From assembly GCA_033442325.1 (NCBI GenBank), contig JAWQFM010000016.1:316097-380096 (forward strand): a stretch of 64,000 bases of DNA, written 5' to 3'. This document shows, piece after piece, positions 1 to 64,000 of this stretch. The first letter of the stretch is position 1; each line of letters starts with the position of its first letter. The position numbers and the translations under genes were made by a program. The notes under the pieces were generated by a model. That model saw only the letters and a list, made by a program, of their open reading frames with translations, was not told the DNA's origin and searched no databases. This stretch comes from Salpingoeca rosetta (Eukaryota > Protista > Choanoflagellata).

Positions 1-342
1 GATCTAGCTTAGGTCGCGGTTTAGAGCTTTCCTAGTACATAACGATCCCTACGCTTTAGGTTTTTGGTTGGTGTGGGTAAGACCCAAACGGACGTAACTT
101 TCGGAAATTATGCATGATTCCCGGTCGTTCGGGCAGCCCCCATGAGCCCAGGCAACGGACTTTCAATCCCGGCCCGTGTAGCGTGGAAACCTAAAAAACC
201 CAAGCCACTTCCCAATGCTTGAGGATGCTTGATGGCTTGGGTTTTAGGCCCTCTCGGTTCGCCGAATTTCGCACCACTGGCTCGGGACCTGACAGCACAT
301 GGAGACGCCAAGTCAGACTCACCCCTGCATAGCCCCGTTTAT
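1..342. other. Compositionally alien, random-looking block containing a 13+3 bp hairpin
   Basis: No microsatellites, frequent TA dinucleotides and no host-like codon pattern. Ends abruptly at a (CA)n tract at 343. Does not encode the expected last exon of the adjacent PLP enzyme. Inverted repeat 190-207/233-248. Confidence 0.6.
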
Positions 343-489
343 CACACACACACACACAGACACACACAGACACACACACACAGACACACACAGACACAGA
401 CACAGACACACACACAGACACACACACAGACACAGACACACACACACACACACCACGCTCTTTCCCCTCCCTCGAGCGTCCCAGGCGAC

Positions 490-3325
<2,836 letters not shown>

Positions 3326-3741
3326 CACTGTTGCTCTCGTGCCGATACTTGTGCGAAAATGTCCACCAATTCTCCACAATCAAAGGTAAGCAACAAGGCA
3401 AGCAAGCAAGCAAGACAAGAAACAAAGCATGAAGCTATGAAGAGAGGAAGCTCAAGACCTCAAGACCCCACGTCGTCCCTTGTCCCGCATCCTCATCCTC
3501 ATCCTCATTCTCCAATGATGCGCTTCACCCACACTCAACCCCCACACGGCCAAGCAAGGTCAGCCAGAAGTTCTGAAACACAAAAGAACAAAAGAAAAAG
3601 AACACACCCACTAAAGCACTTACCTACTTACAGAAATTACAAACTCACAGACACACGCACTCACACAAGCACGCAGACACAATACACACGTGCGCAAGTC
3701 CCTACACCAGCACACAAAAGCGACATTGCTTCAGCTGCTTG

Positions 3742-5048
3742 CTATGTGGACATGCAGAGCGGGTCGATGACGAGGATGGACGTGGCAGCTGCCGGGATGG
3801 CGAAGATGCGGCCGTCTTCGGCCTCAACACCGCCAAACCACCTGGCCCCCATGACAGTGCTGTCGAAGGAAGCAGCACTGGTGACGAGCCCAACGCTGTT
3901 TGTTGTGGGCTGAATGGTCAGCACGCTACTGGCCGAAAAGGGCACGCCCAGGATGCGGCCATCGTCCACGACCACGCCGCCAGCCCACTTTTCAGTGCCG
4001 TAGAGCGTGCTGTCTGTGCGGATGACAACCGTGTTTTGGTTCGGGTCGATGATGAGCAGTGCACCCGCGTTGTGCGGATGCCATAGATGAGGCCGTTCTG
4101 CGCCAGAACGCCGCCAGCCCAGCCAAAATCAAAGTCGCTGGATGGGCCGTTGTCACCCATTCCGCCACCGGTGTTGCCGTCCAAGGTGAGGGTGGTTGCG
4201 TCCGCAGAGTCCGTGATGAGGATGGACGTGGCACGATACGGAATACCATAGATCTTGCCATTGCGTGCAAGCACGGCGCCAAACCACTTGTAATTCGTGT
4301 TGTCGGCACCGTTTACTGCAATCGTGGACGTGGTGTTGGTGTCTGGGTTGATCACCAGCACATGGGTGTTCGTGTTGGGGACGGCATAGATCTTGCCATT
4401 GTCCGCCAGAACGGCCGCCTCCCAGTTGCCGCTTTCACCAGAGACAAGATACCCTGCCACGCTGATGGTGCTCGCGTCGAACACGTCGTATTTCGGGTCA
4501 ATCACCAGCACCATCGTCGTCTGTTCTGGGATGCAGTAGATCTTGCCATTCCCTGCAAGGACGCCGTCGGCCCACTTGTAAACGTCTGTGGCGAACCCGG
4601 TCATTGTGGTGATGTCATATGTGTTGCTCGCGGGGTCGATGATCAACACGGCAGTCGCAGCGCGTGGGATGCCGTAGATTTTGCCGTTCCTGGCCCGGAC
4701 GCCCCGACGCCACTTGTCCACACCAGGCGGGAGGCCGCTCAGTGTCTGTGCATCCAGAAACACGCCGCCGTTTCGGATGAAGCACACGCCAGTGTGCAAG
4801 CGGTGGTTCCACAGGTTCAGGCGCTGCAGTTCAGCGTGCACGTCCAAGCCGTTGAGCAGCACGCGCTGCCGTGGATCGCTCGTGTTCAAGTGCACATCAC
4901 CGGCCTCATTCTGCACAAGGACAGCTTTGCCTGTGCTTGCTTCTGCGTTTACCGCGTCGATCATACCACCACCCAACAGAACAACGCCCGCCACCACGCA
5001 CATGACAGCGATCGCGCGGTGTGCCACACACCAAGGTCGCCAGCTCAT
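3742..5048 (-). CDS. Intronless secreted/anchored beta-propeller-like repeat protein with a 1-nt frameshift at ~4076 (pseudogene or assembly error)
   Basis: ATG at 5048, hydrophobic N-terminus, then about 7 repeats of W-x-G-x-V-L-A-x-N-G-K-I-Y-x-I-P-x(3)-T-x-V-L-I-I-D-P. Repeat 5 breaks at YGI|R. Adding one C restores [15 protein letters not shown] and joins ORF 3742-3975, which carries two more repeats. Confidence 0.8.
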
Positions 5049-5203
5049 CGTCACAAGATCGTGCCTGCAGGCAAGGGCAAGAGACTTCAGAGAGAGAAGG
5101 AGAGAGAGAAGGACAAGGGAGGAAAGGTTGGCTGCTTGGCTGCTTTGCTCGCTTCATTGGCTGTCAGCGAAAATTGATAAAGTCTTCTATTAATTTTCCG
5201 CAA

Positions 5204-8293
<3,090 letters not shown>

Positions 8294-8921
8294 AGCGGCC
8301 AGTTCATGTGCATGTCCTTGCAAAGAGTGCGTGCTTCGCAGACCAGTTCCACCACTCCCGCGCCTACTTGCTTTCAACATGCTTGGTACCTGCCCCAAAC
8401 TCAATGCACAGCATGATGCGAGACCACCATACATGATGGAAGTTGAGAAGTGATGCGCGATAGAGCTGCCAGTGCATGGTCAGGAGAGCAGGAGGGGGAC
8501 AAGAGGCTTTGGCTTGTAGTTGTGGCGTTTTGTTTGGTTTGCTTGCATCGCGACAAATAAGAGTGCTCTTCACTCTCTTCTGTCTGGAGTTGTGCCAGTG
8601 TATCATTTTCAAACAACAACACAAAACCAGCCGGGCTCGGTCCGGGCGGGAGACGCACACACTCCCCGCCAGAGCACCCAGACGGTGCAGCGGGCGCGCG
8701 CTCAAGCCCAGCGCAACCACCAACAGGGCAAGCGCACCCGCAAGCGCAAGCATCCGCAGAACACACCCCCCGGCCACAGCGGCCAGCGCAGCAATGACAG
8801 CAACGACGGCACTGCTGCCACCGCCGCCACCGCCACCACCGACAACGATGAGGGACAGCCACACAGCGCCCCAGTGACCTCACGTAGCCCCGGTGGCCCG
8901 GCCGCAACAGAGCCCCCTGCA

Positions 8922-9034
8922 ACTGTCTAAGCGACAGTCGCAGCACTGCACATGAGCCTCGCACCGAGGCACTTGGTTTCTATCGATCTATTGATTTACT
9001 TTTCTTTTTATCTATGTGGCGCCTGCTCTCACAC
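8922..9034 (+). repeat. Dispersed 113-bp repeat, copy 1 (possible 3' end of a mobile element), preceded by an orphan low-complexity open frame ending at TAA 8928-8930
   Basis: 108/113 identical to 60260-60372. Contains hairpins ACTGTC-taagc-GACAGT and GCCTCG-cac-CGAGGC. Ends in CTCACAC. Confidence 0.85.
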
Positions 9035-9248
9035 ACACCTACACGTGCACACGCGCGCACATGCACATACGCACGCGCGCACATGCACACGCGCGCACAT
9101 GCACATACGCACGCATGCACACACACACACACACACACAAGACGTCCAAGGCACCTTACTGCCCTGCCTCGCAACCAAACACACATCCTTTTCACTTCTC
9201 GTCCTCCTCGTCCTCCTCCTCCCTTCCACCTGTCATGTCACACTGTCA

Positions 9249-12200
9249 CTACACGGTCGACACGTCCGTGTGCGGGCCGCTAAACCCGTCCATTGCGTCC
9301 CCATTCGCTTCATCCTCCAGGAGCAGCTGCTTCTGGGACGCGCGACGCTGGTGGTGGCTGGGGCGCTGCTTGGTGCAGTGGCCGTTTTCCGTCGCCGTGC
9401 CATTGCTGTGAGTACACGAGATGAGCGCCTTGGTCTCTGGCTCGCGACGCACGGGCGCAGCACCGCTGCTCGCATGCGTGCTGCTGCGCCGATGGTCCGA
9501 GGGCAGCTTCTGCTGAGCGTGGAGGCGGAACTTGCGGCGAATGCGAAGGAGCAGGATGATGGCGCCAAGAATGCGAATGCCAATGTAGAACAGCACCAGC
9601 GGCAGCACAAGCGCCCACTCAGAGGGATCGTGTGCCTCCGGTGACTGCACAAACAGGATGTTGCGCTGCCGGTAGTCCTCCGTCAGCAGGTTGGTCTCGA
9701 TGTAGCAGTCGTGCGGACCCACGGCGCTGCTCGCCCTCGACGGATGGCAGCGGTACGAGTCGTTGGCAGAGAACTCCGTGCGCATGAGCGCCGTCAGGAT
9801 GTAGTACGGGATGCCAATCACGCTCGGCAGCCACTGGATCGCGTCGGGCAGCGTGCGGTAGAACCCAGCCATCATCAGCATCGCCTGCACAACAACAGTC
9901 ACCACGGCAACGGCTGCCGCGGGGTCCGGAATCGCCGCCCCGAGCAGCAGCCCGAGTGCGTGGAACACGTTGGCCGCAAGCGCGAGGATGAAGCTCTTCG
10001 TCAGGTTGCTCTCCCAGTCAGCGCCCACGTATGCAAGCGTAAACGTGATTGTGCCAACACAATCGGCCACACCGCAGCACGCAAAGTCAACACCGTCCAC
10101 ACCACCAGCCGCAGCCAGTANNNNNNNNNNNNNNNNNNNNNNNNNNNNNNNNNNNNNNNNNNNNNNNNNNNNNNNNNNNNNNNNNNNNNNNNNNNNNNNN
10201 NNNNNNNNNNNNNNNNNNNNNNNNNNNNNNNNNNNNNNNNNNNNNNNNNNNNNNNNNNNNNNNNNNNNNNNNNNNNNNNNNNNNNNNNNNNNNNNNNNNN
10301 NNNNNNNNNNNNNNNNNNNNNNNNNNNNNNNNNNNNNNNNNNNNNNNNNNNNNNNNNNNNNNNNNNNNNNNNNNNNNNNNNNNNNNNNNNNNNNNNNNNN
10401 NNNNNNNNNNNNNNNNNNNNNNNNNNNNNNNNNNNNNNNNNNNNNNNNNNNNNNGTCAGCATCAGCCCCTCCAGCGTCTCCTCAAGGGCCTGGCTGTACT
10501 CGTCCTCCGTGGCGTTAGTCAGCAGCAGCGCCCCGCAGTAGTTGATGTTGTCCTCCACAGACAGGTCGCCGCGGATCGGGGCCACCGTCGGCAGAAACGA
10601 CAGCACCGCCGCCTTGTTCTCCTCCCGCAGCGCCTGCACGGGCACGTCGCCAACCACAATCTCCCCAGCCTCCCACACAATGCCAACCGAGTGGCCCGCC
10701 AGCGTGCGCAGCAGCACCGTCTTGCCGCTACCGCTCGCGCCCACCACCCCCGTGATGCACCCTGGCTGCGCTACGCCGCTCACGCCACGCAGCAACGGCT
10801 TGCTGCCCTTGGCCGACACCACACGCAGGTCCTTCCACCGCAGGGACACAGCCGGCGGCTCTGCCAGCGACGTGGCATGAGAGCCGGCAATGATCTCGGC
10901 ATCCTCCCTCAGCCCGGTTCCATGGCCGCTTCCGTGGCCGTGCGTGGCAGAGGCCGCTGTGTTTGCATTTGCTGGCGTCGCCAGCCGTCGCTTGCTCAGC
11001 CACCGGCACAGGAAGATGAAGCCAAAACACAGGGCGAGGATGATGACGAGCGCAATCCAGTGCGGGGTCTCGTTGCGTCGAGTGCCAAACCGCACCTGCC
11101 CAGACTGGTCCGCCTTGCCTTGCAAGGGGGGCGACACGTGCCGGCACAAGCTGTGGGCGGAGCACTTCCAGTCGCTGCGGGGCGTCTGCCCAAGCACGGC
11201 GTCGCGGTCCTCGTAGCAGTCGCACGCTGTTGCCGTGTGCGCAATGGCCGTGTTGTTGCAGCTGGGAAAGCCGGCAAAGCTGAGGTTCCTCTCAGGGATG
11301 CGGTCGACGGCCTCCAGCATCGTCCACAGCATGCCGTCGTCGCGGTGCAGCGGAATGTGGCAGTGGGCCAGCCACATGCCCGGGTTGTCTGCCTTGAAGG
11401 CAATGGCAACCCAGCCACCAGCTGGCATCACCACCGTGTCCTTGAGCGGGGCCTCCGACGGGTGCAGCAGCGACTCTGGCGACGGCATCGGCAGCTTCTC
11501 GCACGTGGTCCAGCGGCAGCCGTTCTTCCGGGGATAGCCAACGCCAACAACGTGGAACTTGTGGCCGTGCAGGTGCATTGGGTGGGTGAAGCGCGTCGAG
11601 TCCTTGTGGTGGCTCATGTACATCAGGATCGTCTGGTTGTAGTCGAAGTACATTGCGTTGATGTGCGGGTGCACGTGGTCGCCCTCCGTGCCAAACTGTA
11701 GCAAAGGTTTGCTGGATATGGCTGTCTGCGTCATGGGGTTGTCAATGCCGTGGGAAAAGTCACGAACGTGCGTAAAGTGGCCAAAGGACGGTGGAGGCAC
11801 AAAGATGAACTCGGCCTCATGTGAGAACGCGGTTGGCTTCTCCATCGCGGGGCGGCTCAACAACGGGTTCAGCGCTGTGACAGGGATGCACGTGTCAGGT
11901 GCCTGCTCTGGTGTTGCGCCCGCATCGAAGCAGTTGACCGTCTTCTGCTGCAGCCGCGGGGACGTTGTGGTGGTTGGCGAGGCGTCGGCGGGCGCGCCCG
12001 TGTAGCGCACGACGCCCAGCAGCTCGTTGGAGAACTGGGCTGGGTCCTCCGTCAGCTTGAAGCGGAGCCAGTAGTTGTCGACCGGCTGGTTGGCTTCAAG
12101 GATGACGTCGAAGCGCTCCGCCACGTGCAGCTGCACGCACTCTGCCTCGTACGGCTCGGTGTTGGAGCCATCCGCGGCAATGACGGTCAGGTTGTGGTTG

Positions 12201-13216
12201 TCGACGCAGACCGAGAACGCGTACAGTTCGCCAATGTTGAGGAGGCGAAGTCGGTACCGCTTGCCTTGCTCCACGTCGAGGACAAACCTGCGGTTGGGCT
12301 GGCCCGCCACGTGGCCCGTCCACCAGCGGAAGGTCCCCACGCTCGTGCCGTCCGGTGCATGGGAGGATGAGGGCAGCTTGCTGCCAGAGTTTTGCAGGAA
12401 GAGGGCGTATGTGGCTTCTTCAAACAGGTCACCGAACGGGAGCGTGATGTCTTCGTCATACAGCGGTGCGTGGGGATCCACCTCGTCATCTGCGGGCAAA
12501 ATGATGAAGGCGCCAATGAGGCCACGGCTTGCGACGCGGTCGATGCCCGCGTGTGTGTGATACCAGTATGTGCCCGCCTCGTCTGTGATGACAAACTCGT
12601 ACGTCATGGATTCTCCTGGTGGCACCGCGCACTGTGTTAGGCCCACCACGCCATCCATGTTGATGGCATCGCGCACCTGCATGGAGAAGGAACAAGGCGA
12701 TTGGATTGAGTGGGTGGGCGAGTGTGTGTGTGTGTGTGTGTGTGTGCGTGTGTGTGTGTGCGCGCGTGCGTGTGTGGATGGACGTGGCAAAGCCTCGCAT
12801 GCCACACAGGGGACAGGCAACAATCACGCAAGCAATCACATACACGAGATACACACACACAAAGACACGCACACGCACACACAAAGACACACACACACGC
12901 ACGCACGCACCAAGACGCACACACACACGCACAAAGGCACACACACCTCGAGACCATGCCAATGGATGGACACGCCTTCGGTGGCAAACTTGTTGTGCAG
13001 GTGCACGACAAGGCGGTCGCCGCGCTTCACGCGAAGTTCAGGGCCAGGGACGGTGCCGTTGATGCTTGAGGCGTAGATGGGGTGGTGCTCGGTCTCCACA
13101 AAAGCATACTGTGCCACGAGATCATATTCCACCACCGCCGCAACCGCGTGTCGCAGCTGCGTGCCCGCGACGACGACAAGCAGAAGCACACCAAACGACG
13201 CCACGCACCAACGCAT
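9249..13216 (-). CDS. Multicopper oxidase (laccase/ascorbate-oxidase type) - TM - ABCG-type transporter fusion, spanning an assembly gap
   Basis: Exon 1 13216-12947 (signal peptide, SIHWHG). Exon 2 from 12676 carries GTYWYHTH, HPMHLHGH, WLAHCHIPLHRDDGM, a Cys-rich linker, TM WIALVIILALCFGFIFLC, then LRWKDL...LLRGVSGVAQPG and Walker A GASGSGKT (10741-10718), all contiguous up to the gap. After the gap (10120-9249) come ABC2-type membrane helices (GLLLGAAIP, MMAGFY..LP..IQWL, YY..ALM..EF). Confidence 0.85.
10121..10454. other. Assembly gap (334 N)
   Basis: Run of N inside the ABC nucleotide-binding domain. Confidence 1.
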
Positions 13217-13617
13217 GATTCACAACGGACGGCCAAAGAATGTGCGAGATGTCGTGTGTTTTGCTGTTCTTCATGTCAAGCAGAAAAGCAAGTGATCTAT
13301 CCGCGACCTCCGTCCAGCCTGCCTCTGCATGCAGGCATAATTTTTTCAGGCATCGCTCCAACGCCACTTCCCCATATGGAGCATTTCACAATTCTTGGGT
13401 ATCAGCACTTTCACACTTCAACGTGCTGACCTGCATGAATGAGCAAATTGGTTGGATTGTGCACTGTCGACTTCGCAACCCCATACAAACATCGTTCCAA
13501 CGGAGGGGAAACAAGCAAGCACAGCAGAACGCTTCAAGGCGCGTGCATTCTCTCCCAGCTCCCCCCACTACCCCCCACTAACAACCAGACCACCACATAC
13601 CACCACCAGCCCCAGCC

Positions 13618-14678
13618 ATGTCCACGACTGCAGATGCAAAACAGCAGCAGCCGCCGCGCCGCATCGGCCATGTCCTTGAGGGCATCGACATGAAGACGCT
13701 CACGCCAGAGGGCGCGGAGAAGGTGCGGGAGGCTGTCCTCAAGTACAGCGTCGTTGTGCTTCCCAAGCAGGATTTGGAAGAAGAAGACATGGCGCGCATC
13801 GCAGAGCTGTTTGGTGCACCCGTGGATCTGCCAAGCGAGATGGCGTTTGGCCACCAAGCCAAGTCTCAGCCGCGCGTCACCGTCGTCTCCAACATGCGCC
13901 CGGATGGCACCATCATTCCAAACAACAAGGCTGCCGAGTACTGGCACCAAGACGTGAGTTTGGCAGAATCATGTTCTCCTTGCACCACCCACGCTCAAAA
14001 TGTGTTCTTGCTCTTGTTTTTCCTCCATCCACAGTGCTTCGGACATCAAACGTTGACCGCCTCCGTACATACCCACCCACTCACAAAATGCCAATTTGCT
14101 TCACTGGCTGCCTCGCACCGGTGCGATCTGCTGTTGCTGTTTACTATGCTTCACAGGGCAACTTCTGGGTTGCGCCCCGCGAGTACGTGATGAACTTCCT
14201 TTACTCTGTGATTGTGCCAGAGGAGGGCGGCGATACGGGTTTTGCCGACACGGTGCTTGCGCTGCAGCAGATGGATCCCGAGCTGCGCAAGGAGCTCGAG
14301 GGCCTGCAGATTGAGGTGGATGCCCGCAAGATCCCGGACTTCTCCAGCCTGAAGGAGGACGACGAGCGCTTCCCCGTTGCCCTTCACTCCATCATCTTCA
14401 ACCACGACGAGTCCGGCATCGAGTCGCTGTACCCTGGAAACGGCAACGTCACGATCAAGGGCAAGACCAAGGAGGAGTCGCGCGACATCATCGGCCGCGT
14501 GCTCGCCCACCTCGACAGGGAGCCGTACGTGTACTACCACAAGTGGACCAAGGGCGACCTCGTGCTGTGGGACAACAAGACGTGCATGCACCGCAGCATG
14601 GGCGGCTACGGCAACCACCCGCGCAAGCTGTTCCGCACTCAGTGCTTCCACCACCCTAACCTTCGCACGCAGTCGTGA
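13618..14678 (+). CDS. TauD/TfdA family Fe(II)/2-oxoglutarate dioxygenase
   Basis: Exons 13618-13953 and 14157-14678. WHQDGNF (HxD), VPEEGGDTGFAD, HKWTKGDLVLWDNKTCMHRS (distal His), R..FR. Confidence 0.92.
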
Positions 14679-15164
14679 ATGAATGCCTGCACAATGGCGC
14701 ATGCGTCTGTTCTTCCTTCTCCTGACGGTCTGCGTTTGATTGCATGGGCTGTGTAGTTGCATTACAGGCAGTCCTCTATATCTCTGTTTGCTTGTTTGAT
14801 GTGATGTGACATGATGTGATGTGATGTGACGCAGTGAGGTCTTGTGTCTGTGTCCGTCTGTATGTGCGTGTCCTGAGCCGCCCGACTTGACGTGCTCGCC
14901 TCAGCCGAAGCACACCCAGTAGTAAACAGCCAACAAACCCACAAATTACTTGCACAATGACAACGAAGAGAGCTCGAAGCGCCCAAAGAAGAGCAGAGCG
15001 AGCTGAGGGCAGCAAGTGCACAGGATCACAGCACAACACATTCAAATATCGTGCGGGCCGTGATTCAACTCAAAGATGACATGTCGAATGGACACACACG
15101 TGCTTCATCATAACACGCACAATCGCACCCACACCGACACAGGCACAGGCACAGGTACACGCGC

Positions 15165-16325
15165 TCAGGAGGAGCGAGCGTACACTTCTGCGCCGTGGAC
15201 GTAGGTGCGGAAGATGTTGTGGTGGTCCCCCAGCATGAACAAAGTGAACAGGCGGTCCGACAGCGGGCTCGGCGTGGCCCACCGCAGCTGCTGCAGTTCC
15301 GTCGCCGTGGGGTCCAGCATCACAAAGTCGGCGTCCTTGCCGACGTCCAGGTTGCCGATGCGGTCGTCAAGCCCAAGCGCGTGCGCAGCCCCGAGCGTGG
15401 CCATGTACAGGCCCTCCTCCACACTCAACTTCGCCCCCTGCAGCTGTGACACCTTGTATGCATCGTGGAAGGTCTGGAACATGCTGAAGCTTGTGCCGGC
15501 GCCCACGTCGGTGCCGAGCGTGAGCAACACGTGCATCTCGCGCATCCTCTGTAGCGGCAGCAGGCCGCTCCCGAGGAACAGGTTGGACGTGGGGCAGAAC
15601 GCCGCCACGCTGCGGCTGTCGCTGAACTCGTGCATGTCCGTGTCGTCCAGGTGGATGCAGTGGGCGAAGATGCACCGGCGGCCCGTTAGGCCAAACCGCT
15701 TGTACACGTCAAAGTAGCTGCGCGCCTCTGGGAACAACTCCTGTACCCACTCCACCTCTGCCTTGTTCTCCGCCAGGTGCGTGTGCACAAACACGTCCGG
15801 GAACTCGCGGCGCAGGCGTCCGGCCGCCTCCAGCTGCGCGGCAGTCGATGTTGGCGCGAAGCGCGGCGTAATCGCATACAGGCAGCGCCCACGCCCATGC
15901 CACTTCTCAATCAGCGCCTTGCTCTCGTCGTATGCGCGCTCCGGCGTGTCTTGCAGGTACTCTGGTGCGTTGCGGTCCATGAGCACCTTCCCCGCGATGA
16001 CAAGCATGTTGTGTGTCTCCGCCACCTCAAAGAAGGCGTCCACAGACTCCGGGTGCACCGTGCAGAACACCGCGGCAGTCGTCGTGCCGTTCTTGAACAG
16101 CTCCCGGATGCAGATCATCGCCATCTCCCGGGCATACCTGGAGGGTGGATGACGAGGCAGGGGGGATGTTGTGAGGTGCGGTAGCTTGCGGAAGGTTGCG
16201 GTGAGTTGGGAGAAAAGGGCACGTGTAGTCCTGGAACAGGAAAGAGTGGCGGCTTTGCATTGTGCTTGAGCGTGCATAGCACAGGAGACACACACCCACA
16301 CACCCACACACACACACACACACAT

Positions 16326-16406
<81 letters not shown>

Positions 16407-16822
16407 AACACGTACGCGCGCACACACACATGCACGCACACAAAAACACACCCACACGCGCGCACGCACGCACACACAAACACAAACACACGCGCGCGCG
16501 CAAACACAGAATGCATACGTTTTGTCGCTGTATTTGCGTTCGGTGGGAAAGGTGTATGTCTTGAGCCAGTCGAGGAGTTGCTCGCCGTAAGCGCAGATCA
16601 TCTCCATCTGCGGATAATGGATGTGTGTGTCGATGAAGCCGGGGCAGATGATCTTCCCTCGAAAGTCATGGACAGTGTCGCCGTTGATGAGCTCTTCCTC
16701 AAAGGCGCCAGCGTACGCAATCTTGCCATCTTCCACGATCAACAGGCCGTCGTCCACGAACCGAATGTGGCTCGCAACCTTGGCACCGTCTCCATCAAGC
16801 CCAACCTTCGTGGCATCCTGCG

Positions 16823-16890
<68 letters not shown>

Positions 16891-16978
16891 GTTTGCAAGT
16901 GTGTGTGCGTGTGTGTTTGCGAGTGTGTGTGTGTGTGTGTGTGTTAGCAAGTGTGTGTGTTAGCAAGTGTGTGTGTTA

Positions 16979-17009
<31 letters not shown>

Positions 17010-17182
17010 CCCCCGAGTTGTTAATACGGTTCGTAGTGTACATGGGCGTGTGTTGTTGGATTGCAACATCGAAAACGGCAACGCACAGCGGTCGCCACAC
17101 CCACTGTCTATGCATCTCCTCATGACAAGTGACTGACTTGATGAAAGTCAAGCAATGAGGCGCGATATGCGTGCCGAGGCAT
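15165..17182 (-). CDS. guaD: Guanine deaminase (amidohydrolase superfamily)
   Basis: Exons 17182-17138, 16817-16519, 16137-15165. Motifs PGFIDTHIHYPQ, GEQLLDWL..YTFPTE, GTTTA, GKVLMDRN, YAITPRFAPTS, HTHLAEN..E, AHCIHL, CPTSNLFLGSG, LGTDVGAG, GKDADF. Confidence 0.95.
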
Positions 17183-17737
17183 GATGCTCTTGAGAGTCGT
17201 TGGTGCTTGCTTCACTGGCTGCCAGGTCGCGGTCGTGTGTATGTGTGTCTTCCTGTTGTTTGTGTGTGTGTGAGATTGATGAATGTCGAGAAGGAAAAGG
17301 GACCAAAAACTGCAAAACCACAGAAGAACGGCAAGTAACAAGCGGGCCTGCCATTTTCCCGCCATGTTTTGTCTCTGCCGAGCAGGGCGTGGCGATTTGC
17401 TGCGTTTTGCTTGCTTGCTTGAAAGGATTGATGTGAGTGCTCTCTCCCGGCGGAAAGAAGACCAAGAAGACCACAAGGGCAGTGTTGTTGTACAGGGGGG
17501 TTTGATGTTGCACAACACCCAAAGCGAAAACGCGCGGTGTTGATTGGGCAATGAATGCACCCTAGTAAAGTAGTAACAACAAGAGAGCTTGAGAGAACAG
17601 GAAGCCTGGAAGCGCTGCACTCAGCTTGAAGGGGAGGCAGGGAAGCAAGGAAGAGGGATCTGAGGGTGTTGTGACACGGCACAATCAAACAAGAAACAAA
17701 CAATCAATCCACATCTCACATGCACATAAGCACATTA

Positions 17738-18057
17738 TTACATCCAAACAACGCCAGTCATGTTTGCGTTCTCAAAGTTGACGTTGTCATGCACGGAGTC
17801 CTTGAGCACGGCAGAGCGGAGATCTGTGTTTGTGAACGTCGCGCCCAGCAGGTTGGCGTGGGACAAGTCTGCTGCTTGGAGCTTCGCACCGTCAAGATAT
17901 GCATACGAGAGGTCTGCAAATTGCAGGATGGCCTTGTTGAGGATGGTGTTCTGCAGGCGGGCGTGGGCCAAAATGGCGTGCTTCAGGCTCGAGCCGCCCA
18001 TCTTGCTGTTGCTCAAGTTGGCACCTTTGAGGTTGCACTTGTTGAAGCCACACCCTA

Positions 18058-18148
<91 letters not shown>

Positions 18149-19897
18149 AGTGCGTGTAGTTGTGCCAGCTTTCGCGATTTCAAGGCTTCAAGGGCGCTGT
18201 GCGAAACAGACCTTGAGCTCACACGTATCCCTTCATCACCCCCCCCCCCAACACACACACACACACACACACGCACGCAGAGCCTCACCTGACATGTCGC
18301 AGTCGCTGAAGTCAAAACCGGTGAGATCACATTCACTAAAGTCAGCCTGCACCAGTGTTGCGTCGTCAAGGTCTGTGCGGGTAAGGTTTGCCTTGCCAAG
18401 CCGCGCGCCTGGTGCCAAAGCAAGAAAGCGATACCAGCAGAAACAAAACAGCACATGCGGGAGATGAGGGAGATGAGTTGAAGACACAAATCATCTGGGA
18501 GCACGAATGTAGCGAAGAGTTGACATGTAAAGAGATGGGATGGAAATGTTGCATCATCATACGTGTGAACGCAAGAAGGCAGCAAATGGCTACGGGCAAA
18601 TTTAGGACGGAGGTCAGTTATTCGAGGCATCAAGATCACCTCGAAGGTCACAGCTGCTGAGACAGGCATCCTCAAGGTTGGCGCCCCACAGGTTTGTGTT
18701 TCGGAGGTTTGCGTCGCTTAAGTCCGTCGCTGCAAAACAGACAACAAGAAGGTCGAGTGAGATGGCACACCCGAACTTGTCAGATTGAGCTGGTAACAGC
18801 AGCACAGTGCAGTGCACCCCACAGTGCCTTGCATGGCATCGTTTGACGACGGGACCCAGCACAAGCGTGGTTGCGTGGGTGGCAAGAGCAGGGCGTAGCA
18901 AGAATGGTGGTATGCGCAATGTCATCTCGGCTGTCACACCTCGCAAGTCATGCATGTGCATGTCACAGTTGTTGAGGTTTGCTTCGCGTAGGTTTGCGCC
19001 AAGCAAACTGCAGGCCTTGAGCGTGGCATCCTGCATATTGGCGTTGTACAAGTTGGCTCCTTGCAGGTTACAGCTGGTTAGGTTGCACTCTGTGTTGTCG
19101 AAAGAAAGAAACCGGTGTACGCGTTGGTTATGGTGGGTGTGAGCGGAGGGCATTGAGGGAGCAGCAAACAAGTGAGTGAGTTCGCATGAAGACGGAGTGG
19201 GAGGTGCAGCGGAAAGTGAAATGGCGAGGACGGTGAGCGTGGACAACCGAGCGGGCGAACGCCCCTCACATGTGCCAAAACATGCCTGTCAAATCGCAAC
19301 CGCTCAGGTCGTGGCCTTGCAGATCGCAGTTGCTCATGTCCGCTTTTTTCAGGGTTGCCCCGGTGAGGCACGCGTTTGTTAACAACGCACCGCTCAAGTT
19401 CGACTCTGGTGGATGGTGTCACCATGAGGGCGAGCAATGGTAACACACGATGAAGAGATGACAGGGCAATCACCTACGAGACGCACGTCACAGGACACAC
19501 ACACACACAGACACACACAGGCACACACAGACACACACACACACACACAGGCACGCAGGCACCCGGACACACAGACTGATGGCAATGACCAACCTGTGAG
19601 GTCACAGCCTGTGAGATCACAACCACGGAGATCGCAGCCACTGAGCGACGCGTTGTAGAGAGCAGCACCGACAAGATTAGCGTCCTTCAGGACAATGCCA
19701 CGCAGCTGGGACTCTGGCACACGTGGCGTGTCAGCAATAAAAAGGCCAGTGAGGTGAATGCGTGGTGTGATTTGTGGGAGAGATGGAGGGAACGAGCCAA
19801 GGAAACAACGGGTGGTGAGGCGAAATATAACAAAAGAATGCCCCAGTTCGCAGTGTCACAATAGACAGAAGACAGGAGGGTAGAAGCCCACAGACAC

Positions 19898-19928
<31 letters not shown>

Positions 19929-20011
19929 GGCAGGCAGGCAGACACACGAACACGGATGTATACACACACGCACATACACACACACACACACACACAGGCA
20001 CACACACACAG

Positions 20012-20056
<45 letters not shown>

Positions 20057-22735
20057 CGCGCACACACCAGCAAAGTCTGCACCGCGAAGATCGCAGCCGC
20101 TCAGGTTTGCGCGGTTGAGGTCTGACCGCCGCAGTAGCGTCCCCATCATGATGGACCCCGTCAGGTTTGCGCCGGCCAGCGTCGTGTCTGGTGTCAAGAA
20201 CAACGGTGTTGATGTGGATGGTGAAGAGGTGGTGGCAGTCGCGGTGAGTGTTGATGGTGTTGTAACACATCAGTCAACATTTCTTCCACGTGACAGCACG
20301 GGGTGCAAAGTGTGTCGTTGTGCTGTTGTGTGCGCCTTCGTCTGCCTGCAAGCAAACATATACAGACCAACCAGATGTAAGACATCATACAGGACAACAG
20401 AACCCACCGGCAAGGTCCAGCCCACTGAGGTGCTGATGGCTGAGGTCGCAGTTTGAGAGGTTTGCTGTCTTGAGGTTTGTGGTGAGCAGATCCGCACGCG
20501 TGAACTTTGCACCAGTCAGGTTAGCGCCTGGCAAATGCGTTGAGGTGGTGACAAAGGTGATTTACCAATGGTGGGGAGGCAGCAATAAGTGGTGACGTTG
20601 GTTGGCGTGCTGAGAGAGTGGTGTGCCCCCCAACACACACACACACACACACAGAGAGAGACGCACGCACACATACATATGAATGTAGACAGGCACACAT
20701 AGATGTTCGGTCTGTGTCAGAGTTGCTTGCATGCACGGACCTTCAAAGTCGCGGTTTGAGAGGTCACAGCCGCTGAAATCGACGCCAACCAGCGTGGTGT
20801 TTGTAAGATCTACGTCGTCCAGGTTGGCGTGTGCAAGGTTTGCACCTGTGTGGGACAGAGTGGTATTGAGCCGTGTTCGCGTCAACAGCAACAAGCGTGT
20901 TTGTGTTGAGTGACCACTGCAGGTGAGTGCGACATTGATCAGCACAAATGATGCGTTGTCGCACGCATGGTGGATGGGTGTACCTGTGAGATCAAAGCCG
21001 GACAAGTCGTGGTCACGGAGGTCGCATCTGCTGAGGTTGATGCGGGTCATCTTGGCGCCCTTGAACGACGTGTTGGTCACGTTGGCGCCACAGAAACTTG
21101 CCCCTAAGTGTACCGGAAGCAGCCATGTCGAGCAGTTTGTCGAGCAAACAAGGGCCGTGAACATGTAACCGTGAACATGTGACCGTCAGTGTAGGCGGAG
21201 CACAAGTGTTCAATGGCATGGAGGTGGAAGCATGTTTGCTGTGCGACGCACTGCTGTCACACCCCTACATGACAACGCACCTGTGAGGTCGAAGCCTGCG
21301 AAATCACGGCCGTGCACATCACAACCACTCAGGTCGGTGCCAGTCAGCGTGCAGAATGTGAGGTCTGCGCCCATGATATTTGCGCCATTCAGGCGTGTCC
21401 CTTTGGCGCGTGGGCGCGTGGGCGAGTGAGCAGTGAGTGCGTGAGTAGTGAGTGAGTGAGTGGGCGAGTGAGTGAGTGGGCGAGTGAGTGAAGGAGTGAG
21501 TGCTAGGAGTGAGTGAGTCAGTGAAGGAGTGAGTGAGTGAGTGAGTGAGTGAGTGAGTGAGTGGGCGAGTGAGTGAAGGAGTGAGTGCTAGGAGTGAGTG
21601 AGTCAGTGAAGGAGTGAGTGAGTGAGTGAAGGAGTGAGTGAGTGAAGGAGTGAGTGAGTGAAGGAGTGAGTGCTAGGAGTGAGTGAGTCAGTGAAGGAGT
21701 GAGTGAGTGAGTGAAGGGGTGAGTGAGTGAGTGAGTGTATGCGTGAGTGAGTAAATAAATGGGTGATGATACATGAGCGCACGCTTGGTGTGTCTTCTCT
21801 GTACCTGTGAGGTCAAGGCCACTGAGGTCACAGCCATGCAAGTCAGCACGTGCGAGGGACGCGTGTTTGAGAGTGGAATTAGCTAGCTTGCAGCCCTCCA
21901 ACTTCGCACCATCCAATACCGCAGCTGTGTGGTGCCAACGCAGAAGCACGACAAGACAAGACAAGATCAGACGCCTTGGTGTGAGCTGGCAGAAAGGGCA
22001 CGAAAGCAAGGGGGTGAAGCGTAAGAGGCACCTGTACTTCGGCAGCAAGCAGTCGTGACACTCATCATTCCCCTCCTTCTTCCCATTGGATCGTTCGTCG
22101 CACCTGAAAGGTCGCAGCTTGTGAGATCGCAGCCGCGCAGGTCACAGCCGCTGAGATCAGCCTCCTTGAGTGTGGCGGCGGTGAGCACACACGCCCGCAG
22201 GTCAACGCCAACCAGCACCACCCCGCTCAAGTCCGCGTTGGAAAAGTCCGCCTCTGCACGGTACAACGGGTGTGAGTGAACACATGTGAGGGTGGGAAAC
22301 ACAATCATGTATGGTCACACGTTTGTGTTTGGGCGCACTCGTACACGGACACACTTGTGGGACATGATCACGCACTCGTGTGCGTGTCTTTCTGGGCAAC
22401 GAATTGCTTGCATGCACGCGCCTCAGCAGCATCCCCGTACAGCAGCTGTGCGTGTGTGTACCTTTGATTGTGACGAGGGTGAGGTCGAGCCCTTGCAAGT
22501 TGCTGTGGCACAACTTGACTTTCTCAAACGTGGTGCGGTCCAGCGTTGTCGTTGTCAAGTCCACGTGCGACATATCCGTGCCTGCAAGCAAGCGTGCCGA
22601 TGAGAGGTCAGCCACAGCAAGCTGGCTTGTTCGTGCACGCAATCGAACACAGTGTGCAATGCAACGACTTGGAAGGAGGCGTCACACACATACGCACAGG
22701 CATGTGCATGCAAATGACATGACTACACACACACA

Positions 22736-22800
<65 letters not shown>

Positions 22801-22837
22801 GAGCACACCTACATAAAAGCACACGTGCACATGAACA

Positions 22838-22870
<33 letters not shown>

Positions 22871-23839
22871 GGACATACACACAAGGACATACACACACAC
22901 ACACACACACACATACACACACACACACAAATGCACACCACACGCACCGGTGAGCTTCGCTCCTTTCATGATGGCGTGCGAAAGCTGGGCGTTGGCAAGT
23001 TGTGCGTTTGTGAGGTCAGCACCTGTCATGTCTGCTTTGGGGAGGCGGGCACCACGTAGGTCGGAGTTGCTGAGATTGGTGTTGATCAAGACCGTGTGAC
23101 GGAAGTCCCAGCCAGCGAGCTTGAGGTTGTTGAGGTCGAGGCCGGAGAGATCGCTGCCGGGGCACCTGCCCACGCCCGTGCGCTGGTGCGCGTCGTTGTA
23201 AATGGCCATGAACTCGTCATGGGAGATGCCCTTGATGTTGTCCATGTCAAAGGAGGGCTGCTTCGTCACCAGCGGCCCTTTGGAGCGTGCCTCAGCACGC
23301 TGCTTCTCCGCCAGCCGCAGCGTCTCCAGGAGCTGTGCGTCGGCGGCGGCGTGCGTGTCCATCTCCGCTTTGACGGCGTCTGCCAGCTTCGGCAGCCCAT
23401 AGAACAGGGCCTCCTCACGGATGCGGGCCATGGCGTTTGCCGTGCTGCACCCGTTCTTGAGGTCGCTGCGAACGTTACCCGTGCGCAGCCAGTGCAAGAT
23501 GTGCTGGAAGACGTGGCCGTCGCGGTCAATGAAGAACGCGTCGTCGCTCATCGCATCATCGACCGCGCGCTTGCCCTGCTCGTCTGTGGCCCCAAACGTC
23601 TCTGCGAGCCTGCTGCCGGCGGCGCGGCCTTGTGTCAGCGTGCCCAGCGTGGTCGTGCACAGCACGCCGCCCACATTCAAGCGCACGCGCGCATGCAGCG
23701 GCACGGACACGAGCCGCTCCCCATCATGGGCCTCGTCGACGCTGGCGTTGGCGTGCGCATCTTGCTCAGTCGAGTCTCCTGATGGCATCGTGGTGTCTTG
23801 CTTCGTCGCAGAAGCAGCTGGTTTCGTTTCTTCGCTCAT
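17738..23839 (-). CDS. KCTD9-like BTB/POZ protein with a greatly expanded pentapeptide repeat (15 exons, ~927 aa)
   Basis: Exon 1 23839-22948: T1-type BTB (VRLNVGG..TT..TL, FFIDRDG..F..IL.WLRTG, EEALFYGL). Then exons 22581-22462, 22253-22104, 21924-21805, 21400-21281, 21103-20984, 20845-20741, 20527-20408, 20187-20068, 19713-19594, 19405-19286, 19089-18940, 18729-18640, 18408-18289 and 18054-17738, all encoding [A/C][D/N]Lxx repeats. Confidence 0.9.
21420..21735. repeat. (GAGT)n-based compound tetranucleotide satellite with internal higher-order duplications
   Basis: The block gagtgagtgaaggagtgagtgctaggagtgagtgagtcagtgaag recurs three times within intron 21401-21804. Confidence 0.85.
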
Positions 23840-24375
23840 TCGGTGACACTTGTTGTTGATTGCGTTTGAGTGCGGAAAATGCGGTTGCATCATCATCTTG
23901 TCGAATGTCATCGAATCAAACCAAAACATCGCGACACACACACACACACACACACACACAGGGAAATGGGGGTGGCGTACATTATGCTGTGTAATGAATG
24001 GGATGGGTGGGGATAACCAAGACAGCAGCAGCCCCAGCCAGTGACAAAACAAGGCGTGGAGGAGCAAAACAGAAGGGGAGCGACAGAGACCAGCACACAA
24101 AAGTACACAAAAAGAACACACACACACACAGACAGACACACACACACTCACTCATGCACATACAAGCACACACATCGAAGACAAGCAGCGCTCACAGCAT
24201 GGCTCTGGCGGTCATGCATGCACGTCAACACCGATACAAGACACAGATACAGGCACATGCACGTATCACATCAACTTGCACGCACGAGAAGAAGCGAAAG
24301 AAAGCCAGGGAGCAACGACGCACGGAGGGAAAGGGGATCGGCGAGGGAGAGAAGGGGGGTTGGTTGGTTGGTTTG

Positions 24376-25843
24376 TTAGACGGTTTTGCGGTCCGCCATG
24401 GCGCGAACAACGCAGCCAAGGCCTCCGTGCTCTGTTGCCTGTGTTTGTGAACCCGCGGGGGGGGGGGGAGGGGAGGAGGGGAGGAGAGGAGGAGGGTGCA
24501 TTGCATTGCATTGCATTGCATTGGTTGGTGTGAGTAAATGTGTTGATTCGAAACTCACACGTGAAAGTGCAAGCATGTACACGGGCAGGCAGGCAGTCCA
24601 TGGGTAGACACAAACACAAAGACACAAACTCTCACAGAGAGAGGGCAGACTCAGATAAAGCGCGCGCGCACACACACAAAGAGAGACACAAGAGACACGA
24701 ACGCACAGATCAGACAAAACACACACACACACACATACACAGGACACAGAAAAGACAACACACACAATCACACAATCACACACACACACACACACACCAA
24801 GCGAACGCAGCACATTCACGTACCTGCTTGTGCCAGGTGAGGAGGATGTTGGAGTAAGCCCTGCGGGCCTCGTCCTCCTCCATGGCCTTGGCCGCCGCCG
24901 TGTTGGGGCGCGCAAGGTACTCCATGCCGCGGTACACAAACTTCATCAGAAGATCGCACTCGTCCTGCACACGTGCAGGTGTGCGTGGGGGAGAGGGCGG
25001 GGTTGATGCGCATGAGAGCGTGCGAGTGAGAGCGTGCGCGAGGTAAGGCGACAAGAACAAGAACAAGAACAAGACCAAGACCAAGAACAAGACCAAGAAC
25101 AAGCCCAAGAACAAGACCAAGAACACGACCAAGAACAAGAACAAGAACAAGAACAAGACCAAGACCAAGACCAAGAACAAGAACAACAGCTTTACACACC
25201 TGTGACAACTCCTTGACGGCGGCTGCCACCTCCGTGGACTTAAATGCTCCGAGAATGTCAAGCACAACCTTGAGGTACTCCACCTGCACCCCGTCCCCAG
25301 AACGACAATGTTGGTTTGTGTTGTGTTAGCACGCAACCCAATCCACACACGCTTGCACAGCGCCTCAATCCATGCATGCAAACAATGTACGAAACGCCTG
25401 CTGTCCGAGCAAGAGCATGTGAAGACTCAAGCACACACACACACATAACACAAGTCATGCTCACACGCACACACAACACAAGTCACGCACAAACGCACGG
25501 ATAACAGAAGACATGCACACATACAAGACACGCACAACCGCGCACATAACACAAAAACACACACACACACACACACAAAACTAACACACAAAACAAACAC
25601 ACACACACACACCTTGACGGGGTCGGGTTGAGCTGTGCGATAAGAAAGGGGAGGAGACTTGAGCGCTGCCTTGAGGGCCTCTGCCTTCTTTCCGCCGTTG
25701 AGCAGGCCAATTGCCTCCTTCTGCATCTGCGATGCCAGCGCGCTGTCAACCTGGCTCGCCTCAACCTCGTCGTGGTACTTGTCCTCATCGAATTTGTCGA
25801 TGTCTGTGCGACGGAATCCGTCACTGCGCGTGCGCTTCGCCAT
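24376..25843 (-). CDS. ARPC5: Arp2/3 complex subunit 5 (p16-Arc)
   Basis: Exons 25843-25613, 25283-25200, 24964-24824, 24438-24376. MAK.T....FRRTDIDKFDEDKY, ALKAALKSPP, DLLMKFVYRG, LLTWH, GGLGCVVRAMADRKTV*. Confidence 0.95.
25051..25187. repeat. (AAGAAC/AAGACC)n hexanucleotide repeat, intronic
   Basis: Read directly; inside ARPC5 intron 2. Confidence 0.9.
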
Positions 25844-26187
25844 CTTAGCCTTTGTTGGTTGAAGAGTGTGACAATCAAAGACACCAGTCTTTCAAGGCTC
25901 TCTGCCTGTGTGCTGTCGTTGTCGTCTCAGTGAGCAGTCTGGTCGAACAAACACGCAAGGAGAAGGGAGCAGGTCGTGTTTGTGTTTGTTGTGAATGCTG
26001 CTGCTGCTGCTGCGCTGAGGTGGAAGACGAAAAGTTTAGTATGATGTTCGCAAAAGTTCGGCAATTTCAGGCACCCACAAATGACGCAGCAAGCAAGCAG
26101 CGCGTCCACTCAGCAAACCCCCACACACGCAGCACCACGCACCAAAGCTAACGTGCACCGCATCGCGTGAACTCGCACCACGTCAAC

Positions 26188-31907
<5,720 letters not shown>

Positions 31908-32146
31908 CACCATTGTGCCCAATTTGCCCCTCAACTCACGTCATGCGTGCGTGACCACATCTTTCATCCCATCCCCTCACCTCACCTCAACTGCCGCCGC
32001 TGCTGCTGTTGTGGTGTGCAGAGCCAGCTGTTGTGCGCCCTGCCCAGGAGGATGAGGAGGGCAGCCTGACGTTTGTGCAGGGAAGCAGCACCGCCGTGGC
32101 CTCCGTCTGATGTGCACACACACATGCACACACACACACGCACATG

Positions 32147-32209
<63 letters not shown>

Positions 32210-32613
32210 GCATGCACACACACATGCACACACACACACACACACACACGCATGCACTTGGGCGCCTGCACAATCGTGTGTTTTGGTTTTGTTTTTGCTG
32301 TCTTTTGTTGGGGAGTTGAGATTCGCATCCTATGTGTTGCTTCTTGCTGTTTGTTGATCTTGCCCTTCTTGTTCACTTGTGTGTTGCATCAATAAAGCGT
32401 TGCTGATGCTTGTTGATGTAAAGTTCACGGTGAAGTTCACGGTGACATGATGGTCACCACGTGCTGTGTTCGCTTTATTCACACAAGAGTACACATGCGC
32501 ACATGCATACATCAGCTGCCCCTAATCTCGCACTGCTATGCCTCTTCCATCCCATCGCCTCACCCGTTGGAGTTACCGCCATCTCGTCACATCACTCGTC
32601 GTCATCATCATCA

Positions 32614-32864
32614 TCACAGCCGCGCGTACTCGACCTTGCGGCCGGACAGGCGAGTTGCAACAAAGCCAAAGCCATCCTGACACGAGACAACGCAGCAGAG
32701 ACGGGCAGCGAGCAATGTGAGCAATACCGCCACGCATCGTAGTTCCCAAGAACACACACACACACACGGGGACAGAAAGACAGGCAGACAGGTAGGCAGA
32801 CAACACACACACATACACACACACACACACGGGGACAGAAAGACAGGCAGACAGGTAGGCAGAC

Positions 32865-32941
<77 letters not shown>

Positions 32942-33165
32942 CACAACATAAAGCGCGCGCTGTGCCCACCGCAATGAGGCCCGGCAAACTGGCGAGGAAG
33001 TCCCTGTGGACAATGAGCTCAGCACCGCGACCGCCACGCGAGAACATATACGCAGCGCCAAGCGCCATGTACGAGAGCGGCAGCACGAATATGAGGATGG
33101 CGATGACGGTGCCCGCAGACATGCCGCCACCGCCGCTCGGGTGCCTGATGTGCGGTGTGTGTGTG

Positions 33166-33228
<63 letters not shown>

Positions 33229-33293
33229 GCAGAAGTGTGAGCGTGGTTGCAAGTGCAAGGTCCAGCGTTGCCGGAGATGGTGATGACACTCAA

Positions 33294-33345
<52 letters not shown>

Positions 33346-33596
33346 GCAGAAGTGTGAGCGTGGTTGCAAGTGCAAGGTCCAGCGTTGCCGGAGATGGTGA
33401 TGACACTCAAACATCACATGGTCATCCACACGAGGCAGCGTACTTCTCAGTCCCACATGCGTACGGGGTCGACAACTGAATGGCGACGAAGCACTGTCAA
33501 CAGCAAGTCGAGAGCACACGCATTTGTAAGCCAGAGCGTAGGATAGTAGGGAACAAGTCGGCACGCCTTCGTACACACACACACACACACAACACA

Positions 33597-33634
<38 letters not shown>

Positions 33635-33797
33635 CACACAGCAGACACACACACACACACACACACAGACACACAGATACACACACAACACAGCAGACAC
33701 ACACACAGACACACAGACACACAGACACACACACACACACAGACACACAGACACACAGACACACAGACACACAGACACACACAGACACACACAGACA

Positions 33798-33837
<40 letters not shown>

Positions 33838-34937
33838 GTGCGCTCTCACGTTGAGTTCGCTCTCCTGCTTGATGGTGGGTGGGTTGTAGCCGCCCTTTCC
33901 GCACTTGAAGCGCATCTCGGTGTGGTAGTGGTCGGCGTTGGAGCTTGGGCACTTGTCGCCTTTGGCGGTCAGAATGGCCGTGATGCCGTCTTGGTTGTCT
34001 GGTGCATGCTCAAGCTTCATGTGTTTCGTCAAGCCATACACGTTCTTGCCTTTCTTCTGCCCTTGTGCTGTAAACACCCACGAGCAAGATAACGTGAGAT
34101 GCAGCATGCTCGACCTGTTGCGGAGAGTGCAAGGTTGGGCGAGACAGCAAATTGCGACACGGCTCTTTCACATCGGGTTGAACACACACACACACACATA
34201 CATGCACACACACACACACATACACACAACCACACGACCACACACACACACACACACACAACCACACACACACACACAACCACACACATCGGCACTTACT
34301 ATCGTATCGCTCGCACACCATGGTCCCTGGAGGGCATGCGCTGTCTGAAAACTGAATGTCGCCGCAGATGTTAAAGTCAAAGTCCGTCGTCCTGCAAGCG
34401 CAACAACATGGATTGAAGATGTTCGTTGGTTATAAGAACGTAAAGCAGGCTCATGACCATCATCATCATCATCATCATGATCACTAATGTCAGGAATGGA
34501 ATGGCACGCTTACTGCACGAGCGTGGACTTGATGATGTAGTCAATCTTCACGGTCAGCGGGCTCAAGTCAATCTCCACTGGATTCTTGCGTGTTGCTTTC
34601 AGCTATCAACACACACACACACACACAGACATATGAGCAGCAGTGGCGAGTTGCATATCCTCTCGTAAGCCTGAACAAGGTCAAGAAGACAAGGCATCCA
34701 CTCACTCACACGCGCACAAACACACACACGCACACGCATAAACACACACACACACAGACTCACAACCAAACAGGAACAACCACCACCTCAAGTGCAGCAA
34801 GCGCAGCGACTACGTACGACACAGCTGTTGCTTGTTGCGTTGAGGGCCCTCGCCTCTGCTGGGACACTGCTCGCCAGCAGCAGCACCATCATCACAGCCG
34901 CAACACCAGCCACCACTGCCATCATCGTCATCTTCAT
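32614..34937 (-). CDS. Cation-dependent mannose-6-phosphate receptor / ATG27-like single-MRH type I membrane protein
   Basis: Exons 34937-34818 (signal peptide), 34602-34514 (IDLSPL), 34391-34300 (FDFNICG), 34067-33850 (GDKC...MRFKC), 33493-33444 (C.....STPYAC), 33144-32970 (GMSAG + TM + [16 protein letters not shown]), 32676-32614 (DG...YARL*, a YxxL sorting motif). Confidence 0.85.
33224..33414. repeat. Intronic tandem duplication of a 74-bp unique segment separated by (GT)n
   Basis: 33224-33297 is identical to 33341-33414 (taaatgcagaag...actcaaacat). Confidence 0.9.
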
Positions 34938-35037
34938 CTTCTTCTTCTCCGGCCACACAGCGCGACAAAATGTGCTGAGTCAGCATTTAATTTGGTGGGC
35001 GAAATTGGCGAGAAGAGGACAGCGACAAGCAACGGCG

Positions 35038-36228
35038 ATGGCGAGCAAACACCAGCACCACCACGCTGATGCTGCAGACGATGATGATGATGGCGGTGGT
35101 GGCAGGGAGGATCCGTCGTTGGCGCTGAAGGCATACACGCAGCGGTTATGGGAGGAAGCAGCACGCAAGCTGGAGAAGAAGGCGAGCACCAGTAGCAGCG
35201 GAAGCAGTGGCGGTGGCGGTGGCAGCAGCAACGGCGGCAGCAGGAGTGCCAAGTGGCAAGAAGAGGGGGCGAGGCGACCGGAGGTTGACAAGAAGGAAGA
35301 TGCACCGATAGCTAACACAGCACACGAGCCACCTGTGCGGCGCCAGCAACCATCTCCCCGATCAGTGCAGGACACATCTACGAGTGCAACAGCCGAAACT
35401 GCTGCCTTAGCTTCTTCAATGCCAGCTGCGCAAGCACGAGCCAGCCAGGGCGGTGTCAGTGCGTTGTTGTACAAGAAGCCACGACACCCTTCAAGGCGAA
35501 TACAGCAGCCACACACAAGGAAGGGGACTGCGAAGCAGTCGCAAACAGCACTCAAGTCCACACCATCCTCATCAAACCTCGACGAGATGCTGGCTCGGGA
35601 GCGGCGGGAGCTGGAGGAAGCACGCCAGCGCCTGGACAAGGAACGACAGTTGTTTGAACAGGGCAGACAAAGGGGAAGCACATGCCTCCTCCCCTCAGCC
35701 ACTCGGGAACAGGCAGCGGCACCGGTCGCAAGGACAAGCGAAAAGCGCAGCGACCACCATCTTGCGAGCGGAGAGCGCAGCGACAACCATTTCTCTCGCC
35801 AATCCAGCCAACCTGTGTCACCGAAACCGGCACCCCACAACACAAGGCCACTCACAGTCACGCATGATCATGACATGAGCGAAGAGCACGAGAAGCCGGC
35901 AGCTTCCGTTGGGAAGAGTGAACAGCTTACGAGCAAAGCTGTGAAACAGAGCAAAGCTCAGCTACTGCAAAGCGAGCTGCAAAGGAAGGATGAGGAAGTT
36001 ACGCCCGCGAGCAGCAAGGAGACGAACCATGGGGGCGACGCAGATGCAGATGCAGATGCACCCACACCAGAAACAACCCCAGAAAACCCTCCAAGCCCTG
36101 CTATTGTCACGACGAAACTGGAACACAAGCAACAGCAACAGCAACTCGAGCGGCAGCGAGAGCAGCGAGGCGAGAAGCAAGAACAAGAAGAACACCAGGA
36201 ACGGCAGCGGCCCCCAGAACTGCAACAA

Positions 36229-36259
<31 letters not shown>

Positions 36260-39200
36260 AGCCACAACAACAGCAGCCACAACAACAGCCACAGCAGCAG
36301 CAGCAGCATGATTCGTTGTCGACACCTCGTCCACCACCGGTGCCACCACCAGCAATGGCGAAGAAGCCGACGCCACCGACGGCTGCTCACCGCAAAGAGT
36401 CACCAGCAGCGCAATCCATCCGCACAAAGCGGTTGCGGTATTTCCGCGCACGTGCAAGCGGCAACGTTGCACCTGACACGACTTCTCTTCCATCTCACCC
36501 TCCAACAGCACCAGCACCAACATCACGTGGCACGCGACACTTCGAAACAGCACCAACCCCGCCGCTGTCATCATCGTCTTTGTCGTCGTCTTCGTTGCTG
36601 ACACGACAACATCAGCGCCTTGCACCTCCACCGCAGCAGCGTGAGACGACGGACACGCGCTTGCAGCAGACTGCTGCTGGCCCATCAGGCTCTGAGGAAG
36701 GCGTAAGGGAAGGTGGTGGTATGTACGCTGGCGGCAGTGATAAGGAAGAGAGCACAGATCAAGCGGAGACACCGCGTGAGGGAAGTGCTGGCGATGGAAT
36801 GCAACGAGAACACGTGCATGAATCAGCCAAAGGGGAGGTGGAAAACGAAGACCATGATCACAACAGCGAGATGGAAGGTGACACGCAGACCAAGCACGAG
36901 GGGGACGGTGCAGTTCAACAAGACACATCGGCTCAAACCGCACAAGGCGGCGCGACTGAAGAAGGCAGGCAACAGCACAAACAACAACCTGACGCTGACC
37001 ATGATGATGAAGTGAATGCTACTGCGGCGGAGACAGTACGTGCCAATGCGTCAGCACCCATGTCTACGTTTCCGTCGAAGCGTGACGGTAAGAGCAGCAG
37101 TCCCCACAGAGACGAGAAACGCGGGGGAGACGAAGACGAAGACGGCGACAGCTGGCCGCGTTCGTTTCCGCACACAACGCCATCGCCAGCGGCACCGCCA
37201 CAGCCACACGTGCCATCGTCGCTGCTGTCGCCGTGTGCTTCCGTTGAGCTCTCGTCCTCCAAGGAACAACAACAAGAACAGCATCAACAACAACAACAAC
37301 AACAACAACATTGGCGCGCATCCGTCAATGTGAATGACCTGTTGTCTGGCGTGTGGTCTGATGAGGACGCTGACGAAGATGATGATAGCGCCAATCGTGT
37401 GCGGGGAGTGGGCCACGGCAGCAGGTCTGACGAGGAACAGGACGACGAGGACGAGGACGAGGATGGCGATGAAGATTCAGATCACGCAGATGAAGATGAT
37501 GATAATCATGATGGTGACGGTTTGCACGAGCACGACCCACTTGCGTCCACTGGCGAGCTGCTGTTTGGTGGCGATGGTGACCCAACATTCGATGATGACT
37601 CGTGGCTCGCATCCCCGGCACAAGCGCGGTTTGGGCTGTCGCCTGCACGCGTGCGCTTCAAACGCAGTCAGGACGAGCAGGCAGAGCGCCACGACGAGAG
37701 GCGTAGCTTGGACACCGATGCTGATCGTGGCGACACGCATGACAGGAGTGATGACGATCTTGATGATGACGACGGCAGCCATGGTGGACATGGTTGTGAG
37801 CAGAGGAGTGATGCGAGCGATAGTGGCAATGAGCAGACTGTTGCTGAATCTCGCCACCACCACCACCACTGCCGCCGGCCCACGGCTTCAAAGGCACGCC
37901 CGGTCACGGCAACAACAGCCTCTGCTGTTCCCACGCGCCCAAACCCTGTCAGGACATTCAAAGCCCAGCAGCGGCGGGTGAGCGGTGGTGCACTGAGCAG
38001 AGCAGACATGAGTCTTCAGCGTGTGCTAGCAGATGCGCAGGCAACACTGGCCACGACAGCAGCAGCAACGTCACAGCACACCCGCGCTTTGCGTGAGCTT
38101 CGTATGTCGACGAAAGCCAAGGGTGCATCAACAGCTGCCATGTCACAGGCGCTTGCAGCTGTCAAAGGAAGAGGCAGCGGCAGCCCACTAAATGAGCCTG
38201 ATGCTGGCGATGCTGGTGATGGTGATGGTGATGGTGATGGTGATGGTGATGGTGAGCAGATGGATGCTTCGTCCGTCGCGTCATCGCGGTGGAGGAGTGG
38301 CAGTGCGAGCGTGACCACGGCTGCACAGCGCGCGCGGCAGAGGGAAGCGGCACTTGCGGCACAAAAGTCCACAGCACGTGGTGCAAATGTGTCACGACGT
38401 GCGTCACGACAGCAGCAGCAACAAAGGCAACAGCAAACACAGAGGGGGCGGCCCAACACCGTGGATATTGGGCTTGACGTTGTTGCTGCTGGAACAGGTG
38501 GTGCACACAACACGAAAGACCAACGTGCGCTGAAGGGGAAGGATGGACCGACAGACCGGCAGCGGAAGCAATCATCACAGAGCAGGCAGCAAGGTGAGAA
38601 GTGAACACACATCAGTGTAGGTGCATGTTCGCTTGCTTGCTTGCATGCATGCACACTGCAAGGAGCACACGTACCTGCGTGGGCGAACACGTGTTGCATC
38701 ATGCGTGCCGTCTGTTGGTTCTTCTCACCAACGTGCGAAGGCTCTGCACGTTTGTAGGCAATCGCGTGGATGTTGCATCAAGGGACGACGTCGGCGTGGA
38801 TTCCCGGAACCACCATGTTCACCACTTCAAACGCATTGATGGCAACGCCAGCGACAATGATGATGACGATAATGACGATGACGATAATGACAATGATGAT
38901 GACAACAACTACAACCATGGCGATTACGAGAAGTTTTGCCCCGACCACCTCAATGATGATGATGATGGTGACTGGATAATTCAGCAGCAGCAGCAACAAC
39001 AACAACAACAACAACAGCAGCAGCAGCAGTGCGGCAGGCCCAAGTGTCGGCCGCAAGCGATGGGCGCAACACCGCCGCCTCTACTGCAGCACTTTCCTGA
39101 GGAGCTGTTGCTGCACATCATGTCGTTTCTGTCGGGTCCTGCCCTGCTTCAGTTTGGGCTGTCGTGCCGGCGGTTTGCCTCGCTTCTCTACGACCCCATG

Positions 39201-39305
39201 CTCTTCTCGTCGCTTTCGCTGCGTCGCGCAACCATTTCCGCCAACACATGTCGACAACTCCTTGCACGCAGGCCACGCGATGTGGTGCGTGCGTGTGTGT
39301 GCGTG

Positions 39306-39395
<90 letters not shown>

Positions 39396-39731
39396 GGTGT
39401 GTGTGTGCGGGTGTGTCTGTGTGGTGAAGGAGAGGGGATTTTGCACTTGTTGTGAACCGTGTTTGTTGTGGTGTGTTTGTCCATGAGACCATGAGCGCAT
39501 GTACGCACCGTGCTGTGCTTAGATGGTCAGTGCTTTGAGTGGGCCAATCCTACCACTCCTTGCACCCATTTTCTCACAAATCACGCACGTACATATGTAT
39601 GGACACGCTCACTTGTCACGCAGACGCTGTCGTGGTGTGAGCTTGCAGATTTGGATGTCATTACACCACTGCTGTCATCACCACGCCTCCAGTGCTTCTC
39701 ACTCGCATTCAGCATGTAAGTGGTGGACACG

Positions 39732-39763
<32 letters not shown>

Positions 39764-41074
39764 GGTGTGTGTGTGCGTGCGTGTGTGTGTGTGTGTGTGT
39801 GTGTGTCGCTGCCGCAGATACTGGCTGTCACCGGTCATCATGAGCCCGCGCTTCGGTTGTTTGCATGTGTGCCTCACATGCTGTGTTGCTGCGATTACCA
39901 GAGTGCATGCAACGCCCGCTGTTGGTGCGACCACACCAGCCGTAGCTGGACCAAGCACGACGGCCGCAGCGACCGCCACAGAGGGAGAGGTAGCAGCACA
40001 GACACCAGAGCCACGCTCGCATCAGCCGTCGTCATCATTACGCAATCCAGCACTGGTGGCCGGATCCGTTCTCCGCTTGGAGCTGCGCACTGGCGCCGCT
40101 GTTTCAGGTACTTCGTGAATGTGTGTACGTATGCGTGTGCATGTGCTTGCTTGCGTGTGTGCATGTGTGTGTGTGCGTCATGTGTGTGTGCGTGTGTGTG
40201 TATATCTGTGTGTCTGTCTGCCTGTTAGTGGGCGTGCACGCGTTTGTGTTAGAGTGTTTGTGTTAGAGTGTTGCTATGTGCACACATCCAAGTTCAGGGG
40301 CATGTGTTGCCAGGCGGTGCACTTGTGCCGCGTGACTGCAGCGCTGCATACCACTGTGTGTTGACTGCCCCCTCGCCTGCCAAGGGTGCGCGCTACCTTT
40401 CTGCTGCTCACCTCTCATTCTGTGTGTGTGCATTGGCATGCGTTGTGCATTGTAGCTCCGGTGCTGGCGTGGTTCACTTCGTGGTCGTTTCCCATGCTGC
40501 ACACTCTCGTCCTCCAGGTGTGTGATGGCACATTGTTGAGGTGACTCGCTGGCTTCATCTCTCACTCGCGCGGGTGTTTTTTCCGTACTTTTGTCGTCCT
40601 TCGCGTAGTTGTGCTCCTCCATGGAACTATTTCCCATTCTCCTCCAATGCACACGCACACGCACGCATCCTCATTCACCCACGCCCTCTTATGTGCATGC
40701 GTGCGTGTTGCTTGAATGCTCAGCATGCGAGCATGGACAACACGGCGCCAATCACCTCATTGCTCCGGTCGTGCTCCCGGCGTCTCCACACCCTCTGCTT
40801 CGACTTTTGCAACGTGGATGACGCGTGTATGCGCGTGGCTGCATCGCGCTTCCGTCACGCATGTGCGCTCACCGTCACCGGATCGTTAGTCCTCACAAAA
40901 CGCGGCATCAAATGCGTTTCAAAACGCATGCGTGACTTGGAGAAACTGGACATTTCTGGTTGCCGACATGCGGGCGATCGCTGGATGAAAACCATCTCAA
41001 CCTCCTTCCCACGTCTCAAGGTGTAGGCTGGATTGTCAATCAGTTTTTGTGTGCATGTGTGCGCGTGTTTCCTC

Positions 41075-41105
<31 letters not shown>

Positions 41106-41884
41106 GTGTGTGTGTGTGTATACCTGCCCACTTGCGGTTTTGTTTCTCGGCTTTCTCCGTTTCTCTGCTGTTCACACCACCACTCACTTGTGTCTCGCTC
41201 TATCAACCCGCCACCAGGAATTGCGCCTGTCCAGCACGATTGTGACGGATGACGGGTTGGCGTGGTTGCCATCTGCACCGTTCCAGCTCACACTGCTGGA
41301 CCTTGCTCGCTGCGCTGGCTGCTCTGAAGCAGCAATGACACACGCCATCATCAGTCAACGTGAGCACGACACGTGCGTGCCTGTGCATGTGTGTATGTGA
41401 GTGTATGTATGTATTTGTGTGTATGTGTATGTGTGTCTGTGCATGTGTGTATGTGTGTGTATGTAAGTGTGTGTGTGTGTATGTAAGTGTGTGTGTGTGT
41501 GTGTGCATGGTGGCTTGACCTTCTGGCCCTTGATGCGCCGTTGCATGCTGTCTCCATTTTGCATCAACTCATGACAATACAATTCCTCTCTCCCCCCGCC
41601 GCCAACTTCAAACACCGCTAGCGTCCCTCGAGTACGTGGAGCTGAACGGAACGGCAGCAACACCGCAGTTGATATCTGCCGTGAATGCCGCTGCCGTGCA
41701 TGCAGGCATCACGCTGAGCATGCCCCACTGCTATCCTGACCCGCAGGACTCGCTCCTCCCAGTCCTGCGAAGCGTGGACCCAAACGTTGTCAGTACTGTG
41801 CGCTTGTGCAAATGCGACCTCCACCTAACGCTTCAGCCCCACGTCAACCGAGACTCCATCATGTGTCGCGTTGTCGTGACTTGA
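35038..41884 (+). CDS. F-box/LRR protein with a ~1200-aa low-complexity N-terminus
   Basis: Exons 35038-38593, 38758-39284 (F-box FPEELLLHIMSFLS..ALLQFGLSCRRF), 39624-39715, ~39902-40107, 40455-40518, 40724-41020 (LEKLDISGC), 41218-41360 (LRLSST.VTDDGL, LTLLDLARC), 41622-41884. Phases are compatible. Confidence 0.8.
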
Positions 41885-42359
41885 AGGTGACAAATGCAAT
41901 GGGTGTATTGCTTCGAAATGCTTTTTTTGTTTCCATGTGTTTTACGTTTTGTTTGTTCGTGCTTGAATTGTCGTGCCCAGTTGGATGGTTGGTTGTGACA
42001 CTTGACATAACAGATTGACTGGATGCGACGGTGGGCACCTTGCTCACTTGCTGGCAAGTGATGTGTTGTGCCTTGCTTGTTCGTATGTGTATTTATTGCT
42101 GTGTAGCGGCTGCGTCCAGCTGCAAAGCAAGTGCTTCATAACCCTTGCAGCTTGCTTGTGTTCATAACAGCGCAGATCGCTGCCTGCGTCTGACGAATTG
42201 AATAGACGCGATGCCCAATGCAACAGAACTGCCGAATTGGACGAAAACGCGTCATGTCACATGCACATTCACATCACGGTAACTTCAACAAATGCATACG
42301 TTGTACATGGTGAAAAGTAACGAAACACAAAGCGCCACTGAAACAAACAAAAGGCTACA

Positions 42360-45298
42360 TCACTGGAACGGGTTTGGAGTGATCTGTGGTGTCTTCTTCT
42401 TCTTTGCCTGCTTGTCAACGATCATCCCTTCCTCGTGCGTTGCCTGTCCCTGCTCATCCAACACGTCGGTTGCCTCTCCTTCCTCCACATCATCCGAGAT
42501 TTCATCATCAGCGCTGTTGTCGCGCTCGTTCTCCTCGTCTTTCTCCTCGTCCAGCAACTCTTCTCGCTCCCTTGCATTTTTCTTCTCGTCTGGTGGGGTT
42601 GTGTCGGGTTGTTCGTCCTTCACTTCTCCATACACGTCATCGTCATCAACGCTGCCACCATCGACCTCATCGTCATCATCGTTCCCACCCATGCCCTCGT
42701 CCCCGCTGTGGCCCTGCGGTACGGTCATCGACTCCCCAGCGTGCACGGTCGACGACACCAGCGTCGTCACCTGCGAAGTGTGTGTGTGTGTGCATGTATG
42801 TGTGCATGTATGTGTGTATGGTTATGTGTGTGCGTGTGTGGTTGTGTGTTTGTGTGTTTGAGAATGTGCACAATGACAGCAAACCACAGGATGACACGTG
42901 CATTACACACACACACACACACGCACACACGCACACACACACACACGTCTTTGAATTGAGTGTCCAGTTCGGATTGAATTTCCAGCGGTCTGGAACACAT
43001 CACACGTGCGCACAAAGGATGCAGGAGCAAGGGCGGAATTGGAAATGAAACGTGAGTGGAGACGCTTTGACCGTGATTGCACGCTTTCCGCGTATGCGCA
43101 CACGCCCACATACGTGTCATGAAACACACAACAACTTAGCAACAGGTCAACATGCACACCTATGCATGCACATACAACGCATACACACACACACGCACAC
43201 ACGCACACACATACATGCACACACGCACACACGCACGCAAGCACCGCCACCAGTGACGCAACCAGTGACGCCACCATCAGCAGGGCATCAATCAACGCAC
43301 GTGTAGTCTTGTCGCGTCCATGTTCGAACGGCCCTCAAAATGTCGTCAAAGATCTCCGCAGCGCACAGGGCAGACACCGGGTAGCCCTGGTTGTTGAGTG
43401 TCCTGATGGCAGCCAGTCCATCGTGCCGGTCAAGAAGTGCGAGGCAGTTTTCAGGCCTGTCATACGGCAGCACGCGAACATGCGCGTGTGTGTATATGCG
43501 CATGATTGTGCGTGTGTTAATGGTACGTTGCATTTATGGGGGTGGTGAGGTGTTTGATTGTCACGTGATTGGCTGCTTGGGGCATTCGTGTGTCAGCAAG
43601 TGTGCGTGCGTGTGTGTGTGTGTGTGTGTGTATGTATGTGTGTGTGTGTGTGTGCCTGCGTTTGTCTGCTCCACTCTGCTGCATGTGTGATGTGTGTGTG
43701 TGTGTGAACACGACGTGCACACGAAGGCATAGCCACGGTCGTACTTGATAATGTCCTTGCGTACGAGTGTTTCGACGACGTGAACCGTCTCCATGGTGCT
43801 GTGATGGCACACAATGTGGAGCACGTGCTCTCGGACAATGCCTATTTCAGCGCGGAAGTAGCAACAGTGTGAGGTCTTTGTTGATGACATGTCCAATGCT
43901 TCCGTTGACTGACGCAAACAACTACAGACACACGCACGCGCAAGCACGATTGACATCAACACAGCAAGCGTAAAATGGCACTTGCGCGCATGCACGTGGG
44001 TGCGCACCTGACACGGTGCCGGAGTCGACAACGGTGATGTCGAGTGCCTTCAGCAGTTTTTGCAACGACTCAAAGTGCTCTGGTGCATCTGCTCGTGCAT
44101 TCGCACACGTTGTTTGAGGATGAAGTGTGGGGTGAGCAAAACAACAGTGCAACCATCGTCCCCGCAGAAGAACAACGTCTTGCGCGCACGCGCACATTTG
44201 CATCTTCACAAGCACACATTCACACACATGCAAGCATAACTCTGATGTGTTCACCAGTGTGGAAGCTGACGACGTTCCAGTGCTCTTCTGCCTGGTGTTT
44301 GATCCAGCGCAGGAGGTGTTGCAGAATCACTGCGTGTGCGTCCACAACAACATCGGCCTGGTCGTACTCAAGCAGAAAGTCCCGCACCTGTACATGTGGT
44401 TGCGTGTGATTATGTGTTTGTGTGTGTTTGTGTGTTTGTGTGTGTGGGTGTGTGTGTGTGTGTGTGTGTGTGATTTGGTGAAGGAGGGTATGGCCAGGCC
44501 TATGAGTGCCCAACGGTACCACAAACGGCCGCAGTCAACACCGAAACTATGTTGCCCCTCTGCCCCTTCACGTGTGACACGATGAACAACAAAACAACAA
44601 GCATGCACACGCAACCTACAGTGGATTTAACGCCGCCACCGGACCACACACGCTGGTGGGGATACCCAAGATAGACGCGCATTGTAGTGAATTGGCGGTC
44701 CCTAGTGGCGTGCATGTGTGTGTGCGCGCACATGCGTGCAAACAGACAGGGGTACATGGGGCGGTTCAGTTAGCGATGGCGAGATGGTGCTGATGCACCG
44801 AAGGTTGAGTGCGGTGAGGGTTACATTGAAATCAAACGCCAGCTGCACGGGTGCTGGTTTTGTGTGAACCGCGTGCATGTGTGCATGTACGTGGACACCA
44901 TGCTTGTACGTGTGTGGATGTGTATGTGTTTATGTGTGTGTGTGTGTGTGTGTGTATGTGTGGGTGTGCGCGTGTGTTTGTGTGTGTGTGTGTTTATGGT
45001 GTGCGTGTGCGTGCGTGTGTGTGCGTGTGTGTGTGTGTGTTTGTGTGTGTCTGTGCGTGTGTGTGTGTGTGTGTGTGCGTGTGTGCAGTGGTTCGTTTGT
45101 GCGTCAGTACACATGGTTGCGAGCGCAAACGTCTTACTGGAATGCGGGTTGCAGGCGGGTTTGCTGGTCAATCATTCGAAACGCCATAATCGAATCCATG
45201 ACGCTCAAGTCACTGGCGCGAAGACAGAAACGTGTTACAGAGCGTGGAATGGAGGGGCACCATGCGGGTGAGCTAGTGCAGCAGTGAAATGCACTTAA

Positions 45299-45337
<39 letters not shown>

Positions 45338-45523
45338 AATGAGCATCGCACCTGCTCCAGTTGCGGAACGCAACGGCGTGCTCTGAGTTTGTCGCGTCTG
45401 CCTCAATGTGCAGAATGCGTCGACCTGACTTGGTGCGAAGAAGAGAGTTTGGTGTGATGGACCGCCCGACAAGCTGCTCCCAGGATTCAGGCTGCACATG
45501 CCGTTGCGGTGGGTCGAGGTTCC

Positions 45524-45585
<62 letters not shown>

Positions 45586-47306
45586 GTGTGTGTGTGTAGG
45601 TGTGTGTGTGTAGGTGGGTAAGTGAAAGAGGGTTGAGGCACAACATGAATGCACAGGCATGCCAGTGGCCTTGGCACATTTGTCCCGCAGCAACTCCACA
45701 AACACACACACACATGTGCACATATAGACACACACGAACACAGCAAAACACGCACACATGCACACATGCCAACCTGTCCATAAGTGCCTGCAGGGACGCG
45801 CCAGTAAAACGCAAGCTTGCCATCGCGTGAAACCTTCTTTACAAGCCGCTTGATGGCCGTGGGCTTCTCATACACGGGCAGAATATGGTTGATGGAGCAC
45901 CTGAGGTGTTGTGAGGTTACGGGGAGGGGATGTGGTGTATTTGTGTGCAAGATGAAGCGTGAGATGAGTGTTTGGGTGAATGGAACGAGATTGTATCATT
46001 TGTGGGCATGTACACTGACAGGTGAACGGCACGCACTTGTCGTTTGCATTCACACGCGTGCACACAAATTCATGCACACATACACACATTCACAAACAGA
46101 CACGTTCACACAGACGAACGCACGCATGCACTTACACACACACACACACGTCCACACATGCACACATCCGCCAAACAGACATGCACAGACACATTCACAC
46201 AGACGAACGCACGCACGCACGCACGCACGCACATGCACACATACACACCGTTCGAGTGAGAGCGCTGTGCAGTCGCTGATTTCGCCGCAGAGACGAATAA
46301 AGCGCTCCCCGCGATCCTTGGGCGCATACACGCCGTTCATGATGTTTGCCTTGAGCTCATCACGTGCGCGCATGGTGAGGTTGGCCAAGCGGAACAGCTG
46401 CGTGACCGTGACAAGCTGCGTCAGTGTGATGCGTGCGCTCTCGCAGCGTTTTGCGGCAACAAGGTGATGAGCGAGGTGAGGCTGCGTCATATCGGCCAGG
46501 ACAATGCTGGGGTCGATCATGTGCGCGTGGGCAACGGCCTCTGGCGGTGTGGTCACCATGGCAAAGGATGCCATCATCTGCTCGAGACTGTAGGAGACGC
46601 AGAAGCGGAACAGCAGCGGCTCCTGCATCACGTCCATAACTGATGGCTGCCCTTTGGTGATGTGCAAGGCCTCCATGAGGCCAAGGCCAAACGCGGCCGT
46701 TGCGCTGAGGCTGAGCGCAGCCACGATGCGCGGGGTGAAGAACTGCTTCGCCTGCAGGACAAAGCGTTGCATGGCAGCCTGCGAGCGCGTGCGCACGAAA
46801 CTTGCCAGTGGGATGTTGAAGCGCCCAAACTCGCGTTCGTGCTTGACAATGTCCCTTGGTAGCCGCCCCACGTTCAGCTCCACCAGCCGCTGGTGCAACT
46901 TAGAGAAGCCACTTGTGACGGAGGCCGGCACGAGAGACGAGTTGTTGTTGCTCGCTGCGTCAGCCACACTCTGCAGCTGTCGCAGCTCCGTCTCGCTGTT
47001 GTCAGCATCACCGTCCTTGCCATTGGCGTTGCTGTTTCGGGTATCGTGGTTGGTGTCGCTTGAGTTCGGCGACACGTGCGCCGCGCCTGTTTCTCCTTCT
47101 CCCTGCACATCGGCGTTGACACCTCCATATCCAACGGTGGCCGCCTGATCTGTCTCCTTGTCGCTCCTGTCGTTGTTCTCTTCCTGACTCTGGCGTTCGC
47201 CGCCATTGCTGCTGCTGCTGCCATTGCTGCTACTGCTGCTCCTGCTGCCGCTGCTCGTGTTGGCCGGGCGCCCTCTCCCCAACAGCGAAGTCGGCCACCA
47301 CCTCAT
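42360..47306 (-). CDS. Hypothetical protein: hydrophobic segment(s), globular alpha/beta region and acidic tail
   Basis: Exons 47306-46249, 45900-45774, 45491-45352, 45212-45138, ~44701-44620, ~44387-44256, ~44088-44010, ~43841-43745, ~43455-43301, ~42988-42946, 42770-42360 join in frame (coordinates marked ~ are approximate). No family recognised. Confidence 0.7.
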
Positions 47307-47489
47307 CTTCCCTCCTCCGTGCCACTCAACTCACCCCGACCAGGACAGCGCGACAAGCAAGCAAGAGCGCGTCAGCGTCTTGCTTCTGCTGTTTCTTGTT
47401 GCTTTCTGTCCGGATTTGCTCTGTTGTGCTCTGTGAATTTGCGCGCACTCTTGTTTGATGCACACTGCAAACCGTGTGAACGAGCAACG

Positions 47490-47601
47490 ATGATGAGGGG
47501 ACGAAGAAGGGGGCTGGGAGTGAGAACCCGTACAAGCGTGGGGTCAGTGCTAGCCGTGCGACTTCAGGGCTTCAGACCAAGCAGTCCAAGTCACGTATGC
47601 A

Positions 47602-47677
<76 letters not shown>

Positions 47678-47700
47678 GTGTGGGGGATGTCTGTGGATGC

Positions 47701-47735
<35 letters not shown>

Positions 47736-48975
47736 CATAGCGACAGCGCGGGGCACGTCACCATTGTCGTACTCACGTTGCCCTTCTCGTGCTCACGTCG
47801 CTTACTGTGTGACATGAGAACTTATCAACTCACCCGCACGCACGCGTACGCACACGCACGCGCACCCACGCTGTGTAGGAGGAAGCGGAACACTGCACGA
47901 CTTCTTCGGTGGCACGGACCACAGCGTGCCGACGTTCTTCTTGTTGGACTTTCCGCGCAAGCGTGCTCGGTTCGTGCGCCAGCTGCCGGCAAACACATAT
48001 GTGCTGAAGAGCTCCATCAAGTGGCACGGCAAACAGTTGCAGCTGTGCTCGCGGCATCCTCTGCCGTCCAAAGAAGACTCCGCACAGATACCTCGCTCCT
48101 CTTACCCAGACCACGCCGTGTCAATCCTCAAAAGCCATCTCCAAGTGTGTGTGTGTGTGTGAGTGTGTGCGTGTGTGTGTGCGTGTGTGTGTGTGTGTGA
48201 GTTTGTGAGTTTGAGTGTGTAAGTTTGTGTGTGTAAGTGTTTGTGTGTGTGTGTGTGTGTGATATGTGTGAGTATGAGTGTGTGCGTCCGTGTCAGTGAG
48301 TGTGCGTATGACTGTGCGTTCAGTAGGTGTGCGTATGTGTACACATCTTTGCACACGCGCTTCTGTTGTGTCTTGCGGTGTCATCCACATCCTCTCATTG
48401 ACACTTTCACCCACGCATATCATTCCGGCACTCTAGAAATGCGTGAGGCGGCAGCGGGCCGAGCTTGTGGCATCCACCATGCGAGAGCTGATGGCTTTGG
48501 CCATGTTTGATCTGCTGCGTCGCCTCCCCATCATCGTGATTGAGGACGTGTGCCTGCACCAGCAGTTCCCTGTGTTGGTGTGGTTGATGGCGGCGGTTTC
48601 CAAAGGCGCAGACTTGTCCGCGGAGATGCTTGACTGGCTTGTCTCGTTTGCCGCCATGCTGGCCAACTGCCCCCACCGTGATGACTCTGCCATGTTTCCA
48701 GACTCTGCCGAAGCCTTTGACGTCCAAAAGATATCAAAGGTGTGCGTTTGTGTATGCGTGTATGTGTGTGTGTGTGTGTGTGAATGCGTGCATGCGTGTG
48801 TGAATGCGTGTACGTGTGGATGTGTGGATGTGTGTATGTGTGTATTTGTGAGTACGTGCGTGAGAACCAGTTGCGTTCATGTGCATTTGCGTGCGTAGCT
48901 AACGTGCATGCCCTTGACGAGCATTCCATTCTTCGATTCGCTCTAGTCCTGCACTCATGCCGTGTTATGGCCATG

Positions 48976-49015
<40 letters not shown>

Positions 49016-49387
49016 CACACACACAACAGGAACTGAAGAACGAAGAGCAAAAGTCGCTGCTGTACAGCATGCAGCTGCGACGCAGCTTTGGTGGCATGTC
49101 GTGCGACGGCGCGTAAGTTCTGGCACAATCAGCACAACCACTCGTGCATGGACGGGTGAATACAGCACACTTTCCCTCACACGTCCCTCACGTTGACGTG
49201 TGTCTCAATGTCTGCATTTCATCTCATGTCTCTGCCGATGTTTTCCCACGTGCCATTTCACAGCATGATGGACAAAATGACGCGGGTGTGGTTGCGCCGT
49301 TTCAAAGTCGATCCAGACATGACCACATGTCGTCCAGCGCTCTCCACACCGCTCCCTAGCCTCTCCCTCAAGTGTGTCGAGTGTGTC

Positions 49388-49436
<49 letters not shown>

Positions 49437-50551
49437 GCCACGTGTGTGTGTGAATGCTTGTGTTTATGTGAGCATGTGTATGTGAATGCGTGCGTGTGCA
49501 AATGCCTGTGTTCACGTACATGCATGTGTGAATGCTTGTGTTCACGTGCATGCGCACACGCATGCACGTGCTTATGTGTGTGTGTAGTTGTGTGTTCATT
49601 TGTGTCAATGTGTCTGCCGGTTGTGACATATGCCGCAGCCCCGTTATTCTCTTGCACATTCTCGTGTAATTGTGATTGTCCTTGCCCACCAGCACAGCCT
49701 CACCGCGTATGCATTCTCCATGCCTGCACCTCCCTTTGCTGTGCAGAGCCACTCCGCCACTGAACCGTGCAAAGTGGGAGCTTGCAGCCGTTGACTTCCA
49801 CTGCTCCGGCGTTGTTGACTCCTTGAAGGCCACACACCGTACGTTCGTTCCAACGCCATGCGATGACACGTGACGACGAGCTCTCGGTGTGGTGTTGTGT
49901 GGTGTCATGCTTTATCAGAACAGTTACTTCAAGACATCTCCATATGTTTCAGTCTCACCGTTCACTCTTCTCTCCTGTCTGTGTCCTCCCTCGACACACA
50001 CAAACACACAAACACACATACACGCACACGCACGCATGCATGCACACACGCATACACGCACGCACACACAAACACACAAAAACACATGCACACATACACA
50101 CGCACACACATACACACACACGCACACACAAACACACACACACACACTCTCTCTCTCACATTGTCCCGATGTTCCTCCTGCGACCCCGTGCCCACCCCTG
50201 TTTCCACTCTTGTCTCCACCTCTCCCCCCCCCAACTTTTCTGGACGCAGCGGAGATGGGTGAGGGCGAGATCAAGCAGCTCATGTGGGATTGCAGCAGCG
50301 GCATCAACACCCGCACCAGGCGCAGCTTCGACGAAGCAGGGCAGGAAACAGCTCAGCACAAGCCGACAACACACAACAAGAAGGATGCACGGGCTGACGA
50401 CGATGACGATGACGACAATGACAACGACGTGGACTACGGTTCAACAACAACAACAACAGCAAGTGAACACGAGGCAGAGCTGAAAGTCTGGCGCACGCTG
50501 CTCCAATCCACTGCCCGCGCTTTTGCGCAACGCCTCATCGCTCGCCTCTGA
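47490..50551 (+). CDS. Conserved-looking hypothetical protein (LKSHLQKCVRR / [12 protein letters not shown] / FGGMSCD / AVDFHCS motifs)
   Basis: Exons 47879-48144, 48437-48739, 49030-49112, 49264-~49327, ~49747-49838, 50250-50551. The first exon (ATG 47490) and some internal junctions are uncertain. Confidence 0.7.
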
Positions 50552-51403
50552 GCAAAACCTATGGAAGCCATAAACAACTTTCAGCACGCCCATTGTTTTG
50601 GCAAACAAAGGAAGGAAAGTGTGCCGCGACATCGAAACACCCACACAACCAACCAACGGCCACAACAACAACAACAACCGCACCCTTCTTCTCCTGCTTG
50701 TTGTTGTGTTGTTGTGCTGCTCGACTTGACATCACCACCTCCTGCCTCTGAAGCAGCCGCTCTCGCACGCACCGCTGCGGCACGACACCTGATCCATCCA
50801 CGAGCCACCCTCTGCTTGCCTTTCTCCTGTTGCTGCGCGAGTGCGCTGCGTCTTTGCCCCCTTTGTGCAGCTTGTCGGTGCTTGCTTGTGCTTGCTTGCA
50901 GGCACACTGGCTGAGAGGACCATGCCATGAGGCCGTCACATCACCGACACAGAGCCTCCCACGACCACAATCACCGAAACAGCAGCCAAAACAGCGGTGT
51001 GACGTCAAGTATATCCAACTGCCAAGCCATGGTGCGACACCAGCCACCTCCACATGTTGCGGATCTGAACCAGCACCACAAAGACAGTCCTACACATCGA
51101 CTGCAAGTGCAGCAACGATTGCGACGACTGCGACCACCTGCGGTGTCACAGCTTAACACGCAGCCACAACGCTCAAGGCCCTGCAAGTCTTGTCAATACC
51201 TGCGTTCTTCGCGCAATTTCGGTGCTTGCAGGCAAGCCTGCGTCTGCCACAAGCGAAGACAAAGGTCGCCCTTGTCGCCCGCGACGGCAATACCACCATC
51301 AAGCTCAACTATCGCCACAGCTGTCACAGCAGCCACAGCATCACGCGTGCAAAGCAATGGCCTTCCAAGCTCGCACACTGCACCACTATCTCAAACACAG
51401 CCG

Positions 51404-53875
51404 ATGCCACCACAACAACATCGAGGGTCAAGGAGACCAGGCAAGCCTTTTGCCAGCGCGCTGCTGTGTGTCACGGCATGGCTCGTTTTGCTGTGCAGCG
51501 TTGGCGTGTCGCAGCTGCCACAAGCAGCTCTTGCGCAAACCACACTTGCCGATGGCTGCGCCCAACAGTTTCCCTTTGACTTTGTCTACGTGCTGGATGC
51601 AAGTGGCAGCGTTGGTAGGGACAACTGGAATCGCGTGCTAAACTTTACAGCAGACTCCATCAGCACCCTCCGCACCATTGACCCACAGGCACAGTACGTT
51701 CCGCTTCTGCGTGTGTGTGTGCGTGTGTCTCTGTGTCTGTGTGTGTGTGTGTCTGTGTGTCTGTGTGTGTCTGCGCGTGTAAGGGTGTTTGTAACGGTGT
51801 GTGTCTGTGTCTGTGTCTGTGTCTGTATCTGTGTCTGTGTGTCCATGTTCTGTACTGTACTCGTCCATTGAACCGTGGGGAGTCGGCATGTTTCGCGCGT
51901 TTCGGCCTGTCTACGTCTCTACGTGCCAGTAGCGCTGTTTCATCTGACCCAAAGTGTGGCTTTTCACGTTCACATCCACCCGCCCACAGGTTTGGCGCTG
52001 TCGTTTTCTCGACCACCGCCGAAATTGCGGTGCCCTTGCAAGCGTTCGATTCACAGCAGGCTGTCCAAGACACGGTGCGCACGCTTCCGTATGCGGGAGA
52101 GTCCACAGCAACAGGCAACGCCCTCAACCTGGTCCGACGCGAAATCTTCAGCGATGACGCCGCGGCCATTTCCGGCTTCCGTGGCGGGCGCGCTGTCGTC
52201 GTGCTGGTGACAGACGGGGAAACGCTCGAACTGGACGGCGTGTTGGAGAACGCAGCCGACCGCCTGCACGCCACGGGGCCCTTGGGCGTGGACGTGTTTG
52301 TTCTGGGTGTGGGGGCCGCGTCATCCCCGCAGCTGCTTCAGGACGTGTACACAGCAGCTAGCGGGCCGCCGGAAACACACGTGTTTACCCCCGATGTGTT
52401 TGACCAGCTGCTTCCAGACACACGCACACCGCTGATTGCCCAGCGCCTGGCCTGCGATCATGCCGCGACCAAGGCCCCAGAAACAACTTCAACGTCCACC
52501 ACAACTACGACCACAACCACAACCACAACCACAACCACAACCACAACAACGACCACAACCACAACCACAACCACAACTACGACCACAACAACAGCGACGA
52601 CGACGACGACGACGACGAGGCCAGATGGCTGCCCCTATCGCGAGGGAGACGATGTGCTCAATCTCTTATCGAGTGCAGGCGTGTCTGGGACGCTCTTTCT
52701 GGATGGCACCACGGTGGAAACAGTGCCCGATATCATGCAAGTGTCAGAGAGGTTCACGGTGATTCTCGATGCGGCATTTGCACAAGACACCGCCGGTTAC
52801 GTGTTTTCAAAGGCAACCGCCTCTGGGAAGCACTTCTACTCCCTGTTCTACAACCAGCTCTCGCAGTCACTTGTGTTCTACTATCGCCCAAAGGGCCAGG
52901 CAACTCACGACAGCGTCGCCATCACGTTGAATGAGCCCCTGACACCTGGCGTGCAGCATCACATCCTGGTCAGCGTGGACGGCAGCGTGCTGCGCGTCAT
53001 TGTTGACCGCACACAGTACCTGTTTGATCTCCTTGAGCAACTGGAGGACTGCGGGACAGCTGGTCCGGATTGCCGCTTCCACCTCGGCGCCCGACCAAGC
53101 ACAAGCGGTGCCGTGTTTTTCATGACAGGCTCGCTTGCCCAAGCAAGGTTGCTGTACTGCGATGCGCTGACCCATGACGACCGCTCAACGACCACGAGCA
53201 CCACCACAACCACAACCAGCACCACCACGACGTCTGCAACGTCGTCCACAACGTCATCAACCACAACAACTTCCACGACAATGGTGAGATCAAGAATGCT
53301 GAGAGGGTGATGAGCCTGCCTTGGTCCATGTCGCTGGATGCTGTCGTTGTTCTTGCTGTTGTTTTCATGGCATCTCTCATTTGAATTGGTCGTCATCAGT
53401 TGAAGTTCGCTCACGACCTTGCTCTGCGCAAATGTGTGCTTGCACGCACTTGCTGCTGCTGAATTTCAGGCACCTCAGGAGTCGTGTGCCGGCCGCTGCT
53501 TCTCGCTGCCAGAACCCGGCGATTCGTGCTTCTGTGATCGCTTTTGTGGTGACCTAGGTGAGCCACACAACCCAGTTTGCTGTGTGCGCGTGTGTGCGCG
53601 TGTGCGCGTGTGTGTTTGTGTGTTTGTGAATGCTTTTGACTTGAGGCCTTGTTGGTCTTCTGCTCACCCGCTGCTATCACACACGCACACACGCGCACAC
53701 ACACGCAATCTGCGCAGGTGATTGTTGTCCTGACTATGGTGCGTTGTGTAAGCCTGCTTTGACGAGCACAACAACGACTACAACGACGACGACAACAACA
53801 ACAACAACAACAACTACTACTACTACTACTACTACGACGACGACGACGACGACGACGACAAGCACAACAAGCACC

Positions 53876-53945
<70 letters not shown>

Positions 53946-55150
53946 CCACGACCACAAGTGAGCCGTGTCCGGTTGCAGTGACGAACATGCTTGATCCGCT
54001 GAGCAACGACGGTGCCGTGCGACCGACCAGTCGAGGGGCGTATGTGTTCAACGGAACGCGCGGCCTCACCATTACGCAATTCTCGCAGGTGTCGGATCGC
54101 TTCAGCGTTGTATTTGCCTTGCGCTTCTCCTCCGTGGCTGTTGACCAGAGCCTGGTGAGCAAGACAGACATGCGTGGCAACACGTACTGGCACGTGTCGT
54201 ACGATGCGTTTGCCACCGCCATTCGGTTCACGTTTATGGCGCAGAGCGACAACGTTGCGCGCATTGTATCGTTCCCCGCCGCCGCACTCGCTGACCGGCG
54301 GCTGCACGCGCTGCTGCTGAGTGTCGACGGTGAAGCGGCAACGCTGCAGGTTGACGGCGATCCAGCCACCAACACCACCCGCCAGCTCGGCACACGCGTG
54401 CAGGCGTGCGACCCGGCGTTAGGCGCCATGTGTCTCCTGACAGTTGGCGCGCACGGCGGTGTGCAGCCCACGCTGATGGCCTCCGTCACAGACGCGCGCG
54501 TATACTGGTGCGATGCGCTCGCAGTGTACCCCAACCCTTGGACCACCACAACCACAACGACTACCACCACAACGACTACCACCACAACAACAACGACGAC
54601 AACTACAATCGCAGCGACAACACTGATAGAGGAGACTTCCACAGAAGAGCCGATGACGACCACCGGTGAAGAAATTACAACCACGGAGGACGTGGAAACA
54701 ACTACAGACTTGGAAACAACAACCACAAGCACGACCACTGCCACGACCACCACCTCCACAACTACAACCACTACTACAACCACGACAACCTCGACAACCA
54801 CATCGACAACAACCACGGCCACCACATCCACGACGACCACATCCACGACGACGACGACCACAACGACGACGACAACAACAGCTTCAACAACGACGACCAC
54901 GTCTCTGTTGCAGTCGTGTGCTGGCCGCTGTGAGACAGACACAGCCATCAATGCCGCCTGCTTCTGTGACATTCACTGCTTCCGTACGTTTGTGACATGC
55001 ATTTGCCCGCGAATGGGATTGTGTGGGAGAAAGGGGAAGCATGTGCATCTGTATCCGTGCTTGGAATGTGTTTGCGTGTTTGCGTGTGTGTGTGTGTGCG
55101 TGTTTGCGTGTGGGTGTGTGTGTGTTTGCGTGTTTGCGTGTGTGTGTGTT

Positions 55151-55194
<44 letters not shown>

Positions 55195-55348
55195 CTACGC
55201 GTGTCGATGCACGGGCGTTGGGGCTTCATGTCATACGAGTGTATGTGCGAGCTCACCATTCCGCCCCTTGGCATTTGCCCGCACGACAGGCTTGCGAGAC
55301 TGCTGTGACGATGTGGTTCCTGAATGCTTCCCCACCAGCACAACAACG

Positions 55349-55394
<46 letters not shown>

Positions 55395-55399
55395 CGACG

Positions 55400-55461
<62 letters not shown>

Positions 55462-55477
55462 GACAACAACGACAACG

Positions 55478-55521
<44 letters not shown>

Positions 55522-55570
55522 GACAACAACGACAACGACAACAACGACAACAACAACAACAACAACAACA

Positions 55571-55602
<32 letters not shown>

Positions 55603-55615
55603 AACTGCAACAACA

Positions 55616-55646
<31 letters not shown>

Positions 55647-56599
55647 ACGGTCCTGTTGAAGGGTCATGCCACCTCCGTTGTGCCGAAGGATCGTCCATTA
55701 ATCTGTCCTGCTTCTGCGACCGCAACTGCTTCCGTAAGTACACGTGCTCTCATGCATGCATGCATGCATGCATGCATTGACTCGTTCACATGCAAGCGCA
55801 TCGAGGTCGCGTTGCATGGGCAGGCTCCGAATATTGCATGTTTGCGCCTGAAGCCCGAGCTTGCACGCTTACTCAATTCTGTATGCTATGATTGTCCACG
55901 CTGCTGTTGTTCTCACTGCACTGCCGCTTCTGTGCTTGCGTTGACAGTGCTTGGTGACTGTTGCGCGGATGTTGTGCCGCTCTGCTTCCCGACGGCACCA
56001 ACGACGACGACCACGACGACAACAACCACCACAACCTCGACAACAACCGATCCCGTGTGTGAGGAGGGCATTGACAGCTGCTTTCTGTGCTCCATCCAGC
56101 ACCCACCGCAGTGCGTCCTGTGCACTGACTCGCAGTACCTCATTGACGGTCGCTGCGAGAGCACATGTCCAGCCGGGTACAGGAAGGTTGGTCGCCGGCT
56201 CGTTGGGCGTTCGTGTGAGCCCATCACGACCACCACAACCACCACCCCAGCATCCATAACGTCGTCCACGACAACCACCACTACCACCTCGCCAACAACG
56301 TCCACAACAACGTCTTCAACAACAACGCGAGCGCAATGCCAGGAAGGGCAAAATGACTGCTTCCTGTGCTCAATCCGCTCCCGTTATGAGTGTCTGCTCT
56401 GCACCAACTCGAAGGTGCTGTTTGAAGGCGACTGCATCTCATCGTGTCCTGATGGCTACAAGCGCGAGGGCAAGCAGGCAATTGGGCGCACCTGCGTTGC
56501 CATCACAACAAGTCCCACGGCGCCAACAACGACGACCACAAGTACCACCACCTCCACCACCACCACAGCAACAACAACACCAACAACAACAACAACACC

Positions 56600-56682
<83 letters not shown>

Positions 56683-57349
56683 CGNNNNNNNNNNNNNNNN
56701 NNNNNNNNNNNNNNNNNNNNNNNNNNNNNNNNNNNNNNNNNNNNNNNNNNNNNNNNNNNNNNNNNNNNNNNNNNNNNNNNNNNNNNNNNNNNNNNNNNNN
56801 NNNNNNNNNNNNNNNNNNNNNNNNNNNNNNNNNNNNNNNNNNNNNNNNNNNNNNNNNNNNNNNNNNNNNNNNNNNNNNNNNNNNNNNNNNNNNNNNNNNN
56901 NNNNNNNNNNNNNNNNNNNNNNNNNNNNNNNNNNNNNNNNNNNNNNNNNNNNNNNNNNNNNNNNNNNNNNNNNNNNNNNNNNNNNNNNNNNNNNNNNNNN
57001 NNNNNNNNNNNNNNNNNNNNNNNNNNNNNNNNNNNNNNNNNNNNNNNNNNNNNNNNNNNNNNNNNNNNNNNNNNNNNNNNNNNNNNNNNNNNNNNNNNNN
57101 NNNNNNNNNNNNNNNNNNNNNNNNNNNNNNNNNNNNNNNNNNNNNNNNNNNNNNNNNNNNNNNNNNNNNNNNNNNNNNNNNNNNNNNNNNNNNNNNNNNN
57201 NNNNNNNNNNNNNNNNNNNNNNNNNNNNNNNNNNNNNNNNNNNNNNNNNNNNNNNNNNNNNNNNNNNNNNNNNNNNNNNNNNNNNNNNNNNNNNNNNNNN
57301 NNNNNNNNNNNNNNCAACAAGGAGTACAACAACAACAGCAACAAGGAGT

Positions 57350-57406
<57 letters not shown>

Positions 57407-57559
57407 TCTACAACAACATCTACAACAACAACAACAACAACAACATCTACAACATCTACTACAACAACAACAACAACAACAACAACAACGAGTACCACGA
57501 CGAGTACCACGACGAGTACTACGACGACAACCACGAGTACTACGACTACAACAACATCT

Positions 57560-57647
<88 letters not shown>

Positions 57648-58353
57648 CGGTGCCTGTTGTGTCGTGTGTTGGTGGGGAAGACGACGTCACAGGGGAGGCC
57701 TGTGAATGCAACCTGAACGACTGCTTCGCCTGCGATGTGGATGTGATGGCGGATGCAGCGACGTGCACATTTTGCTCCAACTTCCGGTTCCTGCTGGATG
57801 GCCGCTGCCACACGAACTGCACGTTCAAGGATGGTTATGTGGAATCGAACGCCGTCTTCTTTGGCAGCCGCTGCGTCAATGAGACAATGGACACTCAATC
57901 CACCACCACCACGACAACGACGACGACCGCCGCCACGGCGACGACGACAACGGCCACCACGGCAATGCCGACAACAACGTCCACCATGATGCTGGATCTA
58001 TCCATGTGCATCAACGGTGTTGCCCTTGACAGCGGCGAGCCGTGCGATTGCGGCACGGCGTTCTGCGTATCGTGCGACCTGCTCCCATCGGGTGATGCAG
58101 GGGAGTGCACGCTGTGCGGGTCAAGCAAGTACTTGCACGCTGGCGGTTGTCTGGACGATTGTGATCACGTTCGCGGCGTTGTACCCGTGGGCACCGGCGA
58201 AATTGGTCGCGAGTGTATGCATGAGGGTGATGTCATCACGACGACGACGACAACAACAACAACAACGAGTGAGAAGGTTGAGTTTACGACGACCACAACC
58301 ACTACAACAACGTTGTCATCGTCATCGACGTCGTCTTCTTCTTCTTCCTCTGC

Positions 58354-58393
<40 letters not shown>

Positions 58394-58396
58394 TCT

Positions 58397-58435
<39 letters not shown>

Positions 58436-58585
58436 TCTACAACAACAACAACAACATCTACAACAACAACAACAACATCTACAACAACAACAACAACAAC
58501 AACAACATCTACAACAACAACATCTACAACAACAACAACAACAACAACATCTACAACAACAACATCTACAACAACAACAACAACT

Positions 58586-58622
<37 letters not shown>

Positions 58623-58753
58623 CCTTGTCATCATCATCGACGTCGTCTTCTTCGTCATCCTCCACGTCCTCGTCATCCTCCTCCTCCTCTTCAACAACAA
58701 CAACTACAACTACTACTACTACAACTACTACTACTACTACTACTACAACAACT

Positions 58754-58836
<83 letters not shown>

Positions 58837-58837
58837 G

Positions 58838-58896
<59 letters not shown>

Positions 58897-59425
58897 AACA
58901 ACTACAACGACGACAACAACTACAACGACGACAACAGCGACGACGACGAAGATGTTCGAAGTGACGACGACATCTACCACTTCTGTTCCTGACACAACCA
59001 TTACTACCACCATGACAGAGGTTGACACGACAACAACGTCGACCACGGAGGTCGGCAGTGGCACGGTGACAATATCGCTACCAACAACAACTTCTACAAC
59101 CACAATTACGACTACCACTACAACAGCAACAACTACCACTACGACTACAACTACAACTACACCTACAACCACGACAACTACAACGATGTCATCAACTTCG
59201 TCTTCTTCGTCATCCTCAACGTCCTCCTCTTCAACAACTACTACAACTACAACTACTACTACATTGTCATCATCATCGACGTCGTCTTCTTCGTCATCCT
59301 CCACATCCTCGTCATCCTCCTCTTCTACAACAACTTCTACTACAACTGCTACTGCTACTACCACGACCACTACCACTACCTCTTTGGCAGTGGACACCAC
59401 CACCACAACTAGTTCCTTTGTCATC

Positions 59426-59500
<75 letters not shown>

Positions 59501-59698
59501 ACAGCAACGACGACGACTGTCGTTGTCACAAGCACGAGCACCATGCCAACCACAGCCACACTCACCACAGCCCCTGGCAGTGGTAGTGGTTCTTTGACTC
59601 TCTCACCAACAATGTCTACGTCAACCACTGCTTCAGCTCCAACGTCCTCAGACGCTGGTGGAAGTGGCTCGCTCACCATGCCCATGACGACGACGACG

Positions 59699-59738
<40 letters not shown>

Positions 59739-59836
59739 CTTCGACTGCCGACCTGAGTGGTAGTGGGTCTGGAGCCTTCATGGAGTTCACCACACCCGCA
59801 CCTTCAACGGCATCAACGACAACGGCAGCGCCCTGA
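51404..59836 (+). CDS. Giant secreted mucin-like ECM protein: signal - VWA - LamG/TSPN-like - SMB - LamG/TSPN-like - SMB - SMB - furin-like Cys-rich repeats, with poly-Thr/Ser spacers
   Basis: Exons 51404-51693, 51990-53283, 53470-53557, 53718-54983, 55290-55733, 55948-(gap)-59836. VWA with [22 protein letters not shown] and VLVTDG. Three SC.GRC...CFCD..C...DCC units. Four C..C....C..C...YL..G.C...C units. No C-terminal TM or GPI signal visible. Confidence 0.85.
56685..57314. other. Assembly gap (630 N) within an (ACA)n poly-Thr tract
   Basis: Run of N. Confidence 1.
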
Positions 59837-60191
59837 GCGCATGTTAGCTTGGTCACTTGATGGTTTCAAGCACACTACACTCGTTACACTTTCCTGATGA
59901 CTTTCCTTTGCTTGTGTTCAGCCTGATCTGTTCGTTACCCCTGCTGTTGAGAGAGACCATGTTTTCTTTGCTTTGGCTGGTCTATGTTTCATTATTTGCT
60001 CTGTGTTAGTGTGTTGTCAACACAGCTGAAGAGTGACAGAGTCGGCGAGTGAGAGCTGCAGACGGGGCGAGGTTGAGGGGGGGGGGGTTGGGATATATGC
60101 ACCGCTGTTCTACTGTCTTGCTTGCGTCGATGCAACTGTACAAGAACAACATCGACATGGCACTCGCAACAGCAGAGGTGCGCGAGTGCGT

Positions 60192-60259
<68 letters not shown>

Positions 60260-60263
<4 letters not shown>

Positions 60264-60372
60264 TCTAAGCGACAGTCGCAGCACTACACATGAGCCTCGC
60301 ACCGAGGCACTTGGTTTCTATCTATCTATTGATTCACTTTTCTTTCTATCTATGAGGCGCCTGCTCTCACAC
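60260..60372 (+). repeat. Dispersed 113-bp repeat, copy 2
   Basis: 108/113 identical to 8922-9034; directly follows a (CA)n tract. Confidence 0.85.
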
Positions 60373-60497
60373 CCATTCGCCCATGCACACCGCTGCCCCT
60401 TGTTTTGCCGCAATTGCTTTCCCCATCTCTGAGCGCTGGGAGCAGTGTAAGATTTCAGCGAGTTTTCCCCCTTTGTGCCTGAATTCAGTCGCTGAGG

Positions 60498-60686
60498 ATG
60501 GGTTTGCTGACGGAGGAAGCAAGACAGCGGCGGCTGGTGGCTGCCGTGAGCAGGTTTGAGGTGCCAGTGCTGGTGCTTCTGACTTGCGTTGGCATTGCCT
60601 CGTTGGGTCTCATGTGCTTGGACGATGTGAACGAGCCCGTGCACCAACAAGAGAATGCGCTCATCACGGGCGCCGCTGGCCCGAGT

Positions 60687-60731
<45 letters not shown>

Positions 60732-61642
60732 TGTGTCTGTGTGTCTGTGTCTGTGTGTCTGTGTCTGTGTGTCTGTGTCTGTGTGTCTGTGTCTGTGTGT
60801 CTGTGTGTCTGTGTCTGTGTGTGTGTGTCTGTCTGTATGTCTGTGTCTGTGTGTGTGTGTGTCTGTCTGTCTGTGTGTCTGTGTCTGTGTGTGTGTGCTG
60901 TATGACATTTTGCACCTCGCGCCTTTTGATGCGCCTTGTGCACCTCATGCACCTTGTGTATCTTGAACCAGCTCACGCCTCACACCTCACACGTTCCCCG
61001 TTTCATGCTTCACACGCTCTTCCTTCCCACACTACGAAGCTGTTACTCGGGAGATGGCACTGGCAGCAATGGGGCTGGCGGATGCCCTTGCACACACAGG
61101 TCTCGACACACATGCCATTGCGGACGAGCTGCAGCAGCGGGGGCTGCGCCCTGTCATGCACAACTTCACGTCAGATAGTTCCAACGTGTACTCGATCGTG
61201 CGGTCTTCGCGGGGTGACGGCACCGAGGGCATGGTGTTGCACGCGCCTCTGGAGCCAGGCAACGCCAACGGCGTTGCCAGTGCCGTAATTCTCGCCCAGC
61301 ACATCGCAGGTAGATCCCACCGTACTTCTTTCACTGTGCTGTCATACTCCTGTGAGGCTGTGTGCCACTACTGGCTGGTCAACACCCTAAACGACAACTT
61401 GCTTTGATCATTGATTGTGTTCCGGTACTTCGCCTTGCTAGGCCAATCCTTCTGGGCCAAGGATGTTGTGCTGTTGTTCACGTCGCAGGGACACGCAGGG
61501 GCGCTCGCTTGGACGCAGGCTCACTTGAATGGTTTGTGTATGTGTGCGTGCGTGCGTGTGCGTGCGTGCGTGTGCGTGCGTGTGTGTGTGTGTGTTTGGC
61601 GTATGCATGTGTGTGTCGTGTGTGTGTGTGTGCATATGTGTG

Positions 61643-61711
<69 letters not shown>

Positions 61712-61977
61712 CACCGCCACTGTTCTTCCCTTCAATGCTTCAACAAGCTGATCCTGATACACTATTTGCTGTATCTGTGTGACTTGGATGTGTGACAGGC
61801 AAGCTGCCCGTCCCTGTTCCAGCGGCGCTTGAGTCCGGGCTGACAGTGGCTGCATCACAGCCCACCTTTGATGCCATCCATCTGGACCTGATGGGATTCA
61901 ATGGTCAGATGCCCAACATGGACTTGGTCCTCGTCCTCATGGCGTCCCGCCTGCCAACCACAGTCGGGCATCAGGTT

Positions 61978-62022
<45 letters not shown>

Positions 62023-62064
62023 TGTGTGTCTGTGTGTGTGTGTGTGTGTGTGTCTGTGTGTGTG

Positions 62065-62106
<42 letters not shown>

Positions 62107-62325
62107 GACGTGTGAGCGAATACGAGAATGTGCCGCCACGTGTGCCAATTCAACTATGCATATATGCTTCGTCATTGTACCCATGGTCTTGCTCACACAT
62201 CCAATCTCACGTGTATTCCTTTATGCACGCACATGCGACCCAGCAGGTGCAGACATCTGCGCGTTCGACATCCGTATTTGAAACACAGCTGGATGTCCTC
62301 GGCAAATCGCTCTTGCAGCAGGTGA

Positions 62326-62372
<47 letters not shown>

Positions 62373-63433
62373 CAAACACACACACACACACACATGCAAA
62401 CACAAAACACGCACACGCATTCTGAACCCCCTCCCCCGGCCTCCATTCCTTGATCGCACAGGCCACGTGTCTGCCCAGTGGATACCATGCCGCGCTGCTG
62501 AACGAGAACATCCCAATTTTCACGGTCCGCACTGTACCAATGCGCTCGCCTTCCGAGCATTCCCAATCGAGAAAGGGGCGGTACCACCTGCAGCAGTACC
62601 TGGGCCTGCTGGAGGGCGCCTTGCGCTCCATGAACAACATGGGCCAGCGGTTTAACCTGTCCTTCACCTACTACTTTCTGCTCGCGCGTCAGCGGTTTGT
62701 GTCCATAGGCCGGTACCTTCCCGGCTGGATGGCTGCGTTGGTGGCAGTGGTGGTGCGGGTGATGGTGGCGTGGCTGAAGCTCGGTGGTGACTTGACAGTG
62801 AAGGGCAACAACGACAACGATCGTGCTGATGTTGATGATGTTCTTGATGATGATTTTGACGATAATGGTGATGGCAGAGCGAGTGTGGATCGTGGTGGTG
62901 ATGGTGATGCTAGTGGTGGTGATGATGGCAGCGAAACGCGGGACACATCCGCAGTTGCGGTGCGGAGGAACCGCGCCCGAAGAGAAGGAGAGCAAGCACA
63001 AGATGCTCATGCTGCTCGTGATGATGTTGATGTTGGCGGTGGTGATGATGATGGCAGCAGTGAGGAGGAAGTGGTAGCGGAGGAAAGAGACAGTGAGGGT
63101 TTGGATGAGAAAGGAACGCTTGCGTCGTGGTCATCATCATCGTCGTCGTCGCTGTCATCATCATCATCGTCATCATCATCTTCATCTTCCCTTTCATCAT
63201 CGTCGCTGAACGATGATGAGGAGGGGGATATGGGTGCTGCGCCAGCATCTGTACTTCACAGCAATACCCCTGCACAGGCAGCTACCGCTGCTACTGATGA
63301 TACTCCGGGCACCTGCGTTGCTGGGCTGCGTCTCAACCATCTGCCTTGGTCGATCAGGTCACGGACAGTGGCAATTGGACAGGCGGTCCTGTTGTCCGTT
63401 GCAGGATTCGCACTGCCGCTGGCACTCGTGCTT

Positions 63434-63464
<31 letters not shown>

Positions 63465-64000
63465 TGCTGCAGCGCGCGCCGACAGATGCACACACGTCGC
63501 TGTTTGGAGCAGACTCGCCCACGCTCAACACAGCGAATGCAGACGCAACGCAGTCGGCGTCATCAGTGTCGGCTGCGTCTCCGTTGCTGTCGTTTGATGA
63601 CGTCGTGCTCGCAACCGCCCGCGCACTCGTCAATATGGGAATCACCTTCCACGTCGGCAGCAACCCCGCTCCGGTCTCATCATCGTCACCACCATCATCG
63701 CCATCATCGCCATCATCACCGCCAGCAGTAGATCAGGCAGTGTCGGCGTTTGTTGCGCGCACCACGGCGCCGCTCCCCGCTGACACATCGACAGCTGCGC
63801 TGGTACCCGTTGTGTATGCAATCGCATGCACCCTCGCGTGTCTTGCTGGCGTTGCGGCAGCCAGAGCCACGGCCAACGTGCTGCTGGATGTCGCTGGTGA
63901 CGGCGATGACGACAGAGGCGGTGGTGGAGATGATGATCATTGTGAAGGTGAAGCAGATGATGCTGGAGATGGTGGAGATGAGCTTGGAGGGCACGTTGGT
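60498..64000 (+). CDS. GPAA1: GPI transamidase subunit Gaa1/GPAA1 (runs off the window)
   Basis: Exons 60498-60684, 61040-61309, 61442-61531, 61799-61974, 62247-62321, 62462->64000. Motifs [54 protein letters not shown]...[14 protein letters not shown]. Confidence 0.9.

What the first reader, a model, noticed from the sequence alone, without database searches (positions are those of the whole stretch)
9249..13216. Multicopper oxidase fused through a TM helix to an ABCG-type transporter
Seen: a single exon runs without interruption from a three-domain multicopper oxidase into a Cys-rich linker, a TM helix followed by KRR, and an ABC NBD with Walker A GASGSGKT. All four Cu motifs are intact (HWH in exon 1; WYHxH, HPxHLHGH and HCHxxxHxxxGM with axial Met in exon 2). 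ABC2-type helices follow the gap on the same strand. Known: yeast Adp1-type ABCG proteins have an ectodomain-TM-NBD-TMD layout, and Fet3/Ftr1 couple a multicopper oxidase to a permease as separate proteins. I know of no characterised single-chain oxidase-ABCG protein. Inference: an export-and-oxidise (or oxidise-and-import) machine for phenolics, pigments, urate or metal at the cell surface.
Basis: partly seen in the sequence, partly recalled or inferred. Interest (0 to 1): 0.88.

Follow-up and report, generated by a model that had tools for sequence, protein, structure and literature searches.

The report
Copper oxidase fused to ABCG transporter
A choanoflagellate gene really does join a complete outward-facing copper oxidase to an ABCG-type membrane transporter in one protein, and it belongs to an undescribed family found in several marine protists in which the transporter's ATP motor is often degraded or lost.

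Summary
The window is Salpingoeca rosetta, and the gene is the public record 'laccase 1' (XP_004993075).

**What the sequence shows**
- One uninterrupted frame, 12676-10455 (-), runs from a three-domain multicopper oxidase with all copper ligands intact.
- It continues through a four-cysteine stalk, a TM helix followed by KRR, and into an ABC ATP-binding domain (NBD) with Walker A GASGSGKT.
- The ABC-2 membrane domain follows the gap.

**The gap**
- It is not resolved here.
- A 96-99% identical inverted partial duplicate (PTSG_06175) bridges it in frame with 787 nt.
- Four 1-nt homopolymer deletions sit within 66 nt of the gap edge and look like read-end errors.
- The public 1068-aa model splices over the gap. 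The full protein is probably about 1384 aa.

**The fusion is old**
- The S. infusionum transcript (1329 aa) has the same architecture.
- About 20 further 50%-identity clusters have it too, including Skeletonema and Octactis.
- The oxidase and membrane-domain trees recover the same groups.
- The ABC half is ABCG-like by both sequence and fold.

**The twist**
- In S. rosetta the NBD lacks the Q-loop Gln, and the catalytic Glu is Asp and the H-loop His is Gly. The last two are read from the duplicate.
- Elsewhere in the family the NBD is canonical, dead or absent.

Function is inferred: translocate or extract a substrate and oxidise it outside. I obtained no S. rosetta RNA evidence and found no paper describing the fusion.

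The parts
12947..13216 (-). Exon 1 (90 codons). It carries the start codon, a hydrophobic signal-peptide-like N-terminus and the beginning of cupredoxin domain 1, with the HWH copper motif at 12964-12956.
   Evidence: Pfam Cu-oxidase_3, E 2.3e-12. Sequence and splice donor read. Motif coordinates. It matches residues 1-90 of the public protein P0001.
12677..12946 (-). The only intron seen (270 nt, GT..AG), filled with (TG)n/(CA)n microsatellite.
   Evidence: The exon junction ...HWHGLE|VRDAINM... equals that of P0001 and aligns without a gap to S. infusionum P0002.
11312..12676 (-). Rest of the three-domain multicopper oxidase ectodomain, with WYHTH, HPMHLHGH and HCHIPLHRDDGM (axial Met). It also holds two family-specific Cys pairs at 11938-11888 and 11518-11501.
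   Evidence: Pfam. PDB sequence search gives Botrytis laccase 3v9e at E 5.5e-62 and ascorbate oxidase at 3.2e-53. Ligand columns. Coordinates.
11063..11311 (-). Juxtamembrane stalk with a conserved four-cysteine motif, CxC...(14-26 residues)...C[ST]xxxLC; motif at 11260-11144.
   Evidence: The motif is conserved in all fusion members and in five stand-alone relatives. It is absent from Fet3 and plant laccase rows. The cysteines are nearly invariant in alignment A1.
10985..11062 (-). Transmembrane helix TM0 (11062-11000) followed by KRR (10993-10985). This is a positive-inside signal that places everything downstream in the cytosol.
   Evidence: Hydropathy peak of 2.63 at residues 629-647. Every family member has a helix at this position. 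Coordinates.
10455..10984 (-). Cytosolic low-complexity linker, then the first half of the ABC NBD. Walker A GASGSGKT is at 10741-10718. The Q-loop region at 10600-10556 has Thr where Gln is expected. Similarity to the paralogue begins at 10910.
   Evidence: Pfam ABC_tran. Alignment to ABCG25. Motif table. Duplication boundary.
10121..10454 (.). Assembly gap. By the paralogue it should hold about 787 nt: the signature LSQGQ, Walker B LLDD, the H-loop position (Gly), a disordered Asn/Ser-rich linker and TM1 to TM2/3 of the membrane domain.
   Evidence: L009 7554-8340 joins both flanks in frame. That stretch occurs only once in the assembly. The content of the window's own copy is inferred, not seen.
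10055..10120 (-). Low-quality contig end with four 1-nt deletions in homopolymer runs relative to the paralogue. They shift the frame.
   Evidence: Base-by-base alignment. There are no further indels in the following 800 nt or so of coding sequence.
9249..10054 (-). C-terminal half of the ABCG-type membrane domain. The invariant Gln helix is at 9896-9858. Extracellular loop 3 with two conserved Cys is at 9776-9684. The last TM helix is at 9617-9546. A cytosolic tail follows, then the stop codon at 9251-9249.
   Evidence: Pfam ABC2_membrane. It is 52-56% identical to S. infusionum. Conservation profile. The fold of the near-identical paralogue matches ABCG1/25/2.

Best explanation
**Shown.** This is one Salpingoeca rosetta gene of two exons, about 1384 codons if the gap equals the paralogue. 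It encodes a type-I membrane protein with these parts in order:
- a signal peptide;
- a complete three-domain multicopper oxidase on the outer (or lumenal) face;
- a disulfide-rich stalk;
- one TM helix;
- a cytosolic linker;
- an ABCG-type half-transporter (NBD, then a six-helix ABC-2 membrane domain).

The fusion is ancient and inherited as a unit across distant protist lineages.

**Inferred.**
- The membrane domain, presumably as a dimer like other ABCG half-transporters, brings a small reducing substrate from the cytosol or the membrane to the outer face.
- There the tethered oxidase, whose T1 site has a Met axial ligand, oxidises it while reducing O2 to water. Oxidase and translocator thus act on the same molecule.
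- In S. rosetta the NBD can probably still bind ATP, because Walker A and the Walker B Asp are kept. It is unlikely to hydrolyse ATP quickly, because the Q-loop Gln, the catalytic Glu (Asp) and the H-loop His (Gly) are missing. Transport is therefore ATP-gated, slow, dependent on a canonical ABCG partner, or pulled forward by the irreversible oxidation outside.
For: **Architecture and motifs**
- All oxidase and ABC domains lie in one frame.
- All copper ligands are intact.
- TM0 followed by KRR places the NBD in the cytosol.

**ABCG identity**
- By sequence, the best solved relatives are ABCG25, ABCG1 and ABCG2, matching both NBD and membrane domain (E 8e-19 to 2e-14).
- TIGR00955 aligns end to end.
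- By fold, the model has pLDDT 82 and pTM 0.81. All 50 best PDB matches are ABCG proteins, with TM-score (normalised by query or by target) between 0.59 and 0.76.

**The fusion is real and old**
- S. infusionum transcript ORF P0002 aligns collinearly in one HMMER stretch, 2-720 to 93-801, across the junction.
- 26 of 38 aligned relatives carry Cu-oxidase plus ABC2_membrane.
- There are also genomic examples with a single uninterrupted ORF, L010-L013.
- The oxidase domains of all fusions fall on one side of a branch with SH-aLRT 100, away from laccases, Fet3 and ascorbate oxidases.
- The membrane-domain tree recovers the same groups.

**Topology.** The oxidase sits on the side to which ABCG proteins deliver substrate (established knowledge of ABCG exporters).

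**A defined arrangement of the two domains.** The full-length model of the NBD-less homologue P0008 has pTM 0.74 over 1059 residues.
Against: - The NBD motifs are degenerate in S. rosetta. Walker B and the H-loop are read from the paralogue, not from this copy.
- The NBD is the least conserved domain between the two Salpingoeca species, at 29%. It is dead or absent in many members, which argues against a classical ATP pump.
- S. infusionum has lost five copper ligands and P0140, P0153 and P0131 are also degenerate, so oxidation is not universally kept.
- The gap and four frameshifting indels are unresolved.
- No substrate is indicated.
- The docking test gave no answer.
Confidence: 0.5

Rival explanations
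1. A surface oxidase that merely uses an ABCG-derived membrane module as anchor and dimerisation scaffold. The oxidase acts on extracellular substrates such as Fe(II), Mn(II), Cu(I), phenolics or matrix components. The ABC half no longer transports anything and its NBD is vestigial.
For: - The NBD is degenerate in S. rosetta and dead or absent in many relatives.
- The NBD is only 29% identical between two congeners.
- Stand-alone stalked oxidases exist in Bolinopsis and Prorocentrum.
Against: - The membrane domain is the most conserved part of the protein, at 56%. It keeps invariant intramembrane and loop residues across the family, including a Gln in TM5 and a Glu in EL3. That is more than an anchor needs, since TM0 alone already anchors the oxidase.
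- Five lineages keep a fully canonical NBD.
Confidence: 0.25
2. An oxidase-permease for metal uptake that works like Fet3-Ftr1. The ectodomain oxidises Fe(II) (or another metal) and hands the product to the attached membrane domain for import.
For: - The family is found in marine protists, including diatoms and a dictyochophyte.
- The oxidase-plus-permease logic is established for Fet3-Ftr1.
- Dispensability of the NBD would fit a non-ATP permease.
- An Asp aligned with Fet3 D409 is present in several members.
Against: - The oxidase clade is separate from Fet3, and Fet3 is a weaker PDB match than laccases and ascorbate oxidase.
- The same Asp column is also occupied in a plant laccase, and it is shifted by two residues in S. 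rosetta.
- No metal-binding motif is conserved in the membrane helices.
- ABCG-type domains are known as exporters or floppases, not importers (established knowledge).
Confidence: 0.1
3. The S. rosetta copy is a decaying gene. On this reading the four indels next to the gap are real, the protein is truncated within the membrane domain, and the degenerate NBD reflects loss of function.
For: - There are four frameshifting 1-nt deletions at 10120-10055.
- The NBD is degenerate.
- A recent partial duplicate nearby shows the locus is rearranging.
Against: - All four indels are in homopolymers within 66 nt of a contig end. None occurs in the other 3 kb of coding sequence.
- All 12 copper ligands and all stalk cysteines are intact.
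- The frame is open for 740 codons before the gap.
- Post-gap coding sequence differs from the paralogue at a single base while the 3' UTR has diverged.
Confidence: 0.07
4. Artefact: two separate genes (an anchored oxidase and an ABCG) joined by mis-assembly at the repeat boundary 10910 or by read-through annotation.
For: - Similarity to the paralogue starts at 10910, a place where assemblers can join wrongly.
- There is a gap inside the gene.
- I have no RNA evidence from this species.
Against: - The frame is continuous across 10910.
- The S. infusionum transcript and many other proteins align collinearly through the same junction.
- The paralogue is best explained as a copy of the fusion gene with a 3.2-kb internal deletion. 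It still keeps 60 nt of the TM0-NBD linker upstream of the NBD.
Confidence: 0.04

Closest known systems
Yeast Adp1-type half-size ABCG/PDR proteins (fungal clade V)
   Same: The layout is the same: extra N-terminal extracytosolic domain, one TM helix, NBD, then ABC-2 membrane domain. [quoted passage not shown]
   Different: The ectodomain here is a complete copper enzyme rather than EGF repeats. The NBD is degenerate. Whether the ABC half is phylogenetically related to the fungal clade was not tested.
ABCG half-transporters with solved structures (ABCG1, ABCG2, ABCG25, ABCG5/G8)
   Same: - The domain order is NBD then membrane domain.
- Pfam finds ABC2_membrane.
- These are the best sequence matches and the best fold matches.
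- Extracellular loop 3 has two conserved Cys.
   Different: - Sequence identity is only 15-20%.
- There is an extra N-terminal oxidase, stalk and TM0.
- The Q-loop Gln, catalytic Glu and H-loop His are replaced.
- I found no close stand-alone ABCG relative, although that search is limited by its word index.
Fet3p-Ftr1p ferroxidase-permease pair
   Same: A membrane-tethered three-domain multicopper oxidase with a C-terminal TM helix is physically coupled to a polytopic transport protein.
   Different: - In Fet3-Ftr1 there are two polypeptides, and the permease is not of the ABC type.
- The oxidase here belongs to another clade, has an axial Met, and carries a Cys-rich stalk that Fet3 lacks.
Laccase and ascorbate oxidase enzymes
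   Same: The fold and the four copper motifs are shared. The best PDB and NCBIfam matches are of this kind.
   Different: - NCBIfam scores are far below the equivalog cut-offs: 236 against 615 bits, and 208 against 559.
- The oxidase forms a distinct clade.
- It is membrane-bound and fused to a transporter.
Plant pairing of ABCG exporters with wall laccases in lignification (separate proteins)
   Same: The logic is the same: export a phenolic precursor with an ABCG and oxidise it outside with a laccase (reviewed in PMC3705174, listed; I did not read the paper).
   Different: In plants these are separate, unlinked proteins. Nothing here shows a phenolic substrate.

Membership tests
Three-domain multicopper oxidase | Three cupredoxin domains | tested here: met
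   Pfam Cu-oxidase_3, Cu-oxidase and Cu-oxidase_2 all score above their gathering thresholds.
Three-domain multicopper oxidase | Full set of copper ligands: HxH, HxH, HxxHxH and HCHxxxHxxxxM | tested here: met
   HWH, WYHTH, HPMHLHGH and HCHIPLHRDDGM are present, read directly and aligned to relatives.
Laccase / ascorbate oxidase / CueO equivalogs (NCBIfam) | Score above the curated equivalog cut-off | tested here: not met
   TIGR03388 scores 235.6 against a cut-off of 614.8. TIGR03389 scores 208 against 558.9. CueO scores 78.8 against 525.
Fet3-type ferroxidase | Placement with Fet3/Fio1 sequences in the oxidase tree | tested here: not met
   Fet3-like rows sit on the other side of a branch with SH-aLRT 100.
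Fet3-type ferroxidase | Acidic Fe(II)-binding residues (Fet3p E185, D283, D409; recalled from the literature) | tested here: inconclusive
   Only the D409 column was examined. Asp is present in several members but also in a plant laccase, and it is offset by two residues in S. rosetta.
ABCG subfamily | NBD N-terminal to an ABC-2 type six-helix membrane domain | tested here: met
   ABC_tran lies upstream of ABC2_membrane on one strand. The complete order is seen in the paralogue and in P0002.
ABCG subfamily | Closest solved relatives and fold are ABCG proteins | tested here: met
   By sequence, ABCG25, ABCG1 and ABCG2 lead. By fold, the top 50 Foldseek hits are all ABCG proteins. Both tests were run on the paralogue P0006, which is 99% identical where the two can be compared.
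Catalytically competent ABC ATPase | Walker A GxxGxGK[ST] | tested here: met
   GASGSGKT at 10741-10718.
Catalytically competent ABC ATPase | Q-loop Gln | tested here: not met
   Thr aligns with the Gln of ABCG25 and of the S. rosetta PDR-type NBD. This is read in the window's own sequence at 10600-10556.
Catalytically competent ABC ATPase | Catalytic Glu after the Walker B Asp, and the H-loop His | tested here: not met
   LLDD (Asp for Glu) and Gly for His. Both are read from the paralogue, because the window's own copy of these motifs lies in the gap.
Adp1-like ABCG (fungal clade V) | Extra ectodomain plus TM helix ahead of the NBD and membrane domain | tested here: met
   The clade's definition is quoted from PMC9426558.
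Adp1-like ABCG (fungal clade V) | Phylogenetic grouping with fungal ADP1; EGF-type ectodomain | not tested
The ectodomain here is an oxidase, not EGF.

The most novel reading that the evidence does not exclude
The conserved core of this family is the oxidase plus the ABCG-type membrane domain, and the ATP motor is dispensable. The membrane domain would act as a facilitator. Irreversible oxidation of the substrate at its outer mouth would supply the direction ('oxidative trapping'), an ATP-independent way of driving an ABC-fold transporter. This would explain why the NBD has degenerated or been lost repeatedly while the membrane domain stays the best conserved part.
Probability: 0.17. Interest if true: 0.9.

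Novelty: new variant of a known kind. Interest (0 to 1): 0.66.

Why it matters
- Enzyme-transporter fusions show which activities work on the same molecule. Here a copper oxidase is hard-wired to an ABCG-type translocator in organisms ranging from the closest living relatives of animals to diatoms. I found no study that describes it.
- The family offers a natural series of canonical, degenerate, dead and missing NBDs. That series can be used to ask what an ABCG membrane domain can do without ATP hydrolysis.
- S. rosetta is genetically tractable, so localisation, knockout and point-mutant tests are feasible.
- The public protein record is wrong across the gap: it lacks the signature, Walker B, the H-loop and TM1-3. 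Domain-architecture searches therefore under-report the fusion.

Tried and rejected
- **RNA reads.** No read or transcript evidence was obtained for S. rosetta.
- **Sequencing-run index.** No run on record as RNA holds the stretch. Runs holding 0.96-0.97 of the words probably include the intron, so they say nothing about expression.
- **Docking test.** Complex prediction of the ectodomain against the membrane domain of homologue P0008 gave no answer (score 0.00). This is neither support nor evidence against binding.
- **Search for a full-length S. rosetta protein** in the 5.8-billion-protein collection. Only the two public models were found.
- **Search for a gap-filling contig** in the assembly. 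Only the paralogue matched; the other hits are a low-complexity stretch.
- **ESM Atlas, by features and by shape.** No large cluster has the fused architecture.
- **Literature.** Eight searches found no description of an oxidase-ABC fusion or of this protein.
- **Ferroxidase signature** at the D409 column. It does not discriminate.
- **Gene-cluster idea.** A conserved cluster with TauD and guanine deaminase is rejected as a conserved feature. Other genomic loci of the family have unrelated neighbours.
- **Second S. rosetta oxidase** on contig C32. It has no stalk motif and no ABC half, so it is not part of this family.
Full report
**Identity of the locus.** The window is Salpingoeca rosetta, contig C16:316097-380096. 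The finding coincides with the public protein 'laccase 1' (EGD74175.1 / XP_004993075.1 / F2UC68; P0001, 1068 aa).

**Checking the observation.**
- A single stop-free frame on the minus strand (10457-12823) contains Cu-oxidase_3, Cu-oxidase, Cu-oxidase_2 and ABC_tran.
- Exon 1 (12947-13216) carries the start of Cu-oxidase_3, and 9249-10100 carries ABC2_membrane.
- The intron is 12946-12677 with GT..AG ends.
- The oxidase-to-NBD junction lies in contiguous sequence, 330 nt or more from the gap.

**The gap.** The window cannot show continuity across 10121-10454.

A partial inverted duplicate lies about 21-23 kb upstream of the window (PTSG_06175, P0006; L009 7045-9216).
- It is 98.9% identical to 10910-10455 and 96.4% identical to 10120-9047. 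The coding part after 10055 differs at one base.
- In that copy the two flanks are joined by 787 nt of open, in-frame sequence. This sequence encodes the signature LSQGQ, Walker B, the H-loop region, a disordered Asn/Ser-rich linker and the first membrane helices.
- It occurs only once in the assembly, so the second copy is presumably what is missing in the gap. The stated gap length (334) would then be an underestimate.

Directly after the gap (10120-10055) the window has four 1-nt deletions, all in homopolymer runs. I read them as read-end errors, but this needs resequencing.

The public model P0001 hides the problem with an artificial splice from '...NATED' to 'DNLTKSF...'. It therefore lacks half the NBD and about three membrane helices. 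With the paralogue's insert the protein would be about 1384 aa.

**The paralogue as evidence.**
- Its homology to the window starts at 10910, inside the cytosolic linker between TM0 and the NBD.
- It abuts a 93.5% identical copy of the 3' part of the neighbouring TauD gene (window 14099-15148), with a 3-nt overlap.
- Relative to the window it lacks 10911-14098: TM0, the stalk, the oxidase, the promoter region and TauD exon 1.
- Because the fusion is shared with other species, the paralogue is a recent copy of the fusion gene with an internal 3.2-kb deletion, not its precursor.
- It has no in-frame ATG ahead of Walker A. The annotated N-terminus is a frame-shifted reading of the same linker.

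**Is the fusion real?**
- The S. infusionum transcriptome ORF P0002 (EukProt EP00049, 'complete', 1329 aa) has Cu-oxidase x3, ABC_tran and ABC2_membrane. It aligns to the S. rosetta frame in a single HMMER stretch across the junction.
- Among the 150 best representatives of 1.8 billion proteins, about 20 further 50%-identity clusters combine the oxidase, the stalk, a TM helix and the ABC-2 domain.
- Pfam finds ABC2_membrane in 26 and ABC_tran in 6 of 38 aligned relatives.
- Named sources include Skeletonema japonicum and Octactis speculum.
- Genomic cases exist with one uninterrupted ORF. One is P0139, on compact eukaryotic contigs of up to 42.8 kb. Another is P0121, in an NCBI assembly.
- In a tree of oxidase domains, all fusion proteins and the stalk-bearing stand-alone oxidases (Bolinopsis, Prorocentrum and others) fall on one side of an SH-aLRT 100 branch. 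Laccases, Fet3/Fio1, ascorbate oxidases and plant laccases fall on the other. S. rosetta groups with S. infusionum and P0121.
- A tree of the membrane domains recovers the same groups.

I conclude that the fusion happened once, long ago, and that the two halves have been inherited together. The root was not inferred.

**What the halves are.**

*Oxidase*
- The best solved relatives are Botrytis laccase, Aspergillus McoG and ascorbate oxidase. Fet3 is a weaker match.
- NCBIfam equivalogs are far below their cut-offs.
- The family has its own marks: a four-Cys stalk motif and two extra Cys pairs.

*ABC half*
- The best solved relatives are ABCG25, ABCG1 and ABCG2, for both domains.
- TIGR00955 aligns end to end but below its cut-off.
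- An AlphaFold model of the paralogue (pLDDT 82, pTM 0.81) has only ABCG proteins among its 50 best PDB matches.
- The layout matches the Adp1-type proteins described in PMC9426558.

**The unexpected part: the ATP motor.** I aligned the NBD to ABCG25 and to a canonical S. rosetta PDR-type NBD.
- The S. rosetta NBD keeps Walker A, the Walker B Asp and an LSQGQ signature.
- It has Thr for the Q-loop Gln, seen in the window itself.
- By the paralogue, it has Asp for the catalytic Glu and Gly for the H-loop His.

Across the family the NBD takes several forms:

| NBD state | Members |
|---|---|
| Canonical | P0121, P0125, P0131, P0135, P0147 |
| Degenerate | the two Salpingoeca species |
| Dead, Walker A lysine lost | P0122, P0124, P0127, P0128, P0129 |
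| Absent | P0008, P0136, P0139, P0145, P0150 and others |

Between the two Salpingoeca species, identity by domain is:

| Domain | Identity |
|---|---|
| Membrane domain | 56% |
| Oxidase | 48% |
| Stalk + TM0 | 43% |
| NBD | 29% |

This is the reverse of the usual pattern in ABC transporters. The oxidase is not untouchable either: S. infusionum has lost five of twelve copper ligands, and P0140, P0153 and P0131 are also degenerate. S. rosetta keeps all twelve.

**Mechanism.**

*Shown*
- The topology places the oxidase on the trans side and the NBD in the cytosol.
- The membrane domain has the ABCG fold.
- The copper sites are intact.
- The NBD is weakened.
- The halves have been co-inherited for a long time.

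*Inferred*
- The membrane domain delivers or presents a small reducing substrate that the tethered oxidase oxidises.
- ATP is at most a slow or gating input in S. rosetta.

A full-length model of the NBD-less homologue P0008 has pTM 0.74. This hints at a defined arrangement of oxidase and membrane domain, but I could not inspect the coordinates, and the explicit docking test gave no answer. No substrate can be named from the data. The rivals, weighed in the Rival explanations section, are a pure anchor or scaffold role, a Fet3-Ftr1-like metal uptake system, decay of the S. rosetta copy, and an assembly artefact.

**Limits.**
- Walker B and the H-loop of this copy are unseen.
- The trees were built with the quick method and are unrooted.
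- The taxonomic range rests on a few named sequences.
- The literature search covers open-access text only.

**Verdict.** The pump-and-oxidise reading is plausible in outline but must accommodate a degenerate ATPase. I class it as a new variant of known kinds (an Adp1-like ABCG with an enzyme ectodomain; a membrane-tethered multicopper oxidase coupled to a transport protein). Interest is 0.66.

Noticed in passing
G000:C16:293045-295216 (+) = L009 7045-9216, about 21-23 kb before the window start: PTSG_06175 is an inverted partial duplicate of the fusion gene. It lacks the oxidase, stalk and TM0, and it is joined with a 3-nt overlap to a truncated copy of the neighbouring TauD gene. It has no in-frame ATG before Walker A, and its annotated N-terminus is a frame-shifted reading of the linker.
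   Followed up: partly
window 9249-13216 (public protein XP_004993075.1): The public 1068-aa gene model bridges the assembly gap with an artificial splice. It therefore lacks the ABC signature, Walker B, the H-loop and about three membrane helices, and Pfam sees no ABC2_membrane in it.
   Followed up: yes
window 13618-14675 (+): A two-exon TauD/TfdA-family dioxygenase gene is transcribed divergently from the fusion gene (Pfam E 1e-09 and 4e-31). Its 3' part is duplicated together with the ABC half in the upstream paralogous locus.
   Followed up: partly
Loci of the fusion family in other organisms have unrelated neighbours, so a conserved cluster is not supported.
   Followed up: partly
P0002 (Salpingoeca infusionum transcript ORF): The orthologue keeps the whole architecture at 43-56% identity. 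It has nonetheless lost the T1 Cys, two T1 His and two T3 His (HSQ for HCH, TQP for THP, WYHSQ for WYHTH), so its oxidase domain is almost certainly copper-dead.
   Followed up: partly
G000:C32:429293-430153 (-) (L006/L008): A second S. rosetta multicopper oxidase has an N-terminal Cys-rich repeat region and a C-terminal hydrophobic tail. It has no stalk motif and no ABC half.
   Followed up: partly
L010 10001-13414 (metagenome contig k141_2154494, 42.8 kb): An NBD-less family member (oxidase + stalk + TM + ABC-2 domain, 1137 aa) sits as one intron-free ORF in a very compact eukaryotic genome. Its neighbours are about 100 bp apart (tRNA methyltransferase, MORN, PPDK, ribosomal L11), and no NBD gene lies next to it.
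   Followed up: no
window 6000-9200 and 12700-12950: Long (CA)n/(TG)n microsatellites fill introns and untranslated regions. They create many spurious Cys/Val- or His/Thr-rich ORFs in six-frame listings.
   Followed up: no
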